Sequence record: PP526765 | Direction: 5' to 3' (one strand) | DNA: 64,000 nucleotides | Origin: Escherichia phage HK3 | Shown: one piece after another, positions 1 through 64,000 of the stretch | Layout: each line of letters begins with the position of its first letter | Numbering within the stretch: position 1 is the stretch's first letter | Notes under the pieces: generated by a model | Told to the model about the DNA's origin: nothing | Database searches by the model: none | The model's input: only the letters and a program-made list of their open reading frames with translations | Position numbers and translations under genes: made by a program

Positions 1-128
1 ATGGTATGGGGTTTTTCAGACCCACAATGGAGTTTCGCATATCATGGTCAGATGGATTTATGGTCATGCTTCAAACCATTTTTAGGGTTAGCTATAGCAT
101 TCAGTGCATTACCAACTAAGGTGAAATT

Positions 129-524
129 ATGATTAAGTTGAACAAAAAACAGCTAGAGTGGATTAAAGATTACGCCTCAGAGTGTGGCTCTTGCGAAAAG
201 AATCACGTAAGATACTCAACATTCCACACGGTCTTCGCATTGTACATAGGCGACAACGTTCTGAGTGATTCCGTAGAAGATGGTGTAGCGTTGCCTAATG
301 AGTTACTTGATAAACTAGCTGTAGTCACTGGAACTTGGTCTGAAGAAGATGGTCATGAATTATCTGACAATGTTGTCTTCTACACCATTGAAAACATTAT
401 GAACCCAGAGTATATTGCACTCATGACTTGTGCACAAGACTGCGTGCTCTTACAAGACTTCATTAAAGAGCACTGTGAAGAGTTTATTACTAAACAGGTT
501 CCTTGTCAGGTAGTGTTTGAATGA
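129..524 (+). CDS. hypothetical protein (131 aa); start overlaps the stop of a short upstream ORF fragment (ATGA at 129-132)
   Basis: ORF track; tight packing ahead of the nrdG-like gene; no motif recognised. Confidence 0.5.
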   Translation: MIKLNKKQLEWIKDYASECGSCEKNHVRYSTFHTVFALYIGDNVLSDSVEDGVALPNELLDKLAVVTGTWSEEDGHELSDNVVFYTIENIMNPEYIALMTCAQDCVLLQDFIKEHCEEFITKQVPCQVVFE

Positions 525-559
525 GTAAAACAATTAAATAATATTGGTGAGGTAACTAG

Positions 560-1045
560 ATGAATTACATGGAGATTCGACCATTTGACACAGCTAATGG
601 TGAAGGGGTTCGTGTAAGCCTCTTCGTAGCTGGTTGTAAGCATCACTGTGAAGGCTGCTTTAATAGGGAGTCTTGGAAGTTTAATGCTGGTAAAGAGTTT
701 ACTTATGCAAACCTCTACGGCATCATTAAGTTAATGGATGATAATGCCATCAGTGGGTTATCAATACTTGGTGGGGAGCCTCTGGATGATAGAAACATTC
801 AAGAGGTTACCAACATATGCAAGCGTATTAAAACTGTTTATCCAGAAAAGTCTATATGGCTTTGGACAGGTTTTCAACTGCACGAAAAAATTCACCTAGA
901 TGTGATGAAATATGTTGACGTGGTGATTGATGGTAAGTATGATTCTTCTAAACCAACAGTTAAACCATATCGCGGTTCTGATAACCAAAACCTCTGGAGA
1001 AAAGAGTATGGGTGGCAAGGCGATTGTCAATGGCGAGCAGAGTAG
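560..1045 (+). CDS. nrdG: anaerobic ribonucleotide reductase activating protein (radical SAM, NrdG-like)
   Basis: N-terminal CxxxCxxC cluster (GCKHHCEGCF) typical of radical-SAM activases; size ~160 aa; GGTGAGG Shine-Dalgarno upstream of ATG. Confidence 0.75.
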   Translation: MNYMEIRPFDTANGEGVRVSLFVAGCKHHCEGCFNRESWKFNAGKEFTYANLYGIIKLMDDNAISGLSILGGEPLDDRNIQEVTNICKRIKTVYPEKSIWLWTGFQLHEKIHLDVMKYVDVVIDGKYDSSKPTVKPYRGSDNQNLWRKEYGWQGDCQWRAE

Positions 1046-1288
1046 TATAGCAGGACTATACACATACAACAGTGAGTTATTAGATGAGTGGACTAAGTTT
1101 ACATATGATAACCACGGGAAGGATGGTTTAGCATCTCTTGCTTGTATAGTTGGAGCAGGTGTATTCCTAGTCTTAGATGAAAAGTTTGGAGAGTACTACA
1201 AAACAAACCTCTTTTGTGGAATGTGGAGAGTCGGTATTACTCCAGAAGAGTTAATCAAGTTCTGTATAAAAGTTTGAGAGATAGTGAA

Positions 1289-1546
1289 ATGGGAATCTGG
1301 AATAGTTTTAAATCAAAAGTAAAAGCAGCATTGGCATCATTAGGTATGCTCACTGGTGTCGATGTGACCCATCTTATGCAAAACTTCAAGATGGATGAAA
1401 AGTTGGCTAATGAGATTATGAAAAGCATCTATGTAGGTCGTGGCAAAGGTGGTAAAAAACAAGCACATCGTCCAACTGGTGCAGCAGCAATTAAACGTGC
1501 AGCTAAGAAAGCTCGCAACCGTAAACGTAACAAGAAGGCTAAATAA
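1289..1546 (+). CDS. small protein with very basic C-terminus (KKARNRKRNKKAK)
   Basis: ORF track lists 1214..1546 from a TTG; first in-frame ATG at 1289 with GAGAG upstream. Confidence 0.4.
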   Translation: MGIWNSFKSKVKAALASLGMLTGVDVTHLMQNFKMDEKLANEIMKSIYVGRGKGGKKQAHRPTGAAAIKRAAKKARNRKRNKKAK

Positions 1547-1548
1547 TC

Positions 1549-1869
1549 ATGAGCAAAGTTTATAACACTCGTAAATTACAGATTTTCGTACTGTGCCAAT
1601 TTATGGCTAAAGAGTATAACTACTACTACTGCGGTACAGGGTTCATTAGCGATGATGACGGCTCATATCTACCATTCAAAGAGGCTGTAAAACTCTTCAA
1701 TGAAGAGGAAAATTCTAAGAAAGATATTGAAAAGGTTAAGCTAACCTACAGCAAGAAAGATAAGAAGATTATCTGCCTAGATAACTTTGTAAAAGTTACT
1801 GGAGAAGCAAAAGAGTTTATGGATGAGAGTGAGATTTCATTCACAAGCATCTTGAAAGTAGCTCAGTAA
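1549..1869 (+). CDS. hypothetical protein (106 aa)
   Basis: ORF track; starts 3 nt after previous stop. Confidence 0.45.
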   Translation: MSKVYNTRKLQIFVLCQFMAKEYNYYYCGTGFISDDDGSYLPFKEAVKLFNEEENSKKDIEKVKLTYSKKDKKIICLDNFVKVTGEAKEFMDESEISFTSILKVAQ

Positions 1870-1920
1870 ACAGATACTATAAGGGGACTGTAAAGGTTCC
1901 CTTTTTATTTTGGAGATGAA

Positions 1921-2454
1921 ATGTATCTGTCAAATCTAAAACGTTCGGCTGCAATGTCAGTTCTAAGACTCAGCTTTGAAGAACGTCAAGAGTTCATTGA
2001 CTCTCACCAATATGACCCTTCTAACTCTAATCACATGATTCTCTGGAATCGTGACAGCACTCGTGAAAGAGCACTATTTCGCTATTACCCACATTACACC
2101 ATAGATAATCTGTATGAATGTTTTGTTGTGAAGAACACCATTGCAGTGCTCAATAAGCTTTGTAGATACACAGGTAATCAAGCCTTCACATTAGGTCACC
2201 ACAAGCCTGTTACAAAAGGTGGTGAGCATCACTGTACAAACTGGTTTATCCAAACTAAAGCTGATAATCAGAAGCAAGGAGATAACCTCCTAAGTACTCC
2301 TAAGATGACCTATGAAGAGCAAGAGAAATATATCAAAAATAATATGCCAGATGTGCTTGACAACAACTATACAGATTTGGCAATATCTCTCCTGTTGAAG
2401 TTCGAGACAGTTTATAGGGCAACTTACAATGGCAGTAACAAACGTAACTTTTGA
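1921..2454 (+). CDS. putative HNH-type homing endonuclease
   Basis: motif LGHHKPVTKGGEHHCTNW resembles the HNH core (HH..KGG...N); inserted between nrdG and the Prs-like gene. Confidence 0.45.
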   Translation: MYLSNLKRSAAMSVLRLSFEERQEFIDSHQYDPSNSNHMILWNRDSTRERALFRYYPHYTIDNLYECFVVKNTIAVLNKLCRYTGNQAFTLGHHKPVTKGGEHHCTNWFIQTKADNQKQGDNLLSTPKMTYEEQEKYIKNNMPDVLDNNYTDLAISLLLKFETVYRATYNGSNKRNF

Positions 2455-2469
2455 TTGAGAGAGAAAACT

Positions 2470-3351
2470 ATGAAAACTATTATTGAAGCCGTTGTCACCG
2501 CACAAGAGAAATTCTTCCACACAGAAAAATTTAATATCATCCAATTCCCATCTGGAGAAATTGGTGGAAACTTCTCTGAAGATTTTGTTAAGTTTACTGA
2601 GTGTAATGCTGGTAAGATTGACAATGTTATACTTACTGTGCAGGGATATGATAAAGATACACTGTTTGCATTAGCTTTGGCTAAGGATGCCATTGACAGT
2701 CTTGTTCCATATAAATCAGCGATGAAAACCGTTGTTTTCGGGTTCTTACCGAATGCTCGATATGACCGCCATATGTTCAAAGGCGATTCAGCAGCACTGA
2801 AAGCTTTTGCCAACCTCGTTAATGCAATGGGTTTTGATGCAGTATGTACTCTTGACCCTCACAGCAATGTTGCAGAAAACTTATTTAAGTGCTTCCAGAG
2901 CATGAAGCAAAAAGATGTGGCAGTACACTTTGCAAGTGACCCACGCATTGATTTATTGGTAGCTCCAGATGCAGGTGCAGCTAAGAAGACTGAAGAGGCT
3001 GCTAAAGAGGTGGATAAACCATACATCACAATGTCTAAAGTACGCAACCTTAAGACTGGTGAAATTACTGGTATGCGAATCCTTGATGCTGTTGATTTGA
3101 CAGATAAAACTGTCATGATTCTCGATGATATCTGTGATGGTGGTCGAACCTTCATAGAAGCAGCTAAACATCTTCGTGAAGCAGGTGCAAAACGTGTGGA
3201 ACTCTATGTAACTCATGGCATTTTCTCTAAAGGTGTTGAAAACTTACTTGACAATGGTATTGACCATATCTACACTACAAACTCTTTAGGGGAAGCTAAA
3301 GACCGTGGCTTAACACATTATGCCCAAGTTACTGTAATTACCATTGATTGA
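2470..3351 (+). CDS. ribose-phosphate pyrophosphokinase-like protein (Prs family; possibly ADPR-PP synthetase type)
   Basis: PRPP-binding motif ILDDICDGGRTF near C-terminus; ORF track starts at a TTG (2455), first ATG at 2470. Confidence 0.7.
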   Translation: MKTIIEAVVTAQEKFFHTEKFNIIQFPSGEIGGNFSEDFVKFTECNAGKIDNVILTVQGYDKDTLFALALAKDAIDSLVPYKSAMKTVVFGFLPNARYDRHMFKGDSAALKAFANLVNAMGFDAVCTLDPHSNVAENLFKCFQSMKQKDVAVHFASDPRIDLLVAPDAGAAKKTEEAAKEVDKPYITMSKVRNLKTGEITGMRILDAVDLTDKTVMILDDICDGGRTFIEAAKHLREAGAKRVELYVTHGIFSKGVENLLDNGIDHIYTTNSLGEAKDRGLTHYAQVTVITID

Positions 3352-3360
3352 AACTTTATA

Positions 3361-3381
3361 GGGGCTTCAAAGCCCCATTTT
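3361..3381 (+). terminator. hairpin GGGGCTTCAAAGCCCC followed by ATTTTG
   Basis: perfect 6-bp GC stem directly after the Prs-like stop. Confidence 0.5.
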
Positions 3382-3397
3382 GAGAGAGATTAAAAAG

Positions 3398-5179
3398 ATG
3401 ACTAAATCACTTTATGCAGTACCAGCAGGTTTAAACGCGGATGCTTACAAGTCTGGCCATATTTATCAGTATCCTAGTGCAACAGAGTACCTAATGTTCA
3501 ACCTGACACCACGTAGTGATAAATGGTTTAACAGCCCTTTAGCAATTGACGGTGTAGTTGCTTTTGGTATTCAACGTTTTGTTAAAGATTACTTGATAGA
3601 CCACTGGAACACCACCTTCTTTGAACGTGACAAAAAAGAAGCAATTGATGAAATCTTAGAAGTCATGAACGGTGTTCTGGGTAAAGATGCTATTGGTCGA
3701 GAACATTGGGAAGCACTTCACGACTTAGGCTATCTACCAGTTGAAGTATACGCTGTAGAAGAAGGCACAGTTGTTCCTATGCGTGTACCAATGATTGTCT
3801 TCCAGAACACTGTTTCAGGTTTCCATTGGGTAGCGGGGTATCTGGAAGATGCTTTCTCTGCTGAGATTTGGAAGGCTTGCACCATTGCAACTATTGCATT
3901 GCACTACAAACGTATCTGTAAGAAGTGGGCTGACCTTACTTGTGACAATGACTTGCATTTGCCTTATCAGTGCCATGACTTTGCTATGCGTGGTATGTCT
4001 GGCTTTACTGATGACGCATTTAACGCTGTAGGCCACTTAACCAGCTTTAAAGGTACTGACAGTTTCCCTACTGTGTATACGGCTAAACGAATCTATGGAC
4101 AGTCCTACCCAATCTCTGATATTGGCAGCTCTGTACCAGCCACTGAACACTCTGTAATGTGTGCAAACATTGCTTGGGAAGGTGGTAATGAGTTGATTGA
4201 AGAAGAAAGACGCTTTAAAGGTGAGTTACAAACCTTCCGTCGTTTCTTAACAGAAACTTACCCAACTGGTATTGCAAGTGTTGTTTCAGACACTTATAAT
4301 TTCTGGAGAACTGTATCAGAAATCTTACCAGCACTTCGCAAAGAGATTATGGAACGTGATGGAAAACTGGTAATTCGTCCTGACTCTGGCGACCCTGTAC
4401 ATATTGTCACAGGCTATAAAGCAATCCACTTAGAGTGCGCTAAAAAAGCTTATTACGAACACCTAAGCAAGCTGGAAGCAAGCGACACAATGTTGAATGC
4501 TGTTCTGAACATGAAGCTTGAAAACATCAGTTATGGTATTGCTGGATGGCTACTGTCAGAAGGCTACGAGATGGTTGTTGACAGAGAAGACTTTGAAGTT
4601 GCTGATACAGTGATGTTGAAAAATGCTTATATGGTTGGCTCTGCAAACGTTGTAACACGTCCTGTAGCAGAGATTGATGGGGCTATTAAGACCCTGTATA
4701 ACATCTTTGGAGGGACTATCAACTCTAAAGGTTTTAAGGTACTAGATGAACACATTGGCCTTATCTATGGCGACTCTATCACGTTGGAACGTGCAAACGA
4801 AATCTTGAAGCGTTTGTATGAAATGGGTTTTGCAAGCTCTAACGTAGTGTTTGGTGTAGGTTCTTACACTTACCAGTACATGACTCGTGACACTTTTGCA
4901 TTTGCTGTCAAAGCAACTCTTGCAAGCATTGGCGGTAAAGAGATTATGCTTGCAAAAGACCCTAAAACAGATAGTGGTGTTAAGAAGTCTGCTTTTGGTG
5001 GTGTAGCGCCTATGTGGGATGGTGATAAGCTGAAAGCTGTAGATGGCTATGGATTCCAGAGCTTTGCAGATGCACTTGAACATCCAGCTTGTGCTTTACG
5101 TTTAGTCTTTAGCGACTCTGAGCAGTTCGGTTACACAACTCTTGGTGATATTCGAAACAATATTGACAAGCAGCTTTAA
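3398..5179 (+). CDS. nadV: nicotinamide phosphoribosyltransferase-like protein (NAMPT/NadV family; possibly Namat type)
   Basis: NAMPT signature stretches SVPATEHS, VVSDTYNFW, IRPDSGDP; track ORF starts at TTG 3380, first ATG at 3398. Confidence 0.85.
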   Translation: MTKSLYAVPAGLNADAYKSGHIYQYPSATEYLMFNLTPRSDKWFNSPLAIDGVVAFGIQRFVKDYLIDHWNTTFFERDKKEAIDEILEVMNGVLGKDAIGREHWEALHDLGYLPVEVYAVEEGTVVPMRVPMIVFQNTVSGFHWVAGYLEDAFSAEIWKACTIATIALHYKRICKKWADLTCDNDLHLPYQCHDFAMRGMSGFTDDAFNAVGHLTSFKGTDSFPTVYTAKRIYGQSYPISDIGSSVPATEHSVMCANIAWEGGNELIEEERRFKGELQTFRRFLTETYPTGIASVVSDTYNFWRTVSEILPALRKEIMERDGKLVIRPDSGDPVHIVTGYKAIHLECAKKAYYEHLSKLEASDTMLNAVLNMKLENISYGIAGWLLSEGYEMVVDREDFEVADTVMLKNAYMVGSANVVTRPVAEIDGAIKTLYNIFGGTINSKGFKVLDEHIGLIYGDSITLERANEILKRLYEMGFASSNVVFGVGSYTYQYMTRDTFAFAVKATLASIGGKEIMLAKDPKTDSGVKKSAFGGVAPMWDGDKLKAVDGYGFQSFADALEHPACALRLVFSDSEQFGYTTLGDIRNNIDKQL

Positions 5180-5194
5180 AAGTATATGATAAGA

Positions 5195-5216
5195 GGCTCC
5201 TACGGGAGCCTTTTTA
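5195..5216 (+). terminator. rho-independent terminator
   Basis: GGCTCC-TACG-GGAGCC hairpin plus TTTTT immediately after the NAMPT-like stop. Confidence 0.7.
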
Positions 5217-5232
5217 ATTTCTGGAGAATGCT

Positions 5233-5577
5233 ATGGACAACCTTTCCATATGGTTTAACAAGAAACCTGTACAACCGAAATACTTGCAAGTTGCCTATAC
5301 AGATATCCTTGAAGTTCTCGGTAAAGAAAAGTTTGAAAAGTTTTGTGAAGGCATCTACAATCATCACTGCCAATTTGCTACAAAAGAAGGTATGTTTGTC
5401 ATAGAACAGTTCTTTGGCAGAGACCCAGATGACTACGAAGAGATTAGCTTTGTAATGAAATATATGATAGAGTATATTGAAAATCGTGGATTCGAAGTTA
5501 ATCCTGAATTTTATGAGCACGAGGGTGTACCTTTAGCAAAAGGTTTTGATGGAATACTTGTTAGCTGGACTTGGTGA
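5233..5577 (+). CDS. hypothetical protein (114 aa)
   Basis: ORF track. Confidence 0.5.
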   Translation: MDNLSIWFNKKPVQPKYLQVAYTDILEVLGKEKFEKFCEGIYNHHCQFATKEGMFVIEQFFGRDPDDYEEISFVMKYMIEYIENRGFEVNPEFYEHEGVPLAKGFDGILVSWTW

Positions 5578-5918
5578 AAATTATGAAAATCAAAGAAATG
5601 AACATCAATATTGTCTTAGAAGAACGATGGGAGAACATCAAGAAGCCTGAAAATGGTCATAAGTTCCTCAACAAAATCTTAGTAGCAGCTAAAGAAGAAC
5701 TGACTGGCAAGGTTGCAGCAGCAATCACAATAAAGGTCTGTGTAAAAGGTCTTCCAGACAATCACCAATTTGCACTTGACGAGTTTAAAGAAAGCTTCTA
5801 CAATCCAAACAAACAGATGCTTGAAAGTAACTTTGCAGTATCTACAAGCATCGTTCATGACAGAAGCTTTATCCTTTACAAGAATATGAGAGGTGAGTCA
5901 TGCAAGCATATTGGATAG
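5571..5918 (+). CDS. hypothetical protein (115 aa)
   Basis: ORF track; overlaps previous stop (coupled). Confidence 0.5.
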   Translation: MVKIMKIKEMNINIVLEERWENIKKPENGHKFLNKILVAAKEELTGKVAAAITIKVCVKGLPDNHQFALDEFKESFYNPNKQMLESNFAVSTSIVHDRSFILYKNMRGESCKHIG

Positions 5919-6076
5919 AAATTTTACTGTCACTTGGTAGTATAGCAGTATTTGTTTACCTTCTTTGTAAGTACTATGCAGAACACAAAAAATGTGACTT
6001 CTGTAATGGAGAAGGCTATACAAGAGCAGGTTGTTGCCCTATGTGTGGCGGTTCTGGTAAAATGTTTAATAAGTAA
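5900..6076 (+). CDS. small (58 aa) membrane protein with C-terminal CxxC..CxxC zinc ribbon
   Basis: ATG at 5900 after GAGAGGTGAG; hydrophobic N-terminus; CDFCNG...CCPMCGG; below the 60-aa track cutoff. Confidence 0.35.
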   Translation: MQAYWIEILLSLGSIAVFVYLLCKYYAEHKKCDFCNGEGYTRAGCCPMCGGSGKMFNK

Positions 6077-6104
6077 TTTAACAGTAAACTAAGAGGAAAG
6101 TATT

Positions 6105-8471
6105 ATGCGCATGGTAAACGACCACGCAGAAGTGATTAAGAGTTCAACTTCTTTAGAGACATCTCAAGCACAGATTACAATGACACCTGAAATGTTCAGC
6201 CTTCTGAGTTCTGGTGTATATACCTTTAAAGAGCGAGCAGTAATTCGTGAACTGTCATGTAACGCAGTAGATGCTCAGAAAGAAGCTGGAAAAGAGAACA
6301 TCCCGTTCCATGTGCATTTACCGACTCGTTTTGAGCCTTACTTTGAAGTTCGTGATTTTGGAACTGGATTGACTCATGATAAAGTTATGAGTTTGTATCT
6401 AAACTACGGGGCTTCTACAAAGAATGACTCTAATGACTACATTGGTGCAATGGGTATCGGCTCAAAATCCCCATTTGCAATTGCTCAGTCATTCACAGTG
6501 TCCAGTTATGTTGATGGTGTTGTTAATAAGTATTCTGTTTATCTTGAGAATGGTATTCCTCAAGTAACTAAGCTGACCACCAACCCAACAAAAGAGCCAA
6601 ATGGTTTAGCTGTACGTGTAGCAGTTGCTGACCATCGTATCTCAAAGTTCTTTGAAGAGGCTGGTCACGTATACTCATACTTTGCTGTAAAACCGGAAAG
6701 TAACATTGAGTATGACGATGTATTAGCAGATATGAATGTCATTGCCCGTGAAGAAGGTGTTTATGATGCCATGATTCATAAGCAAAGCTGGCGTTCTAGT
6801 GGTAACAGGACAGAGTTTAATGTAGTGATGGGTAACATTGCCTACCCTGTTAACATGGAAGCACTACTTGGTGATGATTTCTTTAAAGTCTTGCCAGAGT
6901 TTTTCCGTAGGAGCGTAGACCTTGTAAACATCTATATGCCTATTGGTTCAGTTGCTATTGCAGCTTCTCGTGAAGCATTGCAGATGAATGATACAACAAA
7001 AAATGTTATCATTGAGGCTACTAAAAAGATAACTGAAGCAATTACAAAGGATGTTATCAAGAAAGTTAACAGTCAACCCACACTCATGGATGCTGCACAG
7101 GCTTATGCTGAGTTACGTTTGAACTCACGAGAGATGTTTAATGCTGTGTGTCCAAAGCTAGAGTGGGGAGGTGTTAAGCTTGATTCTCTGGAAGAAGAAT
7201 TACTAAATATTCGTCGTGGAATTATCTATGCAGAAGACGGCTCAGTTATCTATGAACGTGATGGTAAAGGTAATATTAAGGTTGACAGGAACGGAAACAA
7301 CATCCCTAAAGTAGATTATCTTTATGACCCAGTTGCTTATGTCAAGTTCAACTCTTTAGAAAGTAAGATTCGTGCAACAGCACTTTCCTACACTCAAGAG
7401 GCAAGTATGTTCAATATCTTTGGCGCAATGCGTAAAAGCCAAATTGAACAGTTCTTGTTTGTTATCAATGACCGTCGCAATAAAAACGGTACTGAGAAGA
7501 CTGTAGGACGCAATCAAATCTTGCGTGGCGCATGTCGAGACTATGCCAGTGAGTCAAGTCTGTTTCACAGATACAATGGTATCGTCTTTGTATTCTCGAC
7601 TGAAAAAGAGTTAGACGACCTAATCAATCTGCACAAACTTGATAAAAGCTTGTTAAAGATTGTGAAGATGTCTGATAAGGAACATCATTATCAGCGTAAA
7701 GAAGCTGTAAGAGGTGTTGTAAAACTCTGGAAAGCTGTTCCAGCAGAAGGTGTAGCTTCCTATAAAGAGGTGTCAGAAGACTTAGACACAATTGAAGAGC
7801 CTCAACTTTATATCAAGGCGGTAGGTGATACTGTTGATGGTGAATGTTTTTGCTCGTCTCCAGAAGATGTAGCTAAGTCAGTTGCCAATGTCATTGAAAA
7901 GACAGTCTATGTTTTCCGAAAAGCAAATTGGAAAAAGATACCAGAAGACTGGATTGAAGTAGATGAGAAGCTCTTGAACGACAGCTTAACTGATGTTCAC
8001 TGGATTAATCATAACAGGTATATGACACGTATCTATATGAATGGTGTCCTAGACCTTACAAGCAGTTGGATTATTGCCAGAAACTTTACGTTCAATAACA
8101 GGAAGATTTCTCGTGGTTATTGTTATTCACGAGACACAAACAAAACTATCTTCTTAGAAGGTAATGAAGATGCTGTTGAGGCAATGTTTGGTAAAATCCA
8201 ATACGTTGCTGCACCGTTTGCATACACTTACACTATTAGTCGTTTGCAAACTTTGAAAGAGTGCCTTGACAATGATACAAAGCTGTACAAGAAAATTAAG
8301 AAAGCTGGTGACCGTATGGTCATTAAGGTGACAAACTATCTTTCAAAAAGAAAACAAGAAAACTTCTTGCTTTCTCATTTAGATTGGAATAAAGTGTCAC
8401 CCATCGAAGTGAGTAAGTTCTTAGGCTTTGATGTGAAGTGTGTTCCAGAAGGGACTACAATTTACGATTAA
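6105..8471 (+). CDS. rIIA: rIIA-like protein (GHKL-type ATPase fold)
   Basis: N-terminal region reads like T4 rIIA (..RAVIRELSCNAVDA.., RDFGTGL.., GIGSKSPF); 788 aa; AAGAGGAAAG Shine-Dalgarno. Confidence 0.75.
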   Translation: MRMVNDHAEVIKSSTSLETSQAQITMTPEMFSLLSSGVYTFKERAVIRELSCNAVDAQKEAGKENIPFHVHLPTRFEPYFEVRDFGTGLTHDKVMSLYLNYGASTKNDSNDYIGAMGIGSKSPFAIAQSFTVSSYVDGVVNKYSVYLENGIPQVTKLTTNPTKEPNGLAVRVAVADHRISKFFEEAGHVYSYFAVKPESNIEYDDVLADMNVIAREEGVYDAMIHKQSWRSSGNRTEFNVVMGNIAYPVNMEALLGDDFFKVLPEFFRRSVDLVNIYMPIGSVAIAASREALQMNDTTKNVIIEATKKITEAITKDVIKKVNSQPTLMDAAQAYAELRLNSREMFNAVCPKLEWGGVKLDSLEEELLNIRRGIIYAEDGSVIYERDGKGNIKVDRNGNNIPKVDYLYDPVAYVKFNSLESKIRATALSYTQEASMFNIFGAMRKSQIEQFLFVINDRRNKNGTEKTVGRNQILRGACRDYASESSLFHRYNGIVFVFSTEKELDDLINLHKLDKSLLKIVKMSDKEHHYQRKEAVRGVVKLWKAVPAEGVASYKEVSEDLDTIEEPQLYIKAVGDTVDGECFCSSPEDVAKSVANVIEKTVYVFRKANWKKIPEDWIEVDEKLLNDSLTDVHWINHNRYMTRIYMNGVLDLTSSWIIARNFTFNNRKISRGYCYSRDTNKTIFLEGNEDAVEAMFGKIQYVAAPFAYTYTISRLQTLKECLDNDTKLYKKIKKAGDRMVIKVTNYLSKRKQENFLLSHLDWNKVSPIEVSKFLGFDVKCVPEGTTIYD

Positions 8472-8475
8472 AGTG

Positions 8476-8509
8476 TTTGACAAGGGGCTTCAAAGCCCCT
8501 TAGAATAGC
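8476..8509 (+). promoter_or_regulatory. TTGACA -35 box with hairpin AGGGGCTTCAAAGCCCCT in the spacer and TAGAAT -10 (promoter-hairpin cassette)
   Basis: same hairpin motif recurs in the small-ORF array cassettes. Confidence 0.45.
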
Positions 8510-8550
8510 CTTACAAAATGATTTATTAACTAACAAGAGAGAGTAATAAG

Positions 8551-9657
8551 ATGACTACTAAAACTAAAGCACAGATTGACGCAGAAATCTACAAACTGGT
8601 TAAAGAAGGCAAGCTGACTAAAACAGCTATTGCACAGAAGTTCAATACTTCAACCCGTTCAGTTGGTCGTGCTGTAGAGCGTCATGAAGCAACCTTAAAA
8701 GGTAAGAAAAAGGTAGCTTCGACACCAGCTAAGAAGACTTTGAAGCAAGTTGCTAAGACCTTTAAAAAGAAAGCTGACAAACCAGTTGAAAAGGTCGTTA
8801 AAGAGTCTGTACAGAAAGCTCCAGTAAATAAACTGCATGAAGCTATGCAGAAAGATGACAAGATTGAGTACATGATTACTGGCGACTCTGTAATTATGAC
8901 TTACGGTTCAGAATCTGAAATTGTTGAGTCTACTCATCCGAACTATCAAGAGATTGTAGTTCATGTTGTGAAAGGTGAGTTCAAGAAAGCCTTTGAACTG
9001 ATGAACATTCGTAAGTCTATCGAAAACTTCACTCAGGGTGCTATCACAATCAAAGGCGACAAGTTATTCTACGGTGCTGTTGAGATGCGTTCCACTCTGG
9101 TTGACCGTATCCTTCATATGATGAAGACTGGTGATAAAGGTTTTGAACGACTTGTAATGTTCTTCGAAAAACTGATGGAAAATCCATCTAAAGGTTCTGT
9201 AGAACAACTGTGGGGATTCATATCTCACCTTGATGTTGAAATTGATGAAGAGGGTTACATTATCGGTTGGAAAAAGGTACAAAGTAAAGCTGATGGCTCT
9301 CTGGTAGATAGCCACACTCATAAAGTACCTAATGACTTGGGTAACCTAGTTGAGATGCCTCGTTGGATGGTTGATAGTGACCCTAACCGCACTTGCTCTC
9401 AGGGTTTACATGTTGGTGCATGGGAATACGTATCATGTTTTGGAGGTGATACCATCCTGAAAGTTCGTGTCCATCCACGAGATGTTGTATCTGTTCCGGT
9501 TGATTACAACGATATGAAGATGCGTGTATCAGCTTATGAATCTTTTGCGATTGTTGACAGCAACCGTAAAGTTATCAAGACTCACTCTGGCTCTGGTGGG
9601 CATCGTGTAGTGATTGGTTCTCACGGTGAGCTAATCTCCAAAACACCACGCGTTTAA
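8551..9657 (+). CDS. rIIB: rIIB-like protein
   Basis: immediately downstream of rIIA; size and N-terminal pattern compatible with rIIB. Confidence 0.55.
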   Translation: MTTKTKAQIDAEIYKLVKEGKLTKTAIAQKFNTSTRSVGRAVERHEATLKGKKKVASTPAKKTLKQVAKTFKKKADKPVEKVVKESVQKAPVNKLHEAMQKDDKIEYMITGDSVIMTYGSESEIVESTHPNYQEIVVHVVKGEFKKAFELMNIRKSIENFTQGAITIKGDKLFYGAVEMRSTLVDRILHMMKTGDKGFERLVMFFEKLMENPSKGSVEQLWGFISHLDVEIDEEGYIIGWKKVQSKADGSLVDSHTHKVPNDLGNLVEMPRWMVDSDPNRTCSQGLHVGAWEYVSCFGGDTILKVRVHPRDVVSVPVDYNDMKMRVSAYESFAIVDSNRKVIKTHSGSGGHRVVIGSHGELISKTPRV

Positions 9658-9669
9658 TAGTTTACAATA

Positions 9670-9692
9670 GGCTGCTTCGGCGGCCTTTTTTA
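9670..9692 (+). terminator. rho-independent terminator
   Basis: GGCTGC-TTCG-GCGGCC hairpin (tetraloop) then TTTTTT. Confidence 0.7.
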
Positions 9693-9721
9693 TTTGTATT
9701 TTGTGCAGAGTGCTGTATAAT
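9693..9721 (+). promoter_or_regulatory. sigma70-like promoter TTTGTA-N17-TATAAT
   Basis: consensus -10 TATAAT at 9716-9721; spacer contains TGTGCAG, the core of the 14.2 kb direct repeats. Confidence 0.5.
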
Positions 9722-9752
9722 TGTTGTCACGATAAACTAAACAGGAGAACCA

Positions 9753-10301
9753 ATGAAGAAGTTGATTCTAGGTTTGTGCTTAATGTTTACAGCACACTTA
9801 TCTTATGCAGTTGACTGCCCAGAGCTATCAATTAGCCAAAAAGTAAACATGTTAAAAGCTTACCAGTATGGTGAGAATAATATGGGTAAAGGTTGGGGTA
9901 TCACTCTAGCTGCTATAGCCTTACAAGAGTCAGAGTTAGGTCTGAAGGTAGAGAATAAAAAGACCCATGACTATGGTATCTTCCAGAATCACTTGAAGAC
10001 TGTTGTAAAGCGTAACAAAATCAGTCCTAATGTGGCTAAAAAGAAACTCTTAAAAGATTTTGACTATGCTGCAAAGGAAACACACAAAGAGCTTGAATTT
10101 TGGACTAAGGTACACGGTCAACCAAAGTCAAAGAAGACTTTACAAAAAGTTTTAGCATCATATAATGCTGGGTATTCGTACAAAATTCCTAAAGCTAAGA
10201 AATACTCTCAAGATGTCTATAACAATATGAAAGTCATCGCTCAATGTGAATTTGCAACAAACATTTCTAAGGTAAATCATGAAAAAATTAAGAAAGTCTG
10301 A
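9753..10301 (+). CDS. secreted lytic-transglycosylase-like protein
   Basis: N-terminal signal peptide (MKKLILGLCLMFTAHLSYA); ..ALQESELG...DYGIFQN resembles the SLT-domain catalytic E-S plus GLMQ-like motif. Confidence 0.45.
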   Translation: MKKLILGLCLMFTAHLSYAVDCPELSISQKVNMLKAYQYGENNMGKGWGITLAAIALQESELGLKVENKKTHDYGIFQNHLKTVVKRNKISPNVAKKKLLKDFDYAAKETHKELEFWTKVHGQPKSKKTLQKVLASYNAGYSYKIPKAKKYSQDVYNNMKVIAQCEFATNISKVNHEKIKKV

Positions 10302-10974
10302 TGAAGTGCTGTGTCATGCTTACGACTTGCATCCTCATGAGTTAGGTCTTGATTCCTGTATATGGACTCCAGAACAGTGCAGGGATTTTGAAGACACTGC
10401 AAGAGAGGTTGTATGTTCACTTGAAGAGTTCCACACATCAGAACCAATTGTGAACGTTGTGGACAAAGAGACTGGACAATCTCTAGGTGTAAGACGTGAC
10501 AGTTTAGTCATAGTCAATAAAGACCTTGTAGAAAAAGGTAACCTCATCTTAGCAGATATTGATGGTGTTCTTACAAATTTTAATCACGAAGATTGCTCAA
10601 CGGAATTGACTGATGGGTCATTCTCACAGTACACTAATCTTCTTGACTCTGTAAGAGCAAAACCAACGTATGTTTTTAGTATTATTGATGCAATTGCTAA
10701 TCATGCTGCCATTGGACTCTTGACAGCGAGAGGTGAATCTCAGAGAATACCTACTGAGATGTTTTTAAGGCATAACATAGAGCACGATTACATGCTTTTT
10801 ATGCGTGGTTTTGGAACTAACTCTATAAATGCAGAAAGTTTGAAAGTTAGGATGATTCAGTCTTGCATTCTTCCTTACTTTGATATAGTATGTTTTATAG
10901 AAGATACAGAGAAGAATGTTCAGAAGGTAAACAGAATCCTTCCGCACATTAAAACTATGTTAGTAAAACATTGA
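10279..10974 (+). CDS. HAD-superfamily hydrolase, 5'(3')-deoxyribonucleotidase-like
   Basis: HAD motif I DIDGVL (ILADIDGVLTNF) and downstream T/D motifs; true start may be internal. Confidence 0.4.
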   Translation: MKKLRKSDEVLCHAYDLHPHELGLDSCIWTPEQCRDFEDTAREVVCSLEEFHTSEPIVNVVDKETGQSLGVRRDSLVIVNKDLVEKGNLILADIDGVLTNFNHEDCSTELTDGSFSQYTNLLDSVRAKPTYVFSIIDAIANHAAIGLLTARGESQRIPTEMFLRHNIEHDYMLFMRGFGTNSINAESLKVRMIQSCILPYFDIVCFIEDTEKNVQKVNRILPHIKTMLVKH

Positions 10975-10984
10975 GAGAAAACTT

Positions 10985-11449
10985 ATGAACAATATCATTA
11001 CGGTAGCACTGGACGTTACGGCAAACAAATCTGAAGTAGTTCGTAACATTATCAAAAGCAACTTTGAGGGTAAAATCTTCCGTGCTGTCAATGTAAAAGC
11101 AGATGGTAACATCCGAGAATACCGTGCTCTTCTGAATGTTAAGAAACACGTCAAAGGTGCTGGTTCAACGACTGCACACAAAGAAAACCTGATGACTATC
11201 TATGATATGGGTATGGCTTCAGAGTTAGGTGCTGAAGGTATCGTTAAAGAAGGTGCTCCGTATCGCTCTTTCAATCTGGAAACTGCTCTTATGCTTTCCT
11301 TTACAAGTGGTTCTAAAACAACTACTTATCTCTTTACTGATGCTGCAACGGTATCTGCTATCAAGGATAGCACCGTCAAAGCTGGGGTAGCTGCTGCTGC
11401 AAAAGCTTCTTCGATGGCTGCAAATGTCCTTGCTAAAGTCCTCGGTTAA
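10985..11449 (+). CDS. hypothetical protein (154 aa)
   Basis: ORF track; followed by a strong terminator. Confidence 0.5.
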   Translation: MNNIITVALDVTANKSEVVRNIIKSNFEGKIFRAVNVKADGNIREYRALLNVKKHVKGAGSTTAHKENLMTIYDMGMASELGAEGIVKEGAPYRSFNLETALMLSFTSGSKTTTYLFTDAATVSAIKDSTVKAGVAAAAKASSMAANVLAKVLG

Positions 11450-11471
11450 GGTTAAGATACAGGCTCCTTCG

Positions 11472-11493
11472 GGAGCCTTTTTCATTTCAGGAG
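11472..11493 (+). terminator. rho-independent terminator
   Basis: GGCTCC-TTCG-GGAGCC hairpin plus TTTTT. Confidence 0.7.
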
Positions 11494-11501
11494 ATTGTTA
11501 A

Positions 11502-11849
11502 ATGACATTTAAAGAGTTCTGCCAAGCTACTTTCATAATTATTTTCTTAGTTGGGGCGGGTGTCTGGGGAGGATACTCTTACAGAGACTACCAAGTTGCT
11601 GAAGCTGAGCTAAATAATGAGAAACTAATAAGTGTTGCCAAAGATGCTTATCAGGAAGGTTTAGCCACACTCAGCACCAATTACAAAAATGATTTGAAAG
11701 ATGTGCTTGCTAAGAATAAGCACACAAAAGAGGTAATAACATATGAAAAGACTAAGCCAGAGTTTTATAATGTTTGTGTTACTGATAATTATGTCAGGGT
11801 GTTCAACGAACAAAGTGAACAGTACATTCAAAAACTCCCAAGTAAGTAA
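11502..11849 (+). CDS. putative inner-membrane spanin (Rz-like)
   Basis: N-terminal TM helix (FIIIFLVGAGVWGGY) followed by a charged, helix-prone periplasmic region. Confidence 0.45.
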   Translation: MTFKEFCQATFIIIFLVGAGVWGGYSYRDYQVAEAELNNEKLISVAKDAYQEGLATLSTNYKNDLKDVLAKNKHTKEVITYEKTKPEFYNVCVTDNYVRVFNEQSEQYIQKLPSK

Positions 11850-12012
11850 GAGTGACAAGTACACTCAAGAAGAGTCAAGATTCACTGTCAAAGGTAATAC
11901 TGGTAGTGATGTGGCAGCAGCCCTTGAGTTTTATCGTGATGGTTTTTACCAGTGCACAATCAAAGCTAATAACCTTATTGATATGATTTTATTAGGGAAC
12001 AAACAGCAATGA
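11743..12012 (+). CDS. putative outer-membrane lipoprotein spanin (Rz1-like), starting inside the previous gene in another frame
   Basis: lipoprotein signal with lipobox IMSG-C (MKRLSQSFIMFVLLIIMSGCS); overlapped architecture typical of Rz/Rz1. Confidence 0.45.
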   Translation: MKRLSQSFIMFVLLIIMSGCSTNKVNSTFKNSQVSKSDKYTQEESRFTVKGNTGSDVAAALEFYRDGFYQCTIKANNLIDMILLGNKQQ

Positions 12013-12278
12013 CAGAGAATGAAGACACTTTCTATGTAGAAGGGTACTTACTACTACCACGACCAAAAGAAACTTATATGCGAATTGATTTCTCACCGAC
12101 CATTATGGATAACGTGATGTGTCATATTTTTATGCAAGGCATCACAGCACAACTGAAGCATGTTGGTAAAGAGTGCAAAATAAAGGTTGACACTCATCCA
12201 GAAATCAAAGAGAATCACTACACATGGTTCTTACCAGACTCTAAAGAAATCTTAGCAGTTCTTAAAACGAGGAAATGA
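12009..12278 (+). CDS. hypothetical protein (89 aa)
   Basis: ORF track; overlapping stop/start. Confidence 0.45.
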   Translation: MTENEDTFYVEGYLLLPRPKETYMRIDFSPTIMDNVMCHIFMQGITAQLKHVGKECKIKVDTHPEIKENHYTWFLPDSKEILAVLKTRK

Positions 12279-12589
12279 TTATGCAATTCCAGCCAACAAA
12301 TCGTGGATTTTCTTATGCAGAATTTAAAGATGCTAAAGGAGAGATTTGTACTTTACAAGAAAGTTCATCATATGAACCATGTATCTGGTTAGGTGCTAAA
12401 GAGGTCTCTATTCAGTACCTAGATGGTGGCTGGAAAACACTTGATATCCCATCGTTAGTAGGCAAAGACTTTGTAGGTAACCAAAGAATGAAGCTCAATC
12501 AAGAACAGGTAAAAGAGCTATTGCCGTACCTTCAATACTTTGCTGAAAATGGTGAATTACCAACAGAGGAACTTACAAATGCAGATTAA
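12275..12589 (+). CDS. hypothetical protein (104 aa)
   Basis: ORF track. Confidence 0.45.
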   Translation: MIMQFQPTNRGFSYAEFKDAKGEICTLQESSSYEPCIWLGAKEVSIQYLDGGWKTLDIPSLVGKDFVGNQRMKLNQEQVKELLPYLQYFAENGELPTEELTNAD

Positions 12590-12905
12590 CGGAAGAGATT
12601 TTGTAGCCGTTTACTACGAGAAAGATAAAGAAGTTGGCGTAGCACAAGTATCTTATGGTAATGGTAAGTGGTTGTATGGGACAATCGCAGTAGTCGGAAC
12701 AAGAAGTGATACAAAAACTTTTAAAGACTGTGTTGACCTTCTTGAAGAATCCATCCATAATCATTGGTGTCTGATATGGATGACTGACAACGAAGTGATA
12801 GAACGCTTCAAAAAGATTGGTATCAACATTGATAGCATTGAGCATGTTGACTTGTATGAGCTAACTGAGAAGGTAAACTATGAAAGTAATACTAGCCAGA
12901 GATAA
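12540..12905 (+). CDS. hypothetical protein (start may be ATG at 12579)
   Basis: ORF track. Confidence 0.4.
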   Translation: MLKMVNYQQRNLQMQINGRDFVAVYYEKDKEVGVAQVSYGNGKWLYGTIAVVGTRSDTKTFKDCVDLLEESIHNHWCLIWMTDNEVIERFKKIGINIDSIEHVDLYELTEKVNYESNTSQR

Positions 12906-13099
12906 AAAGACCCGCAAGATTGTACGTTCAGCAGTATTTATTGGAAGAAATGAAGTGATTCCTTTTACAGCAAATGATGTGATAGCCTACAGGAAAAAAT
13001 TAGCATTCAGTTATTGCTTACGTGGCTTTATCTCCCAGCCATTGGAAGACTTTAAAAGTCGTTGTGGTAAAGGTATCATCATTCAAGAGGCAATTATCA

Positions 13100-13300
13100 A
13101 TGGCTGACTTCTGCAAAGACTGTTCTATCGAAATGTTTGGACGTGATACAGGTGACTTAAAAGGTCTTATCACTGAAGACGACTTTAAAGCTGGTTATGC
13201 AATGCCAGTAATCTGTGAAGGTTGTGGGTGTATCTGGGTAGACCACGAAGGGCAACGTGTAAAACCTTCAGAGGATAAAGAATCTTGGGAGAGATGCTAA
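13100..13300 (+). CDS. small Cys-rich protein (CxxC...CxGC, 66 aa)
   Basis: ATG at 13100 (MADFCKDCS...ICEGCGC); stop overlaps next start (TAAATG). Confidence 0.35.
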   Translation: MADFCKDCSIEMFGRDTGDLKGLITEDDFKAGYAMPVICEGCGCIWVDHEGQRVKPSEDKESWERC

Positions 13301-14086
13301 ATGGGTATTGTAAAAATCATCAATGGGGATATCTTCTCCGCATTTGATAAAGGTAAGTTTGATATCATTGGTCACGGTTGTAACTGTATGAACTTAATGG
13401 GTGCGGGTATCGCTGACAAGATTTCTAAACTTTACCCAAAAGCATATGAGACCGATACAGAAGTTTATCTGTATGCAGGCGGTATAGGCCACAAACCCTG
13501 TGAAAATTTACTAGGCAACTTCTCTGTAGCACGTTTAGAACAAGGCCGTATAGCTAACCTTTACACTCAGCTTAAGACTGGTAAAGATGCCCGATACAGT
13601 GCTTTAGAGTCATCTTTGAAACAACTTAACAGATACTGTGAAGTTAATCAGTTGAAGAAAGTTGGTTTACCTATGATTAGTGCAGGTATCGGTGGACTTG
13701 ACCCTCAAGCCGTCACCGTTATCATTAATCAGGTGATGAAGAGTGTAGATGTCTATCTATATGTCTACGAAGGAGAGATGTACCACAAGTTACGCTCAGG
13801 TTGGAAGAACTACTGTGAACCAGAATACTTTGCAGGTGTAGTAGTGTTCACTGACGATGCAGTTACCCTCTTCAGACGAAGAAAAGGTAAGGTACATCAA
13901 AGTAACCCTCCGGTTGAAAAGATGTCTCTAAGTAACGCTCTAGTTACCCACCTGTCGAAGAGCAATCACAGAATTGCAGTAACATTTGGCAGTGATGCAG
14001 ATACATATATCTATGCAAGAACTGATGAGGATGTTGAGGGAATTTTCTCTTCACCGGAAGTTACCTTCTTAGACGCAAAGAACTAA
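13301..14086 (+). CDS. macro-domain protein, TARG1/OARD1-like ADP-ribose hydrolase fold, with C-terminal extension
   Basis: GDIF...DIIGHGCNCMNLMGAGIA and LPMISAGIGGLD match the TARG1-type macro motifs (GDLF...HCISEDCRMGAGIA...MPRIGCGLD) as recalled. Confidence 0.55.
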   Translation: MGIVKIINGDIFSAFDKGKFDIIGHGCNCMNLMGAGIADKISKLYPKAYETDTEVYLYAGGIGHKPCENLLGNFSVARLEQGRIANLYTQLKTGKDARYSALESSLKQLNRYCEVNQLKKVGLPMISAGIGGLDPQAVTVIINQVMKSVDVYLYVYEGEMYHKLRSGWKNYCEPEYFAGVVVFTDDAVTLFRRRKGKVHQSNPPVEKMSLSNALVTHLSKSNHRIAVTFGSDADTYIYARTDEDVEGIFSSPEVTFLDAKN

Positions 14087-14161
14087 GAAACTCTGTAGAA
14101 TATTCACAATAGACTAAGCCTTTCTTATCTGGTAAATTTTCAGGTAAGGAGGGCTTTTTCA

Positions 14162-14352
14162 TTTTAGAATTGTGCAGGTAGAGTTCTGGACAGAAATCTG
14201 TAGAGAGAATTTTGAACTCCAAAGAGAAAATTCATTTTCAAACTGTGCAGGTAATCTCCAAAGAGCTTTTTCATTTTCAAAATGTGCAGAGAAAAATCAG
14301 GTCGGGCAAGAAAAATCATTTTCGAATTGTGCAGGTAGGTGGGTGCAGGTGG
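14162..14352. repeat. four direct repeats, consensus TTTTCATTTTCRAAWTGTGCAGGTA (iteron-like)
   Basis: copies near 14162, 14236, 14272, 14318; no credible coding capacity. Confidence 0.7.
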
Positions 14353-14513
14353 GGATGTCGCCATTTCTCACAAGGCTACCACATCCGAAAAGAAAAGTCA
14401 ACAGAAAAATTTGTAGCGGATTGAAAAATAATTCTTGATTTGTGTTCTGTTTTGTGGTATTCGCGCGCACCCGTTTCATTACATTTTTGCCAAAAATATT
14501 TTTAAAATTTTTA

Positions 14514-14542
14514 TTGACTCATCGAACGGGTTTTTATAGTAT
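14514..14542 (+). promoter_or_regulatory. strong sigma70-like promoter TTGACT-N17-TAGTAT with A/T-rich UP-like tract
   Basis: read directly; flanked by inverted 7-mers ACCCGTT (14470) and AACGGGT (14525); heads the small-ORF array. Confidence 0.6.
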
Positions 14543-14595
14543 CTGCATCAGACGGGGCGACAAGCCCGATAGCCTTAAACTAGGAGATTCAAAAA

Positions 14596-14802
14596 ATGAT
14601 TTACAGCCGTGAATTGATGGTCACAACTAACGTTAACACAAAGGTAAAACGTTTTTATATGCAAGTATGCGGCGCATGGCGTAGAATATCAGAATCTGAC
14701 TATTGCAACTATGTAGAAACGGCTATTAATTCTAATTGCTATCTTACAAAGAATACAAAGCGACATATAAAACAGACAGCGGTTTACTATTACGATATAT
14801 AA
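14596..14802 (+). CDS. array small ORF 1 (68 aa)
   Basis: ATG 8 nt after TAGGAGA in conserved cassette. Confidence 0.5.
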   Translation: MIYSRELMVTTNVNTKVKRFYMQVCGAWRRISESDYCNYVETAINSNCYLTKNTKRHIKQTAVYYYDI

Positions 14803-14892
14803 AAAGTACTTTACAGGGGGCTTAAAAGCTGATATCTTAAGCCCCAGATAAAGAACTTTACCACATTAACCTTAAACTAGGAGATTCAAAAA

Positions 14893-15273
14893 ATGGCATA
14901 TCGTGCACCTAAATTCATCAATAAAGACAACTTCCGCAACGCACTGGAAAAATCACTTGATGAGAATTTTACAGGTCAGATTATTGTTGTTCACGCATTC
15001 AATTTTAAGTATGATATTAACGGGAACAGAATCAACCATTACACGGCAACCATGTTAGATGGTACACTATCAAGTGAAAAAGCTGTACTGAATGCACTTG
15101 CAGGACGTGGCAAAAACCTGATAAAATGCAATAAGAGACGTTATCAGGGCGGCGCATATGGTTATGATGACGCTGTTTACCATCTTGAAAATATGGGCTA
15201 TCAGGTGGAAAAAGCTGGGGTCTCTCAAATAATCGGCAGTGACGGCTATGTGACAATTTTCAAAATTAACTAA
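14893..15273 (+). CDS. array small ORF 2 (126 aa)
   Basis: conserved cassette upstream. Confidence 0.55.
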   Translation: MAYRAPKFINKDNFRNALEKSLDENFTGQIIVVHAFNFKYDINGNRINHYTATMLDGTLSSEKAVLNALAGRGKNLIKCNKRRYQGGAYGYDDAVYHLENMGYQVEKAGVSQIIGSDGYVTIFKIN

Positions 15274-15363
15274 TAAAGTACTTTACAAGGGGCTTATAGT
15301 TCGATAAAGTAAGCCCCAGATAAAGAACTTTACCACATTAACCTTAAACTAGGAGATTCAAAA

Positions 15364-15621
15364 ATGGCTATTATCAAAAACGTTACAATCCCTGCAAAAA
15401 CTCGTGATGACGCTCGCGTTATGGCTAAAAAGTTATGCGGAAAAGTGGTTGACAACGGAAAAAAATCTGCTGTAAGATGGGGTGTAAAGGTTGATAAATG
15501 TTTAACCTTAAAACGTAATTCAAACAACCTTTTTAAAGGTGTAAAATCACTCGGTAAAGTGAACGTTTTTACCAAAAAAGGCTATAAAATGCACTTATCA
15601 TTAACTTGCAATTTAATCTGA
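15364..15621 (+). CDS. array small ORF 3 (85 aa, basic)
   Basis: conserved cassette upstream. Confidence 0.5.
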   Translation: MAIIKNVTIPAKTRDDARVMAKKLCGKVVDNGKKSAVRWGVKVDKCLTLKRNSNNLFKGVKSLGKVNVFTKKGYKMHLSLTCNLI

Positions 15622-15711
15622 TAAAGTACTTTACATGGGGCTTAAAAGCTGATATCTTAAGCCCCAGATAAAGAACTTTACCACTAAATCCTTAAACTAG
15701 GAGATTCTAAA

Positions 15712-16008
15712 ATGAAATTATCGAATAACGTTCGTGAAAATCTAAGCAAATTACTCAATAAAATCGATTTTATTGAGACCTCAAGAAATACTCATGCGGT
15801 TATGGAATGGATACACGGCAAAATAAAAGGCCGTCGTGTGGTGATTTGCTTATGGAATAGTTGCAGGGAGTATAAAAAACCTGTATTACAAATTAATGTT
15901 TATGATAATACTTTTAAAAGCCCTGTAAAGTCTAAAAGTGACTTATTAGAATCTTATGAGATAACTTTAAATGGTAAGGTATCACGTAAAGAGGAAACAC
16001 CATGTTAA
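15712..16008 (+). CDS. array small ORF 4 (98 aa)
   Basis: conserved cassette upstream. Confidence 0.5.
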   Translation: MKLSNNVRENLSKLLNKIDFIETSRNTHAVMEWIHGKIKGRRVVICLWNSCREYKKPVLQINVYDNTFKSPVKSKSDLLESYEITLNGKVSRKEETPC

Positions 16009-16334
16009 TGATGGGGACAACTGCAATCATCGCCATTATAGCCCTTTATAAGGCTTACAGCGCCTACAATCTGGCAAGTAAGGCAATCACGCAGCAGGTT
16101 AATAATAACCTTGTAGAAAGCTTTCTAGGGCGTTTAAGCGATGAGCAAATAAAGCGGCTAGAAATGAGTTTCAGATTTCAATCAAAAACTTATCAAATCA
16201 GCGACATTTTCAAAGAGGATTTTCAGCTTGTCGATGATTATAACGCACTGATAAATGCTTTAAATATCAGTGACTTAAAAGATTATTACGCTGTAATTGT
16301 CCAAGAATTGAACAAACGAAAAAATTCCTCTTGA
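16002..16334 (+). CDS. array small ORF 5 (110 aa, N-terminal TM helix), coupled to ORF 4
   Basis: ATG overlaps previous stop; hydrophobic N-terminus. Confidence 0.5.
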   Translation: MLMMGTTAIIAIIALYKAYSAYNLASKAITQQVNNNLVESFLGRLSDEQIKRLEMSFRFQSKTYQISDIFKEDFQLVDDYNALINALNISDLKDYYAVIVQELNKRKNSS

Positions 16335-16423
16335 TTTTGGTTTTAAAAGCAAGTAAATTACTAATCAACGGGGAGGGAATGACCTTCCCCACTAAGTAAA
16401 ACCCTTAAACTAGGAGATTCAAA

Positions 16424-16696
16424 ATGTATACTACTAACAACGGTCGAACCTTAAACGTAACACTGCGCCACTATGTAAACGGTGTAATGCACTTCGAAGA
16501 TTTACAAGCTGAACAACATATTTTGGATTGGCAACTTGCAGGATTCCAAAAAACTGCTACCGGATACGGGAAAAAGATTCCAACTAGTTGGAAAGTATAC
16601 TACGAAGGCCGTTTGCGCAGAATTTATCAGGATGTTTACAGCAATAGCGCAAAAAGTTACATCATGGTAAAAGGTAAAAAATTACACTTAGTGTAA
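16424..16696 (+). CDS. array small ORF 6 (90 aa)
   Basis: type B cassette upstream. Confidence 0.5.
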   Translation: MYTTNNGRTLNVTLRHYVNGVMHFEDLQAEQHILDWQLAGFQKTATGYGKKIPTSWKVYYEGRLRRIYQDVYSNSAKSYIMVKGKKLHLV

Positions 16697-16783
16697 AGTA
16701 CTTTACAAGGGGCTTATAGTTCGATAAAGTAAGCCCCAGATAAAGGGCTTTACCGCATTAACCTTAAACTAGGAGATTCAAAA

Positions 16784-17188
16784 ATGGCTATCAATAAACG
16801 CGAATTATCAATTTTAAAAGCACGTTTGACCGTCAACCGGATTAATGTTATCACGTCATCAGCGCCAGACGAAACACTGCAAAACATTATCGGGAAGATT
16901 CAAAGTGTTATCTTAGACGTTGAAAGCGTAAAAAACTCACTGATTGACGTTGCAGCGGGTATCACGCTAGACGGCGCACAATATGAAATGGCTGACATGT
17001 TAGGCAAATCTAAGGTAATGAATAGAGAGCTGGATTTGAAAATGTTTCGTTTTGCTGTTAAAGTATGGCTAGCCATCGAATATGGCGCGAATTTTGCAAT
17101 CGCTGACTTTTTCGCCACCTGGTTACAACGTAATTTAACAAATCACGATTTTCGTGATATCTGCGACGTAATTTACGCAGAACTTTGA
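16784..17188 (+). CDS. array small ORF 7 (134 aa)
   Basis: type A cassette upstream. Confidence 0.55.
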   Translation: MAINKRELSILKARLTVNRINVITSSAPDETLQNIIGKIQSVILDVESVKNSLIDVAAGITLDGAQYEMADMLGKSKVMNRELDLKMFRFAVKVWLAIEYGANFAIADFFATWLQRNLTNHDFRDICDVIYAEL

Positions 17189-17292
17189 AAAATTTCTCTT
17201 GATTTTGGTTTTAAAAGCAAGTAAATTACTAATCAACGGGGAGGGAATGACCTTCCCCACTAAGTAAAACCCTTAAACTAGGAGATTCTAAA

Positions 17293-17496
17293 ATGGCTAC
17301 TATCAACGGTTTAAACATTGAAACTACTCACATCAAAGATATTAAAGTCGGTGATACAGTCCTTTTTCACGGCGTAGAAAAAACCGTTACGGCGAAAGAC
17401 ATCAAAGAGGATTCTTTCATGGGTCGGTCTCTCTTCGGTGATTCGTATTGCTTAGGTTACCGTGCAGTTTTAAAAGTTGTAAAAAATAATAAATAA
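17293..17496 (+). CDS. array small ORF 8 (67 aa)
   Basis: type B cassette upstream. Confidence 0.5.
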   Translation: MATINGLNIETTHIKDIKVGDTVLFHGVEKTVTAKDIKEDSFMGRSLFGDSYCLGYRAVLKVVKNNK

Positions 17497-17583
17497 AGTA
17501 CTTTACAAGGGGCTTATAGTTCGATAAAGTAAGCCCCAGATAAAGAGCTTTACCACTAAATCCTTAAACTAGGAGATTCAAAA

Positions 17584-18126
17584 ATGAAATGCTTTCACGG
17601 TACTACTCAAGAAAATTTTGTCAACCTGATTAATAACGGTGATAAGCCATCAGGCGCATGGAATTGTTCGGATATGGATGGGAATTTTTACGTTTATCCA
17701 GAAAATAAAATCTATGGTGACGATGAGGAAGAAATAGTCTCTGAAGGTATCCAGCAAGCTCTGGGCAATGCCGCTATCACCGCAGCTTTCCAGATGAAAA
17801 CTCAAAACATTGTTATCTTGGAACTTGATATTCCAGAAGATGAGTTAAATGATGATTATTCTTGCGATAATATGTCTGGCGTGGCAAGTTTTACAGAATA
17901 TTTCGATTTAAACTGGATTAAAAAGGTTTACACCACTGAATTCAATGCCATGTTTTCGCCATTTTGTCTTCCTTCACTGGATAACCCGAATTTAAACTAT
18001 ATTGATGAGTCTCTGGAACTTCTCGCTAAAAGTGTTCAGCAATCAGACAGTATTCAGGTTTTTTGTGACATCATGGACACACTGACGGGAAACATCGCAG
18101 AAAGAGATTTAAAGGGCTTTTTCTAA
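17584..18126 (+). CDS. array small ORF 9 (180 aa, acidic)
   Basis: type A cassette upstream. Confidence 0.55.
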   Translation: MKCFHGTTQENFVNLINNGDKPSGAWNCSDMDGNFYVYPENKIYGDDEEEIVSEGIQQALGNAAITAAFQMKTQNIVILELDIPEDELNDDYSCDNMSGVASFTEYFDLNWIKKVYTTEFNAMFSPFCLPSLDNPNLNYIDESLELLAKSVQQSDSIQVFCDIMDTLTGNIAERDLKGFF

Positions 18127-18192
18127 TAACCTATACAATCACCTTATAAACACTGATTAGCCCCTTCTAGGGGCTTTTAGGAGGCTTAAATC

Positions 18193-18426
18193 ATGCTTAC
18201 AACCGTTTACCTCATCCTTTCCATTTGTAACGGTCATTCATGCGATTTTAAAGGGCTTGAAGAATTTACAGGGAGTAAAGAAAATGCTATTCAGGTTTGC
18301 CAGATAGCAAGACAAGACTACCCCACCAGTGATGATATACAATGCTATTTTAAGACAGAAGACAGCGACGGCGTTTATTTTGACAGCGTTGATGGTCAAT
18401 ATGAAATTATCATAGAAAAAGACTAG
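18193..18426 (+). CDS. array small ORF 10 (77 aa)
   Basis: preceded by hairpin AGCCCCTTCTAGGGGCT and AGGAGG Shine-Dalgarno. Confidence 0.5.
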   Translation: MLTTVYLILSICNGHSCDFKGLEEFTGSKENAIQVCQIARQDYPTSDDIQCYFKTEDSDGVYFDSVDGQYEIIIEKD

Positions 18427-18516
18427 ACAAGCCTGATAGAAATCTGTAAATTGTCAATCAACGGGAGGTAATGACCTCCCAACGAAGTAAAACCCTTAAA
18501 CTAGGAGATTCAAAAA

Positions 18517-18858
18517 ATGGCTTATGTAACTGTAATTACCAATAAACCGGATTCATCTTGGTCAACTCAAGTAAGTGATAAGATGACACCTATGCAGTGC
18601 CTAAAATACTTTGAGCAATGGAATAAAGGCGAGGATATCAGCCCCTTTCAAGTGATGCAGATTATCCATACAGACAACGAAGGGATTAAAACGGTTTTAA
18701 ATAGTGAGTACTATGTAACCAGATTTGAAACGAGATGTAAAACGATGAAACTATTACGCGAATCCGGTTATCCTCATATTGCCGCGCTAATCTGGGATGA
18801 TTTGCTAAAAAATCAGCGTATCAGCTACGTAAAACCTGAAAAAATATTCATCAGTTAA
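18517..18858 (+). CDS. array small ORF 11 (113 aa)
   Basis: type B cassette upstream. Confidence 0.55.
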   Translation: MAYVTVITNKPDSSWSTQVSDKMTPMQCLKYFEQWNKGEDISPFQVMQIIHTDNEGIKTVLNSEYYVTRFETRCKTMKLLRESGYPHIAALIWDDLLKNQRISYVKPEKIFIS

Positions 18859-19080
18859 TCAATAACTTACAAAAAACTTTCAAAAAAGTATTGACAACAC
18901 CCCTTGACATTGGTAACTTTGTTCGAGGGGGTTTATCTTAAAGGGATTCACTTAAAAGATTTCTTTAAAGATAAGCTTAAAAAATTGCTTGCAATCAGAT
19001 ATCAAAACAAGTAAATTACTAATCAACGGGAGGGATAACCCCCCCCACTAAGTAAAACCCTTAAACTAGGAGATTCTAAA

Positions 19081-19611
19081 ATGAACAAATTTCAAGCTAT
19101 CAACTATATTCGTTCCGTCAATGTCATGTCAAAACCTGTAAAAGATACGTATGAATTTCGTTGCAATGGTGTGCATTTTGCGACCATCACCAAATCAGAA
19201 AACGGGGCTTATTACGTTCATCGCCGTAATGTTGCAACCGTTGTAGTCTCTCATTTTATGCAAGCTGTCGCGGAACTTCTCCCGATGTTTTTGGGTCTTT
19301 ACTTGGATGAGTGTAAGCACATTCACAATCACGTTAAAAACCTTTTAAACAGTTATAAAATGGCTTACGAGCGTTCAATCAAGTACTTAAACAAGTTTTA
19401 CAACGCACCTGAAAATACTGTATCAATGGCCTATGCTGAAAATGGTGAGTTAGTGAGTCTCTTCGAAGTGGAAGAAATCAAGCTGTACGATTTACTCCCT
19501 AGCGGTTACACTAAGACACTGGGAGAAGGTTTGTCTTTCAATATCAAGAATTTAGAAAAAACTTTAAAAGATATTGAAAAAGATATTGACGAGACAATCA
19601 AAAATCTGTAA
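19081..19611 (+). CDS. array small ORF 12 (176 aa)
   Basis: type B cassette plus extra TTGACA promoters at 18890-18920. Confidence 0.55.
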   Translation: MNKFQAINYIRSVNVMSKPVKDTYEFRCNGVHFATITKSENGAYYVHRRNVATVVVSHFMQAVAELLPMFLGLYLDECKHIHNHVKNLLNSYKMAYERSIKYLNKFYNAPENTVSMAYAENGELVSLFEVEEIKLYDLLPSGYTKTLGEGLSFNIKNLEKTLKDIEKDIDETIKNL

Positions 19612-19679
19612 ATTGTCAATCAACGGGGAGGGAATGACCTTCCCCACTAAGTAAAATCCTTAAACTAGGAGTTATCAAG

Positions 19680-19943
19680 ATGGAAAACGTAGAATTAACC
19701 ACACTTTTACAAATCGCAACCGACAAAGAAAACGTAGCATTATTACACCGCATTGAAAGCGATTTGTTCAATGGTGAAATCATCAAAGAGTCTTACGAAG
19801 TTGTCGGATTCAAAGATGGTAAAACATTTGGATTCTTTGACCTCGACAAATGCAACGCTGTTACAAATTACGATGTTTTATCTTGTGAGATTCTTACAAA
19901 ATACAACGAAAAAAGGCTTGCAACATACGCCAACATGCAGTAA
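19680..19943 (+). CDS. array small ORF 13 (87 aa)
   Basis: type B cassette upstream. Confidence 0.5.
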   Translation: MENVELTTLLQIATDKENVALLHRIESDLFNGEIIKESYEVVGFKDGKTFGFFDLDKCNAVTNYDVLSCEILTKYNEKRLATYANMQ

Positions 19944-20008
19944 ATTACTAATCAACGGGAGGGATGACCTCCCTACTAAATAAAGTCCTTAAACTAGGAG
20001 ACTCTAAA

Positions 20009-20257
20009 ATGGCAACTATCCGCGCAACTGTTAACGAATTTGGCTTCTACTCTCTGGATGTTAAATTCGACCTTGTGGGTACTGATAACGCCTTTGAAAT
20101 GGTGAAAGTTCTTATCAGTCAGACCATCAAAGACTATAATCCTTCAGATGAGTTCTGGAAAGAAACAAAACAGGAAGTTCTCAAAGAGGGCTATTCATAT
20201 CACCATTGGGGTGAAAAAATCGTCTCCCTGTACTACGACAAAGAAGGCACTAACTAA
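20009..20257 (+). CDS. array small ORF 14 (about 82 aa)
   Basis: type B cassette; ATG at 20009 (track ORF 19964 starts inside the cassette). Confidence 0.5.
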   Translation: MATIRATVNEFGFYSLDVKFDLVGTDNAFEMVKVLISQTIKDYNPSDEFWKETKQEVLKEGYSYHHWGEKIVSLYYDKEGTN

Positions 20258-20296
20258 TCGACGCAGCGGGGCTAAAATAGCCCCAGATACCTTTAC

Positions 20297-20323
20297 AGCC
20301 CCTTTCCAATAGGGGCTTTTTTA
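20297..20323 (+). terminator. rho-independent terminator closing the array
   Basis: AGCCCCT-TTCCAAT-AGGGGCT hairpin plus TTTTTT; a second GGGGCT...AGCCCC hairpin just upstream. Confidence 0.65.
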
Positions 20324-20329
20324 CGTCTC

Positions 20330-21890
20330 ATCAAATCCCTTTCCTTTCCCTTTCCAGAATCTATCTCATACCTTAAAAAGCAATAACTCTATAGCTTACT
20401 CTATAGCCTTTTATTAAATCAACTTAAATATAAGCCCATAACCCGAAAGGGAAGGGCAACCGTTTAAACGCTCTATAAAGCCCTATAACGGCCTTATTAA
20501 CATAACTTAAGGGATTGCATTACCTAACCCTTAAAAGCCCTTTATAAAGCTTTCTAGGGGCTTAAAAGAGCCTTAAAAGAATCTTATAAGGGTGTAAGCT
20601 TTATCATCTCGTTAGTTATCTTGTGAACTACTAAAAAGGGCTTGTCAGTGTCTTAAAAGTATGTTATAGGGGCTATAAAGTTGCTTAAAAGTTGCTTAAA
20701 AGTTACGTAAATGCTAGCCCCCTTAACATTTTCTTAACAATTTCTTAACAAACCCTACATAGTTATGCTTTCAAGACACTTGTTAGTAACTTGTTAGCCC
20801 CTTGTTAAATCTCTGTTAAGACCACGTAAAAGCTTTGTAAGAGCCTTTGACATAGCCTTTAAAGCTCCTGTAAAGCCCTATAAAGAGCTTTCTACATAGT
20901 TGGGGTGGAATTACTAGAAAGAGACTAAAAAGAGCTTATAAGGAGCTATAGAGAGCTTTTAAAAGGGCTGTTTAAAAGGTCACTAAGAAAGGAAAGGGAA
21001 CGATAAGACCAGAGATAGTGACCATGTTAATAGATTGTTAAAAAGGTTAAACACTTGTTAGGAACTTGTTAATTATCTTAACAAAATAACTCTTTAAAAT
21101 TAACTATTTAGCCCTTGTTAGTCATCTGTTAATCCTCTGTAAAGACTATGTATCAACTGTTAAGAAACTGTTACCCTCTTGTTAAAACTGTTAAGAATCT
21201 GTTAAGTCCTCTGAAGAGATGTTAAAAGGTTGTAGCAACTGTTAAGAGATTGTTAATGATATTTTAAAATTTTGCAAAGGGGGTGTTAAGGAGCTGTTAA
21301 GGGCTACCAAGCAGATATACATCCTAGACAGATATTTTTGAGTTCCTTCAAAGACCCTAAAAAATGACTTGATAGTCCTATTTTATAAAAATTTTAAAAT
21401 TCTGAATAATTACCTAGACAGTCTTTTAAAAATACAGGCATAAACAGGCTTATAAGATACCTTGTTAATACCGTGTTAGACCTTGTGAGATAAGGTCTGT
21501 AAAGATATTCCTGTTAAGTTTGTTAAAACAGCCTATATAGAGGCTTAGTAATACCTAGTGAACACCTATAGAGGGTAACATAGTTGACCTAATGGGTTAC
21601 TGTTAAGTAACACAGGTAACCTAGAGATTAAGAGGTGTATAGGGGCTTCTAAGAGGGTGTAGAGGTATGGTTAAGGTGATTGTATAGGTTGTTAAGAAGG
21701 CTTGTTAGAGGGCTGTTTAGAAGGGCTATACAGATGGCTATTAAGACCACTAGATAGATACTAAGATACTATATAGTACTATATAACTATATAGAGAGTA
21801 AGCTTAAGAAGGTTGTTAAGAAGGGTAGATATTTTATTCACATATGCTGGTGACCCAGAGGTTGGGACAACCGATGAAATTTTATAAAAA
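20330..21890. repeat. 1.6 kb ORF-free field dense in degenerate 8-mers (CTGTTAAG, CTTGTTAR, CTTAAAAG, CTATAAAG) with AT-rich palindromes
   Basis: no ORF of 60 aa or more on either strand; CTGTTAAG-type units recur about every 11 bp in 21150-21270; ACTATATAGTACTATATA palindromes at 21760-21800. Confidence 0.75.
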
Positions 21891-21892
21891 TT

Positions 21893-21925
21893 AAAAAGCC
21901 CCCAATTAAGGAGGCTCTTAAGATA
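21893..21925 (-). terminator. terminator for the minus-strand block
   Basis: minus-strand reading gives AGCCTCC...GGGGGCT hairpin followed by a T-run. Confidence 0.45.
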
Positions 21926-21927
21926 TT

Positions 21928-22521
21928 TTAAACCAGTGTTTCCAGAACTGTCTTCAGTGATGACTTGGTTGTCTGATAAAAATGAGTAAATCCATTGTTA
22001 TTATCAAATACCTGCATCATGATATCATCTCCCTTGATTGGGTACACTCGGATATCATAGTGAAACCCATTAAAGACAGCAGAACCATTACAGAATGCAC
22101 TAAAGTCATCCACTGAAATGTACTCTTCATGACCTGTGATTTTTATACAAACACCTTTACTTGGTCTCTTAGGGTTAATATCTTCCATCACAGACATACT
22201 CTGACCACCAAGAGATACCATAGTGACTACTTTACGGTTCTTCTGTCTAAAGTACATCTTAACTTTCTGTAAAGTGTCTTCATAGAACGGATAAGACCTT
22301 TCTACAAAGACTCCTTCAAGTGGCTCTTTACCATTTTCAACTTCTCTGTTATGCCGTACTGCAAAGATAATTTGTTGGAACCAGTCAAGATTTTCTTCGG
22401 AGAGTGCTTCCCGAATATCAGCCCAATCAAGTACTAGGTAGTTGCCTTCAACTTCTTTTAAGTTATCTTTTTCCATATCTATCACACCATTATCGTAAAA
22501 CTTGGTAATCTGGTACTGCAA
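21928..22521 (-). CDS. hypothetical protein (197 aa)
   Basis: ORF track; co-directional tightly packed block. Confidence 0.5.
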   Translation of the reverse strand: MQYQITKFYDNGVIDMEKDNLKEVEGNYLVLDWADIREALSEENLDWFQQIIFAVRHNREVENGKEPLEGVFVERSYPFYEDTLQKVKMYFRQKNRKVVTMVSLGGQSMSVMEDINPKRPSKGVCIKITGHEEYISVDDFSAFCNGSAVFNGFHYDIRVYPIKGDDIMMQVFDNNNGFTHFYQTTKSSLKTVLETLV

Positions 22522-22954
22522 ACTTATTGTTGTTGTTCTTAATGAGGTCTTCTTCTGTTACTAAAAATGTAAGACCACACAAGTGTGTATATCTGCTATC
22601 ATACTCAAATATTTTAAGTAAGTATTTACCATCATGGTAAACAGATTCTACTACACCTTTTGCAACAATCTTTCCAGTCTTGAAGTCTTTAAGGCGGTAT
22701 ACATTACCGGCTTTAGGAACTGTTTTCATCTCAGGTTCTTTTAGTTTCTCACCAACTTCTACATCACCTAGTAAGTGAGAACTTTCAAAAGCTACATATT
22801 GCATATAAGCTTCTGAGCATTCCCAGATAAAGCAATGTACAAGAGCCTTAGCAGCATGTCTTGAACAATTCAACTTGTCACAAATCTCTTTGTACATTTC
22901 ATCTTTAGTTGAGTTGTCAAGCATTGCTTTTTGAACAACTTCTTTAATTTTCAT
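22490..22954 (-). CDS. hypothetical protein (154 aa)
   Basis: ORF track. Confidence 0.5.
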   Translation of the reverse strand: MKIKEVVQKAMLDNSTKDEMYKEICDKLNCSRHAAKALVHCFIWECSEAYMQYVAFESSHLLGDVEVGEKLKEPEMKTVPKAGNVYRLKDFKTGKIVAKGVVESVYHDGKYLLKIFEYDSRYTHLCGLTFLVTEEDLIKNNNNKFAVPDYQVLR

Positions 22955-23007
22955 TTCGCTACCTTCTAAGTTTCTACAAAGGGGCTATCAAGTAACCCCT
23001 CAAGTTA

Positions 23008-23232
23008 TTACTCAGACTTTTCAGTCTTCTTGTCGGACTTCTTACTAGCCTTCTTCTCAGCTTTCTGCTCAGGTTCCTTCTCAGAAGTTTCCTTGATAAT
23101 CATATCAAGAAGCTCTGACAGGTCACTCTTCAGCAGAGTAACAGGCTGCTCATTGTAGAAGTTTTTGTCAAGATAATCTTTGAACTCTTCAATAGATGGA
23201 AATCCAAAAATTGGTACAGGTGTCTTAATCAT
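23008..23232 (-). CDS. small protein with Lys-rich C-terminus (74 aa)
   Basis: ORF track. Confidence 0.4.
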   Translation of the reverse strand: MIKTPVPIFGFPSIEEFKDYLDKNFYNEQPVTLLKSDLSELLDMIIKETSEKEPEQKAEKKASKKSDKKTEKSE

Positions 23233-23308
23233 TACTTAGTTTCTCCATAGGCATCTTTTAAGATTGCCTTGTTAATCATTTCAGCGATTGCAAAACGAAC
23301 ACATACAG

Positions 23309-23842
23309 CTATAATTGTAGGTTGCATTCTTTACTTACCTCTTCAAGTTTAACCTCAGAATCCTTAAGTCGTTTCTTATGAACTCTGAATCTTAGTAGTG
23401 AGATGATGATACCAGCTAAAGGAACAACATACAAGTACCAAACATCATATGCCTTTGCAGTAATCTGTGTAATGGTCAAGTCTTGAGCTATGGAACTGAT
23501 TGCTGATACTGCCAGTATCGTTGCTAAGAAGAATGCCAGTACCATAATAATACTCAGGCATCCTCTGGCATGGTGTTCATGCTTAATGCACTTATTCTTT
23601 TCGTCAACAACCCTGTTGTAGTCATTTGTAAAGTCTCTGTAGAAAGCTTTCAAGTATTCTTGACTGTAGCCTTCAAAGCAACCTGTACCGTACCAATAAT
23701 CACCACCAAAGTGTGCTATGATACCGGTATCTCCATTTGGTTTGGTTACTCTTAAAGAGACGTGATGACCAGTCTTCTGGTAGTCTATTTTATATCTTTC
23801 TTCGTAAATCATTTCCCAACCCCTCTCAATCGTTTGTTCCAC
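23309..23842 (-). CDS. membrane protein (177 aa; two hydrophobic segments)
   Basis: ORF track; hydrophobic stretches LSIIMVLAFFLATILAV and YLYVVPLAGIIISLL. Confidence 0.5.
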   Translation of the reverse strand: MEQTIERGWEMIYEERYKIDYQKTGHHVSLRVTKPNGDTGIIAHFGGDYWYGTGCFEGYSQEYLKAFYRDFTNDYNRVVDEKNKCIKHEHHARGCLSIIMVLAFFLATILAVSAISSIAQDLTITQITAKAYDVWYLYVVPLAGIIISLLRFRVHKKRLKDSEVKLEEVSKECNLQL

Positions 23843-24042
23843 TCAAGGTCAACAAGTCTTTGCAGGACTTTCCCTCTAGGTGTTACACCTTTTAAATCTG
23901 CATCGTAGCAACGGTAAAAGTCACCTTCAGCGTGTTTACCATAGCATTTTCTGATATTCTGACTTCTACGATATTGTTCTAATAGAGATAGTCTGTAGTA
24001 ATCTTCAACTGTAGTTAGTTTTTTCATTCTTTCACCACGCAT
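23809..24042 (-). CDS. hypothetical protein (77 aa)
   Basis: ORF track. Confidence 0.4.
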   Translation of the reverse strand: MRGERMKKLTTVEDYYRLSLLEQYRRSQNIRKCYGKHAEGDFYRCYDADLKGVTPRGKVLQRLVDLEWNKRLRGVGK

Positions 24043-24110
24043 CTTCTTAAGAAACTAAAAAGGGAACTACCTCTCGATAGCTCCCATCATAGTTAACATT
24101 GTATATTCGG

Positions 24111-24692
24111 TCAAGAGTATTTTTTAGGCAGTAATGCGCTACGTTTGTTACTCTCTTCACTCAACAGTGCGATGAAGTCATCCCCTTTGCCTTTCCACGG
24201 GCTGAATGAAGGGATATGTTCACGAATAGCCTCAATAACCGTCTTAAGTGCTGTATTTTTCATCCACCAATCGGAATCTGCTGATGCCACTACGTAGTAT
24301 CCACCATCATCAGTAATGATTGGCTCTGAGATACATGGTGAAATAAGAGTGGTGATGATTGAGCCATTGTTCATGTAGTATGTGCGCTTCATAACCTTTT
24401 CAAGAAGCTTGTGAAGGTCACCAAACAGTGTTACAAGCTCTTTATGGTCAATGTCTTTTTCGAGATTTGCTCGATACTTCAAAAGTGCAGCATCAACTTC
24501 TCTGTCATTAAACTTGAAGTACTGGACTTCCTCAACAAGACAAACACTGATGTTGTTGACATTCATAGTCAACTTGCAGACTTTTGCAGGAGAATTAATA
24601 CTTGGTTGAAAAAGTGCAACACACCCTTCAATGTTCCCAAAATGTTGGACTAGTGTTACTTGTGGGGTAATATTCTGTTGCTCTTCGGACAT
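24111..24692 (-). CDS. hypothetical protein (193 aa)
   Basis: ORF track. Confidence 0.5.
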   Translation of the reverse strand: MSEEQQNITPQVTLVQHFGNIEGCVALFQPSINSPAKVCKLTMNVNNISVCLVEEVQYFKFNDREVDAALLKYRANLEKDIDHKELVTLFGDLHKLLEKVMKRTYYMNNGSIITTLISPCISEPIITDDGGYYVVASADSDWWMKNTALKTVIEAIREHIPSFSPWKGKGDDFIALLSEESNKRSALLPKKYS

Positions 24693-25036
24693 TACAGTTT
24701 CCTCATTAAATACTTTTTAAGTTGTGTGTTAGGTTTCTCAAAAACTTCTATAGAAGATATCTTGACAGATTCACCACGCATACCTGTATGTTTGAATATA
24801 TAGTACTCTAACATACCTATATACTTTGCTGGTAAGTCATGTTTGATATACACCGTTACAGAATCTTCAAATTCAACAACCTTCGTACCATCTTTGTAGT
24901 TAAACTCTTTAGGATGGTTGTAGTTGTCTATATCATACATTAAAAAGAGTCTTTTACGTTGTAGGTCAAGCTTATTTGTTAAAGACTCTTTAATGTCTGA
25001 GAAGTTTTTGTACACTGTGACATGGAGCTTACTCAT
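24692..25036 (-). CDS. hypothetical protein (114 aa)
   Basis: ORF track. Confidence 0.5.
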   Translation of the reverse strand: MSKLHVTVYKNFSDIKESLTNKLDLQRKRLFLMYDIDNYNHPKEFNYKDGTKVVEFEDSVTVYIKHDLPAKYIGMLEYYIFKHTGMRGESVKISSIEVFEKPNTQLKKYLMRKL

Positions 25037-25322
25037 CGTTAAACTCTCTGACGAAGAAATAGTTGACTTTGTTATTACCTACCATAAGGTCAAAGCAGGT
25101 ATTTTCAAAAGGTTTGTTGTAGGCATCATATGAAACATATGGGTCAGCTACTTGCTTAGTGCTTAACTTCTTACTTGATGGTTTTAAGAGGCCACCATAC
25201 AGTTTCTTGATAGCCTCTTCTACAACAGACCAGATAATCTCGTCAGTAATTTCTTCGTACAGGTCAAGTTCACGCTCTAGTGAGAAGTCACAAATAGGGA
25301 AAATAACCTGCACTTTACTCAT
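25029..25322 (-). CDS. hypothetical protein (97 aa)
   Basis: ORF track. Confidence 0.45.
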   Translation of the reverse strand: MSKVQVIFPICDFSLERELDLYEEITDEIIWSVVEEAIKKLYGGLLKPSSKKLSTKQVADPYVSYDAYNKPFENTCFDLMVGNNKVNYFFVREFNDE

Positions 25323-25723
25323 TAGCGAATGACCTGTGTTACCTGAATAGCTTCAGTTACTGACAAATCACCAACCGTTTCTTCTTTGACGAAGGTGAAG
25401 GTCAGTTCAACAGGCTCTTGCTCTTCTTCTTCTTGCTCAACTGGAACACCATTAAGCTCATCAAAGATTGATTGAGTTGTCCAGTCTTCTCCACCATCTG
25501 GGTAGTGGATTGCATAAAGAGGGAACTCTAAATTATACCAAGCAAAAACAGGGCAACCATCTACATCATCTCGGCATCTGTGGAGATATGTGTTTGTACC
25601 TTCAAAATGCAAATGGAGATTACCATTCTCCTCAAAGATGAGAGCATCTTGCAGGTCTAGTTCCTCATTTTCGCTGTAACGGCTGACATCAACTTTAACG
25701 TGAATATGACTATTATTATTCAT
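25322..25723 (-). CDS. hypothetical acidic protein (133 aa)
   Basis: ORF track. Confidence 0.5.
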   Translation of the reverse strand: MNNNSHIHVKVDVSRYSENEELDLQDALIFEENGNLHLHFEGTNTYLHRCRDDVDGCPVFAWYNLEFPLYAIHYPDGGEDWTTQSIFDELNGVPVEQEEEEQEPVELTFTFVKEETVGDLSVTEAIQVTQVIR

Positions 25724-26114
25724 AAAAACCTCTCTCTGCTTGTTCGATTTTCGCTTTTAGAACTTCACACCGCTCTATGTGATATCTGGCTTCATGTTCA
25801 TGTGTCGCCAAAGTTCTTTCAAGAATGGTTTTATAGTAACCTGCAAGTTGCTCTCTTGTCAATGGGTTCTCTGAAATAATATCAAGACCACTTTCACCTA
25901 GAGTATTAAACTGGCCATGTTCATTTACATGGTAAGTCTCAAATTTGAATAAACCGTTATTAGCAGCCTCAATAGGTGAGAGTTCAACCAACTCAACAGT
26001 GAACATTGTATGCACCCTATCACCAACTGTAACAATGTTACTTCCAATGATGCGTACAAGCGAACCATTACGAGTGTACTTAAAAGTCCCAAAGTCACTA
26101 GCCCAAAGTTTCAT
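25716..26114 (-). CDS. hypothetical protein (132 aa)
   Basis: ORF track. Confidence 0.5.
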   Translation of the reverse strand: MKLWASDFGTFKYTRNGSLVRIIGSNIVTVGDRVHTMFTVELVELSPIEAANNGLFKFETYHVNEHGQFNTLGESGLDIISENPLTREQLAGYYKTILERTLATHEHEARYHIERCEVLKAKIEQAERGFYE

Positions 26115-26127
26115 AGTTTTCTCCTTA

Positions 26128-26155
26128 GAAAATAAAAAAGGCTCCCGAAGGAGCC
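26128..26155 (-). terminator. rho-independent terminator downstream of the lysozyme gene
   Basis: GGCTCC-CGAA-GGAGCC hairpin with a T-run on the minus strand. Confidence 0.6.
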
Positions 26156-26165
26156 TATGAAGATA

Positions 26166-26630
26166 TTACTTTGGGTATACACTGTCAAGATAAATGTCAG
26201 CTTCCATTCTACGTCTGTTTTTCAGACCGTTTGAAGTGACCTTCTTACCTTTGACCGTAACCTTGTTCCACCACTGCATAGCTTCTGCACAACCGCCCTT
26301 ATTACCAGCGTTGTGGCGCTTGATAAATGTGGAGTCCTGCATAGCTGTGATGCCGATGTTGTATGTTTCACTTACAAGTGCATCGAACTCATTCTGAGAA
26401 GTTGGAACCTTGATAGCTTTATTCACTGCTGCAACGAACTTCTCAACATCTGCGAGAAGATACTGTTCAGCTTGTTCAGCAGTAATTTTCATACCCATCT
26501 TAACAGGTTTTCCGTCCATACGGATTGTACCATACCCGATTGTCGGGATTCCGGCAGAATCTTCGTAAGCCTCTAACTTCAGACCTTCAAAGAACTTAAT
26601 AGCTTCTAAACCTTTTCTTGAGAGTTGCAT
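26166..26630 (-). CDS. endolysin, T4-lysozyme-like (GH24)
   Basis: FEGLKLEAYEDSAGIPTIGYGT reproduces the T4 lysozyme catalytic E-(8)-D-(5)-T spacing. Confidence 0.8.
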   Translation of the reverse strand: MQLSRKGLEAIKFFEGLKLEAYEDSAGIPTIGYGTIRMDGKPVKMGMKITAEQAEQYLLADVEKFVAAVNKAIKVPTSQNEFDALVSETYNIGITAMQDSTFIKRHNAGNKGGCAEAMQWWNKVTVKGKKVTSNGLKNRRRMEADIYLDSVYPK

Positions 26631-27262
26631 TATTCCTCCCCTGCTGGGTTAACTGTAACTGTTGCTGCATTAGATGTCACAGAGCCACCTGCACCAGTAA
26701 CTACACAGGTGTAGCTTCCTGCATCAGCAGCAGTTGCACCTTCTTTGGTATAAGTTGCAGCAGTTGCTTCTGGGATAACTTCCTCACCCTTCTTCCACTG
26801 ATAGCCTGTTGCATCAGTAGCAACAACACTTAGTGTCAAGGTGTCACCTTCAGTGATTTCTTGATTGGTTGGCTGCTGAGTGATTGATGGTGGTTTGACA
26901 GCACCTTTCAACTTAGCATTCAGCATTGAGAATGGTTTAACTCTTGCCAGCCATTCACAGTAAATTGTGTCAACATCTTTACCATTGATGATTGCATATT
27001 GTAAGTCCATGAAGAAGTCAGAAGTTCTCATTTGAGCACCGATGCTGTAAAGCAACTCATCACTAAATGGGACTTTATAGGCTGGTTTGTAGTCAAACTT
27101 CTTAACTTCTGCAATATCAGCTTCAGGCCAATACGAACTATATGTAAGCGGTAAAATAGCCTCTTGATATGTTCTAAAATCATATCTCTTACCAGCCTTT
27201 ACATTTGCAACGAAGCCCTTCACAAACTCTTTGAAGTCTGGGTAAGTCTTTGCTTTAATCAT
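26630..27262 (-). CDS. protein with N-terminal domain paralogous to the next gene and a C-terminal Ig-like domain
   Basis: C-terminus GDTLTLSV..GYQW..DAGSYTCVV..VTV has an I-set Ig signature; N-terminus aligns by eye with ORF 27259..27630. Confidence 0.55.
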   Translation of the reverse strand: MIKAKTYPDFKEFVKGFVANVKAGKRYDFRTYQEAILPLTYSSYWPEADIAEVKKFDYKPAYKVPFSDELLYSIGAQMRTSDFFMDLQYAIINGKDVDTIYCEWLARVKPFSMLNAKLKGAVKPPSITQQPTNQEITEGDTLTLSVVATDATGYQWKKGEEVIPEATAATYTKEGATAADAGSYTCVVTGAGGSVTSNAATVTVNPAGEE

Positions 27263-27630
27263 TTCTTTTTAGCCTCTAAATGTGCGTTTAGTCTAAAATA
27301 ACCTTTGTGATGCGGAGATACATCACCAACAACAATACCCTTAACCTTATAACCTTTACCAATTACATACTGGATATCCATAAGGAATCTTCCAAGTCCA
27401 ACAATATGGAACATTGGATATAACAGTTTCTCAGAATCTGGAATATTGATTTCAGGTTTGTAGGTGCGTTGTTCGCTTGTTGGTGTAATATCTTCTTCAG
27501 GCCATTTACTGAGTCTCCATGTCAAAGGTGTTGGGATAACATCATTAAGGTTGTACCTTTCACCATTTTGCACGGAATTGATATAGGATTGTAGGAAGCA
27601 ATAAAAGTCTTTTGCACTCTTAGCTTTCAT
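27259..27630 (-). CDS. paralog of the N-terminal domain of the previous protein (123 aa)
   Basis: shared pattern KAK..DF...RY...PLT...WPE.DI...YKP...SE.LLY...FMD.QY.I..GK. Confidence 0.5.
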   Translation of the reverse strand: MKAKSAKDFYCFLQSYINSVQNGERYNLNDVIPTPLTWRLSKWPEEDITPTSEQRTYKPEINIPDSEKLLYPMFHIVGLGRFLMDIQYVIGKGYKVKGIVVGDVSPHHKGYFRLNAHLEAKKK

Positions 27631-27677
27631 TAAATATCCTTATAAATAGTTAAAGGGGCTGATGCCCCTATCCACAC

Positions 27678-28268
27678 TTAAGCTTTGGTCTTAAGTAGGT
27701 TCTTAAGTTTTTTAAGATTCATACTCTCATCAAACTTAAAACCAAATCCATTGACATAATCAATGAACTCGGATTTCTTACTGAGTGACAATGCGTAACT
27801 CATATCAAAGTTCTTACTTGTTTCTGCGTCTGGACTAGAGTTCACATCAAATGAAATTTCTGTCGGCTCTTGCTTACTTTTTCTAATATTATCAACCAAC
27901 AAACATGTATAGTTTGCTGGATAGAAATTTACACTACCATCAACGTAGCTGTACTTATTATTATGGATAAGGTTGGAAAAGACCTTAAGGAATGTTTCTG
28001 AGTCGTGGCAAACAAGCTTGAATTGGCTGCTCTCTCCAAGCGCAACTAATGAGTACGGACTTTCACTATCGAAGTCATAGTTTGGATTCGATGTCGTAAC
28101 TGTTACACGCATCAAGTTATTAGCAATAGTCTTCTGTTTAAAAGAATTTGGAACATAGTGAAGACCTCTATCGCACTGATTAACTAATTCTTTCAATAGG
28201 TCATTTGCATATGGTGAATTAATTGATACAGAGCCATCACTATTATAATTAAAACTTACTGTTAACAT
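27678..28268 (-). CDS. hypothetical protein (196 aa)
   Basis: ORF track. Confidence 0.5.
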   Translation of the reverse strand: MLTVSFNYNSDGSVSINSPYANDLLKELVNQCDRGLHYVPNSFKQKTIANNLMRVTVTTSNPNYDFDSESPYSLVALGESSQFKLVCHDSETFLKVFSNLIHNNKYSYVDGSVNFYPANYTCLLVDNIRKSKQEPTEISFDVNSSPDAETSKNFDMSYALSLSKKSEFIDYVNGFGFKFDESMNLKKLKNLLKTKA

Positions 28269-28495
28269 TTTTCAGTTCTCCTGCGATTTATGATTTTGCT
28301 GCAATAGAGAAACGAAGTAAACTCACTGGAAGAAACCATTAAGTGTTGTTCACTAGATTGAGCCATTGCCCTGAAATACATTCCAGTCAAAGCATCGTAG
28401 TGACTATTCTTTCCAATTGAGGTTATATAGCCATGACTCTTTGCAGTTTTATATAAATCTATAATATCTGCGATTTCTAATTGGGAACTACACAT
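28262..28495 (-). CDS. hypothetical protein (77 aa)
   Basis: ORF track. Confidence 0.4.
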   Translation of the reverse strand: MCSSQLEIADIIDLYKTAKSHGYITSIGKNSHYDALTGMYFRAMAQSSEQHLMVSSSEFTSFLYCSKIINRRRTEKC

Positions 28496-28887
28496 AGATA
28501 ATCCTCTTGTCTTCTGTAATTTTGAAAGAACAGGTACAGACCAATTTCAGAGGATGAATAGTAGAGCAACTCTACCCTTTTTGATTCCTTACAGTGATTG
28601 GTATTTTTACCTTTCTTCGGGTTGTTTGATTTTCTCATTAAGTCTCCTTTGTAGAACAAGGCAGACCTACAGCTTTAAGTAAGATGGTACAGTAATCCAT
28701 ACAACAAGTCAAGAACTATTGCAAGTTAAAAAAGTTGTTGACAAAGTACTTGACAAGGTGTAGGCTTATAAATACTTAGAAGATAACTTAAAAGGTTCCT
28801 CTAAAAAGGCTATTTAAACAGATATCTTTCTGGATATCTATCTTTTATCTTAAAAGCCTTTTAAGAGGTCTTATAAGAGGCATACCA

Positions 28888-29259
28888 ATGAAAAACAGAA
28901 CAAACAAAGGCCAGTTTAAAAAAGGCCAGTCTGGAAACCCATCTGGAAGACCAAAAGGCTCTCGTAACAAAAGCTCACTTGTAAAAGCTCAACTGACCAT
29001 TGATAATTCTGCTGAGTTCGCTGCAAAGCTGTTTGAGGCGATTGTTACAAGGGACGCGGCTAAGCTTGCAGAGTTCGGTTTGACGACTGACGATGTAAAC
29101 CTGAAGTCAATGATGGAAGCTGGTAAAACTATCATGACCCACTCAGCAGGTGAGATGAAAGCCATTGCAGCAGACACTAAGAAGACTCCTGATAATGGTG
29201 GTCAACAACAGACAGATAACAAACCAACGTTCTCTGCTGTAGCGACTCTCAAAAAATAA
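28888..29259 (+). CDS. hypothetical protein with N-terminal basic motif KKGQSGNPSGRPKGSRN
   Basis: ORF track; function not assigned. Confidence 0.5.
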   Translation: MKNRTNKGQFKKGQSGNPSGRPKGSRNKSSLVKAQLTIDNSAEFAAKLFEAIVTRDAAKLAEFGLTTDDVNLKSMMEAGKTIMTHSAGEMKAIAADTKKTPDNGGQQQTDNKPTFSAVATLKK

Positions 29260-29272
29260 TTTTAAAAGGTGT

Positions 29273-29302
29273 TGACAGACTCTACAAAGTTGCTCTAAAG
29301 TC
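29273..29302 (+). promoter_or_regulatory. promoter TTGACA-N18-TAAAGT bracketed by inverted repeat GACAGACT / AGTCTGTC (candidate operator)
   Basis: read directly upstream of the vWA-domain gene. Confidence 0.45.
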
Positions 29303-29338
29303 TGTCACATCAAACAAAATGAGAGAAGAGAGTAAAAT

Positions 29339-30754
29339 ATGAGCAAGTTATTTAAACATGCGCACCTTCATGCAGGTCGAACTGAAAATGGTGCTGTAAA
29401 CCATACTTCATCAATGTCTGCTCTGGTAGACTTCTACAAAGCCGCTGGTTCAAGCCGTAGCAATGTAGAAATCTTACCAGACCTGTTCTACAAAGCTTTG
29501 CGTGAGGATGTTGATGTTGCAGTTCGTATTTTACTGCATATGCGAGATGTACGAGAAGGTATGGGCGAGCGTAAAGCTTTCCGAACTGTTTTGCTTCAAG
29601 CGATTGAAGATAAGGTTTTAGAACCTACACAGGTTCTTCGCATTATGGATAAGATTGCAGAACTTGGTCGTTTTGATGACTTCAAAATCTTTGTAGGTAC
29701 TCGTTTTGAGACAGACGCCTTCAAACATTTAGAAGCAGCATTACTAGACCCTGCAACAGCAGGTTTAGCAGCTAAGTGGTTGCCACGAGTAAAACCACGC
29801 CACAAACAGTTTGTAAAACGTTTCTGCAAGTTTGCAAACTTAAGTGAGAAGGAGTATCGCACACTGTTGTCTGCACTATCTGATACGGTTGAGCAAAAAA
29901 TCTCTGCTAATGAGTTTGGTAAGATTGACTACAGCAAGATTCCTTCACTAGCTGCTGCACGTTACCAAAAACTCTTTAACCGTAAAGATGGTGAACGTTA
30001 CAAAGCTTACATCGAGTCGCTCTCAAAGGGTGAGGCTAAGATTAATGCTGGTGCTGTTTACCCATACGATGTGATTAAATCTATTAAGTATGGTAATGCA
30101 GATGTTGCTAATGAGCAGTGGAAAGCACTTCCAAACTGGATGGCAGAAGGTGAAAACATCTTGTGTATGACTGATGTTTCAAGCTCAATGTCTTGGGTGA
30201 ATCTTGGTTCAATCACTGCCCTTGATATTGGTGTATCACTTGCTTTGTATGTAGCAGAACGCAATACTGGTTGCTTTAAAGATGAGTTAATGGTTTACTC
30301 AACAAACCCTCACTTCATTGAACTGAGTGGTGATTTACGAAACCGTCATCGTCAGGTGATGCGTCACGTTGAATATGGCTCAACTAACTTACAAGCAGCT
30401 TTTGACCGTATTCTTGAAATAGGTAAGAGAAACAACTTGACTCAGAAAGATATGCCAAGTAAGCTTATTATCTTCTCTGATATGGAGTTTAATCAGGTTG
30501 ATGGTGCAAATGGTCATACAAACTTTGAAGCAATTCAGAGTAAGTACAAAAAAGCCGGATACGAAATGCCACAACTAGTATTCTGGTACTTAGCAAACCG
30601 TAATGGTACTTGCGAAGTATCTGTTAAGGATAATGGTGTAGCAATGGTATCAGGGTTCTCTCCAGCCACTTTAAAAGCTCTACTTGGTGGTGAGAAGTTT
30701 GACCCAATCAGCGTAATGCTCAAAGCAGTAATGATTGACCGTTATATCTGGTAA
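29339..30754 (+). CDS. vWA-domain protein with MIDAS motif; candidate Ro60/TROVE-like (Rsr-like) RNA-binding protein
   Basis: C-terminal vWA signature ILCMTDVSSSMS (DxSxS); about 470 aa with helical N-terminal region; sits directly upstream of the tRNA/ncRNA cluster; TROVE assignment is inference. Confidence 0.4.
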   Translation: MSKLFKHAHLHAGRTENGAVNHTSSMSALVDFYKAAGSSRSNVEILPDLFYKALREDVDVAVRILLHMRDVREGMGERKAFRTVLLQAIEDKVLEPTQVLRIMDKIAELGRFDDFKIFVGTRFETDAFKHLEAALLDPATAGLAAKWLPRVKPRHKQFVKRFCKFANLSEKEYRTLLSALSDTVEQKISANEFGKIDYSKIPSLAAARYQKLFNRKDGERYKAYIESLSKGEAKINAGAVYPYDVIKSIKYGNADVANEQWKALPNWMAEGENILCMTDVSSSMSWVNLGSITALDIGVSLALYVAERNTGCFKDELMVYSTNPHFIELSGDLRNRHRQVMRHVEYGSTNLQAAFDRILEIGKRNNLTQKDMPSKLIIFSDMEFNQVDGANGHTNFEAIQSKYKKAGYEMPQLVFWYLANRNGTCEVSVKDNGVAMVSGFSPATLKALLGGEKFDPISVMLKAVMIDRYIW

Positions 30755-30772
30755 AAAGTTTTAAAAAGGGTA

Positions 30773-30801
30773 TTGACAATGTGTTTGATACCCTTTAATA
30801 T
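30773..30801 (+). promoter_or_regulatory. promoter TTGACA-N17-TAATAT with flanking inverted repeat GGGTAT / ATACCC
   Basis: read directly. Confidence 0.5.
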
Positions 30802-30863
30802 GTTCTACATAGAAACGAGATGAGAGCTTTTCTAAGATACTGAAAAATATTTTAAAAAAGTTC

Positions 30864-30893
30864 TTGACAACCACTAAAAAATAATGTTAAAGT
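30864..30893 (+). promoter_or_regulatory. promoter TTGACA-N18-TAAAGT for the tRNA cluster
   Basis: about 25 nt upstream of the first tRNA; flanking inverted repeat ACCACT / AGTGGT. Confidence 0.45.
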
Positions 30894-30919
30894 GGTTACA
30901 TAGAGTTTGAAAAGTTTAT

Positions 30920-30996
30920 CTCTGTTTAGCTCAGCTTGGTAGAGCGTTCCGTTTGGGGCGGTAAGGCCGGAGGTTCAAGTCCTCCAACAGAGACCA
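30920..30996 (+). tRNA. tRNA-Pro (anticodon UGG)
   Basis: 7-bp acceptor CTCTGTT/AACAGAG, D-stem GCTC/GAGC, T-arm GGAGG-TTCAAGT-CCTCC, encoded CCA. Confidence 0.6.
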
Positions 30997-31003
30997 AATT
31001 AAT

Positions 31004-31081
31004 GTTCCAGTAGACAAAATGGTATAGTCACCACTCTTTCAAAGTGGATATTTGAGGGTTCAAATCCCTTCTGGAACGCCA
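31004..31081 (+). tRNA. tRNA-Glu (anticodon UUC)
   Basis: perfect acceptor GTTCCAG/CTGGAAC, anticodon stem CCACT/AGTGG, loop CTTTCAA, T-loop TTCAAAT, CCA. Confidence 0.6.
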
Positions 31082-31087
31082 GTTTTG

Positions 31088-31162
31088 ACAGAAGACCAAT
31101 TACAGCAAACTTAATCTTATTCATCTGAAGGTAAATCGGACAAAGAAGAGATTTGGTCTGGT
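31088..31162 (+). ncRNA. structured spacer element a (conserved 5' CAGAAGACCAATTACAGCAA, 3' TTGGTCTGG)
   Basis: 7-bp long-range stem AGACCAA/TTGGTCT; one of four sibling elements. Confidence 0.45.
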
Positions 31163-31172
31163 CATTAAGAAT

Positions 31173-31249
31173 TGCGGGTATAGAGAAAGGGCGTCTCACA
31201 TGTCTCATTAGCATGGTATCGGCAGGTTCGACTCCTGCACCCGCCTCCA
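31173..31249 (+). tRNA. tRNA with CAU anticodon (elongator Met or Ile-lysidine type)
   Basis: loop CTCATTA, D-stem GAGA/TCTC, T-arm GCAGG-TTCGACT-CCTGC, CCA; mismatch at acceptor pair 1:72. Confidence 0.5.
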
Positions 31250-31255
31250 AATTTA

Positions 31256-31320
31256 CAGAAGACCGTTTACAGCAATATTTATTAAATTTTTAGCGGAAAA
31301 ATTGAAAGATACGGTCTGGT
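31256..31320 (+). ncRNA. structured spacer element b (5' CAGAAGACCGTTTACAGCAA, 3' ACGGTCTGG)
   Basis: stem AGACCGT/ACGGTCT; GT/AC replaces the AA/TT of elements a and c. Confidence 0.45.
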
Positions 31321-31333
31321 AATACTAAACATG

Positions 31334-31410
31334 GTTAGGAAGCACATAAGGTATGTGCGGTCGCCTGTTAAGCGAATGGCACAGGGTTCGAATCCCTGAC
31401 TAACCGCCAA
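31334..31410 (+). tRNA. tRNA-Asn (anticodon GUU)
   Basis: D-stem GCAC/GTGC, loop CTGTTAA, T-arm CAGGG-TTCGAAT-CCCTG, CCA. Confidence 0.55.
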
Positions 31411-31481
31411 ATTTAGGAGAGAAGCGATTGCTCACCGATTTGTAAGGTGCAAGTCCTTAGCCTGAATAGAATAATAAAATG

Positions 31482-31569
31482 TGTCGTTATCCCGTAGATG
31501 GTAGCGGTGGGGACTGTAAATCCCTTGTCATTGAGACTCGGTAGGTTCGACTCCTACACGGCACACCAA
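31482..31569 (+). tRNA. tRNA-Tyr (anticodon GUA), long variable arm
   Basis: acceptor GTGTCGT/ACGGCAC, anticodon stem GGGGA/TCCCT, loop CTGTAAA, 88 nt, T-loop TTCGACT, CCA. Confidence 0.6.
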
Positions 31570-31630
31570 TTTTGAGAGGGCTATTTAGCCCCTCCCTTAA
31601 AGAGTTCTTACGAGTACCCTTTAAAGGAGC

Positions 31631-31704
31631 AGAAGACCAAATACAGCAAGTTACTTAAAATTTCAAGCCAATTCAATTTTGAAAAATTTAAAACTTGGTC
31701 TGGC
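31631..31704 (+). ncRNA. structured spacer element c (5' CAGAAGACCAAATACAGCAA, 3' TTGGTCTGG)
   Basis: stem AGACCAA/TTGGTCT. Confidence 0.45.
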
Positions 31705-31717
31705 TCAACAAATTTAC

Positions 31718-31848
31718 AGAAGACCGTTTACAGCAAAACTTAAACAATCTATTTCTCGGTAAAGAAAAGGTGAAGGTTCGATTCCTTCACTCGGCAGATG
31801 TCGAGTTGGTGTAATGGTAGCACTTAAGATGATAAACAACGGTCTGGT
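31718..31848 (+). ncRNA. structured element d with circularly permuted tRNA-like module (candidate YrlA-like Y RNA)
   Basis: order: 5' stem strand AGACCGT (31722) - T-arm GAAGG-TTCGATT-CCTTC (31773-31789) - acceptor-like hairpin ACTCGGC-AGAT-GTCGAGT (31790-31807) - D-arm GTGT-AATGGTA-GCAC (31810-31824) - 3' stem strand ACGGTCT (31840-31846). Confidence 0.5.
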
Positions 31849-31849
31849 A

Positions 31850-31985
31850 ATTATCTTTGCAGTAGCTTATGTGGCTAATTATATCGTCCCATGAGTGCCG
31901 ATGAATTTCCTTAGCATGATTCTAGATTAGCTTAATAGGAAATGACTCTACAGACCCTTTAGCAAGGTCTGCGTAGGTTACTGCA
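31850..31985 (+). ncRNA. element enclosed by a perfect 16-bp inverted repeat (AATTATCTTTGCAGTA ... TACTGCAAAGATAATT) around 104 nt
   Basis: arms at 31850-31865 and 31970-31985; interior has further hairpins (AGACC...GGTCT); no ORF. Confidence 0.5.
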
Positions 31986-31999
31986 AAGATAATTTAATA

Positions 32000-32075
32000 G
32001 AAGTGTAGCAGAATGGTGATGCGGCAGACTTTTAATCTGATAGGTGATGGGTTCGAATCCCTCCACTTCTACCAA
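32000..32075 (+). tRNA. tRNA-Lys (anticodon UUU)
   Basis: perfect acceptor AGAAGTG/CACTTCT, loop CTTTTAA, T-loop TTCGAAT, CCA; T-stem only 3 clean pairs. Confidence 0.5.
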
Positions 32076-32079
32076 TATG

Positions 32080-32156
32080 GTTCAGTCGCAGATAAGGTAA
32101 TGCAGGGGTCTCATAAGCCCTATGAATGTGGGTTCGATTCCCATCTGAGCCTCCAA
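32080..32156 (+). tRNA. initiator-like tRNA-fMet (anticodon CAU)
   Basis: anticodon stem-loop GGGCTCATAACCC with three G:C pairs closing the loop; T-arm GTGGG-TTCGATT-CCCAT; CCA. Confidence 0.55.
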
Positions 32157-32158
32157 TG

Positions 32159-32234
32159 CTGTGAAAGCACATATGGATGTGCATTCGGCTGATAACCGAA
32201 AGGAAGAAGGTTCGAATCCTTCTCACAGTACCAA
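32159..32234 (+). tRNA. tRNA-Ile (anticodon GAU)
   Basis: D-stem GCAC/GTGC, anticodon stem TTCGG/CCGAA, loop CTGATAA, T-arm GAAGG-TTCGAAT-CCTTC, CCA. Confidence 0.65.
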
Positions 32235-32249
32235 TTTCAATAAAGTTGT

Positions 32250-32278
32250 TGACATTGAGATGTGACCACTTTATAGTA
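32250..32278 (+). promoter_or_regulatory. internal promoter TTGACA-N17-TATAGT inside the tRNA cluster
   Basis: read directly. Confidence 0.55.
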
Positions 32279-32481
32279 ACCTTAGTTTTCGTTGCGTAGC
32301 GTCTATTTTGCAAATTTAAAATAAATGCAAACGACAATGTTTTTCTGGCAGTAGCTTGATAGGCTAAACACCAGTGAGGTCTTCCAATCCCTCATCAAAG
32401 AATTTGGCGTACTAGCCCACGGTATGATTAATAAGGTGGGCATCTTTAAGGGTTTTTTAAGAGAGTCTTTAAAGATTAATG

Positions 32482-32558
32482 CACCCTTAGTTCAACTGGA
32501 CAGAACAAATGACTTCTAATCATTAGGTTACAGGTTCGAATCCTGTAGGGTGTGCCAA
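32482..32558 (+). tRNA. tRNA-Arg (anticodon UCU)
   Basis: D-stem GTTC/GAAC, anticodon stem AATGA/TCATT, loop CTTCTAA, T-arm ACAGG-TTCGAAT-CCTGT, CCA. Confidence 0.65.
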
Positions 32559-32700
32559 ATAGTTAGCAGATTGCTTAGACGACCTTATCGGGTCTCCGTG
32601 TAGGGAGGTGGTCTGTATCTCATGTTTTCCAGAACATGTAAATAATCTGAGAAGGGGCTTTACAGTGTTGAGATAATACGGTAAGCTTCGAATTATAGTA

Positions 32701-32783
32701 TGGGACGATGTTAAGACTCTAAGGCATGAGCAACGGCTTCCAACACCGTTTCAAAGGGATTCAACTCCTCCGTCCCATGCCAA
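32701..32783 (+). tRNA. atypical tRNA-like gene (possible anticodon CCA, Trp); irregular D and T arms
   Basis: perfect 7-bp acceptor ATGGGAC/GTCCCAT plus G-CCA, but T-stem has only 3 clean pairs and the D-region is 26 nt. Confidence 0.35.
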
Positions 32784-32796
32784 AGTCTTATTAGGG

Positions 32797-32886
32797 GTAG
32801 GTAGCGGCTAATGGTAGCCAAACTGTCTTGAAAACAGTTGCCACTGTAGAGATACGGTGAGGGTTCGACTCCTTTACTTACCGCCT
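32797..32886 (+). tRNA. tRNA-Ser (anticodon UGA), long variable arm
   Basis: anticodon stem ACTGT/ACAGT, loop CTTGAAA, 20-nt variable arm, T-loop TTCGACT; CCA not fully encoded. Confidence 0.55.
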
Positions 32887-33040
32887 AATAAGATTTAAAG
32901 CCAAGCTTCATTCGGATGTTGCTTTGGTATCCCTCGTGTATTGTCGTACACACTGATAAAGCACCTAGTAGGTGTCACGGAGAAGAGATAATATCAAGCT
33001 CTCCAAAGGTTCTAGTCACCGGATTAAACAAGACTATGCA

Positions 33041-33063
33041 AAGACCTGTTTAGGTCTTTTTAG
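33041..33063 (+). terminator. short hairpin AAGACC-TGTTTA-GGTCTT followed by TTTTT inside the tRNA cluster
   Basis: read directly; may instead be a processing signal. Confidence 0.35.
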
Positions 33064-33141
33064 AGGGCTTCTAAGGTTATTACAGCTTGTTGTGGAACCT
33101 TGTTGCTTAGGTTCTTAGAAGTTCTCTAAAAAGATTTAATG

Positions 33142-33218
33142 CACCTATAGCCCAACTGGTAGAGGCAGCAGACTTAGAATCTGCTCAGTGTGAGTTCGAA
33201 TCTCTCTAGGTGTACCAA
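33142..33218 (+). tRNA. tRNA with anticodon UAG (Leu by anticodon; short variable arm)
   Basis: 6-bp anticodon stem AGCAGA/TCTGCT, loop CTTAGAA, T-loop TTCGAAT, CCA; 77 nt. Confidence 0.45.
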
Positions 33219-33225
33219 ATTAATG

Positions 33226-33301
33226 CAGGTGTAGCAAAATGGTTATGCGGCTGACTCTTAATCAGTAAGACGATGGTTTCAATTCCCTCCACCTGTACCA
33301 G
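33226..33301 (+). tRNA. tRNA-Lys (anticodon CUU)
   Basis: loop CTCTTAA; T-arm paralogous to the Lys-UUU gene; CCA. Confidence 0.45.
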
Positions 33302-33307
33302 ACATTG

Positions 33308-33383
33308 GGGATGTAGTTTACATGGTTAAAACATAAGTTTTGCAAACTTAAGTACAGGGTTCAATTCCCTGCTTCTCCACCAA
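33308..33383 (+). tRNA. tRNA-Ala (anticodon UGC)
   Basis: G3:U70 pair in acceptor stem (Ala identity), D-stem GTTT/AAAC, anticodon stem TAAGT/ACTTA, loop TTTGCAA, CCA. Confidence 0.7.
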
Positions 33384-33389
33384 TTAGTG

Positions 33390-33464
33390 CATCCATAGTT
33401 TAAACGGGAAAATTACAGTCTTCCAAACTGAGGTTGAGGGTTCGATTCCCTCTGGATGCTCCAA
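33390..33464 (+). tRNA. tRNA-Gly (anticodon UCC)
   Basis: perfect acceptor GCATCCA/TGGATGC, loop CTTCCAA, T-arm GAGGG-TTCGATT-CCCTC, CCA. Confidence 0.65.
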
Positions 33465-33470
33465 ATAATG

Positions 33471-33547
33471 CTGCTTTCGTATAATTGGCTATTACACATC
33501 CCTTGTAAGGATGGAAATGCAGGTTCGAGTCCTGTGAGCAGCACCAA
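33471..33547 (+). tRNA. tRNA-Thr (anticodon UGU)
   Basis: anticodon stem CATCC/GGATG, loop CTTGTAA, T-loop TTCGAGT, CCA. Confidence 0.6.
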
Positions 33548-33551
33548 TTCA

Positions 33552-33637
33552 GAGGTCAAGTGAAAGACCGCTGGTGTCAACTGAAGACCGTAACAAATTC
33601 CACGGAGTTGAGTTAGCGGCACAACTTCAGACCTCTT
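33552..33637 (+). ncRNA. structured spacer element closed by AGAGGTC / GACCTCT stem, containing a GAAGACCGT motif
   Basis: 7-bp inverted termini; interior shares GAAGACCGT with elements a-d. Confidence 0.35.
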
Positions 33638-33642
33638 TCATA

Positions 33643-33717
33643 CTCGCTTAGTTTATATGGTAAAACACCACCCTTACAAGATGAAGAAAAAGGTTCAAGT
33701 CCTTTAGTGAGTACCAT
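33643..33717 (+). tRNA. tRNA-Val (anticodon UAC), weak anticodon stem
   Basis: D-stem GTTT/AAAC, loop CTTACAA, perfect T-arm AAAGG-TTCAAGT-CCTTT, CCA. Confidence 0.4.
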
Positions 33718-33718
33718 G

Positions 33719-33796
33719 TTCCAATATCCCAATTGGCAGAGGATGCAAGCTCAAACCTTGTACTAGTGACGGTTCGAATCCGTCTTGGAACACCAA
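33719..33796 (+). tRNA. tRNA with anticodon CAA (Leu by anticodon; short variable arm)
   Basis: perfect acceptor GTTCCAA/TTGGAAC, anticodon stem GCAAG/CTTGT, loop CTCAAAC, T-arm GACGG-TTCGAAT-CCGTC, CCA. Confidence 0.5.
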
Positions 33797-33910
33797 TTTT
33801 GGGAGAGCACTATGAGTGATAAGTCAATAGCAAAAAAGTTTAGAGCGTCATACCTAAACAGACGTAAAAACAAAGATTGTGAAAAACTGTATGGTGTTCT
33901 TGTAGGTAAG

Positions 33911-33986
33911 CAGGATTAGTTCAAATGGATAGAGCAGCAGTCTACGAAGCTGTTAATAGGGGTTCGAATCCCTTATCCTGCGCCAA
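33911..33986 (+). tRNA. tRNA-Arg (anticodon ACG)
   Basis: perfect acceptor GCAGGAT/ATCCTGC, loop CTACGAA, T-loop TTCGAAT, CCA. Confidence 0.65.
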
Positions 33987-34004
33987 TTTTAAGAGGCTAT
34001 TTAG

Positions 34005-34562
34005 ATGAGATATTTGAAGTATGCTTCATGGATTTTCCTAGCTTTGTTAGACCCATTGGCAGCAACCTTAGCAGTTATCTTAGCACCTTTTGTAGTTCCA
34101 TTCTACAGTGAGAAGAAAGGGCACTTACCTTTCGGCTTCAGATGGATGGAGACATATGACAACCCAATTGATGGTGATAAAGGTCATGTTGAACGATGGG
34201 CTAAGATTAGAAAGATTGGTAAGCTTGGTGTCTATATGCAGAGAGTCGGTTGGCTCTGGAGAAACAAAGCTTATAACTTCTCTTACCATGTGTTAGGAAG
34301 AGATGTAAAAGATGTTACTAAGTGGAAAGGTAATATCAACGTAAGCTCTGACCCTGAAGATAATCAGACAGGTTATCTCCTAATGTGGAACAGTAATGCT
34401 TGGGGATTATTCGCTTTTATCCCATCAATTAAAGTCTTTGGTAAACAATTCTACTGGAGAATTTATATTGGGTGGAAACTAAAAAGTGTTGTCCCAGAAG
34501 AAAGAGCATTCTCAAGGGAAAGAGTTATGTTGGCATTCTTTATTCATCCACTGAGAAAGTAA
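34005..34562 (+). CDS. hydrophobic protein encoded inside the tRNA cluster (185 aa)
   Basis: ORF track; AAGAGG Shine-Dalgarno 9 nt upstream; hydrophobic N-terminal helix. Confidence 0.55.
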   Translation: MRYLKYASWIFLALLDPLAATLAVILAPFVVPFYSEKKGHLPFGFRWMETYDNPIDGDKGHVERWAKIRKIGKLGVYMQRVGWLWRNKAYNFSYHVLGRDVKDVTKWKGNINVSSDPEDNQTGYLLMWNSNAWGLFAFIPSIKVFGKQFYWRIYIGWKLKSVVPEERAFSRERVMLAFFIHPLRK

Positions 34563-34570
34563 AGATTTAA

Positions 34571-34646
34571 AGGGGATTAGTTTACAAGGTTAAAACCTCG
34601 GTCTTTGAAATCGAAGAAGTTGGTTCAATTCCAACATCCCCCGCCA
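34571..34646 (+). tRNA. tRNA-Gln (anticodon UUG)
   Basis: D-stem GTTT/AAAC, anticodon stem TCGGT/ATCGA, loop CTTTGAA, perfect T-arm GTTGG-TTCAATT-CCAAC, CCA; A1:C72 mismatch. Confidence 0.6.
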
Positions 34647-34648
34647 AT

Positions 34649-34727
34649 GCTCCATTACTCCAATTGGCAGAGAGGCCAGACTTAAAATCTGTGTTATGTA
34701 TCGGTTCGAATCCGATATGGAGTACCA
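34649..34727 (+). tRNA. tRNA with anticodon UAA (Leu by anticodon; 7-nt variable region)
   Basis: acceptor GCTCCAT/ATGGAGT, loop CTTAAAA, T-arm ATCGG-TTCGAAT-CCGAT, CCA. Confidence 0.45.
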
Positions 34728-34732
34728 AATTT

Positions 34733-34808
34733 AGCGGTATAGCATAACTGGCAATGCAACAGTCTCTGAAGCTGTCTTATTAAGGTTCAAATCCTTATGC
34801 CGCTGCCA
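34733..34808 (+). tRNA. tRNA-Gln (anticodon CUG)
   Basis: D-stem GCAT/ATGC, anticodon stem ACAGT/GCTGT, loop CTCTGAA, T-arm TAAGG-TTCAAAT-CCTTA, CCA. Confidence 0.65.
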
Positions 34809-34839
34809 CTTCTAAGGATTCTTACGAGAGTCCTTAAAT

Positions 34840-34915
34840 GTGGCCTTATCATAAACGGTAATGACCCATGCTGTGAACATGGTCTATACGGGTTCAAATC
34901 CCGTAGGTCACCCCA
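34840..34915 (+). tRNA. tRNA-His (anticodon GUG)
   Basis: D-stem TCAT/ATGA, perfect anticodon stem CCATG/CATGG, loop CTGTGAA, T-arm ACGGG-TTCAAAT-CCCGT, C73, CCA. Confidence 0.65.
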
Positions 34916-34920
34916 ATTTA

Positions 34921-34997
34921 TAGTCCAAGTAGCTTATATGGTTAAAGCGCGTGTCTGAAAAACATGAGAAGAGGGTTCAAATCCCACTGGATTACCA
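34921..34997 (+). tRNA. tRNA-Phe (anticodon GAA)
   Basis: anticodon stem CGTGT/ACATG, loop CTGAAAA, T-loop TTCAAAT; acceptor register uncertain by 1 nt. Confidence 0.5.
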
Positions 34998-35013
34998 ATT
35001 TCAAAGGTGCTTA

Positions 35014-35748
35014 ATGAAAGAGATGACAGAACAAGGTAAGGAGATTTTTAATCTCTTAAAAACTGGTAAAGGGTTTTCTAACCCCCTTATTACTGGTGCA
35101 GCAGTTCTCGGTGGAACCGTAGCTGCCTCTACATCACTTGTAAGCTCTATTAGCTCTGTAACAGACCCTACAATAAAGGATAAACTTATTGCTGCTGGAC
35201 TTACAACAGTTCTGCTTAACAGCTTTACAACGAGTCTGACAAGCACTACAGCAACTACTAAGACCCTAACAGACTATGGTCAAAAATCTATTGATGAGTT
35301 TTCATCACGTATGCAGGTAGCAAAGGGATACTCCAATGTTATGGGTGCAGTAGGAGAACAAGTTGGTTGTACACCATTTAGTGGTATTATGGGTGTTGCT
35401 ACAGAGTATGGTCAAAAAGCTATGGATACAATTAACAGCACACTAGATGGCGTTAATGATGTATTAAGCGACTTACAGGATGCTATTGATAAAGGTCTTA
35501 ATACTATTTCTGATTTAGCTAACCAAGCTGTTAGTAAGATTAATGAAGGTATCTCAAAGATTACAGCTTATGCAGATGAAGTTGTGCAGATGATTGAAGA
35601 AGAAGCTGCCCTTATTGCAGAGTACCTTAAAACGAATATCAATGGGTTCTTAGCAGGTATCTTACCAGACTGGTTTGATGATGCTTGTAAAACTGGTGTG
35701 ATTGACACTATTGCAACACCAGAAATGAAGAACGCATTACAGAAATAA
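35014..35748 (+). CDS. Ser/Thr-rich hypothetical protein (about 244 aa)
   Basis: ATG at 35014 after AAAGGTG; track ORF 34951..35748 would overlap the tRNA-Phe gene. Confidence 0.5.
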   Translation: MKEMTEQGKEIFNLLKTGKGFSNPLITGAAVLGGTVAASTSLVSSISSVTDPTIKDKLIAAGLTTVLLNSFTTSLTSTTATTKTLTDYGQKSIDEFSSRMQVAKGYSNVMGAVGEQVGCTPFSGIMGVATEYGQKAMDTINSTLDGVNDVLSDLQDAIDKGLNTISDLANQAVSKINEGISKITAYADEVVQMIEEEAALIAEYLKTNINGFLAGILPDWFDDACKTGVIDTIATPEMKNALQK

Positions 35749-35749
35749 C

Positions 35750-35842
35750 GGAAGATTAACCCTAAAAGGTAAGGGAGCAGTTTGCTAAACTGCCAGTAGC
35801 TGAGAAATCGGTGTACCAGTTCAAGTCTGGTATCTTCCTCCA
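35750..35842 (+). tRNA. tRNA-Ser (anticodon GCU), long variable arm
   Basis: acceptor GGAAGAT/ATCTTCC, perfect anticodon stem GCAGT/ACTGC, loop TTGCTAA, 21-nt variable arm, T-arm ACCAG-TTCAAGT-CTGGT, CCA. Confidence 0.65.
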
Positions 35843-35846
35843 ATTT

Positions 35847-35922
35847 GAATCCGTGACAGAAATGGCTATGTACCTGTCTGCAAAACAGGTTTATAAGGGT
35901 TCGAGTCCCTTCGGATTCTCCA
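35847..35922 (+). tRNA. tRNA-Cys (anticodon GCA)
   Basis: perfect acceptor GAATCCG/CGGATTC, anticodon stem CCTGT/ACAGG, loop CTGCAAA, T-arm AAGGG-TTCGAGT-CCCTT, CCA. Confidence 0.7.
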
Positions 35923-35959
35923 AGTTATTTTACTCTCTCTCAATTAAAATAATAATAAT

Positions 35960-36019
35960 GCCCTGCTATAAGTATTCTTCCTTTCGCTACCGAAGAGTAT
36001 TTTTAGACAGGGCTTTTTT
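35960..36019 (+). terminator. long hairpin terminator after the tRNA cluster
   Basis: GCCCTG...CAGGGC stem with nested TATTCTTC/GAAGAGTA pairing, then TTTTTT. Confidence 0.6.
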
Positions 36020-36084
36020 ACAGAGTTATACTTTATAAGAAGACTTATACAGTATGTCTCTGACGTACATTGTGGTTTCTCCTT

Positions 36085-36109
36085 GACGGTCTCTGTACCG
36101 TCTTTTTTA
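36085..36109 (+). terminator. rho-independent terminator
   Basis: GACGGT-CTCTGT-ACCGTC hairpin plus TTTTTT. Confidence 0.6.
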
Positions 36110-36144
36110 AGGAGAAACATGGTTAATTATTTGGAGAAAACATA

Positions 36145-36345
36145 ATGAGCGAGACCGTTTATAAAGAACTTTATGAAGCCAATAAAAAGCTGGAATTTAT
36201 GCAGACTACTATTATGGCAATTGCAGACAGATTGTCTGTAGCAACAGGTATTGATATCAAAGAAGCCTCTATGGATGCACTTCTTGATGCTGTTGATGCA
36301 AAGTTCGAAGTTAAGAAAGAAGAGACTGCTACAGACTCTGAATAA
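36145..36345 (+). CDS. small acidic protein (66 aa)
   Basis: ORF track; immediately upstream of the large terminase. Confidence 0.45.
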   Translation: MSETVYKELYEANKKLEFMQTTIMAIADRLSVATGIDIKEASMDALLDAVDAKFEVKKEETATDSE

Positions 36346-36366
36346 TTCTATTTGCGGAGGTGCTTA

Positions 36367-37968
36367 ATGGACTTAAATGCTGTTAAGCAGAAGCGAGTGG
36401 AAGATGTTAGGAAAGTCCTAGCTGGAGAGTTGGGGCTTTCTGATGAAGTAAAAGAAATTATCAAATCATTCGGTAAAGACCCCTCTAAATTCCTTCCAAC
36501 TCAAATTCTGACTTTATTAAGATACACACCAGACCAAGTTAGACTTATCTTCAAATTGATGACTGATAAGAACTATGTAGCCCCTCAGCCGGGTTCTCAA
36601 GAGGTGTTTTTAAATACTAATGCTGACTTGGTTTTATATGGTGGTGCTGCTGGTGCTGGTAAAACTGCTGCATTGTTAATGGACTCTTTAAGGTTTATTG
36701 AAGACCCTAACTATAATGCTGTATATTTCCGTCGAAATACAACACAGTTACAAGGTGGTTTATGGCCTGCTGCAAAGAAACTATTTGGTAAGTTTGGTGG
36801 GGTTCCTCACGAGCAGAAGATGACTATCACATTCCCTTCTGGGGCAACTATCAAGTTCACCTACCTAGAACTTGAAAAGCACGCTGAAGGTCATCAGGGT
36901 ATTGAATACTCAGCTATTTACTTTGACGAAGGTACACACTTCTCTGCTTCACAGATTTCATACCTACAGACTCGTCTGCGTTCTGGTGCTGAAGGTGACT
37001 CATACATGAAGATTTCCATGAACCCAGATAGAGACCACTTCATTTATGATTGGGTAGAACCCTTCTTAGATGAAGAAGGTTACCCAGACCCTGAGAAGTG
37101 CGGTCGTATTCGTTGGTATGTTATGAATGATGGTGTGATGGTTTCTGATTGGGAAAGAGACAAGATTCTTGAAATGTTCCCTCTTGAGATTCCTCAGACA
37201 TACACCTTCATCTCTGGTACGATTGATGATAACCCAATTCTTGACTTCTTAGAACCTAAATATCGTGGTAAGTTGGAAAACAACACACCTGTAAACGTTG
37301 CAAGACTTCGTTTCGGTAACTGGAAGGCTCGTGCAGAAGGTTCAAACTATTGGCAAAGACAATGGTGTGAGATTGTTGATTCACTCCCAGAAGATGTGTT
37401 TGATGTCAGAGCATGGGACTTAGCAGCGACTTTACCATCTGAAATTAACCCTAACCCAGACTGGACAGCGGGTGTTAAGATGGGTAAATCTAAAAAAGAC
37501 GGTTGCTATTATATCATTGATGTAGTAAGATTTAGAGATAGACCCTCTGGAGTCGAAACACAAATTAATTTGACTGCTGAAAGTGACGGTAAGCGAACTG
37601 GTATTTTTATCCCTCAAGACCCAGGCGCTGCTGGTAAATCCTATGCAACATCCCTCATCAGGAAACTTGCCGAGAAAGGTTATCGCGCAAGAGCTAAACC
37701 AACAAATAAAGATAAAGTTACCCGCTTTGCGGGATTTTCTGCTGCTTCGGAAGCTGGACTTGTAAAAGTCTTGAGAGGCAGTTGGAACGAAGCTTACTTT
37801 CAAGAACTTGAAGGCTTTTGTGGTGATGGTAAAACGAAAGATGACCAAGTGGATGCTACCAGTGATGCTTTCAACAGTCTTAACGAAGTTAAATTATTCA
37901 AGCCACCATCAATGGGTGCTCACACAGATTTAGTGAGAGGAAACCCATATGAGGGGCTTAGACGTTGA
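36367..37968 (+). CDS. terL: terminase large subunit
   Basis: Walker A LYGGAAGAGKT; size about 530 aa; GCGGAGGTG Shine-Dalgarno before ATG 36367 (track ORF starts at TTG 36352). Confidence 0.8.
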   Translation: MDLNAVKQKRVEDVRKVLAGELGLSDEVKEIIKSFGKDPSKFLPTQILTLLRYTPDQVRLIFKLMTDKNYVAPQPGSQEVFLNTNADLVLYGGAAGAGKTAALLMDSLRFIEDPNYNAVYFRRNTTQLQGGLWPAAKKLFGKFGGVPHEQKMTITFPSGATIKFTYLELEKHAEGHQGIEYSAIYFDEGTHFSASQISYLQTRLRSGAEGDSYMKISMNPDRDHFIYDWVEPFLDEEGYPDPEKCGRIRWYVMNDGVMVSDWERDKILEMFPLEIPQTYTFISGTIDDNPILDFLEPKYRGKLENNTPVNVARLRFGNWKARAEGSNYWQRQWCEIVDSLPEDVFDVRAWDLAATLPSEINPNPDWTAGVKMGKSKKDGCYYIIDVVRFRDRPSGVETQINLTAESDGKRTGIFIPQDPGAAGKSYATSLIRKLAEKGYRARAKPTNKDKVTRFAGFSAASEAGLVKVLRGSWNEAYFQELEGFCGDGKTKDDQVDATSDAFNSLNEVKLFKPPSMGAHTDLVRGNPYEGLRR

Positions 37969-37984
37969 TAGCTAGGTGAGAAGA

Positions 37985-39451
37985 ATGGCAGATATTACAG
38001 AAACACAAGAAAGCTTACCACCATTTAGAATGGGTGAAGTAGGTTCTTTGGGTCTGAAGGTTAAGAATGGAAGAATCTATGAAGAACCTCGTCAGGCACT
38101 AAGGTTCCCCGAAAGTATTAAAACTTTCCAATTAATGATGCGTGACCCTGCTGTAGCAGCATCTGTAAATATTATTAAGATGTTTGTCAGAAAAGTCAAC
38201 TGGAGATTCGTACCTCCAAAGGGAAAAGAGCAAGACCCTAAAATGCTTGAAAGAGCAGACTTCTTTAATTCTTTAATGGATGACATGGAGCATGATTGGG
38301 CAGATTTTATTAACTCTGTAATGTCATTCTGCACTTATGGGTTCTGTGTTAATGAGAAGGTTTATAAGAAACGTCAGGGTAAGAAAGGAAAGTACCAGTC
38401 TAAGTTTGATGATGGTCTAATTGGATGGGCTAAGTTACCAATCAGAAACCAATCAACGCTTGATAAGTGGTACTTTGACGAAGACTTTAGAAAAGTTACT
38501 GGTGTTAGACAGAATCTGAGAAATGTTTCACATATTGCTGGAGCAATTAATCTTGGAGAAAGACCACTAACAAGAAAACTCCCACGAGCTAAATTCATGC
38601 TGTTTAAGTATGATGATGAGTATGGTAACCCAGAAGGTCGTTCACCATTACTTAACGCTTATGTACCGTGGAAGTATAAAGTACAGATTGAAGAGTATGA
38701 AGCTGTTGGTGTTTCAAGAGACTTAGTAGGTATGCCAAAGATTGGTTTACCACCAGATTATCTGGATGAAAATGCAGAACCTGAAAAGAAAGCTTTCGTA
38801 CAATACTGCAAAACTGTTGTTAATGATATGATTGCTAATGACAGAGCAGGTTTAATCTGGCCTAGATATATCGACCCAGATACTAAAGAGGATATCTTTG
38901 AGTTCTCATTAGTTTCTAGACAGGGTGCTAAAGCATATGACACAGGCTCTATTATTGACAGATATTCCAAGCAAATTATGATGGCATTTATGTCAGATGT
39001 TCTTGCTATGGGTCAGTCAAAATACGGTTCATTCTCTCTTGCAGATTCTAAGACAAGCTTATTAGCAATGTCAGTAGATATTCTGCTGAAGCAAATTAAG
39101 AACGTAATTAACCGTGATTTAGTTGCACAGACTTATGCTCTTAATATGTGGGACGATGAAGAACATGTACAAATCACATATGATGATATCGAAACTCCAG
39201 ACCTTGAAGTAATTGGTTCTTACATTCAGAAGACTGTTGCAGTAGGTGCTTTGGAAGTTGACAAAGAGCTATCTAATAAACTTAGAGAGCATATTGGTCT
39301 TCCTCCTGCTGATGAGTCTCAGCCAGTATCTGAAAAGCTTTCTCCAAATACCCAAAGCCGTTCAGGAGATGGCTATAAGACCGCTGGAGAAGGTACTGCA
39401 AAGACACCTTCAGCGAAAGACCCAAGCACAGCAAATAAGGCAAATAAATAA
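37985..39451 (+). CDS. portal protein (putative)
   Basis: about 490-aa ORF directly after terL; ATG 37985 with AGGTGAG upstream. Confidence 0.6.
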   Translation: MADITETQESLPPFRMGEVGSLGLKVKNGRIYEEPRQALRFPESIKTFQLMMRDPAVAASVNIIKMFVRKVNWRFVPPKGKEQDPKMLERADFFNSLMDDMEHDWADFINSVMSFCTYGFCVNEKVYKKRQGKKGKYQSKFDDGLIGWAKLPIRNQSTLDKWYFDEDFRKVTGVRQNLRNVSHIAGAINLGERPLTRKLPRAKFMLFKYDDEYGNPEGRSPLLNAYVPWKYKVQIEEYEAVGVSRDLVGMPKIGLPPDYLDENAEPEKKAFVQYCKTVVNDMIANDRAGLIWPRYIDPDTKEDIFEFSLVSRQGAKAYDTGSIIDRYSKQIMMAFMSDVLAMGQSKYGSFSLADSKTSLLAMSVDILLKQIKNVINRDLVAQTYALNMWDDEEHVQITYDDIETPDLEVIGSYIQKTVAVGALEVDKELSNKLREHIGLPPADESQPVSEKLSPNTQSRSGDGYKTAGEGTAKTPSAKDPSTANKANK

Positions 39452-39951
39452 TGGCTGAAGTTATCTCTATTTCAAATGCTACACGAGTGCATTCGTATAG
39501 AGGTGTTCTTATCATTACTGATAAGTTATCTGTAGAGGCTGGCTCAAGGGTCAGCCTTTCAGGTTATGTTGGTGATGGTGGAACCTCTGACGTTTTCACT
39601 ATTTGTAGGTTACTTGATGCACCAATGAGTGGAAAACCGTTTATTTCAGGAAATTGTAGTGAAATTGTTAAAATTCCATTTGACAGTTCATGCCTTTTGG
39701 GTGTAAAGTTATATAACTGCGAGAATAAACGTATCAATGTTAATAGCATTGAAGCCGCTTTCATTACCCTCGACACTGCATTTCAATCTCCAATGACAGT
39801 TAATAAAGAAACAAACAGACTTGAATACATTTTTTCACAAAATGATTACAAAGTACTTGTCAAAGGTAAAGTATATGATATGATTGTAAATGTGGTAGAT
39901 GAATCTGGTAACCATTCAACAGTCCTTAAACAAAAAGTAAGGTTTAATTAA
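39451..39951 (+). CDS. hypothetical head-module protein (166 aa)
   Basis: ORF track; coupled starts. Confidence 0.5.
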   Translation: MAEVISISNATRVHSYRGVLIITDKLSVEAGSRVSLSGYVGDGGTSDVFTICRLLDAPMSGKPFISGNCSEIVKIPFDSSCLLGVKLYNCENKRINVNSIEAAFITLDTAFQSPMTVNKETNRLEYIFSQNDYKVLVKGKVYDMIVNVVDESGNHSTVLKQKVRFN

Positions 39952-40283
39952 TGGGAACATTAACTATTGATGGTAAGAATAAAATCCTCGCCACGCTAAC
40001 CCCAACGACTATTATTTTACACAATGTAGACCCAACGGCAGACCCTACAGCAAATAAGGTTACTCAGCCAGTGGCTATTTATTTTTCTGAACCGGATAAT
40101 GGCTTGATTGCCTCAGAAGACACAGTTAATATTACTGTCCCAGCTTCTGCAACGGTCTCACACTATAGCTTGTGGGATGCTAACGATAAATGCGTGGCAA
40201 CTGGTGCTCTTAGCAAACCTCAATTCTTTGCTGAAGAAGGTATCTATGTTATCTCTTCAGTCTCTGTAGATTTAAACAAATAG
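39951..40283 (+). CDS. hypothetical head-module protein (110 aa)
   Basis: ORF track. Confidence 0.5.
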   Translation: MGTLTIDGKNKILATLTPTTIILHNVDPTADPTANKVTQPVAIYFSEPDNGLIASEDTVNITVPASATVSHYSLWDANDKCVATGALSKPQFFAEEGIYVISSVSVDLNK

Positions 40284-40294
40284 GGTGAGTAAAA

Positions 40295-41641
40295 ATGAGT
40301 TCGAATATCTTCAGACTTGCTGATAGATTGTTCAACCAACCTTTACTAGCCACTGAATCATTAGCTCACTCAGCAGCAACTTATGTGAATAACAGATTGC
40401 TGGGTGATGTCCAAGCAGCAGTAAACTTTGATAAACCCAAAGGTGAAGCAAGAAGTCTTTTAAAAGTAAAAGATGACATTGCTATTATTCCTATTATGGG
40501 TGGTTTAACTCATCGTATGACATTCATTGATGCAATGTGTACAGGTGGTTTAAGCTCTTATGAAGGTTTGCGTAGAGGCTTTGACGAAGCTTTAGCAGAT
40601 GAGTCAATTAAGACTATTGTTCTGCATATTGATTCTGGTGGTGGTGAAGCTTCAGGTTGCTTTGAATTAGCACGTCACATCATGGCTTCAAGAGGCCAAA
40701 AGAAAATTATTGCTTATGTAGATGAGTTCGCTTGTTCCGCTGCATATGCTCTTGCATCTTCTGCTGAAGAAATTATTGCATCACCAGATGCAGATGTTGG
40801 TTCTATTGGTGTAATCATGGTTCATCAGGAATTAACTAAGGCATTTGAAAAGAATGGCGTAACAATTAACGTCATCAAAGCTGGTGAGTTTAAAGGTATG
40901 GGTTCACCATTCCAAGCACTCTCAGAAGAAAGCAAAGAAAGACTTCAAAAGAGAATTAATGATACCTACGCAACCTTTACAGGTTTTGTAGCTGAATCTC
41001 GTAATCTCTCTGAAGAAGCTGTAAAGAATACTGAGGCGAATGTTTATTCTGCTCAGGAAGCTCTTGAACTTGGTTTAATTAACTCAATCATGTCTCAAGA
41101 TGATTTCTTAAATTACTTACAAGGTTCTGAAGAGGCTCCTGTAAGTTTAAACGTTAACAATTCAGGTGAAGAAATGACTGAACAAGAAAAGCAAGAACTA
41201 GAAGCTTTGCGTCTTCAGGTTGCTCAAATGAAAGCTAAAGAACAGGAAGCTGCTTTGTCAGATTTGACTAATAAGATTTCTGCTTCTGCTGAAGCTTTTG
41301 GATTTGATGCAAAAGAAGCTGCAACGACTATTTTAGGTGCTGGTCTTGATAACCCTCTGAGTGTTCTGTTTATGAATGCTATGGAAGGTGCTAACCAGAA
41401 ACTTAATGAAACTATCGCATCCCATGCTTCTGCAATGGAAGAAAAAGAATCAGAAATTACCAAGTTGAAAGAAACTGCTGGTGCTGTTCTTGAACATTCC
41501 AACGCTATGGAAGAAGTGGGTAATGACGGCGAAGCTGATTTGGTTGAAGAAGAAAAAGAACCAGCTAAGAATGCTTCCGAAGACACTGCTGAACAACGCA
41601 AACTGGCTCTCCAGAATGCTCTAAAATCTCTTATCAAATAA
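40295..41641 (+). CDS. prohead serine protease (SppA/ClpP-like) fused to a coiled-coil scaffold-like C-terminal region
   Basis: IVLHIDSGGGEASG...EFACSAAYALAS resembles the S49/ClpP fold; C-terminal third is helical and E/K/A-rich. Confidence 0.6.
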   Translation: MSSNIFRLADRLFNQPLLATESLAHSAATYVNNRLLGDVQAAVNFDKPKGEARSLLKVKDDIAIIPIMGGLTHRMTFIDAMCTGGLSSYEGLRRGFDEALADESIKTIVLHIDSGGGEASGCFELARHIMASRGQKKIIAYVDEFACSAAYALASSAEEIIASPDADVGSIGVIMVHQELTKAFEKNGVTINVIKAGEFKGMGSPFQALSEESKERLQKRINDTYATFTGFVAESRNLSEEAVKNTEANVYSAQEALELGLINSIMSQDDFLNYLQGSEEAPVSLNVNNSGEEMTEQEKQELEALRLQVAQMKAKEQEAALSDLTNKISASAEAFGFDAKEAATTILGAGLDNPLSVLFMNAMEGANQKLNETIASHASAMEEKESEITKLKETAGAVLEHSNAMEEVGNDGEADLVEEEKEPAKNASEDTAEQRKLALQNALKSLIK

Positions 41642-41652
41642 GGAACACAATA

Positions 41653-42030
41653 ATGGCATATCAAGGTTTTACTAAGTTAGGTAAAAGAGAACCTCTGAAT
41701 GATATCATTCTTTGGGAACAGGTTACCCCAACAGGCCACTCTCGTAAAGAGTATACTCCAAAAGCTTCTACAGAATACCGTGTAGGTGAAGTTCTGAAAG
41801 CAGATGGCTCTAAAGTTGCAGCAGGAGAAGAATCTCAGGCTGATTCTGTATGTATCGTTAACTTTTATGCAGACCTGCAACTGTCTTACCACGGTCAGTT
41901 GAAAGTTGTTGGTATCCACCGTGATGCAGAGCTAAAAGACCTGCTAATTCTTGAATCAAGCGTTGATGCTGCTGAAGTCAAGAAAGCTCTGGCTGCTAAA
42001 GGTATTGATTTCGTACCAACTGGCCTGTAA
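41653..42030 (+). CDS. hypothetical head protein (125 aa)
   Basis: ORF track; between protease and capsid genes. Confidence 0.45.
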   Translation: MAYQGFTKLGKREPLNDIILWEQVTPTGHSRKEYTPKASTEYRVGEVLKADGSKVAAGEESQADSVCIVNFYADLQLSYHGQLKVVGIHRDAELKDLLILESSVDAAEVKKALAAKGIDFVPTGL

Positions 42031-42063
42031 TAACAATAATAAGACATTCTGGAGAATTTTACA

Positions 42064-43170
42064 ATGTTGACTAATTCTGAAAAAAGCAGATTTTTCCTTG
42101 CTGACCTGACTGGTGAAGTCCAGTCTATCCCAAATACTTATGGGTATATTTCCAACTTAGGTCTGTTCCGTTCAGCACCAATCACCCAAACTACTTTCCT
42201 TATGGACTTGACTGATTGGGATGTTAGCTTGCTTGATGCGGTAGACCGTGATAGCCGTAAAGCAGAGACTAGCGCACCTGAGCGTGTTCGTCAAATCAGC
42301 TTCCCAATGATGTACTTCAAAGAAGTTGAAAGCATTACTCCTGATGAGATTCAGGGTGTACGTCAGCCGGGTACTGCAAACGAACTGACTACTGAAGCTG
42401 TAGTACGTGCTAAGAAGCTGATGAAGATTCGTACCAAGTTCGATATTACTCGTGAGTTCCTGTTTATGCAAGCTCTGAAGGGTAAAGTTGTTGATGCTCG
42501 TGGTACTCTGTACGCTGACCTGTACAAGCAGTTCGACGTTGAGAAGAAGACTGTTTACTTCGACCTTGCCAACCCTAATGCTGACATCGACGCTTCTATC
42601 GAAGAACTGCGTATGCACATGGAAGACGAAGCTAAGACTGGCACTGTAATCAACGGCGAAGAAATTCACGTAGTTGTTGACCGTGTATTCTTCAGCAAAC
42701 TGGTTAAGCATCCTAAGATTCGTGACGCTTATCTTGCACAGCAGACTCCGCTGGCTTGGCAACAGATTACTGGTTCTCTGAGAACTGGTGGTACTGACGG
42801 CGTTCAGGCTCATATGAACACCTTCTACTACGGTGGTGTTAAGTTTGTCCAGTACAACGGTAAGTTCAAAGACAAGCGTGGTAAGGTTCACACTCTGGTG
42901 GGCATTGATGATGTAGCAGCAACTGTTGGTGTTGGTCATGCCTTCCCTAACGTATCTATGCTGGGTGAAGCTAACAACATCTTCGAAGTGGCATATGGCC
43001 CATGTCCTAAGATGGGTTATGCAAATACACTTGGTCAGGAACTGTACGTATTTGAATACGAAAAAGACCGTGACGAAGGTATTGACTTCGAAGCTCACTC
43101 TTACATGCTGCCATACTGCACTCGTCCTCAGTTGCTAGTAGATGTTCGCGCTGACGCTCAAGGTGGCTGA
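42064..43170 (+). CDS. major capsid protein (putative)
   Basis: 368-aa ORF after protease/scaffold; AGGAG-like Shine-Dalgarno; position-based call. Confidence 0.55.
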   Translation: MLTNSEKSRFFLADLTGEVQSIPNTYGYISNLGLFRSAPITQTTFLMDLTDWDVSLLDAVDRDSRKAETSAPERVRQISFPMMYFKEVESITPDEIQGVRQPGTANELTTEAVVRAKKLMKIRTKFDITREFLFMQALKGKVVDARGTLYADLYKQFDVEKKTVYFDLANPNADIDASIEELRMHMEDEAKTGTVINGEEIHVVVDRVFFSKLVKHPKIRDAYLAQQTPLAWQQITGSLRTGGTDGVQAHMNTFYYGGVKFVQYNGKFKDKRGKVHTLVGIDDVAATVGVGHAFPNVSMLGEANNIFEVAYGPCPKMGYANTLGQELYVFEYEKDRDEGIDFEAHSYMLPYCTRPQLLVDVRADAQGG

Positions 43171-43190
43171 TAAACTTAGGAGGGTTATGA

Positions 43191-43640
43191 ATGTGTTATA
43201 CAGGCGACCCAGCCAATAACCCTCTTGATAGAGTAAGAATCCTCTGCACAGACACCAATAATGATGAGATTCTTATTGAGCAGTCTGTGCTAGAGTGGTT
43301 CTATCTAGAATCTGGAAAGGATGAAAAGAAAGCAGCCATCAAAGCTCTTAAATATTTACTCTTTCAAGTAGCCAAGATGGGAGATGAGAAGGTTGGTGGT
43401 GTTTATTTACGTAACTCTTCCAGATTCAAATCTCTGAAAGCTGTTTATGACGACCTTGTTAAAAGCTCTGTTTCAGGACTACCCTATGCAGGTGGTATTA
43501 GCCAGTGTGATATTGATATGCGTCGTCAGAATCCTTGCTCTGTCAAGAAATACACAGAATATGGTGATGCTGCCAGATACGAAGGCAGAGATTACTGCAA
43601 CCGTGTTAATGGCGTATTTATTATCGAGCGAGATGAATAA
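43191..43640 (+). CDS. head-tail connector/completion protein (putative)
   Basis: ORF track; position. Confidence 0.4.
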   Translation: MCYTGDPANNPLDRVRILCTDTNNDEILIEQSVLEWFYLESGKDEKKAAIKALKYLLFQVAKMGDEKVGGVYLRNSSRFKSLKAVYDDLVKSSVSGLPYAGGISQCDIDMRRQNPCSVKKYTEYGDAARYEGRDYCNRVNGVFIIERDE

Positions 43641-44122
43641 TGGTTAAAAGGGTTATTCACCCCGCTAGAGCAAAATTAGTCGGGGCTATGAAGAACTTGC
43701 AAACGGCTAATGCTCAAGTTGGGTATTTTCAAGAACAAGGTCAACATAGCTCTGGTTTTTCTTATCCTGCTTTAATGTATTTACAAGAAGTTATTGGGGT
43801 TCCTTCAGCTTCTGGTAAAGTATATCGTAGGTTGTTTGAAATCACTATGATGCTAAACAAACAGACCTTGTTAGAGCAGACTAAGAAGAATCTATATAAG
43901 CAACTTAGCAGTCTCAATACAGACCCTTCAAATACCTTAGAAGCATTTGCAAAGAATGCTCAGAAGGCAATTAAAAGAGGTTTTGGTAATTCTGCTATCC
44001 TCCCTCCTAACGCACCTTCCACAGTTAAGAAAAAAGGCTTTAATGCACCTCTTGTTGAGACAGGTGACTTAAGGGAGAACCTTGCTTATAAAATTTCTAC
44101 TAAGAAGGGTATTAAAAAATGA
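43640..44122 (+). CDS. head-tail joining protein (putative)
   Basis: ORF track; position. Confidence 0.4.
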   Translation: MVKRVIHPARAKLVGAMKNLQTANAQVGYFQEQGQHSSGFSYPALMYLQEVIGVPSASGKVYRRLFEITMMLNKQTLLEQTKKNLYKQLSSLNTDPSNTLEAFAKNAQKAIKRGFGNSAILPPNAPSTVKKKGFNAPLVETGDLRENLAYKISTKKGIKK

Positions 44123-44520
44123 GGCTCTTAAACAGACACAGCTTTATAGTAAAGCGTAAAGTCTCTGAAGACGGTTATTATAATGATGATGGTGATTGGG
44201 TAGCTTCACAAGATATTGTTGAGGTTAACTGTAAAGGCAATATCCAGCCATACATCAAAGGTTCTGTAAAGAACGGTACACAGATTGCTTTACCGGAAGG
44301 TATTAGACTCACCGATACAAGAATCCTGTATACTGCATATAAACTTAGAACTTCAGATGATGTGGAGTGGAATGAGTCTGACATTGTTATGATTGATGGT
44401 CATGAGTATGAAGTATTTATGACTATGGATTGGTCGCAACAATTAGCCCATACGTCCCATTACGAATATATCATTATTAGAAGGGATAAAATGAATGCAG
44501 TTAGAAACAGCAGAACTTGA
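44119..44520 (+). CDS. hypothetical structural protein (133 aa)
   Basis: ORF track. Confidence 0.4.
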   Translation: MRLLNRHSFIVKRKVSEDGYYNDDGDWVASQDIVEVNCKGNIQPYIKGSVKNGTQIALPEGIRLTDTRILYTAYKLRTSDDVEWNESDIVMIDGHEYEVFMTMDWSQQLAHTSHYEYIIIRRDKMNAVRNSRT

Positions 44521-45094
44521 AAAAGGTCTAGTTAGAACCTTAGTGGATGTTATTGGTCACAGACTAGCTCGTGATAAAAATAATAGGCCAAACGTAATTA
44601 GAGCTTACCCTTCTGATAACTCAAATGACAAAGGTTTAAAACCTGACCAACCATTTATCACCGTATACTGTCAAGATGCTGCAACACCTTATGGTTGGGT
44701 TCTTGATAAGTTTGTTGAGGATGATGTAGTTTGTTATAGAATTGCTTTTCAGATTCCTGTATTAATTACGGTAAATGGTAAAGGTGCTCATAGTATTATG
44801 CTTGAGCTTAAACAACGATTAGAGATGAGTTCAGTAAGAGATTTAATTCTTGAAGAAACAGGAGCTACAGTACTAGACACTGGAGCAATCCCAAATGATT
44901 ACACTTATCTCAATACAGATTTCGAAAATTCTGCACCTCTTGTTGTAACACTTGTAAAAAACTCAGTCCTGAAAGATGAACGTGGAAGTATTATTGAGCG
45001 TGTCATTACTGATGGTGAGTTGGTTTATGAAGAAGGACAAGAGCCACCAGAATATACTATCCATCTAGATGTAGACTCCAAAGGGGTAAAATAA
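44495..45094 (+). CDS. hypothetical structural protein (199 aa)
   Basis: ORF track. Confidence 0.4.
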   Translation: MQLETAELEKGLVRTLVDVIGHRLARDKNNRPNVIRAYPSDNSNDKGLKPDQPFITVYCQDAATPYGWVLDKFVEDDVVCYRIAFQIPVLITVNGKGAHSIMLELKQRLEMSSVRDLILEETGATVLDTGAIPNDYTYLNTDFENSAPLVVTLVKNSVLKDERGSIIERVITDGELVYEEGQEPPEYTIHLDVDSKGVK

Positions 45095-46447
45095 ATGTGG
45101 AATCCAATTGTTAATGTAGATATTACATTGAACACCGCAGGAACTACAAGAGAAGGTTTTGGTTTGCCACTATTCTTAGCTTCAACAGATAACTTTGAAG
45201 AAAGAGTTCGTGGTTACACTTCCTTAACTGAAGTTGCTGAAGATTTCGATGAGAAGTCTGCTGCATATAAGGCTGCTAAACAACTTTGGAGTCAAACTCC
45301 TAAAGTAACTCAGCTTTATATTGGTAGACGTGCTATGCAGTACACTGTGTCAATTCCTGACTCTGTTACTGAAAGTACCGATTATTCTTTAACTGTAGCT
45401 GTGGGCGGTGGAGTTTCTCAACCATACCAGTACACATCAAAAAGCTCAGACACTGCTGAGAAGGTGTTACAGCAGCTTAAAACACAGATTGAAGCTGACC
45501 CAGCAATTAAAGATAAAGTTTCTGTGAATGTAACTGGTAGCAATGCTTCTGCCACAATGATTATTACCAAAGCTGGTGATAATGACTTTGTGAAAGTAAC
45601 AACTACAGCGCATACTGTGTATGTTGCAAGCACAACTGCTGATACAGCATCAACTGCTCTGGCAGCCATCGAAGCTTATTCTACCGACTGGTATTTCATT
45701 GCAGCAGAAGATAGAACTCAACAGTTTGTCTTAGCAATGGCTTCTGAGATTCAGGCTCGTAAGAAAATATTCTTCACTGCTAACTCTGATGTAGCAGCAC
45801 TGCAAGGCACAGAATTAAACAGTGCAAATGATGTTCCAGCACAGCTTGCTAAGAGTATGTACACCCGCACAGTTTGCTTGTGGCATCACACAGCAGCAGA
45901 AGACTATCCAGAGATGGCATACATTGCTTATGGCGCTCCGTATGATGCAGGTTCAATTGCTTGGGGCAATGCTCAGTTGACTGGTGTAGCTGCTTCTCTA
46001 CAGCCAGCTAATAAGAGACCTCTGACAAGTATTCAGAAGTCAGCTTTAGATGCACGTCACTGTAACTTTATTGACCTTGATGGTGGTGTTCCAGTGGTTC
46101 GTAGAGGGATTACTTCTGGTGGGGAATGGATTGATATCATCCGTGGTGTTGACTGGTTAGAATCAGACCTGAAAACTTCTCTGAGAGACTTGCTAATTAA
46201 CCAGAAGGGTGGTAAGATTACTTATGATGATACTGGTATTACTCGTATTCGTCAAGTCATTGAAACCTCTCTACAAAGAGCAGTCAACAGAAACTTCCTG
46301 TCATCTTACACAGTTAATGTTCCTAAAGCCTCTCAAGTTGCTTTAGCAGACAAGAAAGCTCGTATCCTGAAAGACGTTACCTTCGCAGGTATCTTAGCAG
46401 GTGCTATCTTGGATGTTGACTTGAAAGGTACAGTGGCTTACGAATAA
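45095..46447 (+). CDS. tail sheath protein (putative)
   Basis: 450-aa ORF immediately before a ~150-aa tube-sized ORF. Confidence 0.5.
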   Translation: MWNPIVNVDITLNTAGTTREGFGLPLFLASTDNFEERVRGYTSLTEVAEDFDEKSAAYKAAKQLWSQTPKVTQLYIGRRAMQYTVSIPDSVTESTDYSLTVAVGGGVSQPYQYTSKSSDTAEKVLQQLKTQIEADPAIKDKVSVNVTGSNASATMIITKAGDNDFVKVTTTAHTVYVASTTADTASTALAAIEAYSTDWYFIAAEDRTQQFVLAMASEIQARKKIFFTANSDVAALQGTELNSANDVPAQLAKSMYTRTVCLWHHTAAEDYPEMAYIAYGAPYDAGSIAWGNAQLTGVAASLQPANKRPLTSIQKSALDARHCNFIDLDGGVPVVRRGITSGGEWIDIIRGVDWLESDLKTSLRDLLINQKGGKITYDDTGITRIRQVIETSLQRAVNRNFLSSYTVNVPKASQVALADKKARILKDVTFAGILAGAILDVDLKGTVAYE

Positions 46448-46462
46448 TAGAGGTAAATTGGA

Positions 46463-46909
46463 ATGGCTATGTATCAGCAATATTCCCCTAAAGACGTTGT
46501 ATGTAGCTGGAACGGCATTGCTATTGAAGGCTTTGCTCCAGATTCATTCTTGCGTCTACAGAGAACATCACCACTTATCACACCAGTTGTAGGTGCAGGT
46601 GGTCAAGTTGCTCTGACAAGAAATGCAGACAAGACAGGTACTATTGAGATTGAGCTAATGCAGACTTCTCTCTCTAATCAGATGCTTTCTGCAATTCAAG
46701 CTAAACAAGACAATATGGAACTTGAAGAAGATATCTCTTCTAACTTCGTAATCTACGACCCATCAGGCTCTGTTCTGGCAACTGGTATTAATGCTTGGTT
46801 GCAGGAACTACCACAGATTGAACTTGGTCGTGACCAGAACTCTAAAACTTGGATTTTTGGTTGTGAGAAGCTAGACTACACTTCTACAATTCCAGCGTCA
46901 AGTGTTTAA
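46463..46909 (+). CDS. tail tube protein (putative)
   Basis: 148-aa ORF after the sheath gene; followed by a terminator. Confidence 0.5.
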   Translation: MAMYQQYSPKDVVCSWNGIAIEGFAPDSFLRLQRTSPLITPVVGAGGQVALTRNADKTGTIEIELMQTSLSNQMLSAIQAKQDNMELEEDISSNFVIYDPSGSVLATGINAWLQELPQIELGRDQNSKTWIFGCEKLDYTSTIPASSV

Positions 46910-46919
46910 TAAATCCTAT

Positions 46920-46952
46920 AAGGGGGAGACTTTAAAAGGTCTTCCCCTTTTT
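46920..46952 (+). terminator. rho-independent terminator
   Basis: GGGGGAGAC-TTTAAAAG-GTCTTCCCC hairpin plus TTTTTT. Confidence 0.7.
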
Positions 46953-46982
46953 TGTTTCTTTTAAAAGTATTAAGGAATCACA

Positions 46983-47381
46983 ATGAAAACAGAATCTAGA
47001 GTAATTAATGGTAAGAAAGTAAATATCATTCTGCTTGGGGCAAGAGATGGTATTAAGATGTCTATGAAGTTGGGTAAAATTGTTGTTCCAACTTTTGCAC
47101 AGATGCTATCAAGTCTGACGGATAAAGATAAGAAAGAGGCTCCAATGGTTCCATTTAAAGAACTTGTTGAAGCTTGTTTTGACAGAATTGAGGAAATTAA
47201 CCTAGAAGAAATGGCTACCCTGCTATTTCAAGGGGCAACTGTTGATGACTTCCCACTTAATATTGATACATACTTCCAAGCAAACTATGGTGAATTTATT
47301 GATTACTTAGCATTTGCGCTGGAGGCAAACTTCGGAAGTTTTTTCGAAGCAAGCATTTTCAAAAGCCTAACTTCTCAGTAA
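46983..47381 (+). CDS. tail assembly chaperone (putative)
   Basis: position immediately upstream of the tape measure gene. Confidence 0.4.
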   Translation: MKTESRVINGKKVNIILLGARDGIKMSMKLGKIVVPTFAQMLSSLTDKDKKEAPMVPFKELVEACFDRIEEINLEEMATLLFQGATVDDFPLNIDTYFQANYGEFIDYLAFALEANFGSFFEASIFKSLTSQ

Positions 47382-47383
47382 AC

Positions 47384-47622
47384 ATGGGTAACACTCTACA
47401 GACACCACTGACTGATGCTGCTGTAGAGTCAACCTATGAAGAAGCAGACGAGATGAAATTTGTGCTTGCTATTTATGGTATGGAAGGGTGTAAAGAAACA
47501 CTTGACCAACTCTTTGCTATGACATTCTCTGATTTATTATCATTGAGACAATTTCTTGAAATTCAGAGGTCGTATAAAGAGGAAATTGCTTACAACGAAC
47601 TTAGAAGAGCAGGAAAAATGTA

Positions 47623-47623
<1 letters not shown>
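47384..47623 (+). CDS. small acidic protein (79 aa), possibly chaperone partner
   Basis: ORF track. Confidence 0.35.
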
Positions 47624-55654
<8,031 letters not shown>

Positions 55655-55656
55655 TA

Positions 55657-56826
55657 ATGGCAGTAGGTGAAATTCAAATTAGTGCCTTGCCTCAAGCAGC
55701 CTTACCGATTGACCTTAGTGATATCTTCCATCTTAAGCAGGGTATTGAGGATAAGAGATGTACTCTTGAGCAACTACTTGCTCCACACTCAAGCTTAAGA
55801 AATAACCCTCATGGTGTTACTAAAACACAAATTGGTTTAGATAATGTTATTAATGCTCTTCAGTTAGTTGCTGCAAATAACTTATCAGATATTGTTAATG
55901 TAGCTGAGGCAAGAAAAAATCTACAGATTATGTCTTCAGAAGAGGTTAATAGTCTTATTCAACAGCATATTAATGACAAGAGCAACCCACACAATACAAC
56001 TAAGGCACAGGTTGGTTTAAGTAATGTCCAGAACTGGACAACATCTAACCTTTATAATGAAGATGCAGATAAGTATGCTACAGCAAGAGCAGTAAATAAC
56101 TTGTACAAGGCTGTTCAGGCTTCTTATCCAGTAGGTACTATCCATCTCTCTATGAATCCTGCAAACCCTTCTACATATTTAATTTGTGGAGGTACTTGGG
56201 AGTTAGTCTCAAAAGGGAGAGCACTTGTAGGTTATGATAGTGATTCTAGGCCAGTTGGTAGTAACTTTGGCTCTAGCAGTGTTAGTTTGTCTAGCAACAA
56301 TTTACCATCACACAGCCATTCTATCTACCTAACAGGTGGGAATCATAGTCATGGTGCAAATGTCTCAGTTAGTGCGTTTGATTATGGTACTAAATCAACC
56401 TCATCATTTGATTACGGTACTAAGACTACAAACACTACGGGTGCTCATACACACTCTGTGAGTGGTTCAACAAATACAACAGGTGCTCACACGCATGGAT
56501 ATGTCACTGGTTACCAAGATACTGGTGCATCAGGTGATTGGGATAGGGATGGACACAGGAATACTGTTCAGACCGATAGTGCTGGTAACCACTCTCACTC
56601 CATCAGTGGTACTGCTGCATCCAATGGTAATCATAATCACACGGTGGCTATTGGTTCGCACTCACACACTGTTGCTATCGGAGCGCATTCACACAATGTA
56701 ACAGCTAGTGTTACTGGAGCCGGAGAACACACCCATTCAGGTACTACCGGTGCTACTGGTGCTGGTCAAGCATTTAGTGTTGAGCAACCATCTTTTGTAG
56801 TTTATGTATGGCAAAGAACAGCTTAA
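55657..56826 (+). CDS. short tail fiber / receptor-binding protein with His-x-His tip domain
   Basis: C-terminal 180 aa carries at least 9 HxH motifs (SHSHS, NHSHG, AHTHS, AHTHG, NHSHS, NHNHT, SHSHT, AHSHN, EHTHS) and ends ...AFSV...W.RTA. Confidence 0.65.
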
Positions 56827-56873
56827 AATTCTTTACAGGGGGCTGTATAGCCCTCTTTCTAGAGGACAAAATA

Positions 56874-59396
56874 ATGGCAGATTACAAATTGAGTCAATTG
56901 AACTCAATCGACACAATCCGTTCAGATGACCTTCTTCATGTCAGAGTTAAAAAGAGACCTGAAATGCTGGGTGATGAAGACCGTCGAATGACCTATCAAG
57001 ACTTCTTAGCGTCTTTTAAACTAGAAAGGTTTGTTCAGATTGCTGGTAGCACTATGACGGGTGACTTAGGAATTGTTAAGTTACTTTATGGTGGCAAGGT
57101 AGTCTTTGACCCTACAGGCTCTTCTGAGATTACTATGGGGGATGTTTTAAAGACTTTTAAAATTAATGCAAATGGTCTTAAACTAACTATTGCAGATGCT
57201 TCAAGGTCTGCAACCGTTTATCATACTCTGAATAAGCCAAGCCCTAATGAACTTGGGATGAGAACTAATGAAGAGAATGATGAAAGATATGCAAGACTTG
57301 CTGTTACAAACTCATTCCAAGCTAAACAGAGTGTCGTAGCAAATGGTGAGCAGTTGACACTGAAGACCCCTGCGGGTGCAAGTGAGGCATACTCCGCTAT
57401 TGTAGGTCGAAATGCCAATAATGATAAAACTTGGGCTGTTGGGAATCTAACTCAAGGAAGTCTTGATGTCCATCTCGAAAACAGCAGAGGTTCAAGAATC
57501 ACTCTAGGTGCAATTGTGTCTGTTAATAAGGCTCTCGCTATTACTGGACAGGTTCAACCTTCTGACTTCTCTAACTTAGATGCTAGATACTTTACTCAGA
57601 CAGTGGCTAATCAGAGATTTGCGCAGTTAGCTGCGAATAACACTTTTAGTGGTTTAAACACCTTCAGCAATTATGTTAGTGTTAGCTCTAATGCTGCCGC
57701 TATCATGCTAAAAAATAAAGCTGTTAATGAATCTTTGTTCATCCTAGCAAAAGATGTTGAAAACAATAACCTGTGGTATATTGGTAAAGGTGGTGCAAAT
57801 GATAATATCACATTTTATGATTACAAGGGTAACACCTCTCTTGTCTTCAACTCATCTGGTGCTGCATTTAACAAACCTGTAAAAATCACTGGTCAAGTTC
57901 AACCCTCTGATTGGTCTAACATTGACGCTAGATACATCCCAGCAGGAACATTAAGTACAATTGCCAGAACTAATGCAAGTAACACGTTCACTGCAAAGCA
58001 GGTTATTAACACTAATGGTGAAGCCCTTACGTTACAAGGAAAGACAACCGCAGCACTTTACATTAGAGGTAAGGATTATGATGGAACGAATAGGTGGTAT
58101 GTTGGTAATGACAGTGAGAGTGACACTCTTAGTGTATATAACTATAAAACTGGTAAAAGCCTAAGCATTGGTTCCGAAGTAGCAATTAATGCAACATTAG
58201 TAATTGATGGTCAAGTACAACCTAGCAACTGGTCTAACTTAGATGCTAGATACTTCACTCAAAGTTCTAGCGACGGCAGATACCTGATAATTAGAAGCGC
58301 AGGCTTTAATTTAGGAGACGGTGAAAAGTGGGCTAAAATTGCTACTGTTGTGATGCCGCAATCAGCATCAACGGCAGTTATTGAGGTTTTTGGTGGCGCA
58401 GGGTTTACTATCAATAAACCAAATCAAGCAGGGAAGTGTGAGATTGTTTTACGAACATCAAATAACAACCCAAAAGGTTTGAATGCTGTAGCTTGGAAAA
58501 CCGCTGAGAATAACATCATCACTGATATCGGTCATGTGAATACGTCTGGTGACACTTATGATATTTACTGTCGAGTTGGTCCGTACCAAAATGGTACAAC
58601 AGCAAGAGTTCAATCTTCTAGTAATGCAAGTGTACAGTTGTTTGAAGTCCCACAGACATTTAATGATGCACCACAAGGTATTGTGAAGGGTACAGTTGCA
58701 AAATACTACACTAGTTTGCAAAAACCAACCCCTTCAGAGATTGGTGCATACACTAAAACTGAAACTGACCAGAAGATTGCACAGGCAGTAAGTGATTCTA
58801 CAGACCTTAATAAAATCTATCCAGTGGGTATTGTGACATGGTTTAACAGTAATGTTGACCCTAATACAGCACTGCCTGGTCTAACTTGGACGTACCTCAA
58901 CAATGGCGTTGGTAGAACTATCAGAATTGCAGCGGCAAACGGTTCAGATGTTGCTACAACTGGTGGTTCAGACTCTGTGACGTTAGCTGTTGGGAACCTG
59001 CCTTCACACACTCACAGTTTTTCTGCTACCACTTCATCTTTTGACTACGGAACAAAAAACACTAACACGACTGGTGCTCACACTCACTCTGTGAGTGGTT
59101 CAACGAATACAACAGGTGCTCACACACATGGTTATACTACTGGTGCGCAACCAAGTGGTACAAGGGGTGATTGGGATTCTGACGGTAACAGGAATACCGT
59201 ACAAACGGGTAGTGCTGGGAATCACTCACACACTGTATCTGGTACTGCTGCATCAAATGGTAACCATGCTCACAGTGTTGGTATTGGTGCTCACAACCAC
59301 ACAGTTAGTGGTAACACTGGTGGTACAGGTTCTGGTTCAGCATTTAGTGTTACTAACCAGTTCTATAAGTTAATGGCTTGGGTGAGAACTGCTTAA
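56874..59396 (+). CDS. long tail fiber with three internal shaft repeats and a paralogous His-x-His tip
   Basis: GQVQPS(D/N)(F/W)SN(L/I)DARY repeated near 57540, 57895, 58210; C-terminus mirrors that of 55657..56826; ATG 56874 preferred over track start 56808. Confidence 0.65.
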
Positions 59397-59475
59397 TCCC
59401 TTATTGACTGATTGTTAAGATGGTGTTAATATTCTTTATGGGTATTCTCACCATCTTGGCTGATGAGGTGATTAA

Positions 59476-59673
59476 ATGCCTACAATCCTAGCAATTATTC
59501 TAAAAAATCTAGGTAGCTTCTTCTGGAAACTCATTTTATCCCTTCTAAGTGAATACATGATTGAGAAAGTGTTCTTTAGGCTTGCAAGATACCTTGCTAG
59601 TAAAACAGACACACCTATTGATGATGAGTTCGTAGATAACTTAGAAAAAGCTTTTAAGGGGGAGAATAAATGA
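59476..59673 (+). CDS. small membrane protein (65 aa; holin-like?)
   Basis: single hydrophobic helix then charged C-terminus. Confidence 0.35.
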   Translation: MPTILAIILKNLGSFFWKLILSLLSEYMIEKVFFRLARYLASKTDTPIDDEFVDNLEKAFKGENK

Positions 59674-60041
59674 AGTGGCTAGAGGAAGCTTTTAAAAATA
59701 ATATTGGTGCAATTGTAGTAGGTATTTTTAGTGTTATTGGGATGTATACCACAATGCAGGTTGCAAGTGGTAAACAAGAAGTGTCTATCACAACAAAGTT
59801 ACAGCAGCTAGATAATTATTCCAAAAGTAACTATTCAGCTATTCGTGATTTACAGTCTGACATGAGATTGCTTCAGCTAGGGATGGAGAACCAGAAAGTT
59901 CAGTTAGAGAATGTTAAGGGTGAGAACGCAAAACTTACTAAGACTCTTGATAAGTTCTCTGACAGTGTGAACAATCTGGCTCAATCAGTATCAGCCCTCC
60001 AAGCTATTACTGAAAAGAACACAAAGAGTACTGAAAAGTAA
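59670..60041 (+). CDS. N-terminal TM helix plus helical C-terminal region (123 aa)
   Basis: ORF track; coupled to previous ORF. Confidence 0.4.
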   Translation: MKWLEEAFKNNIGAIVVGIFSVIGMYTTMQVASGKQEVSITTKLQQLDNYSKSNYSAIRDLQSDMRLLQLGMENQKVQLENVKGENAKLTKTLDKFSDSVNNLAQSVSALQAITEKNTKSTEK

Positions 60042-60047
60042 AGTTTA

Positions 60048-60076
60048 AGGCTCCTTTTTACGGGAGCCTTTTTTGT
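60048..60076. terminator. hairpin terminator between convergent units (likely bidirectional)
   Basis: AGGCTCC-TTTTTACG-GGAGCCT hairpin with T-run on plus and A-run upstream. Confidence 0.65.
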
Positions 60077-60077
60077 T

Positions 60078-60977
60078 TTATTTACCTACTGACAAAGGTG
60101 CTTCAATCTTTCCTGCATGTTGGTAATTGCTAATACCACCAATAAAGTCACTTGCAGTCAGATGTTTCAGGTCACTTAAAGTATTAAGCTGTAAACCAAT
60201 CTCAAAAGTCGGTGCATGAAACTCTTCATTGTTCATCAGTTCATAGACCTGCTTCATATGATTCTGATAAATCTGAGTATCTCCAAAGACACCTATCAAG
60301 TACCGTGGAGTGTACCCAGTCATCTTGCAAAGAACTTCCAGAATAAAACCATAAGATGCAATATTAAACGGAAGTCCTAAAAAGGTGTCTACAGAACGCT
60401 GATACCATTGTAAGTCAACTTCACCTTCGTTAGTGATATAAATCTGAAACAGAACATGACAAGGTGCTAAAGCCATCGAGTTGGATGCAATATCTGCTGC
60501 ATTCCAAGCATTAACAAGCATGTAGCGGTCTGTAATATCACCCTTCATCTTCGTCACTAAGGTCTCTAACTGGTCTACAACACAACCGTTATGGCCTTCA
60601 AAGTTTCTCCACTGAACTCCGTAGATTCTTCCACCTGCATCCTCTAACCAATCCTGTTCAGAAGAATAATTAGAGCTTAACCAACGTTTAAAATCATCTG
60701 ACCAGATAGTCCAGCGTTCCCCATCATTTTCACCCCAAGTACGGTAACGGAGTTCACCCAGCTTATTCTCACCATTCAGGAACCATAAAGCTTCCCCGAT
60801 AACTTGCCGTGTAAACACCTGTTTAGATGTTAAGAGTGGGAAACCAGTTCGCATATCAAAACGAAACTGAGGTGGAGCAAATGCAGAGATAACATCTCCA
60901 GTTCGTGTAGTACGCAATTCACCAACGGATAAAACATGGTTCAGGATATTTTTGTAGCTTGAATCTGCTTGTGACAT
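60078..60977 (-). CDS. thyA: thymidylate synthase
   Basis: ThyA signatures ALAPCH, QRSVDTFLGLPFNIASY. Confidence 0.85.
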   Translation of the reverse strand: MSQADSSYKNILNHVLSVGELRTTRTGDVISAFAPPQFRFDMRTGFPLLTSKQVFTRQVIGEALWFLNGENKLGELRYRTWGENDGERWTIWSDDFKRWLSSNYSSEQDWLEDAGGRIYGVQWRNFEGHNGCVVDQLETLVTKMKGDITDRYMLVNAWNAADIASNSMALAPCHVLFQIYITNEGEVDLQWYQRSVDTFLGLPFNIASYGFILEVLCKMTGYTPRYLIGVFGDTQIYQNHMKQVYELMNNEEFHAPTFEIGLQLNTLSDLKHLTASDFIGGISNYQHAGKIEAPLSVGK

Positions 60978-60978
60978 A

Positions 60979-61524
60979 TCAAAAGTGTCCTTTTACTTGT
61001 GGAACATAAATCTCAAAAGTTGCTTTACCATCCTCTGATGGTTTTGACTGTACCTTTGTAAATACACGGTTATCATACAACTTCTCAAAGAAGTTTTCAA
61101 AAGGTAAATGCACAGTGGCCTCTTCAGTAACTTTATGGAAAACAGTATGGAACACCACACTAGCATACGGTAAAGCATTGACAAGGACACCTGCACCACC
61201 AATTACAAAGACATCTTCATCAATAGAGCTATCAAGATACTTCAAAAATGCTCCAAATGACTCTTTACTGGCTTTTGCATACATTACATCATCTTTGCCA
61301 AAGTCTATACCTAAGTATGGTACAGAATTTGTTAAGATGAGGTTTGCACGTTCTGGTAAAGGTTTACTACCCAGAGTCTTAAAAGTCTCATTACCCATGA
61401 CTACTAAGTTATTTTTAGTGAGTCTCTTAAACTCTTGCATATCCTGTTTATGTCGAGGCCACGGCATACCAGTTGGAGTACCAAACTCCCCATTTTCACC
61501 ACTTGCAAAGATTAATTTAATCAT
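60979..61524 (-). CDS. folA: dihydrofolate reductase
   Basis: DHFR-like N-terminus (IKLIFASGENGEFGTPTGMPWP) and size 181 aa; adjacent to thyA. Confidence 0.75.
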   Translation of the reverse strand: MIKLIFASGENGEFGTPTGMPWPRHKQDMQEFKRLTKNNLVVMGNETFKTLGSKPLPERANLILTNSVPYLGIDFGKDDVMYAKASKESFGAFLKYLDSSIDEDVFVIGGAGVLVNALPYASVVFHTVFHKVTEEATVHLPFENFFEKLYDNRVFTKVQSKPSEDGKATFEIYVPQVKGHF

Positions 61525-61781
61525 TTTGTAAATCCTTTCTTAATGAACCAGTTGATAACATTCTTCACAGCTTTATTGCTGTGATAGATTAAGTGTGGTG
61601 TAGGTTGGTATGAACCATAAGCCCAGAATGATAGATGCTCACCACAACCAACACATGTAGTACTTTCTTCAGCTATATGACCATTAACAATCACATGAAC
61701 TTCACCTTGTAAGTCTGTACACCCACAATGTGGACAACGGATAGGTGTTCCATCAGACTCATAGCAGTGTTCAATTTTCAT
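61521..61781 (-). CDS. small zinc-ribbon protein (CPHCGC...CVGCG)
   Basis: ORF track; two CxxC pairs. Confidence 0.45.
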   Translation of the reverse strand: MKIEHCYESDGTPIRCPHCGCTDLQGEVHVIVNGHIAEESTTCVGCGEHLSFWAYGSYQPTPHLIYHSNKAVKNVINWFIKKGFTK

Positions 61782-62297
61782 TTATTTAACCTCAAAAACT
61801 GGCTCAAGAACCAATATAAAGTCTACACAGTCATCTTCTTCATCCAGAATACCATCAAAGTTCTTAGGAACGAAGTCGAAGAGGCTCATAACAAAACAGT
61901 CAGAAGTGACCCTGATAGTTCCTCCAATGTTCTCTACAGTTAACACTGTACGACTTTCTTTTACCTCCCTCAGAAGATTACCCACAAAGTCATCTAAGAA
62001 GTACTTCATCAGTGACTTAAAACCTTTAGGGTAATCTGTACCAGAGTATGTTTCAATCTGAGGTACAAGCTTAACATTTATACTAGTCTTTGTTAAGAAT
62101 GTATTAGAGAACATACTATCAGGTAACTTACAAACAGTCTTTCCAGTACCTTCATGTTCAATCTCAACAAAACCAGCTTCATCGCCACACGTAACTATTT
62201 TAAAAGATGCTTCATTCTCATACTGTGAAGCCATAAACTTTTTAAGCATTTCTTTAAGGAAATCTGCATGAGCATCTTGTAAGTAGATATCAATCAT
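61782..62297 (-). CDS. hypothetical protein (171 aa)
   Basis: ORF track. Confidence 0.5.
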   Translation of the reverse strand: MIDIYLQDAHADFLKEMLKKFMASQYENEASFKIVTCGDEAGFVEIEHEGTGKTVCKLPDSMFSNTFLTKTSINVKLVPQIETYSGTDYPKGFKSLMKYFLDDFVGNLLREVKESRTVLTVENIGGTIRVTSDCFVMSLFDFVPKNFDGILDEEDDCVDFILVLEPVFEVK

Positions 62298-62310
62298 AAT
62301 TCATCACCTA

Positions 62311-62670
62311 TTATGGGAACAGACACTTAATGTCATCGTTTTTGAAAACGAAGCTTGTGTAGTTGTGACCGTCAACATCCAGCCAAACAGCCTGAACATC
62401 TACACCATCAAGATTGTGGTAAAGCTCTTTGATGAAGTGGTCTTTCACAATCTTGCTGCTAGTTGTTTCCAGCTTAATGTTTGAGATTGCTGAACCTACA
62501 GCCATATAACCCATGACACGTTTCTTCTCAGTATGCTTAATCTTACCATCTTTGTAAGCCATAATAAGATTGGAAAGAATCTTCACACCATAATACTTTT
62601 CAAGGTGAGTTGGTACACCATAAAAACCTAATGCGAAGTTTTCAGAGTGGATAATGTTTTCACGTTTCAT
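62311..62670 (-). CDS. hypothetical protein (119 aa)
   Basis: ORF track. Confidence 0.5.
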   Translation of the reverse strand: MKRENIIHSENFALGFYGVPTHLEKYYGVKILSNLIMAYKDGKIKHTEKKRVMGYMAVGSAISNIKLETTSSKIVKDHFIKELYHNLDGVDVQAVWLDVDGHNYTSFVFKNDDIKCLFP

Positions 62671-62671
62671 A

Positions 62672-63001
62672 TTAATCTGCCAACCTTAAATTAAAATTAA
62701 CACCAAATTTTTCGCATACTTCCAACATAAACTCAAGAGAGACATTACCAGTGAGATTGATTATGTTGGATACACGAGCCTGAGAGATACCACAAATTTT
62801 AGCAACTTGCTCTTGAGAAAGACCTCTGGATTTAATCTCTCTCTTAAAACGATGTGCAACGAAGTCTCTCATTTCGTCTACATCCATTGGACAAATATAA
62901 CTCTCCATTTCAGCCTCTCTGTCAGCCTCCCAATCATCTTGTGGAGCATAAGGGTCAAAAACCTCATTCATCTTTCTTCTTCCGTTTGCGTGAAGTGTCA
63001 A
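62672..63001 (-). CDS. XRE-type helix-turn-helix DNA-binding protein
   Basis: LSQEQVAKICGISQARVSNI matches the XRE-family HTH pattern. Confidence 0.55.
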   Translation of the reverse strand: MTLHANGRRKMNEVFDPYAPQDDWEADREAEMESYICPMDVDEMRDFVAHRFKREIKSRGLSQEQVAKICGISQARVSNIINLTGNVSLEFMLEVCEKFGVNFNLRLAD

Positions 63002-63176
63002 TCAATGAATCTATGTTTGTAGCCCTAACCTTTTCACGTTCATCGTTAAGATAATCATCAAGAGCCTTTTCAATCTGTGAATCATCTTGACAGATAACTG
63101 TAAAGACTGTAAAGCCGTCTGTATCATCAATTATCTTACCATAACCGCTTCTGGGATGTAACTTTTTAAGAGCCAT
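62964..63176 (-). CDS. hypothetical protein (70 aa)
   Basis: ORF track. Confidence 0.4.
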   Translation of the reverse strand: MALKKLHPRSGYGKIIDDTDGFTVFTVICQDDSQIEKALDDYLNDEREKVRATNIDSLIDTSRKRKKKDE

Positions 63177-63177
63177 A

Positions 63178-63561
63178 TCAAATACCTGTGCAGCTTCTGT
63201 TTTCTAAGAAATACTCAACACCATACATAGCTTTTTGCATCAAATCCTCTTTAAACTGGATGCGATGATTGAGCATAGTCTGTACATCAATATCCTCATG
63301 GTGCTTCTCTTTAATGTTTGCAGATTGCAGGAAATACTCTGCAAGAACACGATACTGATAGTCAGTCACCTTATCAGTCATCTCTGTTAAAGACTCTTCA
63401 GAGATTGGTTTAAGTAACTCACCATTAGCCAGAGCAACACCTTTAACAATCTGGCAAGTGTCTTCTGGAACACCTGATAAGTCCACATTGGGAAGTTCTG
63501 TTGCATTAGCTGGTAAATTCATTGCCATAACCATTGCAGCAGCTAATAAAATCTTTTTCAT
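63178..63561 (-). CDS. secreted/periplasmic protein (127 aa)
   Basis: N-terminal signal peptide MKKILLAAAMVMAMNLPANA. Confidence 0.5.
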   Translation of the reverse strand: MKKILLAAAMVMAMNLPANATELPNVDLSGVPEDTCQIVKGVALANGELLKPISEESLTEMTDKVTDYQYRVLAEYFLQSANIKEKHHEDIDVQTMLNHRIQFKEDLMQKAMYGVEYFLENRSCTGI

Positions 63562-63639
63562 AATGACCTCAAAGTTATATTAAATTTTGTATTACATTGA
63601 GTATAAAAATAAGCTATAACACCTGACTTGTCAACAGAT

Positions 63640-64000
63640 TTTATAGCTTATTTGGCAGATTTTTTATAAGGCTACTGCCATCCTTCCATACCAAACCCTA
63701 CCTTACCACACCATACCATACCAAACCCGACCAAACCCGACCGAGCATCGCTTAAAAATCCTCTTAGAAGACTCTTAAGTGATGTAATCGAATTTTAATG
63801 TAGCTCCGATTAACTACCCATACCTCACCTTACTTAACCGTACCGCACAGAACCACACCAAACCTAACACCACTTCTCATCACCTTATTAAAAACCATGT
63901 TTAAAGACCTTTTAAAAAGATGAGTCTCATTTTAATGTAGATGAGACTAACTACCCACACCAGACCTAGCCTTGCCTTACCATACCGAACAATACATCAC
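63640..64000. repeat. non-coding CA-rich repeat region with two copies of a unit built around ATTTTAATGTAG...TAACTACCCA
   Basis: copies near 63798 and 63938; CCATACC/ACCAAACCCGACC-type short repeats at 63670-63730. Confidence 0.6.

Follow-up and report, generated by a model that had tools for sequence, protein, structure and literature searches.

Adjacent short and long tail fibre genes of a Felix O1-like phage carry gp37-type tips and probably diversify by cassette exchange

The genome of Escherichia phage HK3 (sequence record PP526765) carries two adjacent genes with the appearance of tail fibres, which raises the question of what kind of fibres these are, why their ends resemble each other, and whether the repeats within and between them serve recombination. 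We analysed a stretch of 64,000 nucleotides from this record, referred to here as the window, in which position 55657 is the A of the ATG of the first gene, encoding a short tail fibre (STF), and position 59396 is the end of the stop codon of the second, encoding a long tail fibre (LTF). The features of the locus are collected in Table 1. We consider it very probable that the window holds an STF and LTF pair with T4 gp37-type tips, diversified by homologous exchange of cassettes between phages and between fibres.

Table 1. Features of the fibre locus, in window positions; LTF residues follow the 840-aa protein
Feature	Positions	Strand	Basis or remark
100-aa protein upstream of the fibres	55352..55654	+	phrog_4141 (E=3e-62); gene order
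STF gene, 389 aa	55657..56826	+	phrog_2097 (E=7e-144); annotated tail fiber in JH2, JLBYU28, mio, BPS17L1
STF collar domain, about residues 157-215 (YPVGTIHLS...)	56125..56301	+	Gp10_C PF21939; T4 gp10 C-terminus
STF needle, outgoing strand, HxH 1-4 (residues 219, 230, 264, 278) and two FDYGTK units	56302..56496	+	
STF head cassette, residues 281-311 (31 aa)	56497..56589	+	Predicted receptor-contacting hairpin turn
STF needle, return strand, HxH 5-9 (residues 312, 326, 335, 344, 358)	56590..56742	+	
STF C-terminal segment and stop codon	56743..56826	+	Predicted return to collar (Bas63 and T4 structures)
Intergenic RNA hairpin	56829..56866	+	-17 kcal/mol, z=-2.6
LTF gene, 840 aa from MADYKL	56874..59396	+	phrog_4277; ribosome-binding site; annotation of relatives
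LTF shaft repeat 1, residues 127-239	57252..57590	+	Body 99% identical to unit 1 of L007
LTF shaft repeat 2, residues 240-354	57591..57935	+	T7 gp17 (4A0T); body 91% identical to unit 2 of L003 and BPS17L1
LTF shaft repeat 3, residues 355-460	57936..58253	+	Best relative just 59% identical
LTF middle module, residues 461-648	58254..58817	+	Predicted beta-sandwich, then helix
LTF collar domain, about residues 649-708	58818..58997	+	BLASTP to STF collar
LTF needle, outgoing strand, HxH 1-3 (residues 712, 736, 750) and one FDYGTK unit	58998..59129	+	
LTF head cassette, residues 753-783 (31 aa)	59130..59222	+	Same type as STF head
LTF needle, return strand, HxH 4-6 (residues 784, 798, 807), C-terminal end and stop codon	59223..59396	+	

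The window comes from a Felixounavirus, a Felix O1-like myovirus. Over the structural module (30000-52000) it shares 96-97% identity with many Felixounavirus genomes, the PHROG families of its genes agree with those of Felixounavirus relatives, and matches were found in 234 phage records. The fibre pair follows the genes of the baseplate wedge: wedge 2 comes first, then wedge 1, the platform, the STF and the LTF (489, 285, 100, 389 and 840 aa). This is the order of gp23-gp27 in Bas63, and it is also found in JH2, JLBYU28, mio, BPS17L1 and 28 IMG/VR loci; the pair corresponds as well to gp76/gp77 of Felix O1. Judged from this gene order, the 100-aa gene is the counterpart of Bas63 gp25, the 'LTF platform'. 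Two small genes downstream of the fibres belong to PHROGs of unknown function, and one of them is annotated as a holin in relatives. The T4 fibre consists of four proteins; gp37 forms its distal quarter and depends on gp38. In the present phage each tip is part of a fibre made of one protein. A tblastn search across the window found no T4 gp38-like chaperone, and assembly of these fibres may therefore differ from that in T4.

The listed open reading frame (ORF) of the LTF begins at 56808, within the STF gene, and this start is probably unused. We prefer 56874 because GAGGA lies 8 nt upstream of it, because the phrog_4277 profile begins its alignment at ORF residue 23 (E=0, residues 23-862), and because annotated relatives start the LTF about 47 nt past the STF stop. 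In the intergenic hairpin, the 3' arm and the GAGGA ribosome-binding site for the LTF overlap.

The initial annotation, made from the sequence alone, had proposed that both fibres end in a domain packed with HxH motifs like those of the T4 gp37 needle. We found that STF residues 146-359 match residues 18-229 of the T4 gp37 tip structure 2XGF in a phmmer search of the PDB (E=1.7e-27), as does the LTF (E=3.8e-18), and BLASTP against full-length T4 gp37 gives an alignment to its residues 893-1013 with 52% identity. The homology to T4 extends over collar, needle and head, with the FDYGTK and GxHxH boxes and a C-terminal ...R(T/L)A in common. The HxH motifs of both fibres align one for one with those of 2XGF. 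Where T4 has seven, the STF has nine, retaining counterparts of all seven and adding two, one per strand, and the LTF has six, lacking the last motif of the return strand. Among 69 aligned homologues (37-95% identity) the histidines are conserved: those at STF 219/221 and 312/314 are invariant, and those at the other STF sites are present in 39-64 of the 69. All 34 related genomes carry such motifs, with 7-9 in the STF and 4-7 in the LTF. The homology to 2XGF, the aligned motifs, the conserved histidines and the agreement with the cryo-EM study of Bas63 together uphold the proposal that both fibres end in a gp37-like HxH tip. The length given for the HxH-rich domain, about 170 aa, holds for the STF, but in the LTF the domain spans just about 130 aa. 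The collar of the STF scores 70.5 bits against Pfam Gp10_C PF21939 (cut-off 27) and matches the T4 gp10 C-terminus by PDB sequence search, and hits to Pfam Gp10_C and Phage_fiber support its assignment. The LTF collar scores 21.1 bits against Gp10_C, under the cut-off, and aligns to the STF collar by BLASTP.

The sequence layout of both tips is consistent with a hairpin topology. We infer the trimer state, hairpin topology, metal occupancy and receptor, the topology and trimer state from the crystal structure of T4 and from cryo-EM of Bas63. Each protein would form trimers that attach to the baseplate through the N-terminus and bear a T4 gp37-type receptor-binding tip at the other end. The tip would comprise a collar followed by a needle of six strands, each chain passing along it once in either direction, and the HxH motifs of the three chains would stack into octahedral sites for metal, which in T4 is iron. 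Nine metal layers are predicted for the STF and six for the LTF, T4 having seven; the STF needle would then be longer and the LTF needle shorter than that of T4. At the hairpin turn, a small head would contact the receptor, for this genus a lipopolysaccharide structure; the literature describes Felixounavirus as targeting LPS. We predict that the receptor-contacting head is the loop between HxH 4 and 5 in the STF and between HxH 3 and 4 in the LTF, and that the AFSV...RTA terminus goes back to the collar, the chain doubling back as in gp37-type tips. The original identification of a receptor-binding tip was thus right as to the type of tip, but the head is placed at a mid-sequence hairpin turn and not at the C-terminus. 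The STF head aligns with the gp37 head segment YIEAWNGTG...SNTNAAG. The head sequences of T4 are unrelated to those of this phage. The head position of the STF is hypervariable among relatives, and its C-terminal end is conserved in 34 of 34 genomes and comparable to the T4 end ...NIAFNYIVRLA.

An AF2 monomer model of the STF tip, built from the 69-sequence alignment, was of moderate quality (pLDDT 72, pTM 0.35). Foldseek matched its collar to the T4 gp10 C-terminus (probability 0.99, E=0.07), and this search of the PDB with the monomer did not recover the 2XGF needle. Matches of the modelled needle to pore-forming toxins were rejected as spurious long-hairpin similarity. Given its moderate quality and a match confined to the collar, we did not use the model as evidence for the needle fold.

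The HxH arrays probably bind metal, although the identity of the metal and its occupancy are not readable from sequence, and this leaves room for a reading in which the arrays are a structural sequence repeat without iron, holding another metal such as zinc, or none. The HxH number among homologues ranges from 4 to 11, so that single sites appear dispensable. T4 gp12 uses an HxH site for zinc. We nevertheless consider the non-iron reading unlikely, given the strong homology to 2XGF with its one-to-one alignment of HxH, and the two motifs invariant in 69 homologues, the T4 equivalents of which coordinate Fe. The same motifs hold Fe along the needle of T4 (Bartual et al. 2010, cited in PMC12609058).

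The similarity between the two tips of this phage is significant. STF residues 157-339 and residues 671-833 of the LTF ORF share 54% identity over 185 aa (BLASTP with composition adjustment, E=6e-52). In DNA the tip repeat has an offset of 2633 nt. The ranges compared at first, 56420-56520 and 59040-59140, were 13 nt out of register, and the identity of about 85% ascribed to them was a slight overestimate: in register, 56420-56520 and 59053-59153 are 79% identical, and identity over the whole 276-nt repeat (56398-56673 and 59031-59306) is 77%. Its best 30-nt bin reaches 93%, and at most 20 consecutive nucleotides match exactly. Both heads are of one type, GDWDxDGxRNTVQT, and are identical at 22 of 31 residues (71%) and at 70% of nucleotides. 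As the same head type stands on both fibres, the two probably share a ligand or bind very similar ones; with heads just 70% identical in DNA, a common receptor is plausible, not certain. The common head in this phage is probably an older, diverged copy.

Comparison of fibre alleles across related phages, which the initial annotation had recommended, uncovered a mosaic identity profile with cassette swaps and conversion tracts. Among 34 genomes there are about 16 types of head cassette. The STF head of this phage with its flanking needle (73-aa query) is 100% identical in amino acids to that of JH2, and its LTF head shares 97-99% of nucleotides with those of JH2 and mio (97% for JH2). In two relatives the STF and LTF of a single genome share exact tracts, 189 nt long in BPS17L1 and 113 nt in L004, that end in DNA coding for FDYGTK and HxH. 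These tracts indicate gene conversion, since they are exact within a genome while copies in different genomes are about 86% identical.

How this phage itself came to have two similar tips can be read in two ways. Each fibre could separately have taken the same head cassette from other phages and been selected for one receptor, with no duplication or conversion in this genome. Heads move horizontally, as seen in the LTF tips of L018 and L007, whose DNA matches T4 gene 37 at 93% and 88% identity, respectively; the LTF heads of this phage, JH2 and mio cluster together, with the STF heads apart; the STF and LTF heads of this lineage are just 67-82% identical to each other; and A132 and JLBYU28 carry a GDWD-type head on the STF only. 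We regard separate acquisition as possible but doubtful, because two relatives with another shared head type, BPS17L1 and L004, bear the exact tracts that mark intragenomic conversion, and because wherever an LTF bears a 'shared' head type the same type is found on its own STF (8 of 8 genomes). We lean instead towards the view that, in Felixounavirus, the two fibres of one virion swap heads by gene conversion anchored in His-box and FDYGTK DNA. This would give rise to 'twin-headed' phages whose two fibres bind one ligand, of which this phage would be an older, diverged example and BPS17L1 and L004 fresh ones. More generally, fibre diversity would arise when cassettes are exchanged by homologous recombination, either from phage to phage or between the STF and LTF of a single genome. 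Crossovers would fall in conserved DNA, at the HxH and FDYGTK boxes and in the linkers, collar and termini. The classical model of His-box recombination is reportedly that of Tetart et al. from 1998. A full-text literature search did not find the term 'His box', and the literature that we surveyed held no description of head exchange between STF and LTF. The catalogue of about 16 head types and the exact STF/LTF tracts are modestly new.

In the shaft of the LTF, the proposed unit of about 110 aa does occur three times (113, 115 and 106 aa, 33-42% pairwise identity, z=20-31 in 300 shuffles), and each copy ends in a linker, GQVQPS(D/N)(F/W)SN(L/I)DARY, found at nt 57546, 57891 and 58209. Pfam PF20744 (gp37_trimer) matches the LTF three times (168.8 bits, cut-off 21.7), and a profile of the three repeats matches T7 gp17 residues 369-435 (E=2.6e-6). 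In sequence, the shaft showed no resemblance to T4 gp34, gp35 or gp36 (for gp34, no BLASTP match at E<=1e-3), and the gp34 chain was absent from a PDB profile search with the shaft repeats (E<=1). The shaft would thus be built of three T7-gp17-pyramid-like domains joined by GQVQPSxxSNxDARY linkers and followed by a beta-sandwich module, in place of which JH2 and mio have an unrelated, shorter module.

Repeats of this kind had been put forward as substrates for recombination that alters host range. The shaft does contain three direct 68-nt repeats in its DNA, with 71-74% identity and spaced 345 and 318 nt apart, at which unequal recombination could alter the number of repeats and the length of the fibre. 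We hold it highly improbable that the three repeats are an active substrate of this sort. The repeat bodies within the genome are only 22-28% identical, and across phages bodies at the same position are 59-99% identical whereas the best match between positions is 30-44%. Genomes in which the linker can be scored have at most three units, at the same positions, and the Bas63 paper reports sequence variation, not variable repeat number (PMC12609058). On this comparison of identity and copy number we rejected both exchange between repeat positions and varying repeat number; the shaft units are exchanged position for position between phages and are not recombined with each other. Fibre repeats as recombination substrates are therefore supported for the tips, by the cassette swaps and the exact tracts in relatives, but not among the three shaft repeats.

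The architecture of paired fibres with gp37-type tips has already been published for the genus, and in this sense the finding is correct but ordinary. Similarity to gp37 was noted earlier, in 2010 and 2015, and papers on VpaE1 and Felix O1 remarked on it. The 2025 cryo-EM study of Bas63 described an STF and an LTF, each with a collar, needle and head like those of gp37 and a chain folded back on itself, and a repeated shaft (PMC12609058). Bas63 (Escherichia phage JohannRWettstein; STF gp26, LTF gp27) shares genus, gene order and two-fibre architecture with this phage, but its STF bears seven HxH, against nine in this phage, and its LTF six together with an HHxH, against six here. It also has different heads on its two fibres, as do the alleles L002 and L006, in contrast to the single type found here. 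The LTF of this phage, at 840 aa, differs from that of Bas63 in its beta-sandwich middle module. The Bas63 LTF has been described as having five beta-helix repeats; in this phage, sequence analysis detects only three. The Bas63 authors liken the LTF rod structurally to T4 gp34 (5NXH; PMC12609058). Our shaft repeats each match PF20744, and their profile matches the pyramid domain of T7 gp17 (4A0T, 4A0U, 7BOZ); T7 carries a single domain of this kind, immediately below the tip, whereas here three stand in tandem with a conserved 15-aa linker. The closest tip allele is that of Escherichia phage JH2 (KF055347; JH2_079 and JH2_078), the LTF of which has 781 aa and differs in its middle module and shaft-repeat bodies (25-55% nt identity in those bins).

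Fibres determine the host range of Felix O1-type phages, which matters for the typing of Salmonella and E. coli, for biocontrol and for therapy. Our result is mainly one of annotation, in that it separates a scaffold from the 31-aa loops that are the likely determinants of specificity, and it suggests the HxH boxes as cut sites for engineering. The comparative by-products extend a known principle and do not overturn it: the roughly 16 head types, the needle variants of 4-11 layers and the copying of heads between fibres could guide the prediction of host range and the design of chimeras.

Across the structural module (30000–52000), HK3 was 96–97% identical to many Felixounavirus genomes, and it is a Felix O1-like myovirus. 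Its fibre region matched 234 phage records at only 84–93% identity and 66–88% coverage. The gene pair for a short (STF) and a long (LTF) tail fibre was present in 28 of 28 IMG/VR loci and in five GenBank relatives, with 7 or 9 His-x-His (HxH) motifs per STF and 4, 6 or 7 per LTF. The top coverage of the fibre region (88%) came from ‘Campylobacter phage A132’ (MG065664.1), a record that GenBank flags UNVERIFIED and assigns to Ounavirinae; the fibre region of A132 resembles that of Felixounavirus, and the Campylobacter host label is doubtful. In the window, genes for wedge proteins of 489 and 285 aa, a 100-aa protein, STF and LTF follow one another in an order identical to that of gp23–gp27 of Bas63, a Felixounavirus with published cryo-EM fibres (PMC12609058). 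No gp38-like fibre chaperone gene was detectable within the 64-kb window of this roughly 87-kb genome.

The PHROG profile match of the LTF ORF as listed begins only at ORF residue 23, the ATG at 56874 is preceded, 8 nt upstream, by a GAGGA ribosome-binding site, and in annotated relatives LTF starts ~47 nt past the STF stop. Together, these place the LTF start most likely at this ATG, giving MADYKL as the first residues, and the 22-codon extension upstream is probably not translated. A stable RNA hairpin between the two genes (−17 kcal/mol, z = −2.6), whose 3′ arm overlaps the GAGGA site, might adjust the ratio of STF to LTF or work as a weak terminator. Of two small membrane-protein genes 3′ of the fibres, several relatives annotate the one assigned to phrog_4038 as a holin.

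Coordinates of features in and around the two tail-fibre genes of HK3
Feature	Coordinates	Strand	Remarks
STF gene	55657–56826	+	389 aa
LTF ORF as listed	56808–59396	+	862 aa; adjacent to STF, overlapping it at its start
LTF gene (most likely)	56874–59396		840 aa
LTF ORF extension	56808–56873		22 codons; begins within STF gene
RNA hairpin	56829–56866		between STF stop and LTF start
Tip direct repeat	56398–56673 / 59031–59306		276 nt
+1-frame ORF in STF tip	56462–56701		79 aa
+1-frame ORF in LTF tip	59095–59373		92 aa
Whole LTF shaft	57252–58253
Shaft unit 3 body	57936–58253
LTF middle module	58254–58817		188 aa, between repeat 3 and collar
Two small membrane-protein genes	59476–60041		65 aa (phrog_402) and 123 aa (phrog_4038)
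Terminator-like hairpin	60047–60070

The initial annotation proposed that the two fibres share a duplicated HxH tip, and this was borne out by a significant C-terminal alignment, in which STF residues 157–339 were 54% identical to residues 671–833 of the LTF ORF (BLASTP, E = 6e-52). Both also end in the AFSV...W.RTA terminus. At the DNA level the tips form one ungapped direct repeat that is 77% identical, reaching 93% in the best 30-nt bin and containing a longest exact run of 20 nt. The repeat is real, but the earlier estimate of ~85% identity was slightly too high; the two ranges compared were 13 nt off the correct register (a 2633-nt offset), and the same 101-nt stretch is 79% identical in register. 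Two parallel +1-frame ORFs inside the tips appear to be by-products of the His-box DNA duplication and not genes.

Both fibres carried Pfam Gp10_C (collar; in LTF below the gathering cut-off) and Phage_fiber signatures, and both matched the crystal structure of the T4 gp37 receptor-binding tip (2XGF; E = 1.7e-27 for STF and 3.8e-18 for LTF) with the T4 HxH motifs lining up with their own, supporting their reading as tail fibres with gp37-like tips. STF has nine HxH motifs and LTF six. All seven motifs of gp37 have counterparts in STF, which adds one on the outgoing and one on the return strand of the needle, whereas LTF retains six, the final one of the return strand being absent. Searching with the STF tip gave 1014 database proteins (E ≤ 1e-5); their sources were Felixounavirus, phages of Erwinia, Pectobacterium and Yersinia, and prophage side fibres of E. 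coli and Salmonella. The histidines were conserved in an alignment of 69 of these matches (37–95% identical, 6 to 11 HxH per protein): they were invariant at STF 219/221 and 312/314, and the other seven STF motifs had histidine in 39–64 of the 69. Because the segments between the innermost HxH motifs (STF 281–311 and LTF 753–783, the latter in 840-aa numbering) align with the gp37 head, the receptor-touching part in T4, and the C-terminus corresponds to the part of gp37 folding back to the collar, the physical fibre tip would be a mid-sequence loop, though the HxH domain ends the sequence. With an AF2 monomer model of the tip, the needle fold was not recovered; for both fibres, topology, receptor, trimer state and metal binding are predicted by homology.

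In LTF, the motif GQVQPS(D/N)(F/W)SN(L/I)DARY occurs three times and bounds units of 113, 115 and 106 aa, confirming the threefold ~110-aa unit proposed from the sequence. The units were 33–42% identical, with alignment scores 20–31 SD over shuffled controls, and each matched PF20744 in Pfam (three stretches, 168.8 bits). A profile built from all three repeats matched the T7 gp17 pyramid domain (4A0T, 4A0U, 7BOZ residues 369–435; E = 2.6e-6). The shaft showed no detectable sequence similarity to T4 gp34; according to the Bas63 authors, their LTF shaft resembles the rod of gp34 in structure and has five beta-helix domains (PMC12609058). Pfam and PDB sequence searches with the middle module gave no match, and its homologues, ~40% identical, were fragments of tail fibres from prophages of Salmonella and E. 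coli. AF2 predicted a beta-sandwich (pLDDT 68, pTM 0.64), for which the best Foldseek match was the tailspike-like WceF domain (6TGF; E = 5e-6, query TM 0.54); the model also resembles a domain of Acinetobacter phage tailspikes. In JH2 and mio, two GenBank relatives, a shorter module unrelated to it takes its place. The HK3 module may provide a second glycan-binding site on the side of the fibre.

A 60-nt identity profile of HK3 against five relatives separated conserved regions (83–100%), comprising the N-terminal baseplate-binding regions, collars, termini and GQVQPS...DARY linkers, from regions of abrupt change, comprising the repeat bodies (37–72% where diverged), the middle module and the heads. 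For each repeat body the best relative lay at the corresponding position of another phage: unit 1 was 99% identical to the fibre locus L007, unit 2 was 91% identical to locus L003 and to BPS17L1, and for the unit 3 body none of 26 scored genomes exceeded 59% aa identity. Taken whole, the shaft was at most 73% identical (aa) to any GenBank phage record in the searched collection. Same-position identities of 59–99%, against 30–44% across positions, show that shaft repeats are shuffled between phages as position-specific cassettes. The initial annotation regarded the repeats as substrates for recombination that alters host range; we found no evidence of recombination among the three repeats, or of change in their number.

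The heads, the loops between the innermost HxH motifs, fell into ~16 types among 34 genomes. Within GenBank, the HK3 type, GDWDxDGxRNTVQT, was confined to JH2, JLBYU28, mio and the ‘unverified’ A132. Only two types were found on both fibres, and in 8 of 8 genomes whose LTF bore such a type the STF had the same one (‘twin heads’). BPS17L1 carries an exact 189-nt STF/LTF tract (2257–2445 = 4891–5079) and locus L004 one of 113 nt (8497–8609 = 10956–11068), whereas copies in different genomes were ~86% identical; the ends of the exact tracts fall in the boxes coding for HxH and for FDYGTK, a conserved needle box. Such exactness within a genome suggests recent gene conversion between STF and LTF in these two phages, the alternative being assembly homogenisation. 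In HK3 the STF and LTF heads shared 70% nt identity, and the LTF heads of HK3, JH2 and mio clustered together at 97–99%, so in HK3 the sharing either goes back further or came about through separate acquisition. Over a 287-nt stretch of T4 gene 37 (nt 2692–2978), LTF tip DNA was 93% identical in L018 (10859–11145) and 88% in L007 (10868–11154), which lie on Felixounavirus contigs in IMG/VR (88,403 and 87,372 bp). A head-plus-needle cassette is thus common to Ounavirinae and Tevenvirinae, and cassette exchange also reaches across subfamilies.

Similarity to gp37 was noted for gp76 and gp77 in the Felix O1 genome paper (2010) and for both fibres in the VpaE1 paper (2015), which saw the likeness to the T4 adhesin at the protein level. 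Cryo-EM of Bas63 (2025, PMC12609058) described STF and LTF trimers with a common gp37-like collar, HxH needle and head, and reported the number of HxH motifs, a chain that doubles back and a shaft built of repeats. The genus is known to bind LPS and not protein receptors. The HK3 fibre pair is therefore already known in kind and represents one more allele, in which nine plus six HxH motifs go with twin heads and an LTF of 840 aa bearing a predicted beta-sandwich module. The suggested gene conversion and the twin-head pattern are the sole part that may be new.

Follow-up and report, generated by a model that had tools for sequence, protein, structure and literature searches.

A probable VIPR guide-RNA array of the SUSP1 clade upstream of the frd/td operon in the Felix O1-like Escherichia phage HK3

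VIPR (Viral Interference Programmable Repeat) has been described in a preprint of 2026 (bioRxiv 10.64898/2026.04.26.720920 = PMC13142463), in which Vipr is presented as a phage-encoded, Cas7-like RAMP homolog of about 20–22 kDa that has an accessory protein, Vap. The guides, termed vrRNAs, consist of 9–16 YNNGG repeats, in which GGY is conserved and NN is hypervariable, and end in a 3′ tail of ~40 nt that does not vary and contains both a hairpin and a pseudoknot (bioRxiv 10.64898/2026.04.26.720920). The model phage SUSP1, which belongs to the same subfamily as HK3, carries one vrRNA 5′ of vipr-vap1 and three 3′ of it; the ~100-nt vrRNAs, their co-purification with Vipr and the repression of targets were demonstrated in SUSP1 and P. 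fulva only (bioRxiv 10.64898/2026.04.26.720920). According to the mechanism demonstrated in SUSP1, which would apply to HK3 by homology, vrRNAs of ~100 nt would be bound by Vipr. The protein would hold the GGY of each pentamer, leaving the NN alone to pair with double-stranded DNA. Reading of the target, as NNxNNx, would pass over one base in each unit, would be possible on both strands and would require no PAM; once bound, the target, typically a competing mobile element, would be transcriptionally repressed.

The window analyzed here is a stretch of 64,000 nt of Escherichia phage HK3 (record PP526765), a Felix O1-like myovirus. We hold with high confidence that the minus strand of positions 63654–64000 belongs to a VIPR guide-RNA array of type II (SUSP1 clade) in this Felix O1-like phage and represents the promoter-proximal part of that array. 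This part comprises three vrRNA genes, each made of a YNNGG tract (9, 14 and 12 units) and an invariable structured 3′ tail (Table 1), and the visible order in the window is A, vr3, B-II, T spacer, vr2, B-I, A, vr1, C, P2. The mechanism of VIPR is already published, and what is added here is another member with a Felix O1-like host; for the HK3 array the mechanism is transferred by homology to SUSP1 and has one preprint as its source. By the same analogy, the three RNAs are presumably expressed in HK3, and vr1 and vr2 would be active as guides. Literature on the repeats, transcriptomes and origins of Felix O1 yielded nothing relevant, and the papers on Felix O1, wV8 and UAB_Phi87 mention only anonymous direct repeats. 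Rfam covariance models gave three chance-level matches, with E above 2 and scores far below the gathering scores, and assigned no family.

Table 1. Features of the HK3 array and its downstream neighborhood, by position in the window.
Feature	Position	Strand	Remarks
HTH regulator	62672-63001		gene 3′ of the array; Pfam/PHROGs
gp93 homolog	63561-63178	(-)	first gene of the downstream operon
P2, sigma-70-like promoter	63606..63653	(-)	TTGACA 63634-63629, 17-nt spacer, TATTTT ending at 63606
vrRNA-1 3′ tail, class C	63654..63685	(-)	AAGGAU, hairpin GGCAG/CUGCC, A-rich 16-nt loop
vrRNA-1 guide tract	63686..63745	(-)	12 clean YNNGG pentamers
hairpin A, 17-bp inter-guide	63746..63784	(-)	CAUC.ACUUAAGAGUCUUC-UAA-GAGGAUUUUUAAG.GAUG
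vrRNA-2 3′ tail, class B-I	63785..63817	(-)	GUAGUUA, then hairpin; first copy of the loop in the earlier note
vrRNA-2 guide tract	63818..63887	(-)	14 pentamers, 5 with TG or AG for GG
T-rich inter-guide spacer CUUUUUAAAAGGUCUUUAAACAUGGUUUUUAA	63888..63914	(-)	same sequence 3′ of the true terminator after vap in relatives
vrRNA-3 3′ tail, class B-II	63915..63954	(-)	GUAGUUA, hairpin, U-run; second copy of the loop in the earlier note
vrRNA-3 guide tract	63955..63999	(-)	9 YNNGG pentamers

The SUSP1 locus (L273) begins with P1, A, a tract, C′, vipr, vap and the terminator, after which the series of T spacer, tract and B-II occurs twice and is followed by A, a tract, C and P2, a layout as the preprint states. 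The SUSP1 P1, hairpin A, tails, T-rich spacers and P2 are near-identical to those of the window. Like HK3, the SUSP1 clade has YNNGG tracts of 9–14 units, a structured tail, and an array situated between vap and the next operon; the E. coli satellite matched under the 1-nt skip, with the skipped base at wobble, is also the same. The two differ in the host phage, a Suspvirus for SUSP1 and a Felixounavirus for HK3, and in the guides, since the NN sequences of HK3 are unique to it. The tail classes B-I, B-II and C and the 17-bp, G.U-rich hairpin A seen here are absent from the main text of the preprint.

A comparison with class 1 CRISPR brings out both likeness and difference. As in VIPR, a RAMP-fold protein oligomerizes on the crRNA, which combines a variable guide part with a constant structured handle, and pairing is periodically interrupted. 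Class 1 CRISPR has repeat-spacer units of 30–40 nt, cas1/cas2 and an adaptation module, whereas the HK3 array has none of these; its guide has a period of 5 nt, in which two of five bases pair, and its target a period of 3 nt. Unlike class 1 CRISPR, VIPR resides in a lytic phage, and it represses the target and does not cleave it (bioRxiv 10.64898/2026.04.26.720920). When CRISPR arrays are defined by direct repeats of 23–50 nt, spacers of similar length and cas genes, the HK3 locus falls outside the definition, having a period of 5 nt, units of ~135 nt that differ in kind, and no cas genes.

The trp leader bound by Bacillus TRAP is another RNA with short regular repeats, namely 11 (G/U)AG triplets placed 2–3 nt apart. 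The HK3 tracts are similar to it in possessing a conserved triplet (GGY in HK3) with two free bases, ~9–19 repeats, single-stranded RNA and an oligomeric reader. However, the HK3 array has no terminator/antiterminator switch and its reader would be a RAMP protein, not TRAP; moreover, the NN spacers of HK3 are informative, unlike those of TRAP, because they match foreign DNA. The PeSL cassettes of T4-type phages consist of promoter and stem-loop modules around shuffled ORFs. Similarly, repeated promoter, hairpin and terminator modules flank the two-gene vipr-vap cassette, which some close relatives have and others lack. In contrast to PeSL, the modules here contain guide tracts with an RNA function, and recombination between modules would be a by-product rather than the purpose.

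CA-rich short repeats had been pointed out in this region. They are real, but more regular than described, forming strict (YNNGG)n pentamer arrays on the minus strand. The vrRNA-3 tract reads TGATG TATTG TTCGG TATGG TAAGG CAAGG CTAGG TCTGG TGTGG, which gives the NN code GA AT TC AT AA AA TA CT GT. The NN code of vrRNA-2 is (AA) GA GA GG TA TT GT TC GC AC TA AA GA (AT), and that of vrRNA-1 is TC CG TT CG TT AT AT GT AA AG TT (AT). vr2 may be decaying, as GG is missing in 5 of its 14 pentamers. In a set of 96 tracts from ~30 related phages, 71 of them distinct, the tract lengths are equal modulo 5 in 68 of the 71 distinct tracts. In a profile of 840 pentamers, position 3 holds G in 81%, T in 12%, A in 7% and C in 0%, position 4 is G in 98%, and position 5 is T in 81% and C in 11%, a pyrimidine in 92%; the two NN positions are near random. 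Orthologous tracts share a median identity of 63%, as against 61% for pentamer-shuffled tracts and 96.5% for the neighboring 520 nt. No other period-5 GG tract was found in the window, in the 24.6 kb of phage D4 or in the complete genome of UAB_Phi87, and 20 shuffles produced none. Antisense Rho loading, a ribosome standby array and a tRNA-CCA sponge were considered and rejected, as were a primase site cluster, Chi-like hotspots and phase variation; each of them leaves the conserved GGY and the informative NN unexplained.

The two loops on different stems to which the earlier note had drawn attention are the 3′ tails of vrRNA-2 and vrRNA-3. They lie about 140 bp apart as it had said: ATTTTAATGTAG occurs at 63792–63803 and 63929–63940, a spacing of 137 bp, and the second motif of both copies, TAACTACCCA, at 63811–63820 and 63948–63957, and neither has any further exact copy in the 64-kb window. 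The arms are also as reported, AATCG (63786–63790) with CGATT (63807–63811) in copy 1 and AGTCTCAT (63923–63930) with ATGAGACT (63941–63948) in copy 2. In full, the vrRNA-2 tail hairpin is an 8-bp stem, UAAUCGGA/UUCGAUUA, with one G.U pair and a 12-nt loop, GCUACAUUAAAA; that of vrRNA-3 is AGUCUCAU/AUGAGACU with a 10-nt loop, CUACAUUAAA, and follows the same design as the tails of the SUSP1 array. Classes B-I and B-II have in common GGGUAGUUA, the 12-nt loop NCUACAUWAAAA and stems of 8 bp.

The suggestion that one loop is presented on covarying stems was borne out in 55 tail copies from ~30 related phages. The tail B stems fall into just two classes, which differ at three of eight positions (A-U/G-C, G-C/U-A and G.U/C-G), each time with a compensating change in the opposite arm. 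Paired cells amount to 91%, compared with 78% in shuffles and 9–42% in slid registers, and the covariation score was reached by none of 500 shuffles. The covariation of the stems is thus genuine, and the hairpin is therefore under selection. A paralog of tail C upstream of vipr has GGUAG/CUACC in place of GGCAG/CUGCC, a compensatory C-G/U-A change. A candidate H-type pseudoknot of the tail would form between the GUAG 5′ of the hairpin and the CUAC of the loop; its four pairs are all invariant in 14 distinct sequences and hence silent with respect to covariation. In hairpin A, which contains several G.U pairs and is paired on the minus strand only, 96.7% of the cells are paired over 16 variants, and one pair appears as C-G, U.G and U-A. 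The segment 63745–63822 folds with −23.9 kcal/mol on the minus strand (z = −4.7) and −13.8 on the plus strand. It is the minus strand that folds, since the G.U pairs of the stems would turn into A.C mismatches in the plus strand, and the G.U pairs in hairpin A and B-I thus identify the gene strand with the folding strand. The units are minus-strand genes of small RNAs, the VIPR guide RNAs, instead of having the functions that had been guessed for them.

Other roles were considered for these structures and rejected. As a phage promoter of the form GGGTAGTTA-N7-CTACATTAAAAT, the tail loop motif occurs nowhere else in the 64 kb, and the promoter scan returned P2 alone here. B-II or hairpin A as an intrinsic terminator was likewise dismissed, as the terminator scan found none in the window; in relatives, a clear terminator occurs only after vap. 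Within the T-rich spacer, one guide probably ends and the following one begins. A scan of IMG/VR with ATGTAG…TAACTACC (14 specified bases), a pattern of too little specificity, returned chance loci only. It is conceivable, though in our judgment rather unlikely, that the three 3′ handles and the conserved hairpin A set guide-specific processing, termination or loading, or that the promoter-driven orphan tracts of vipr-less relatives, Felix O1 among them, act in trans with the Vipr of co-infecting phages or as decoys against it. If this were true, the array would exceed a string of equivalent guides.

Sequence similarity to 63400–64000 was found in 230 phage records, almost all of them Felixounavirus and relatives, of which Escherichia phage vB_EcoM_D4 is the closest with 94% identity. 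For comparison, 23 IMG/VR loci were gathered via the neighboring protein, and the loci of wV8, nataliec, D4, UAB_Phi87, SUSP2, Mordin, Felix O1 and SUSP1 were added. The array occupies a long intergenic stretch on the gene (minus) strand, 5′ of an operon that runs from the gp93 homolog through the HTH regulator to frd and td. Among the small proteins near the array, Pfam and PHROGs gave a function only for the HTH regulator. P2 is set within a 13-bp inverted repeat (63641–63653 with 63606–63618). The operon that starts with the gp93 homolog and continues to frd and td is driven by P2, which borders the array and belongs to no guide.

A regulatory site for thyA/folA had been proposed as well, but is not supported: the sole sigma-70-like promoter for the operon, at 63634–63606, is outside the repeat units. 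More generally, the tracts might be thought of as a cis-acting leader or protein platform for the frd/td operon, either a TRAP-like attenuator or an operator of the HTH regulator (62672–63001). They do lie between the tandem sigma-70-like promoters P1 and P2, occupy a 5′ leader position in some loci, and have a triplet and a two-base spacer like the TRAP sites, and a gene for an HTH regulator is found downstream. Nevertheless, P2 is 3′ of every unit, and since it is downstream of all of them, the transcripts from P2 exclude the units. Hypervariable NN would be needless for a fixed reader; they behave instead as a target-matching code and match foreign DNA. Furthermore, the operon is the same in the Mooglevirus Mordin but without any of these elements. 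We therefore consider a cis-acting role extremely improbable, and retain the reading of the units as guide-RNA genes.

Alternatively, the region could be a genome-end repeat, a packaging signal or a replication origin, the last operating through an R-loop or G-quadruplex on a G-rich non-template strand past a promoter. The first two had been raised in the earlier note, and the long non-coding stretch near the ligase and DNA polymerase genes, the extreme G/C strand asymmetry with GG runs 3 nt apart, the hairpins, and several IMG/VR tracts located at contig ends (among the matches listed) would be in keeping with such a function. In UAB_Phi87, a direct terminal repeat of 608 bp has been mapped experimentally, with Bal31-sensitive SpeI fragments of 4322 and 2819 bp (PMC4837284). 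These fragments are compatible solely with the 6568-bp SpeI fragment at 13014–19582 of the record, whereas the locus is at 57.9–58.5 kb, with one SpeI site in 18.5 kb; the terminal repeat of this relative is ~40 kb away from the locus in the record, which speaks against an end repeat or packaging signal. As for an origin, the GC skew only tracks the direction of the genes and does not inflect at the locus, and neither a G-quadruplex nor an R-loop would need a conserved Y after GG. In addition, Mordin lacks the element and Felix O1 has a reduced form of it, so it is dispensable. A genome end or an origin can accordingly be left aside as having hardly any probability.

If the tracts are VIPR guides, their NN should match competing mobile elements. 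The preprint names two satellite proteins in its figure S14, WP_096972664 and WP_096972663 (bioRxiv 10.64898/2026.04.26.720920). This satellite was searched for by blastn of the baseplate region of the window (49866–51981) against complete E. coli genomes, and it was found in 474 of 5,426 (~9%), always in the chromosome, with nucleotide identity up to 94%. Ten satellites (L277–L286), of which L282 carries the two named proteins, were scanned for targets under the rule of skipping 1 nt and with a threshold of 80% NN match; they are islands of ~11–12 kb at yciI/tonB or adjoining yecN. Among 70 unique guides of the relatives, 41 have an NN match of at least 80% in these ten satellites and 18 one of at least 90%, compared with 0–3 and 0, respectively, for guides shuffled in order. 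The last, nearly constant TATGG unit agrees with the target in just 9 of 30 good matches and is therefore probably part of the handle, not the guide.

The guide vr3 of HK3 matches satellite L284 (E. coli EC17CM6, NZ_CP190018.1) at 5555–5580(−) with 18 of 18 NN, the target sequence being GAGATTTCAATAAATAAATAGCTGGT. The site spans the stop codon and the six codons before it in an unannotated 58-aa ORF (5736–5560), and its frame is such that the NN fall on codon positions 1–2 and the skipped base on the wobble position. The 58-aa ORF resembles a small membrane protein. For vr1, no match of at least 80% was found in the ten satellites; the best, 18 of 24 (75%) with 17 of 18 in the first nine NN, is at 5687–5721(−) of L280. 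This site is at the 3′ end of an ORF homologous to the target ORF of vr3, in L280 and L281. It is not claimed as a target because its NN are off the wobble frame. Scans with the exact vr1 pattern gave 0 matches in IMG/VR, 0 in metagenomes and, in GTDB, 3 chance-level matches in unrelated MAGs. For vr2 there was likewise no match of at least 80% in the ten satellites, with a best of 19 of 28 (68%), and the guides have no self-targets within the window.

The edge of the window, at 64000, cuts through the array, and vipr and vap would lie about 250–1300 bp beyond this point. In D4 (L003), a 195-aa ORF and a 146-aa ORF are located immediately upstream of the array, the terminator, vap and vipr spanning 12791–13848. 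The 195-aa ORF shares 97.9% identity with ALH47069 of SUSP1, the ORF designated as the vipr CDS in the methods of the preprint, and Vipr in the relatives is a homolog of RAMP proteins (RRM core). The association of tracts with Vipr extends further. An IMG/VR scan for (GGTNN)6GGT, a DNA pattern alone, returned at least 120 loci; a Vipr-family homolog is close to the tracts in 38 of 120 among the matches listed and in none of 27 control loci. Among the matches listed there are also large tract arrays in unrelated viral contigs, and all those inspected encode a Vipr-family homolog.

Possession of tracts and possession of vipr do not always coincide among the relatives. In the phage records searched, 132 have vipr and 258 have the gp93 homolog; about half of the relatives are without vipr and vap. 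HK3 might carry a decayed or orphan remnant of VIPR, from which vipr and vap were lost and whose RNAs are idle or work in trans with the Vipr of a co-infecting phage. Ten related loci without vipr do retain one or two tracts, in layouts such as 'P1 A C P2' (Felix O1) and 'P1 A BII T C P2' (UAB_Phi87); three orphan guides were tested and none has a satellite target at 80% or more, and vr2 contains five degenerate pentamers. However, the layout of the window is that of the vipr-positive D4 and is found in no vipr-less locus. The B-I tail likewise speaks against a remnant, for vipr is present in all 14 loci with B-I and B-I in none of the 10 loci lacking vipr. Moreover, vr3 retains its 18/18 target and vr1 its 12 clean GG pentamers. 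On balance a remnant seems very unlikely to us. From the D4-like visible order and the limitation of the B-I tail to vipr-positive loci, it is likely that HK3 has a complete VIPR system, with vipr and vap past the edge of the window.

VIPR is a newly reported form of RNA-guided DNA recognition. CRISPR effectors have been proposed to descend from it, and its very small size makes it attractive as a programmable binder of DNA. Our analysis checked claims of the preprint independently and from sequence alone, namely that the repeats follow a YNNGG code, that Vipr has a RAMP fold, that tracts and Vipr genes occur together, and that satellites are targeted with one base skipped. VIPR of the SUSP1 type occurs in Felix O1-like phages, a group used in the typing and biocontrol of Salmonella and E. 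coli. The guide vr3 of HK3 and the small unannotated satellite ORF make a natural guide-target pair that is open to direct testing.

A satellite island of about 11–12 kb occurs in 474 of 5,426 complete E. coli genomes, inserted at yciI/tonB or adjoining yecN. Its products include a tape-measure protein, a large serine recombinase, an adenine methyltransferase and an HNH endonuclease. In the comparison of the window with E. coli chromosomes, the satellite gene annotated as "phage baseplate protein" shares up to 94% DNA identity with its phage counterpart (Table). Some of the satellites have a period-5 GG tract of their own, namely three (L277, L278 and L282) of the ten analysed; in L278, the one inspected for a tail, the tract is followed by a C′-like tail (GGGTGGATTGTCGTAGCCACGTTAAAAATCGAC). 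According to the VIPR preprint, some satellites encode guide RNAs (vrRNAs) (bioRxiv 10.64898/2026.04.26.720920), and the three tracts agree with this statement. The satellites also hold an unannotated ORF of 58–61 aa whose product is hydrophobic in the middle and has a basic tail. By sequence matching, the 3′ end of this ORF is the predicted target of the window guide vr3, and the partial match of vr1 falls there as well.

Coordinates of features in the window and in the loci compared.
Feature	Locus	Coordinates	Strand	Remark
Orphan tract(s), no vipr	L152 (Felix O1)	3210-3505		
Orphan tract(s), no vipr	L004 (UAB_Phi87)	9163-9720		
Orphan tract(s), no vipr	L127, L129, L141			
Orphan tract(s), no vipr	L131, L132, L139, L144, L148			
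GGY/NN arrays	L161, L162, L169, L172, L178, L204, L243, L250 and others			IMG/VR
Promoter P2	window	63606-63653		-35 element in loop of 13-bp inverted repeat
Promoter P1	L003 (phage D4)	14086-14113		-10 element in arm of 9-bp inverted repeat
Period-5 GG tract	L277 (satellite)	5861-5920	-	
Period-5 GG tract	L278 (satellite)	3044-3108	-	
Period-5 GG tract	L282 (satellite)	2926-2990	-	
Unannotated small ORF	L284 (satellite)	5560-5736	-	
Unannotated small ORF	L280 (satellite)	5687-5872	-	
Counterpart of satellite baseplate gene	window	49887-50660		265-aa protein, after tape measure
DUF2828 + DUF7788 + VWA protein	window	29339-30754	+	471 aa

Several other elements were observed elsewhere in the window. 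Repeated cassettes punctuate the early region (14573–20017), where an CCTTAAACTAGGAGATTC + ATG element is present in 11 copies, and GC-rich hairpins and promoter-like boxes (AAAGTACTTTACA...GGGGCTT) recur 5–7 times. These cassettes resemble promoter, terminator and RBS modules around small early genes. Directly 3′ of a phosphatase-like gene, at 14150–14334, lie 3–4 tandem copies of about 34–39 nt, each ending in CATTTTCAAA(A/C)TGTGCAG. The gene of the 471-aa protein adjoins the tRNA cluster at ~30.9–36 kb, just as the gp130 gene of phage Bas63 lies directly upstream of a stretch of tRNA genes, and the protein appears to be a putative counterpart of gp130. The Bas63 protein has been described as Ro60-like and as countering the ppl defence system (PMC11482910).

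The GenBank record of the relative UAB_Phi87 (NC_027360.1) contains a terminal duplication of ~542 bp (1–542 and 87062–87603), which does not match the 608-bp terminal repeat described in the literature. Adding 608 to the unique length of 87,061 gives the published genome length of 87,669, and according to the SpeI data the true ends map near 15.2–17.4 kb of the record.

Degenerate GGY/NN tract arrays, with up to 18 tracts, were found in unrelated viral contigs among the IMG/VR matches listed, one of these contigs being 388 kb long. Short conserved punctuation separates the tracts, e.g. GGCAGTT, AAGGCTAATGG, AAGGAATGGTTTAATGAATTTAATTT or an GTGCCAATGGCAC hairpin, and a Vipr-family gene lies near them.

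The sigma-70-like promoters on both sides of the VIPR modules sit within inverted repeats, which may be operators. Relatives lacking vipr and vap retain one or two YNNGG tracts that are driven by promoters and followed by tails, in two layouts: "P1 A tract C P2" and "P1 A tract B-II T tract C P2" (A, hairpin A; T, T-rich spacer; B-II and C, tail classes). None of the three single-tract orphan guides tested reached a target match of at least 80% in the ten E. coli satellites. The orphan tracts of these relatives could be remnants, guides acting in trans, or decoys.
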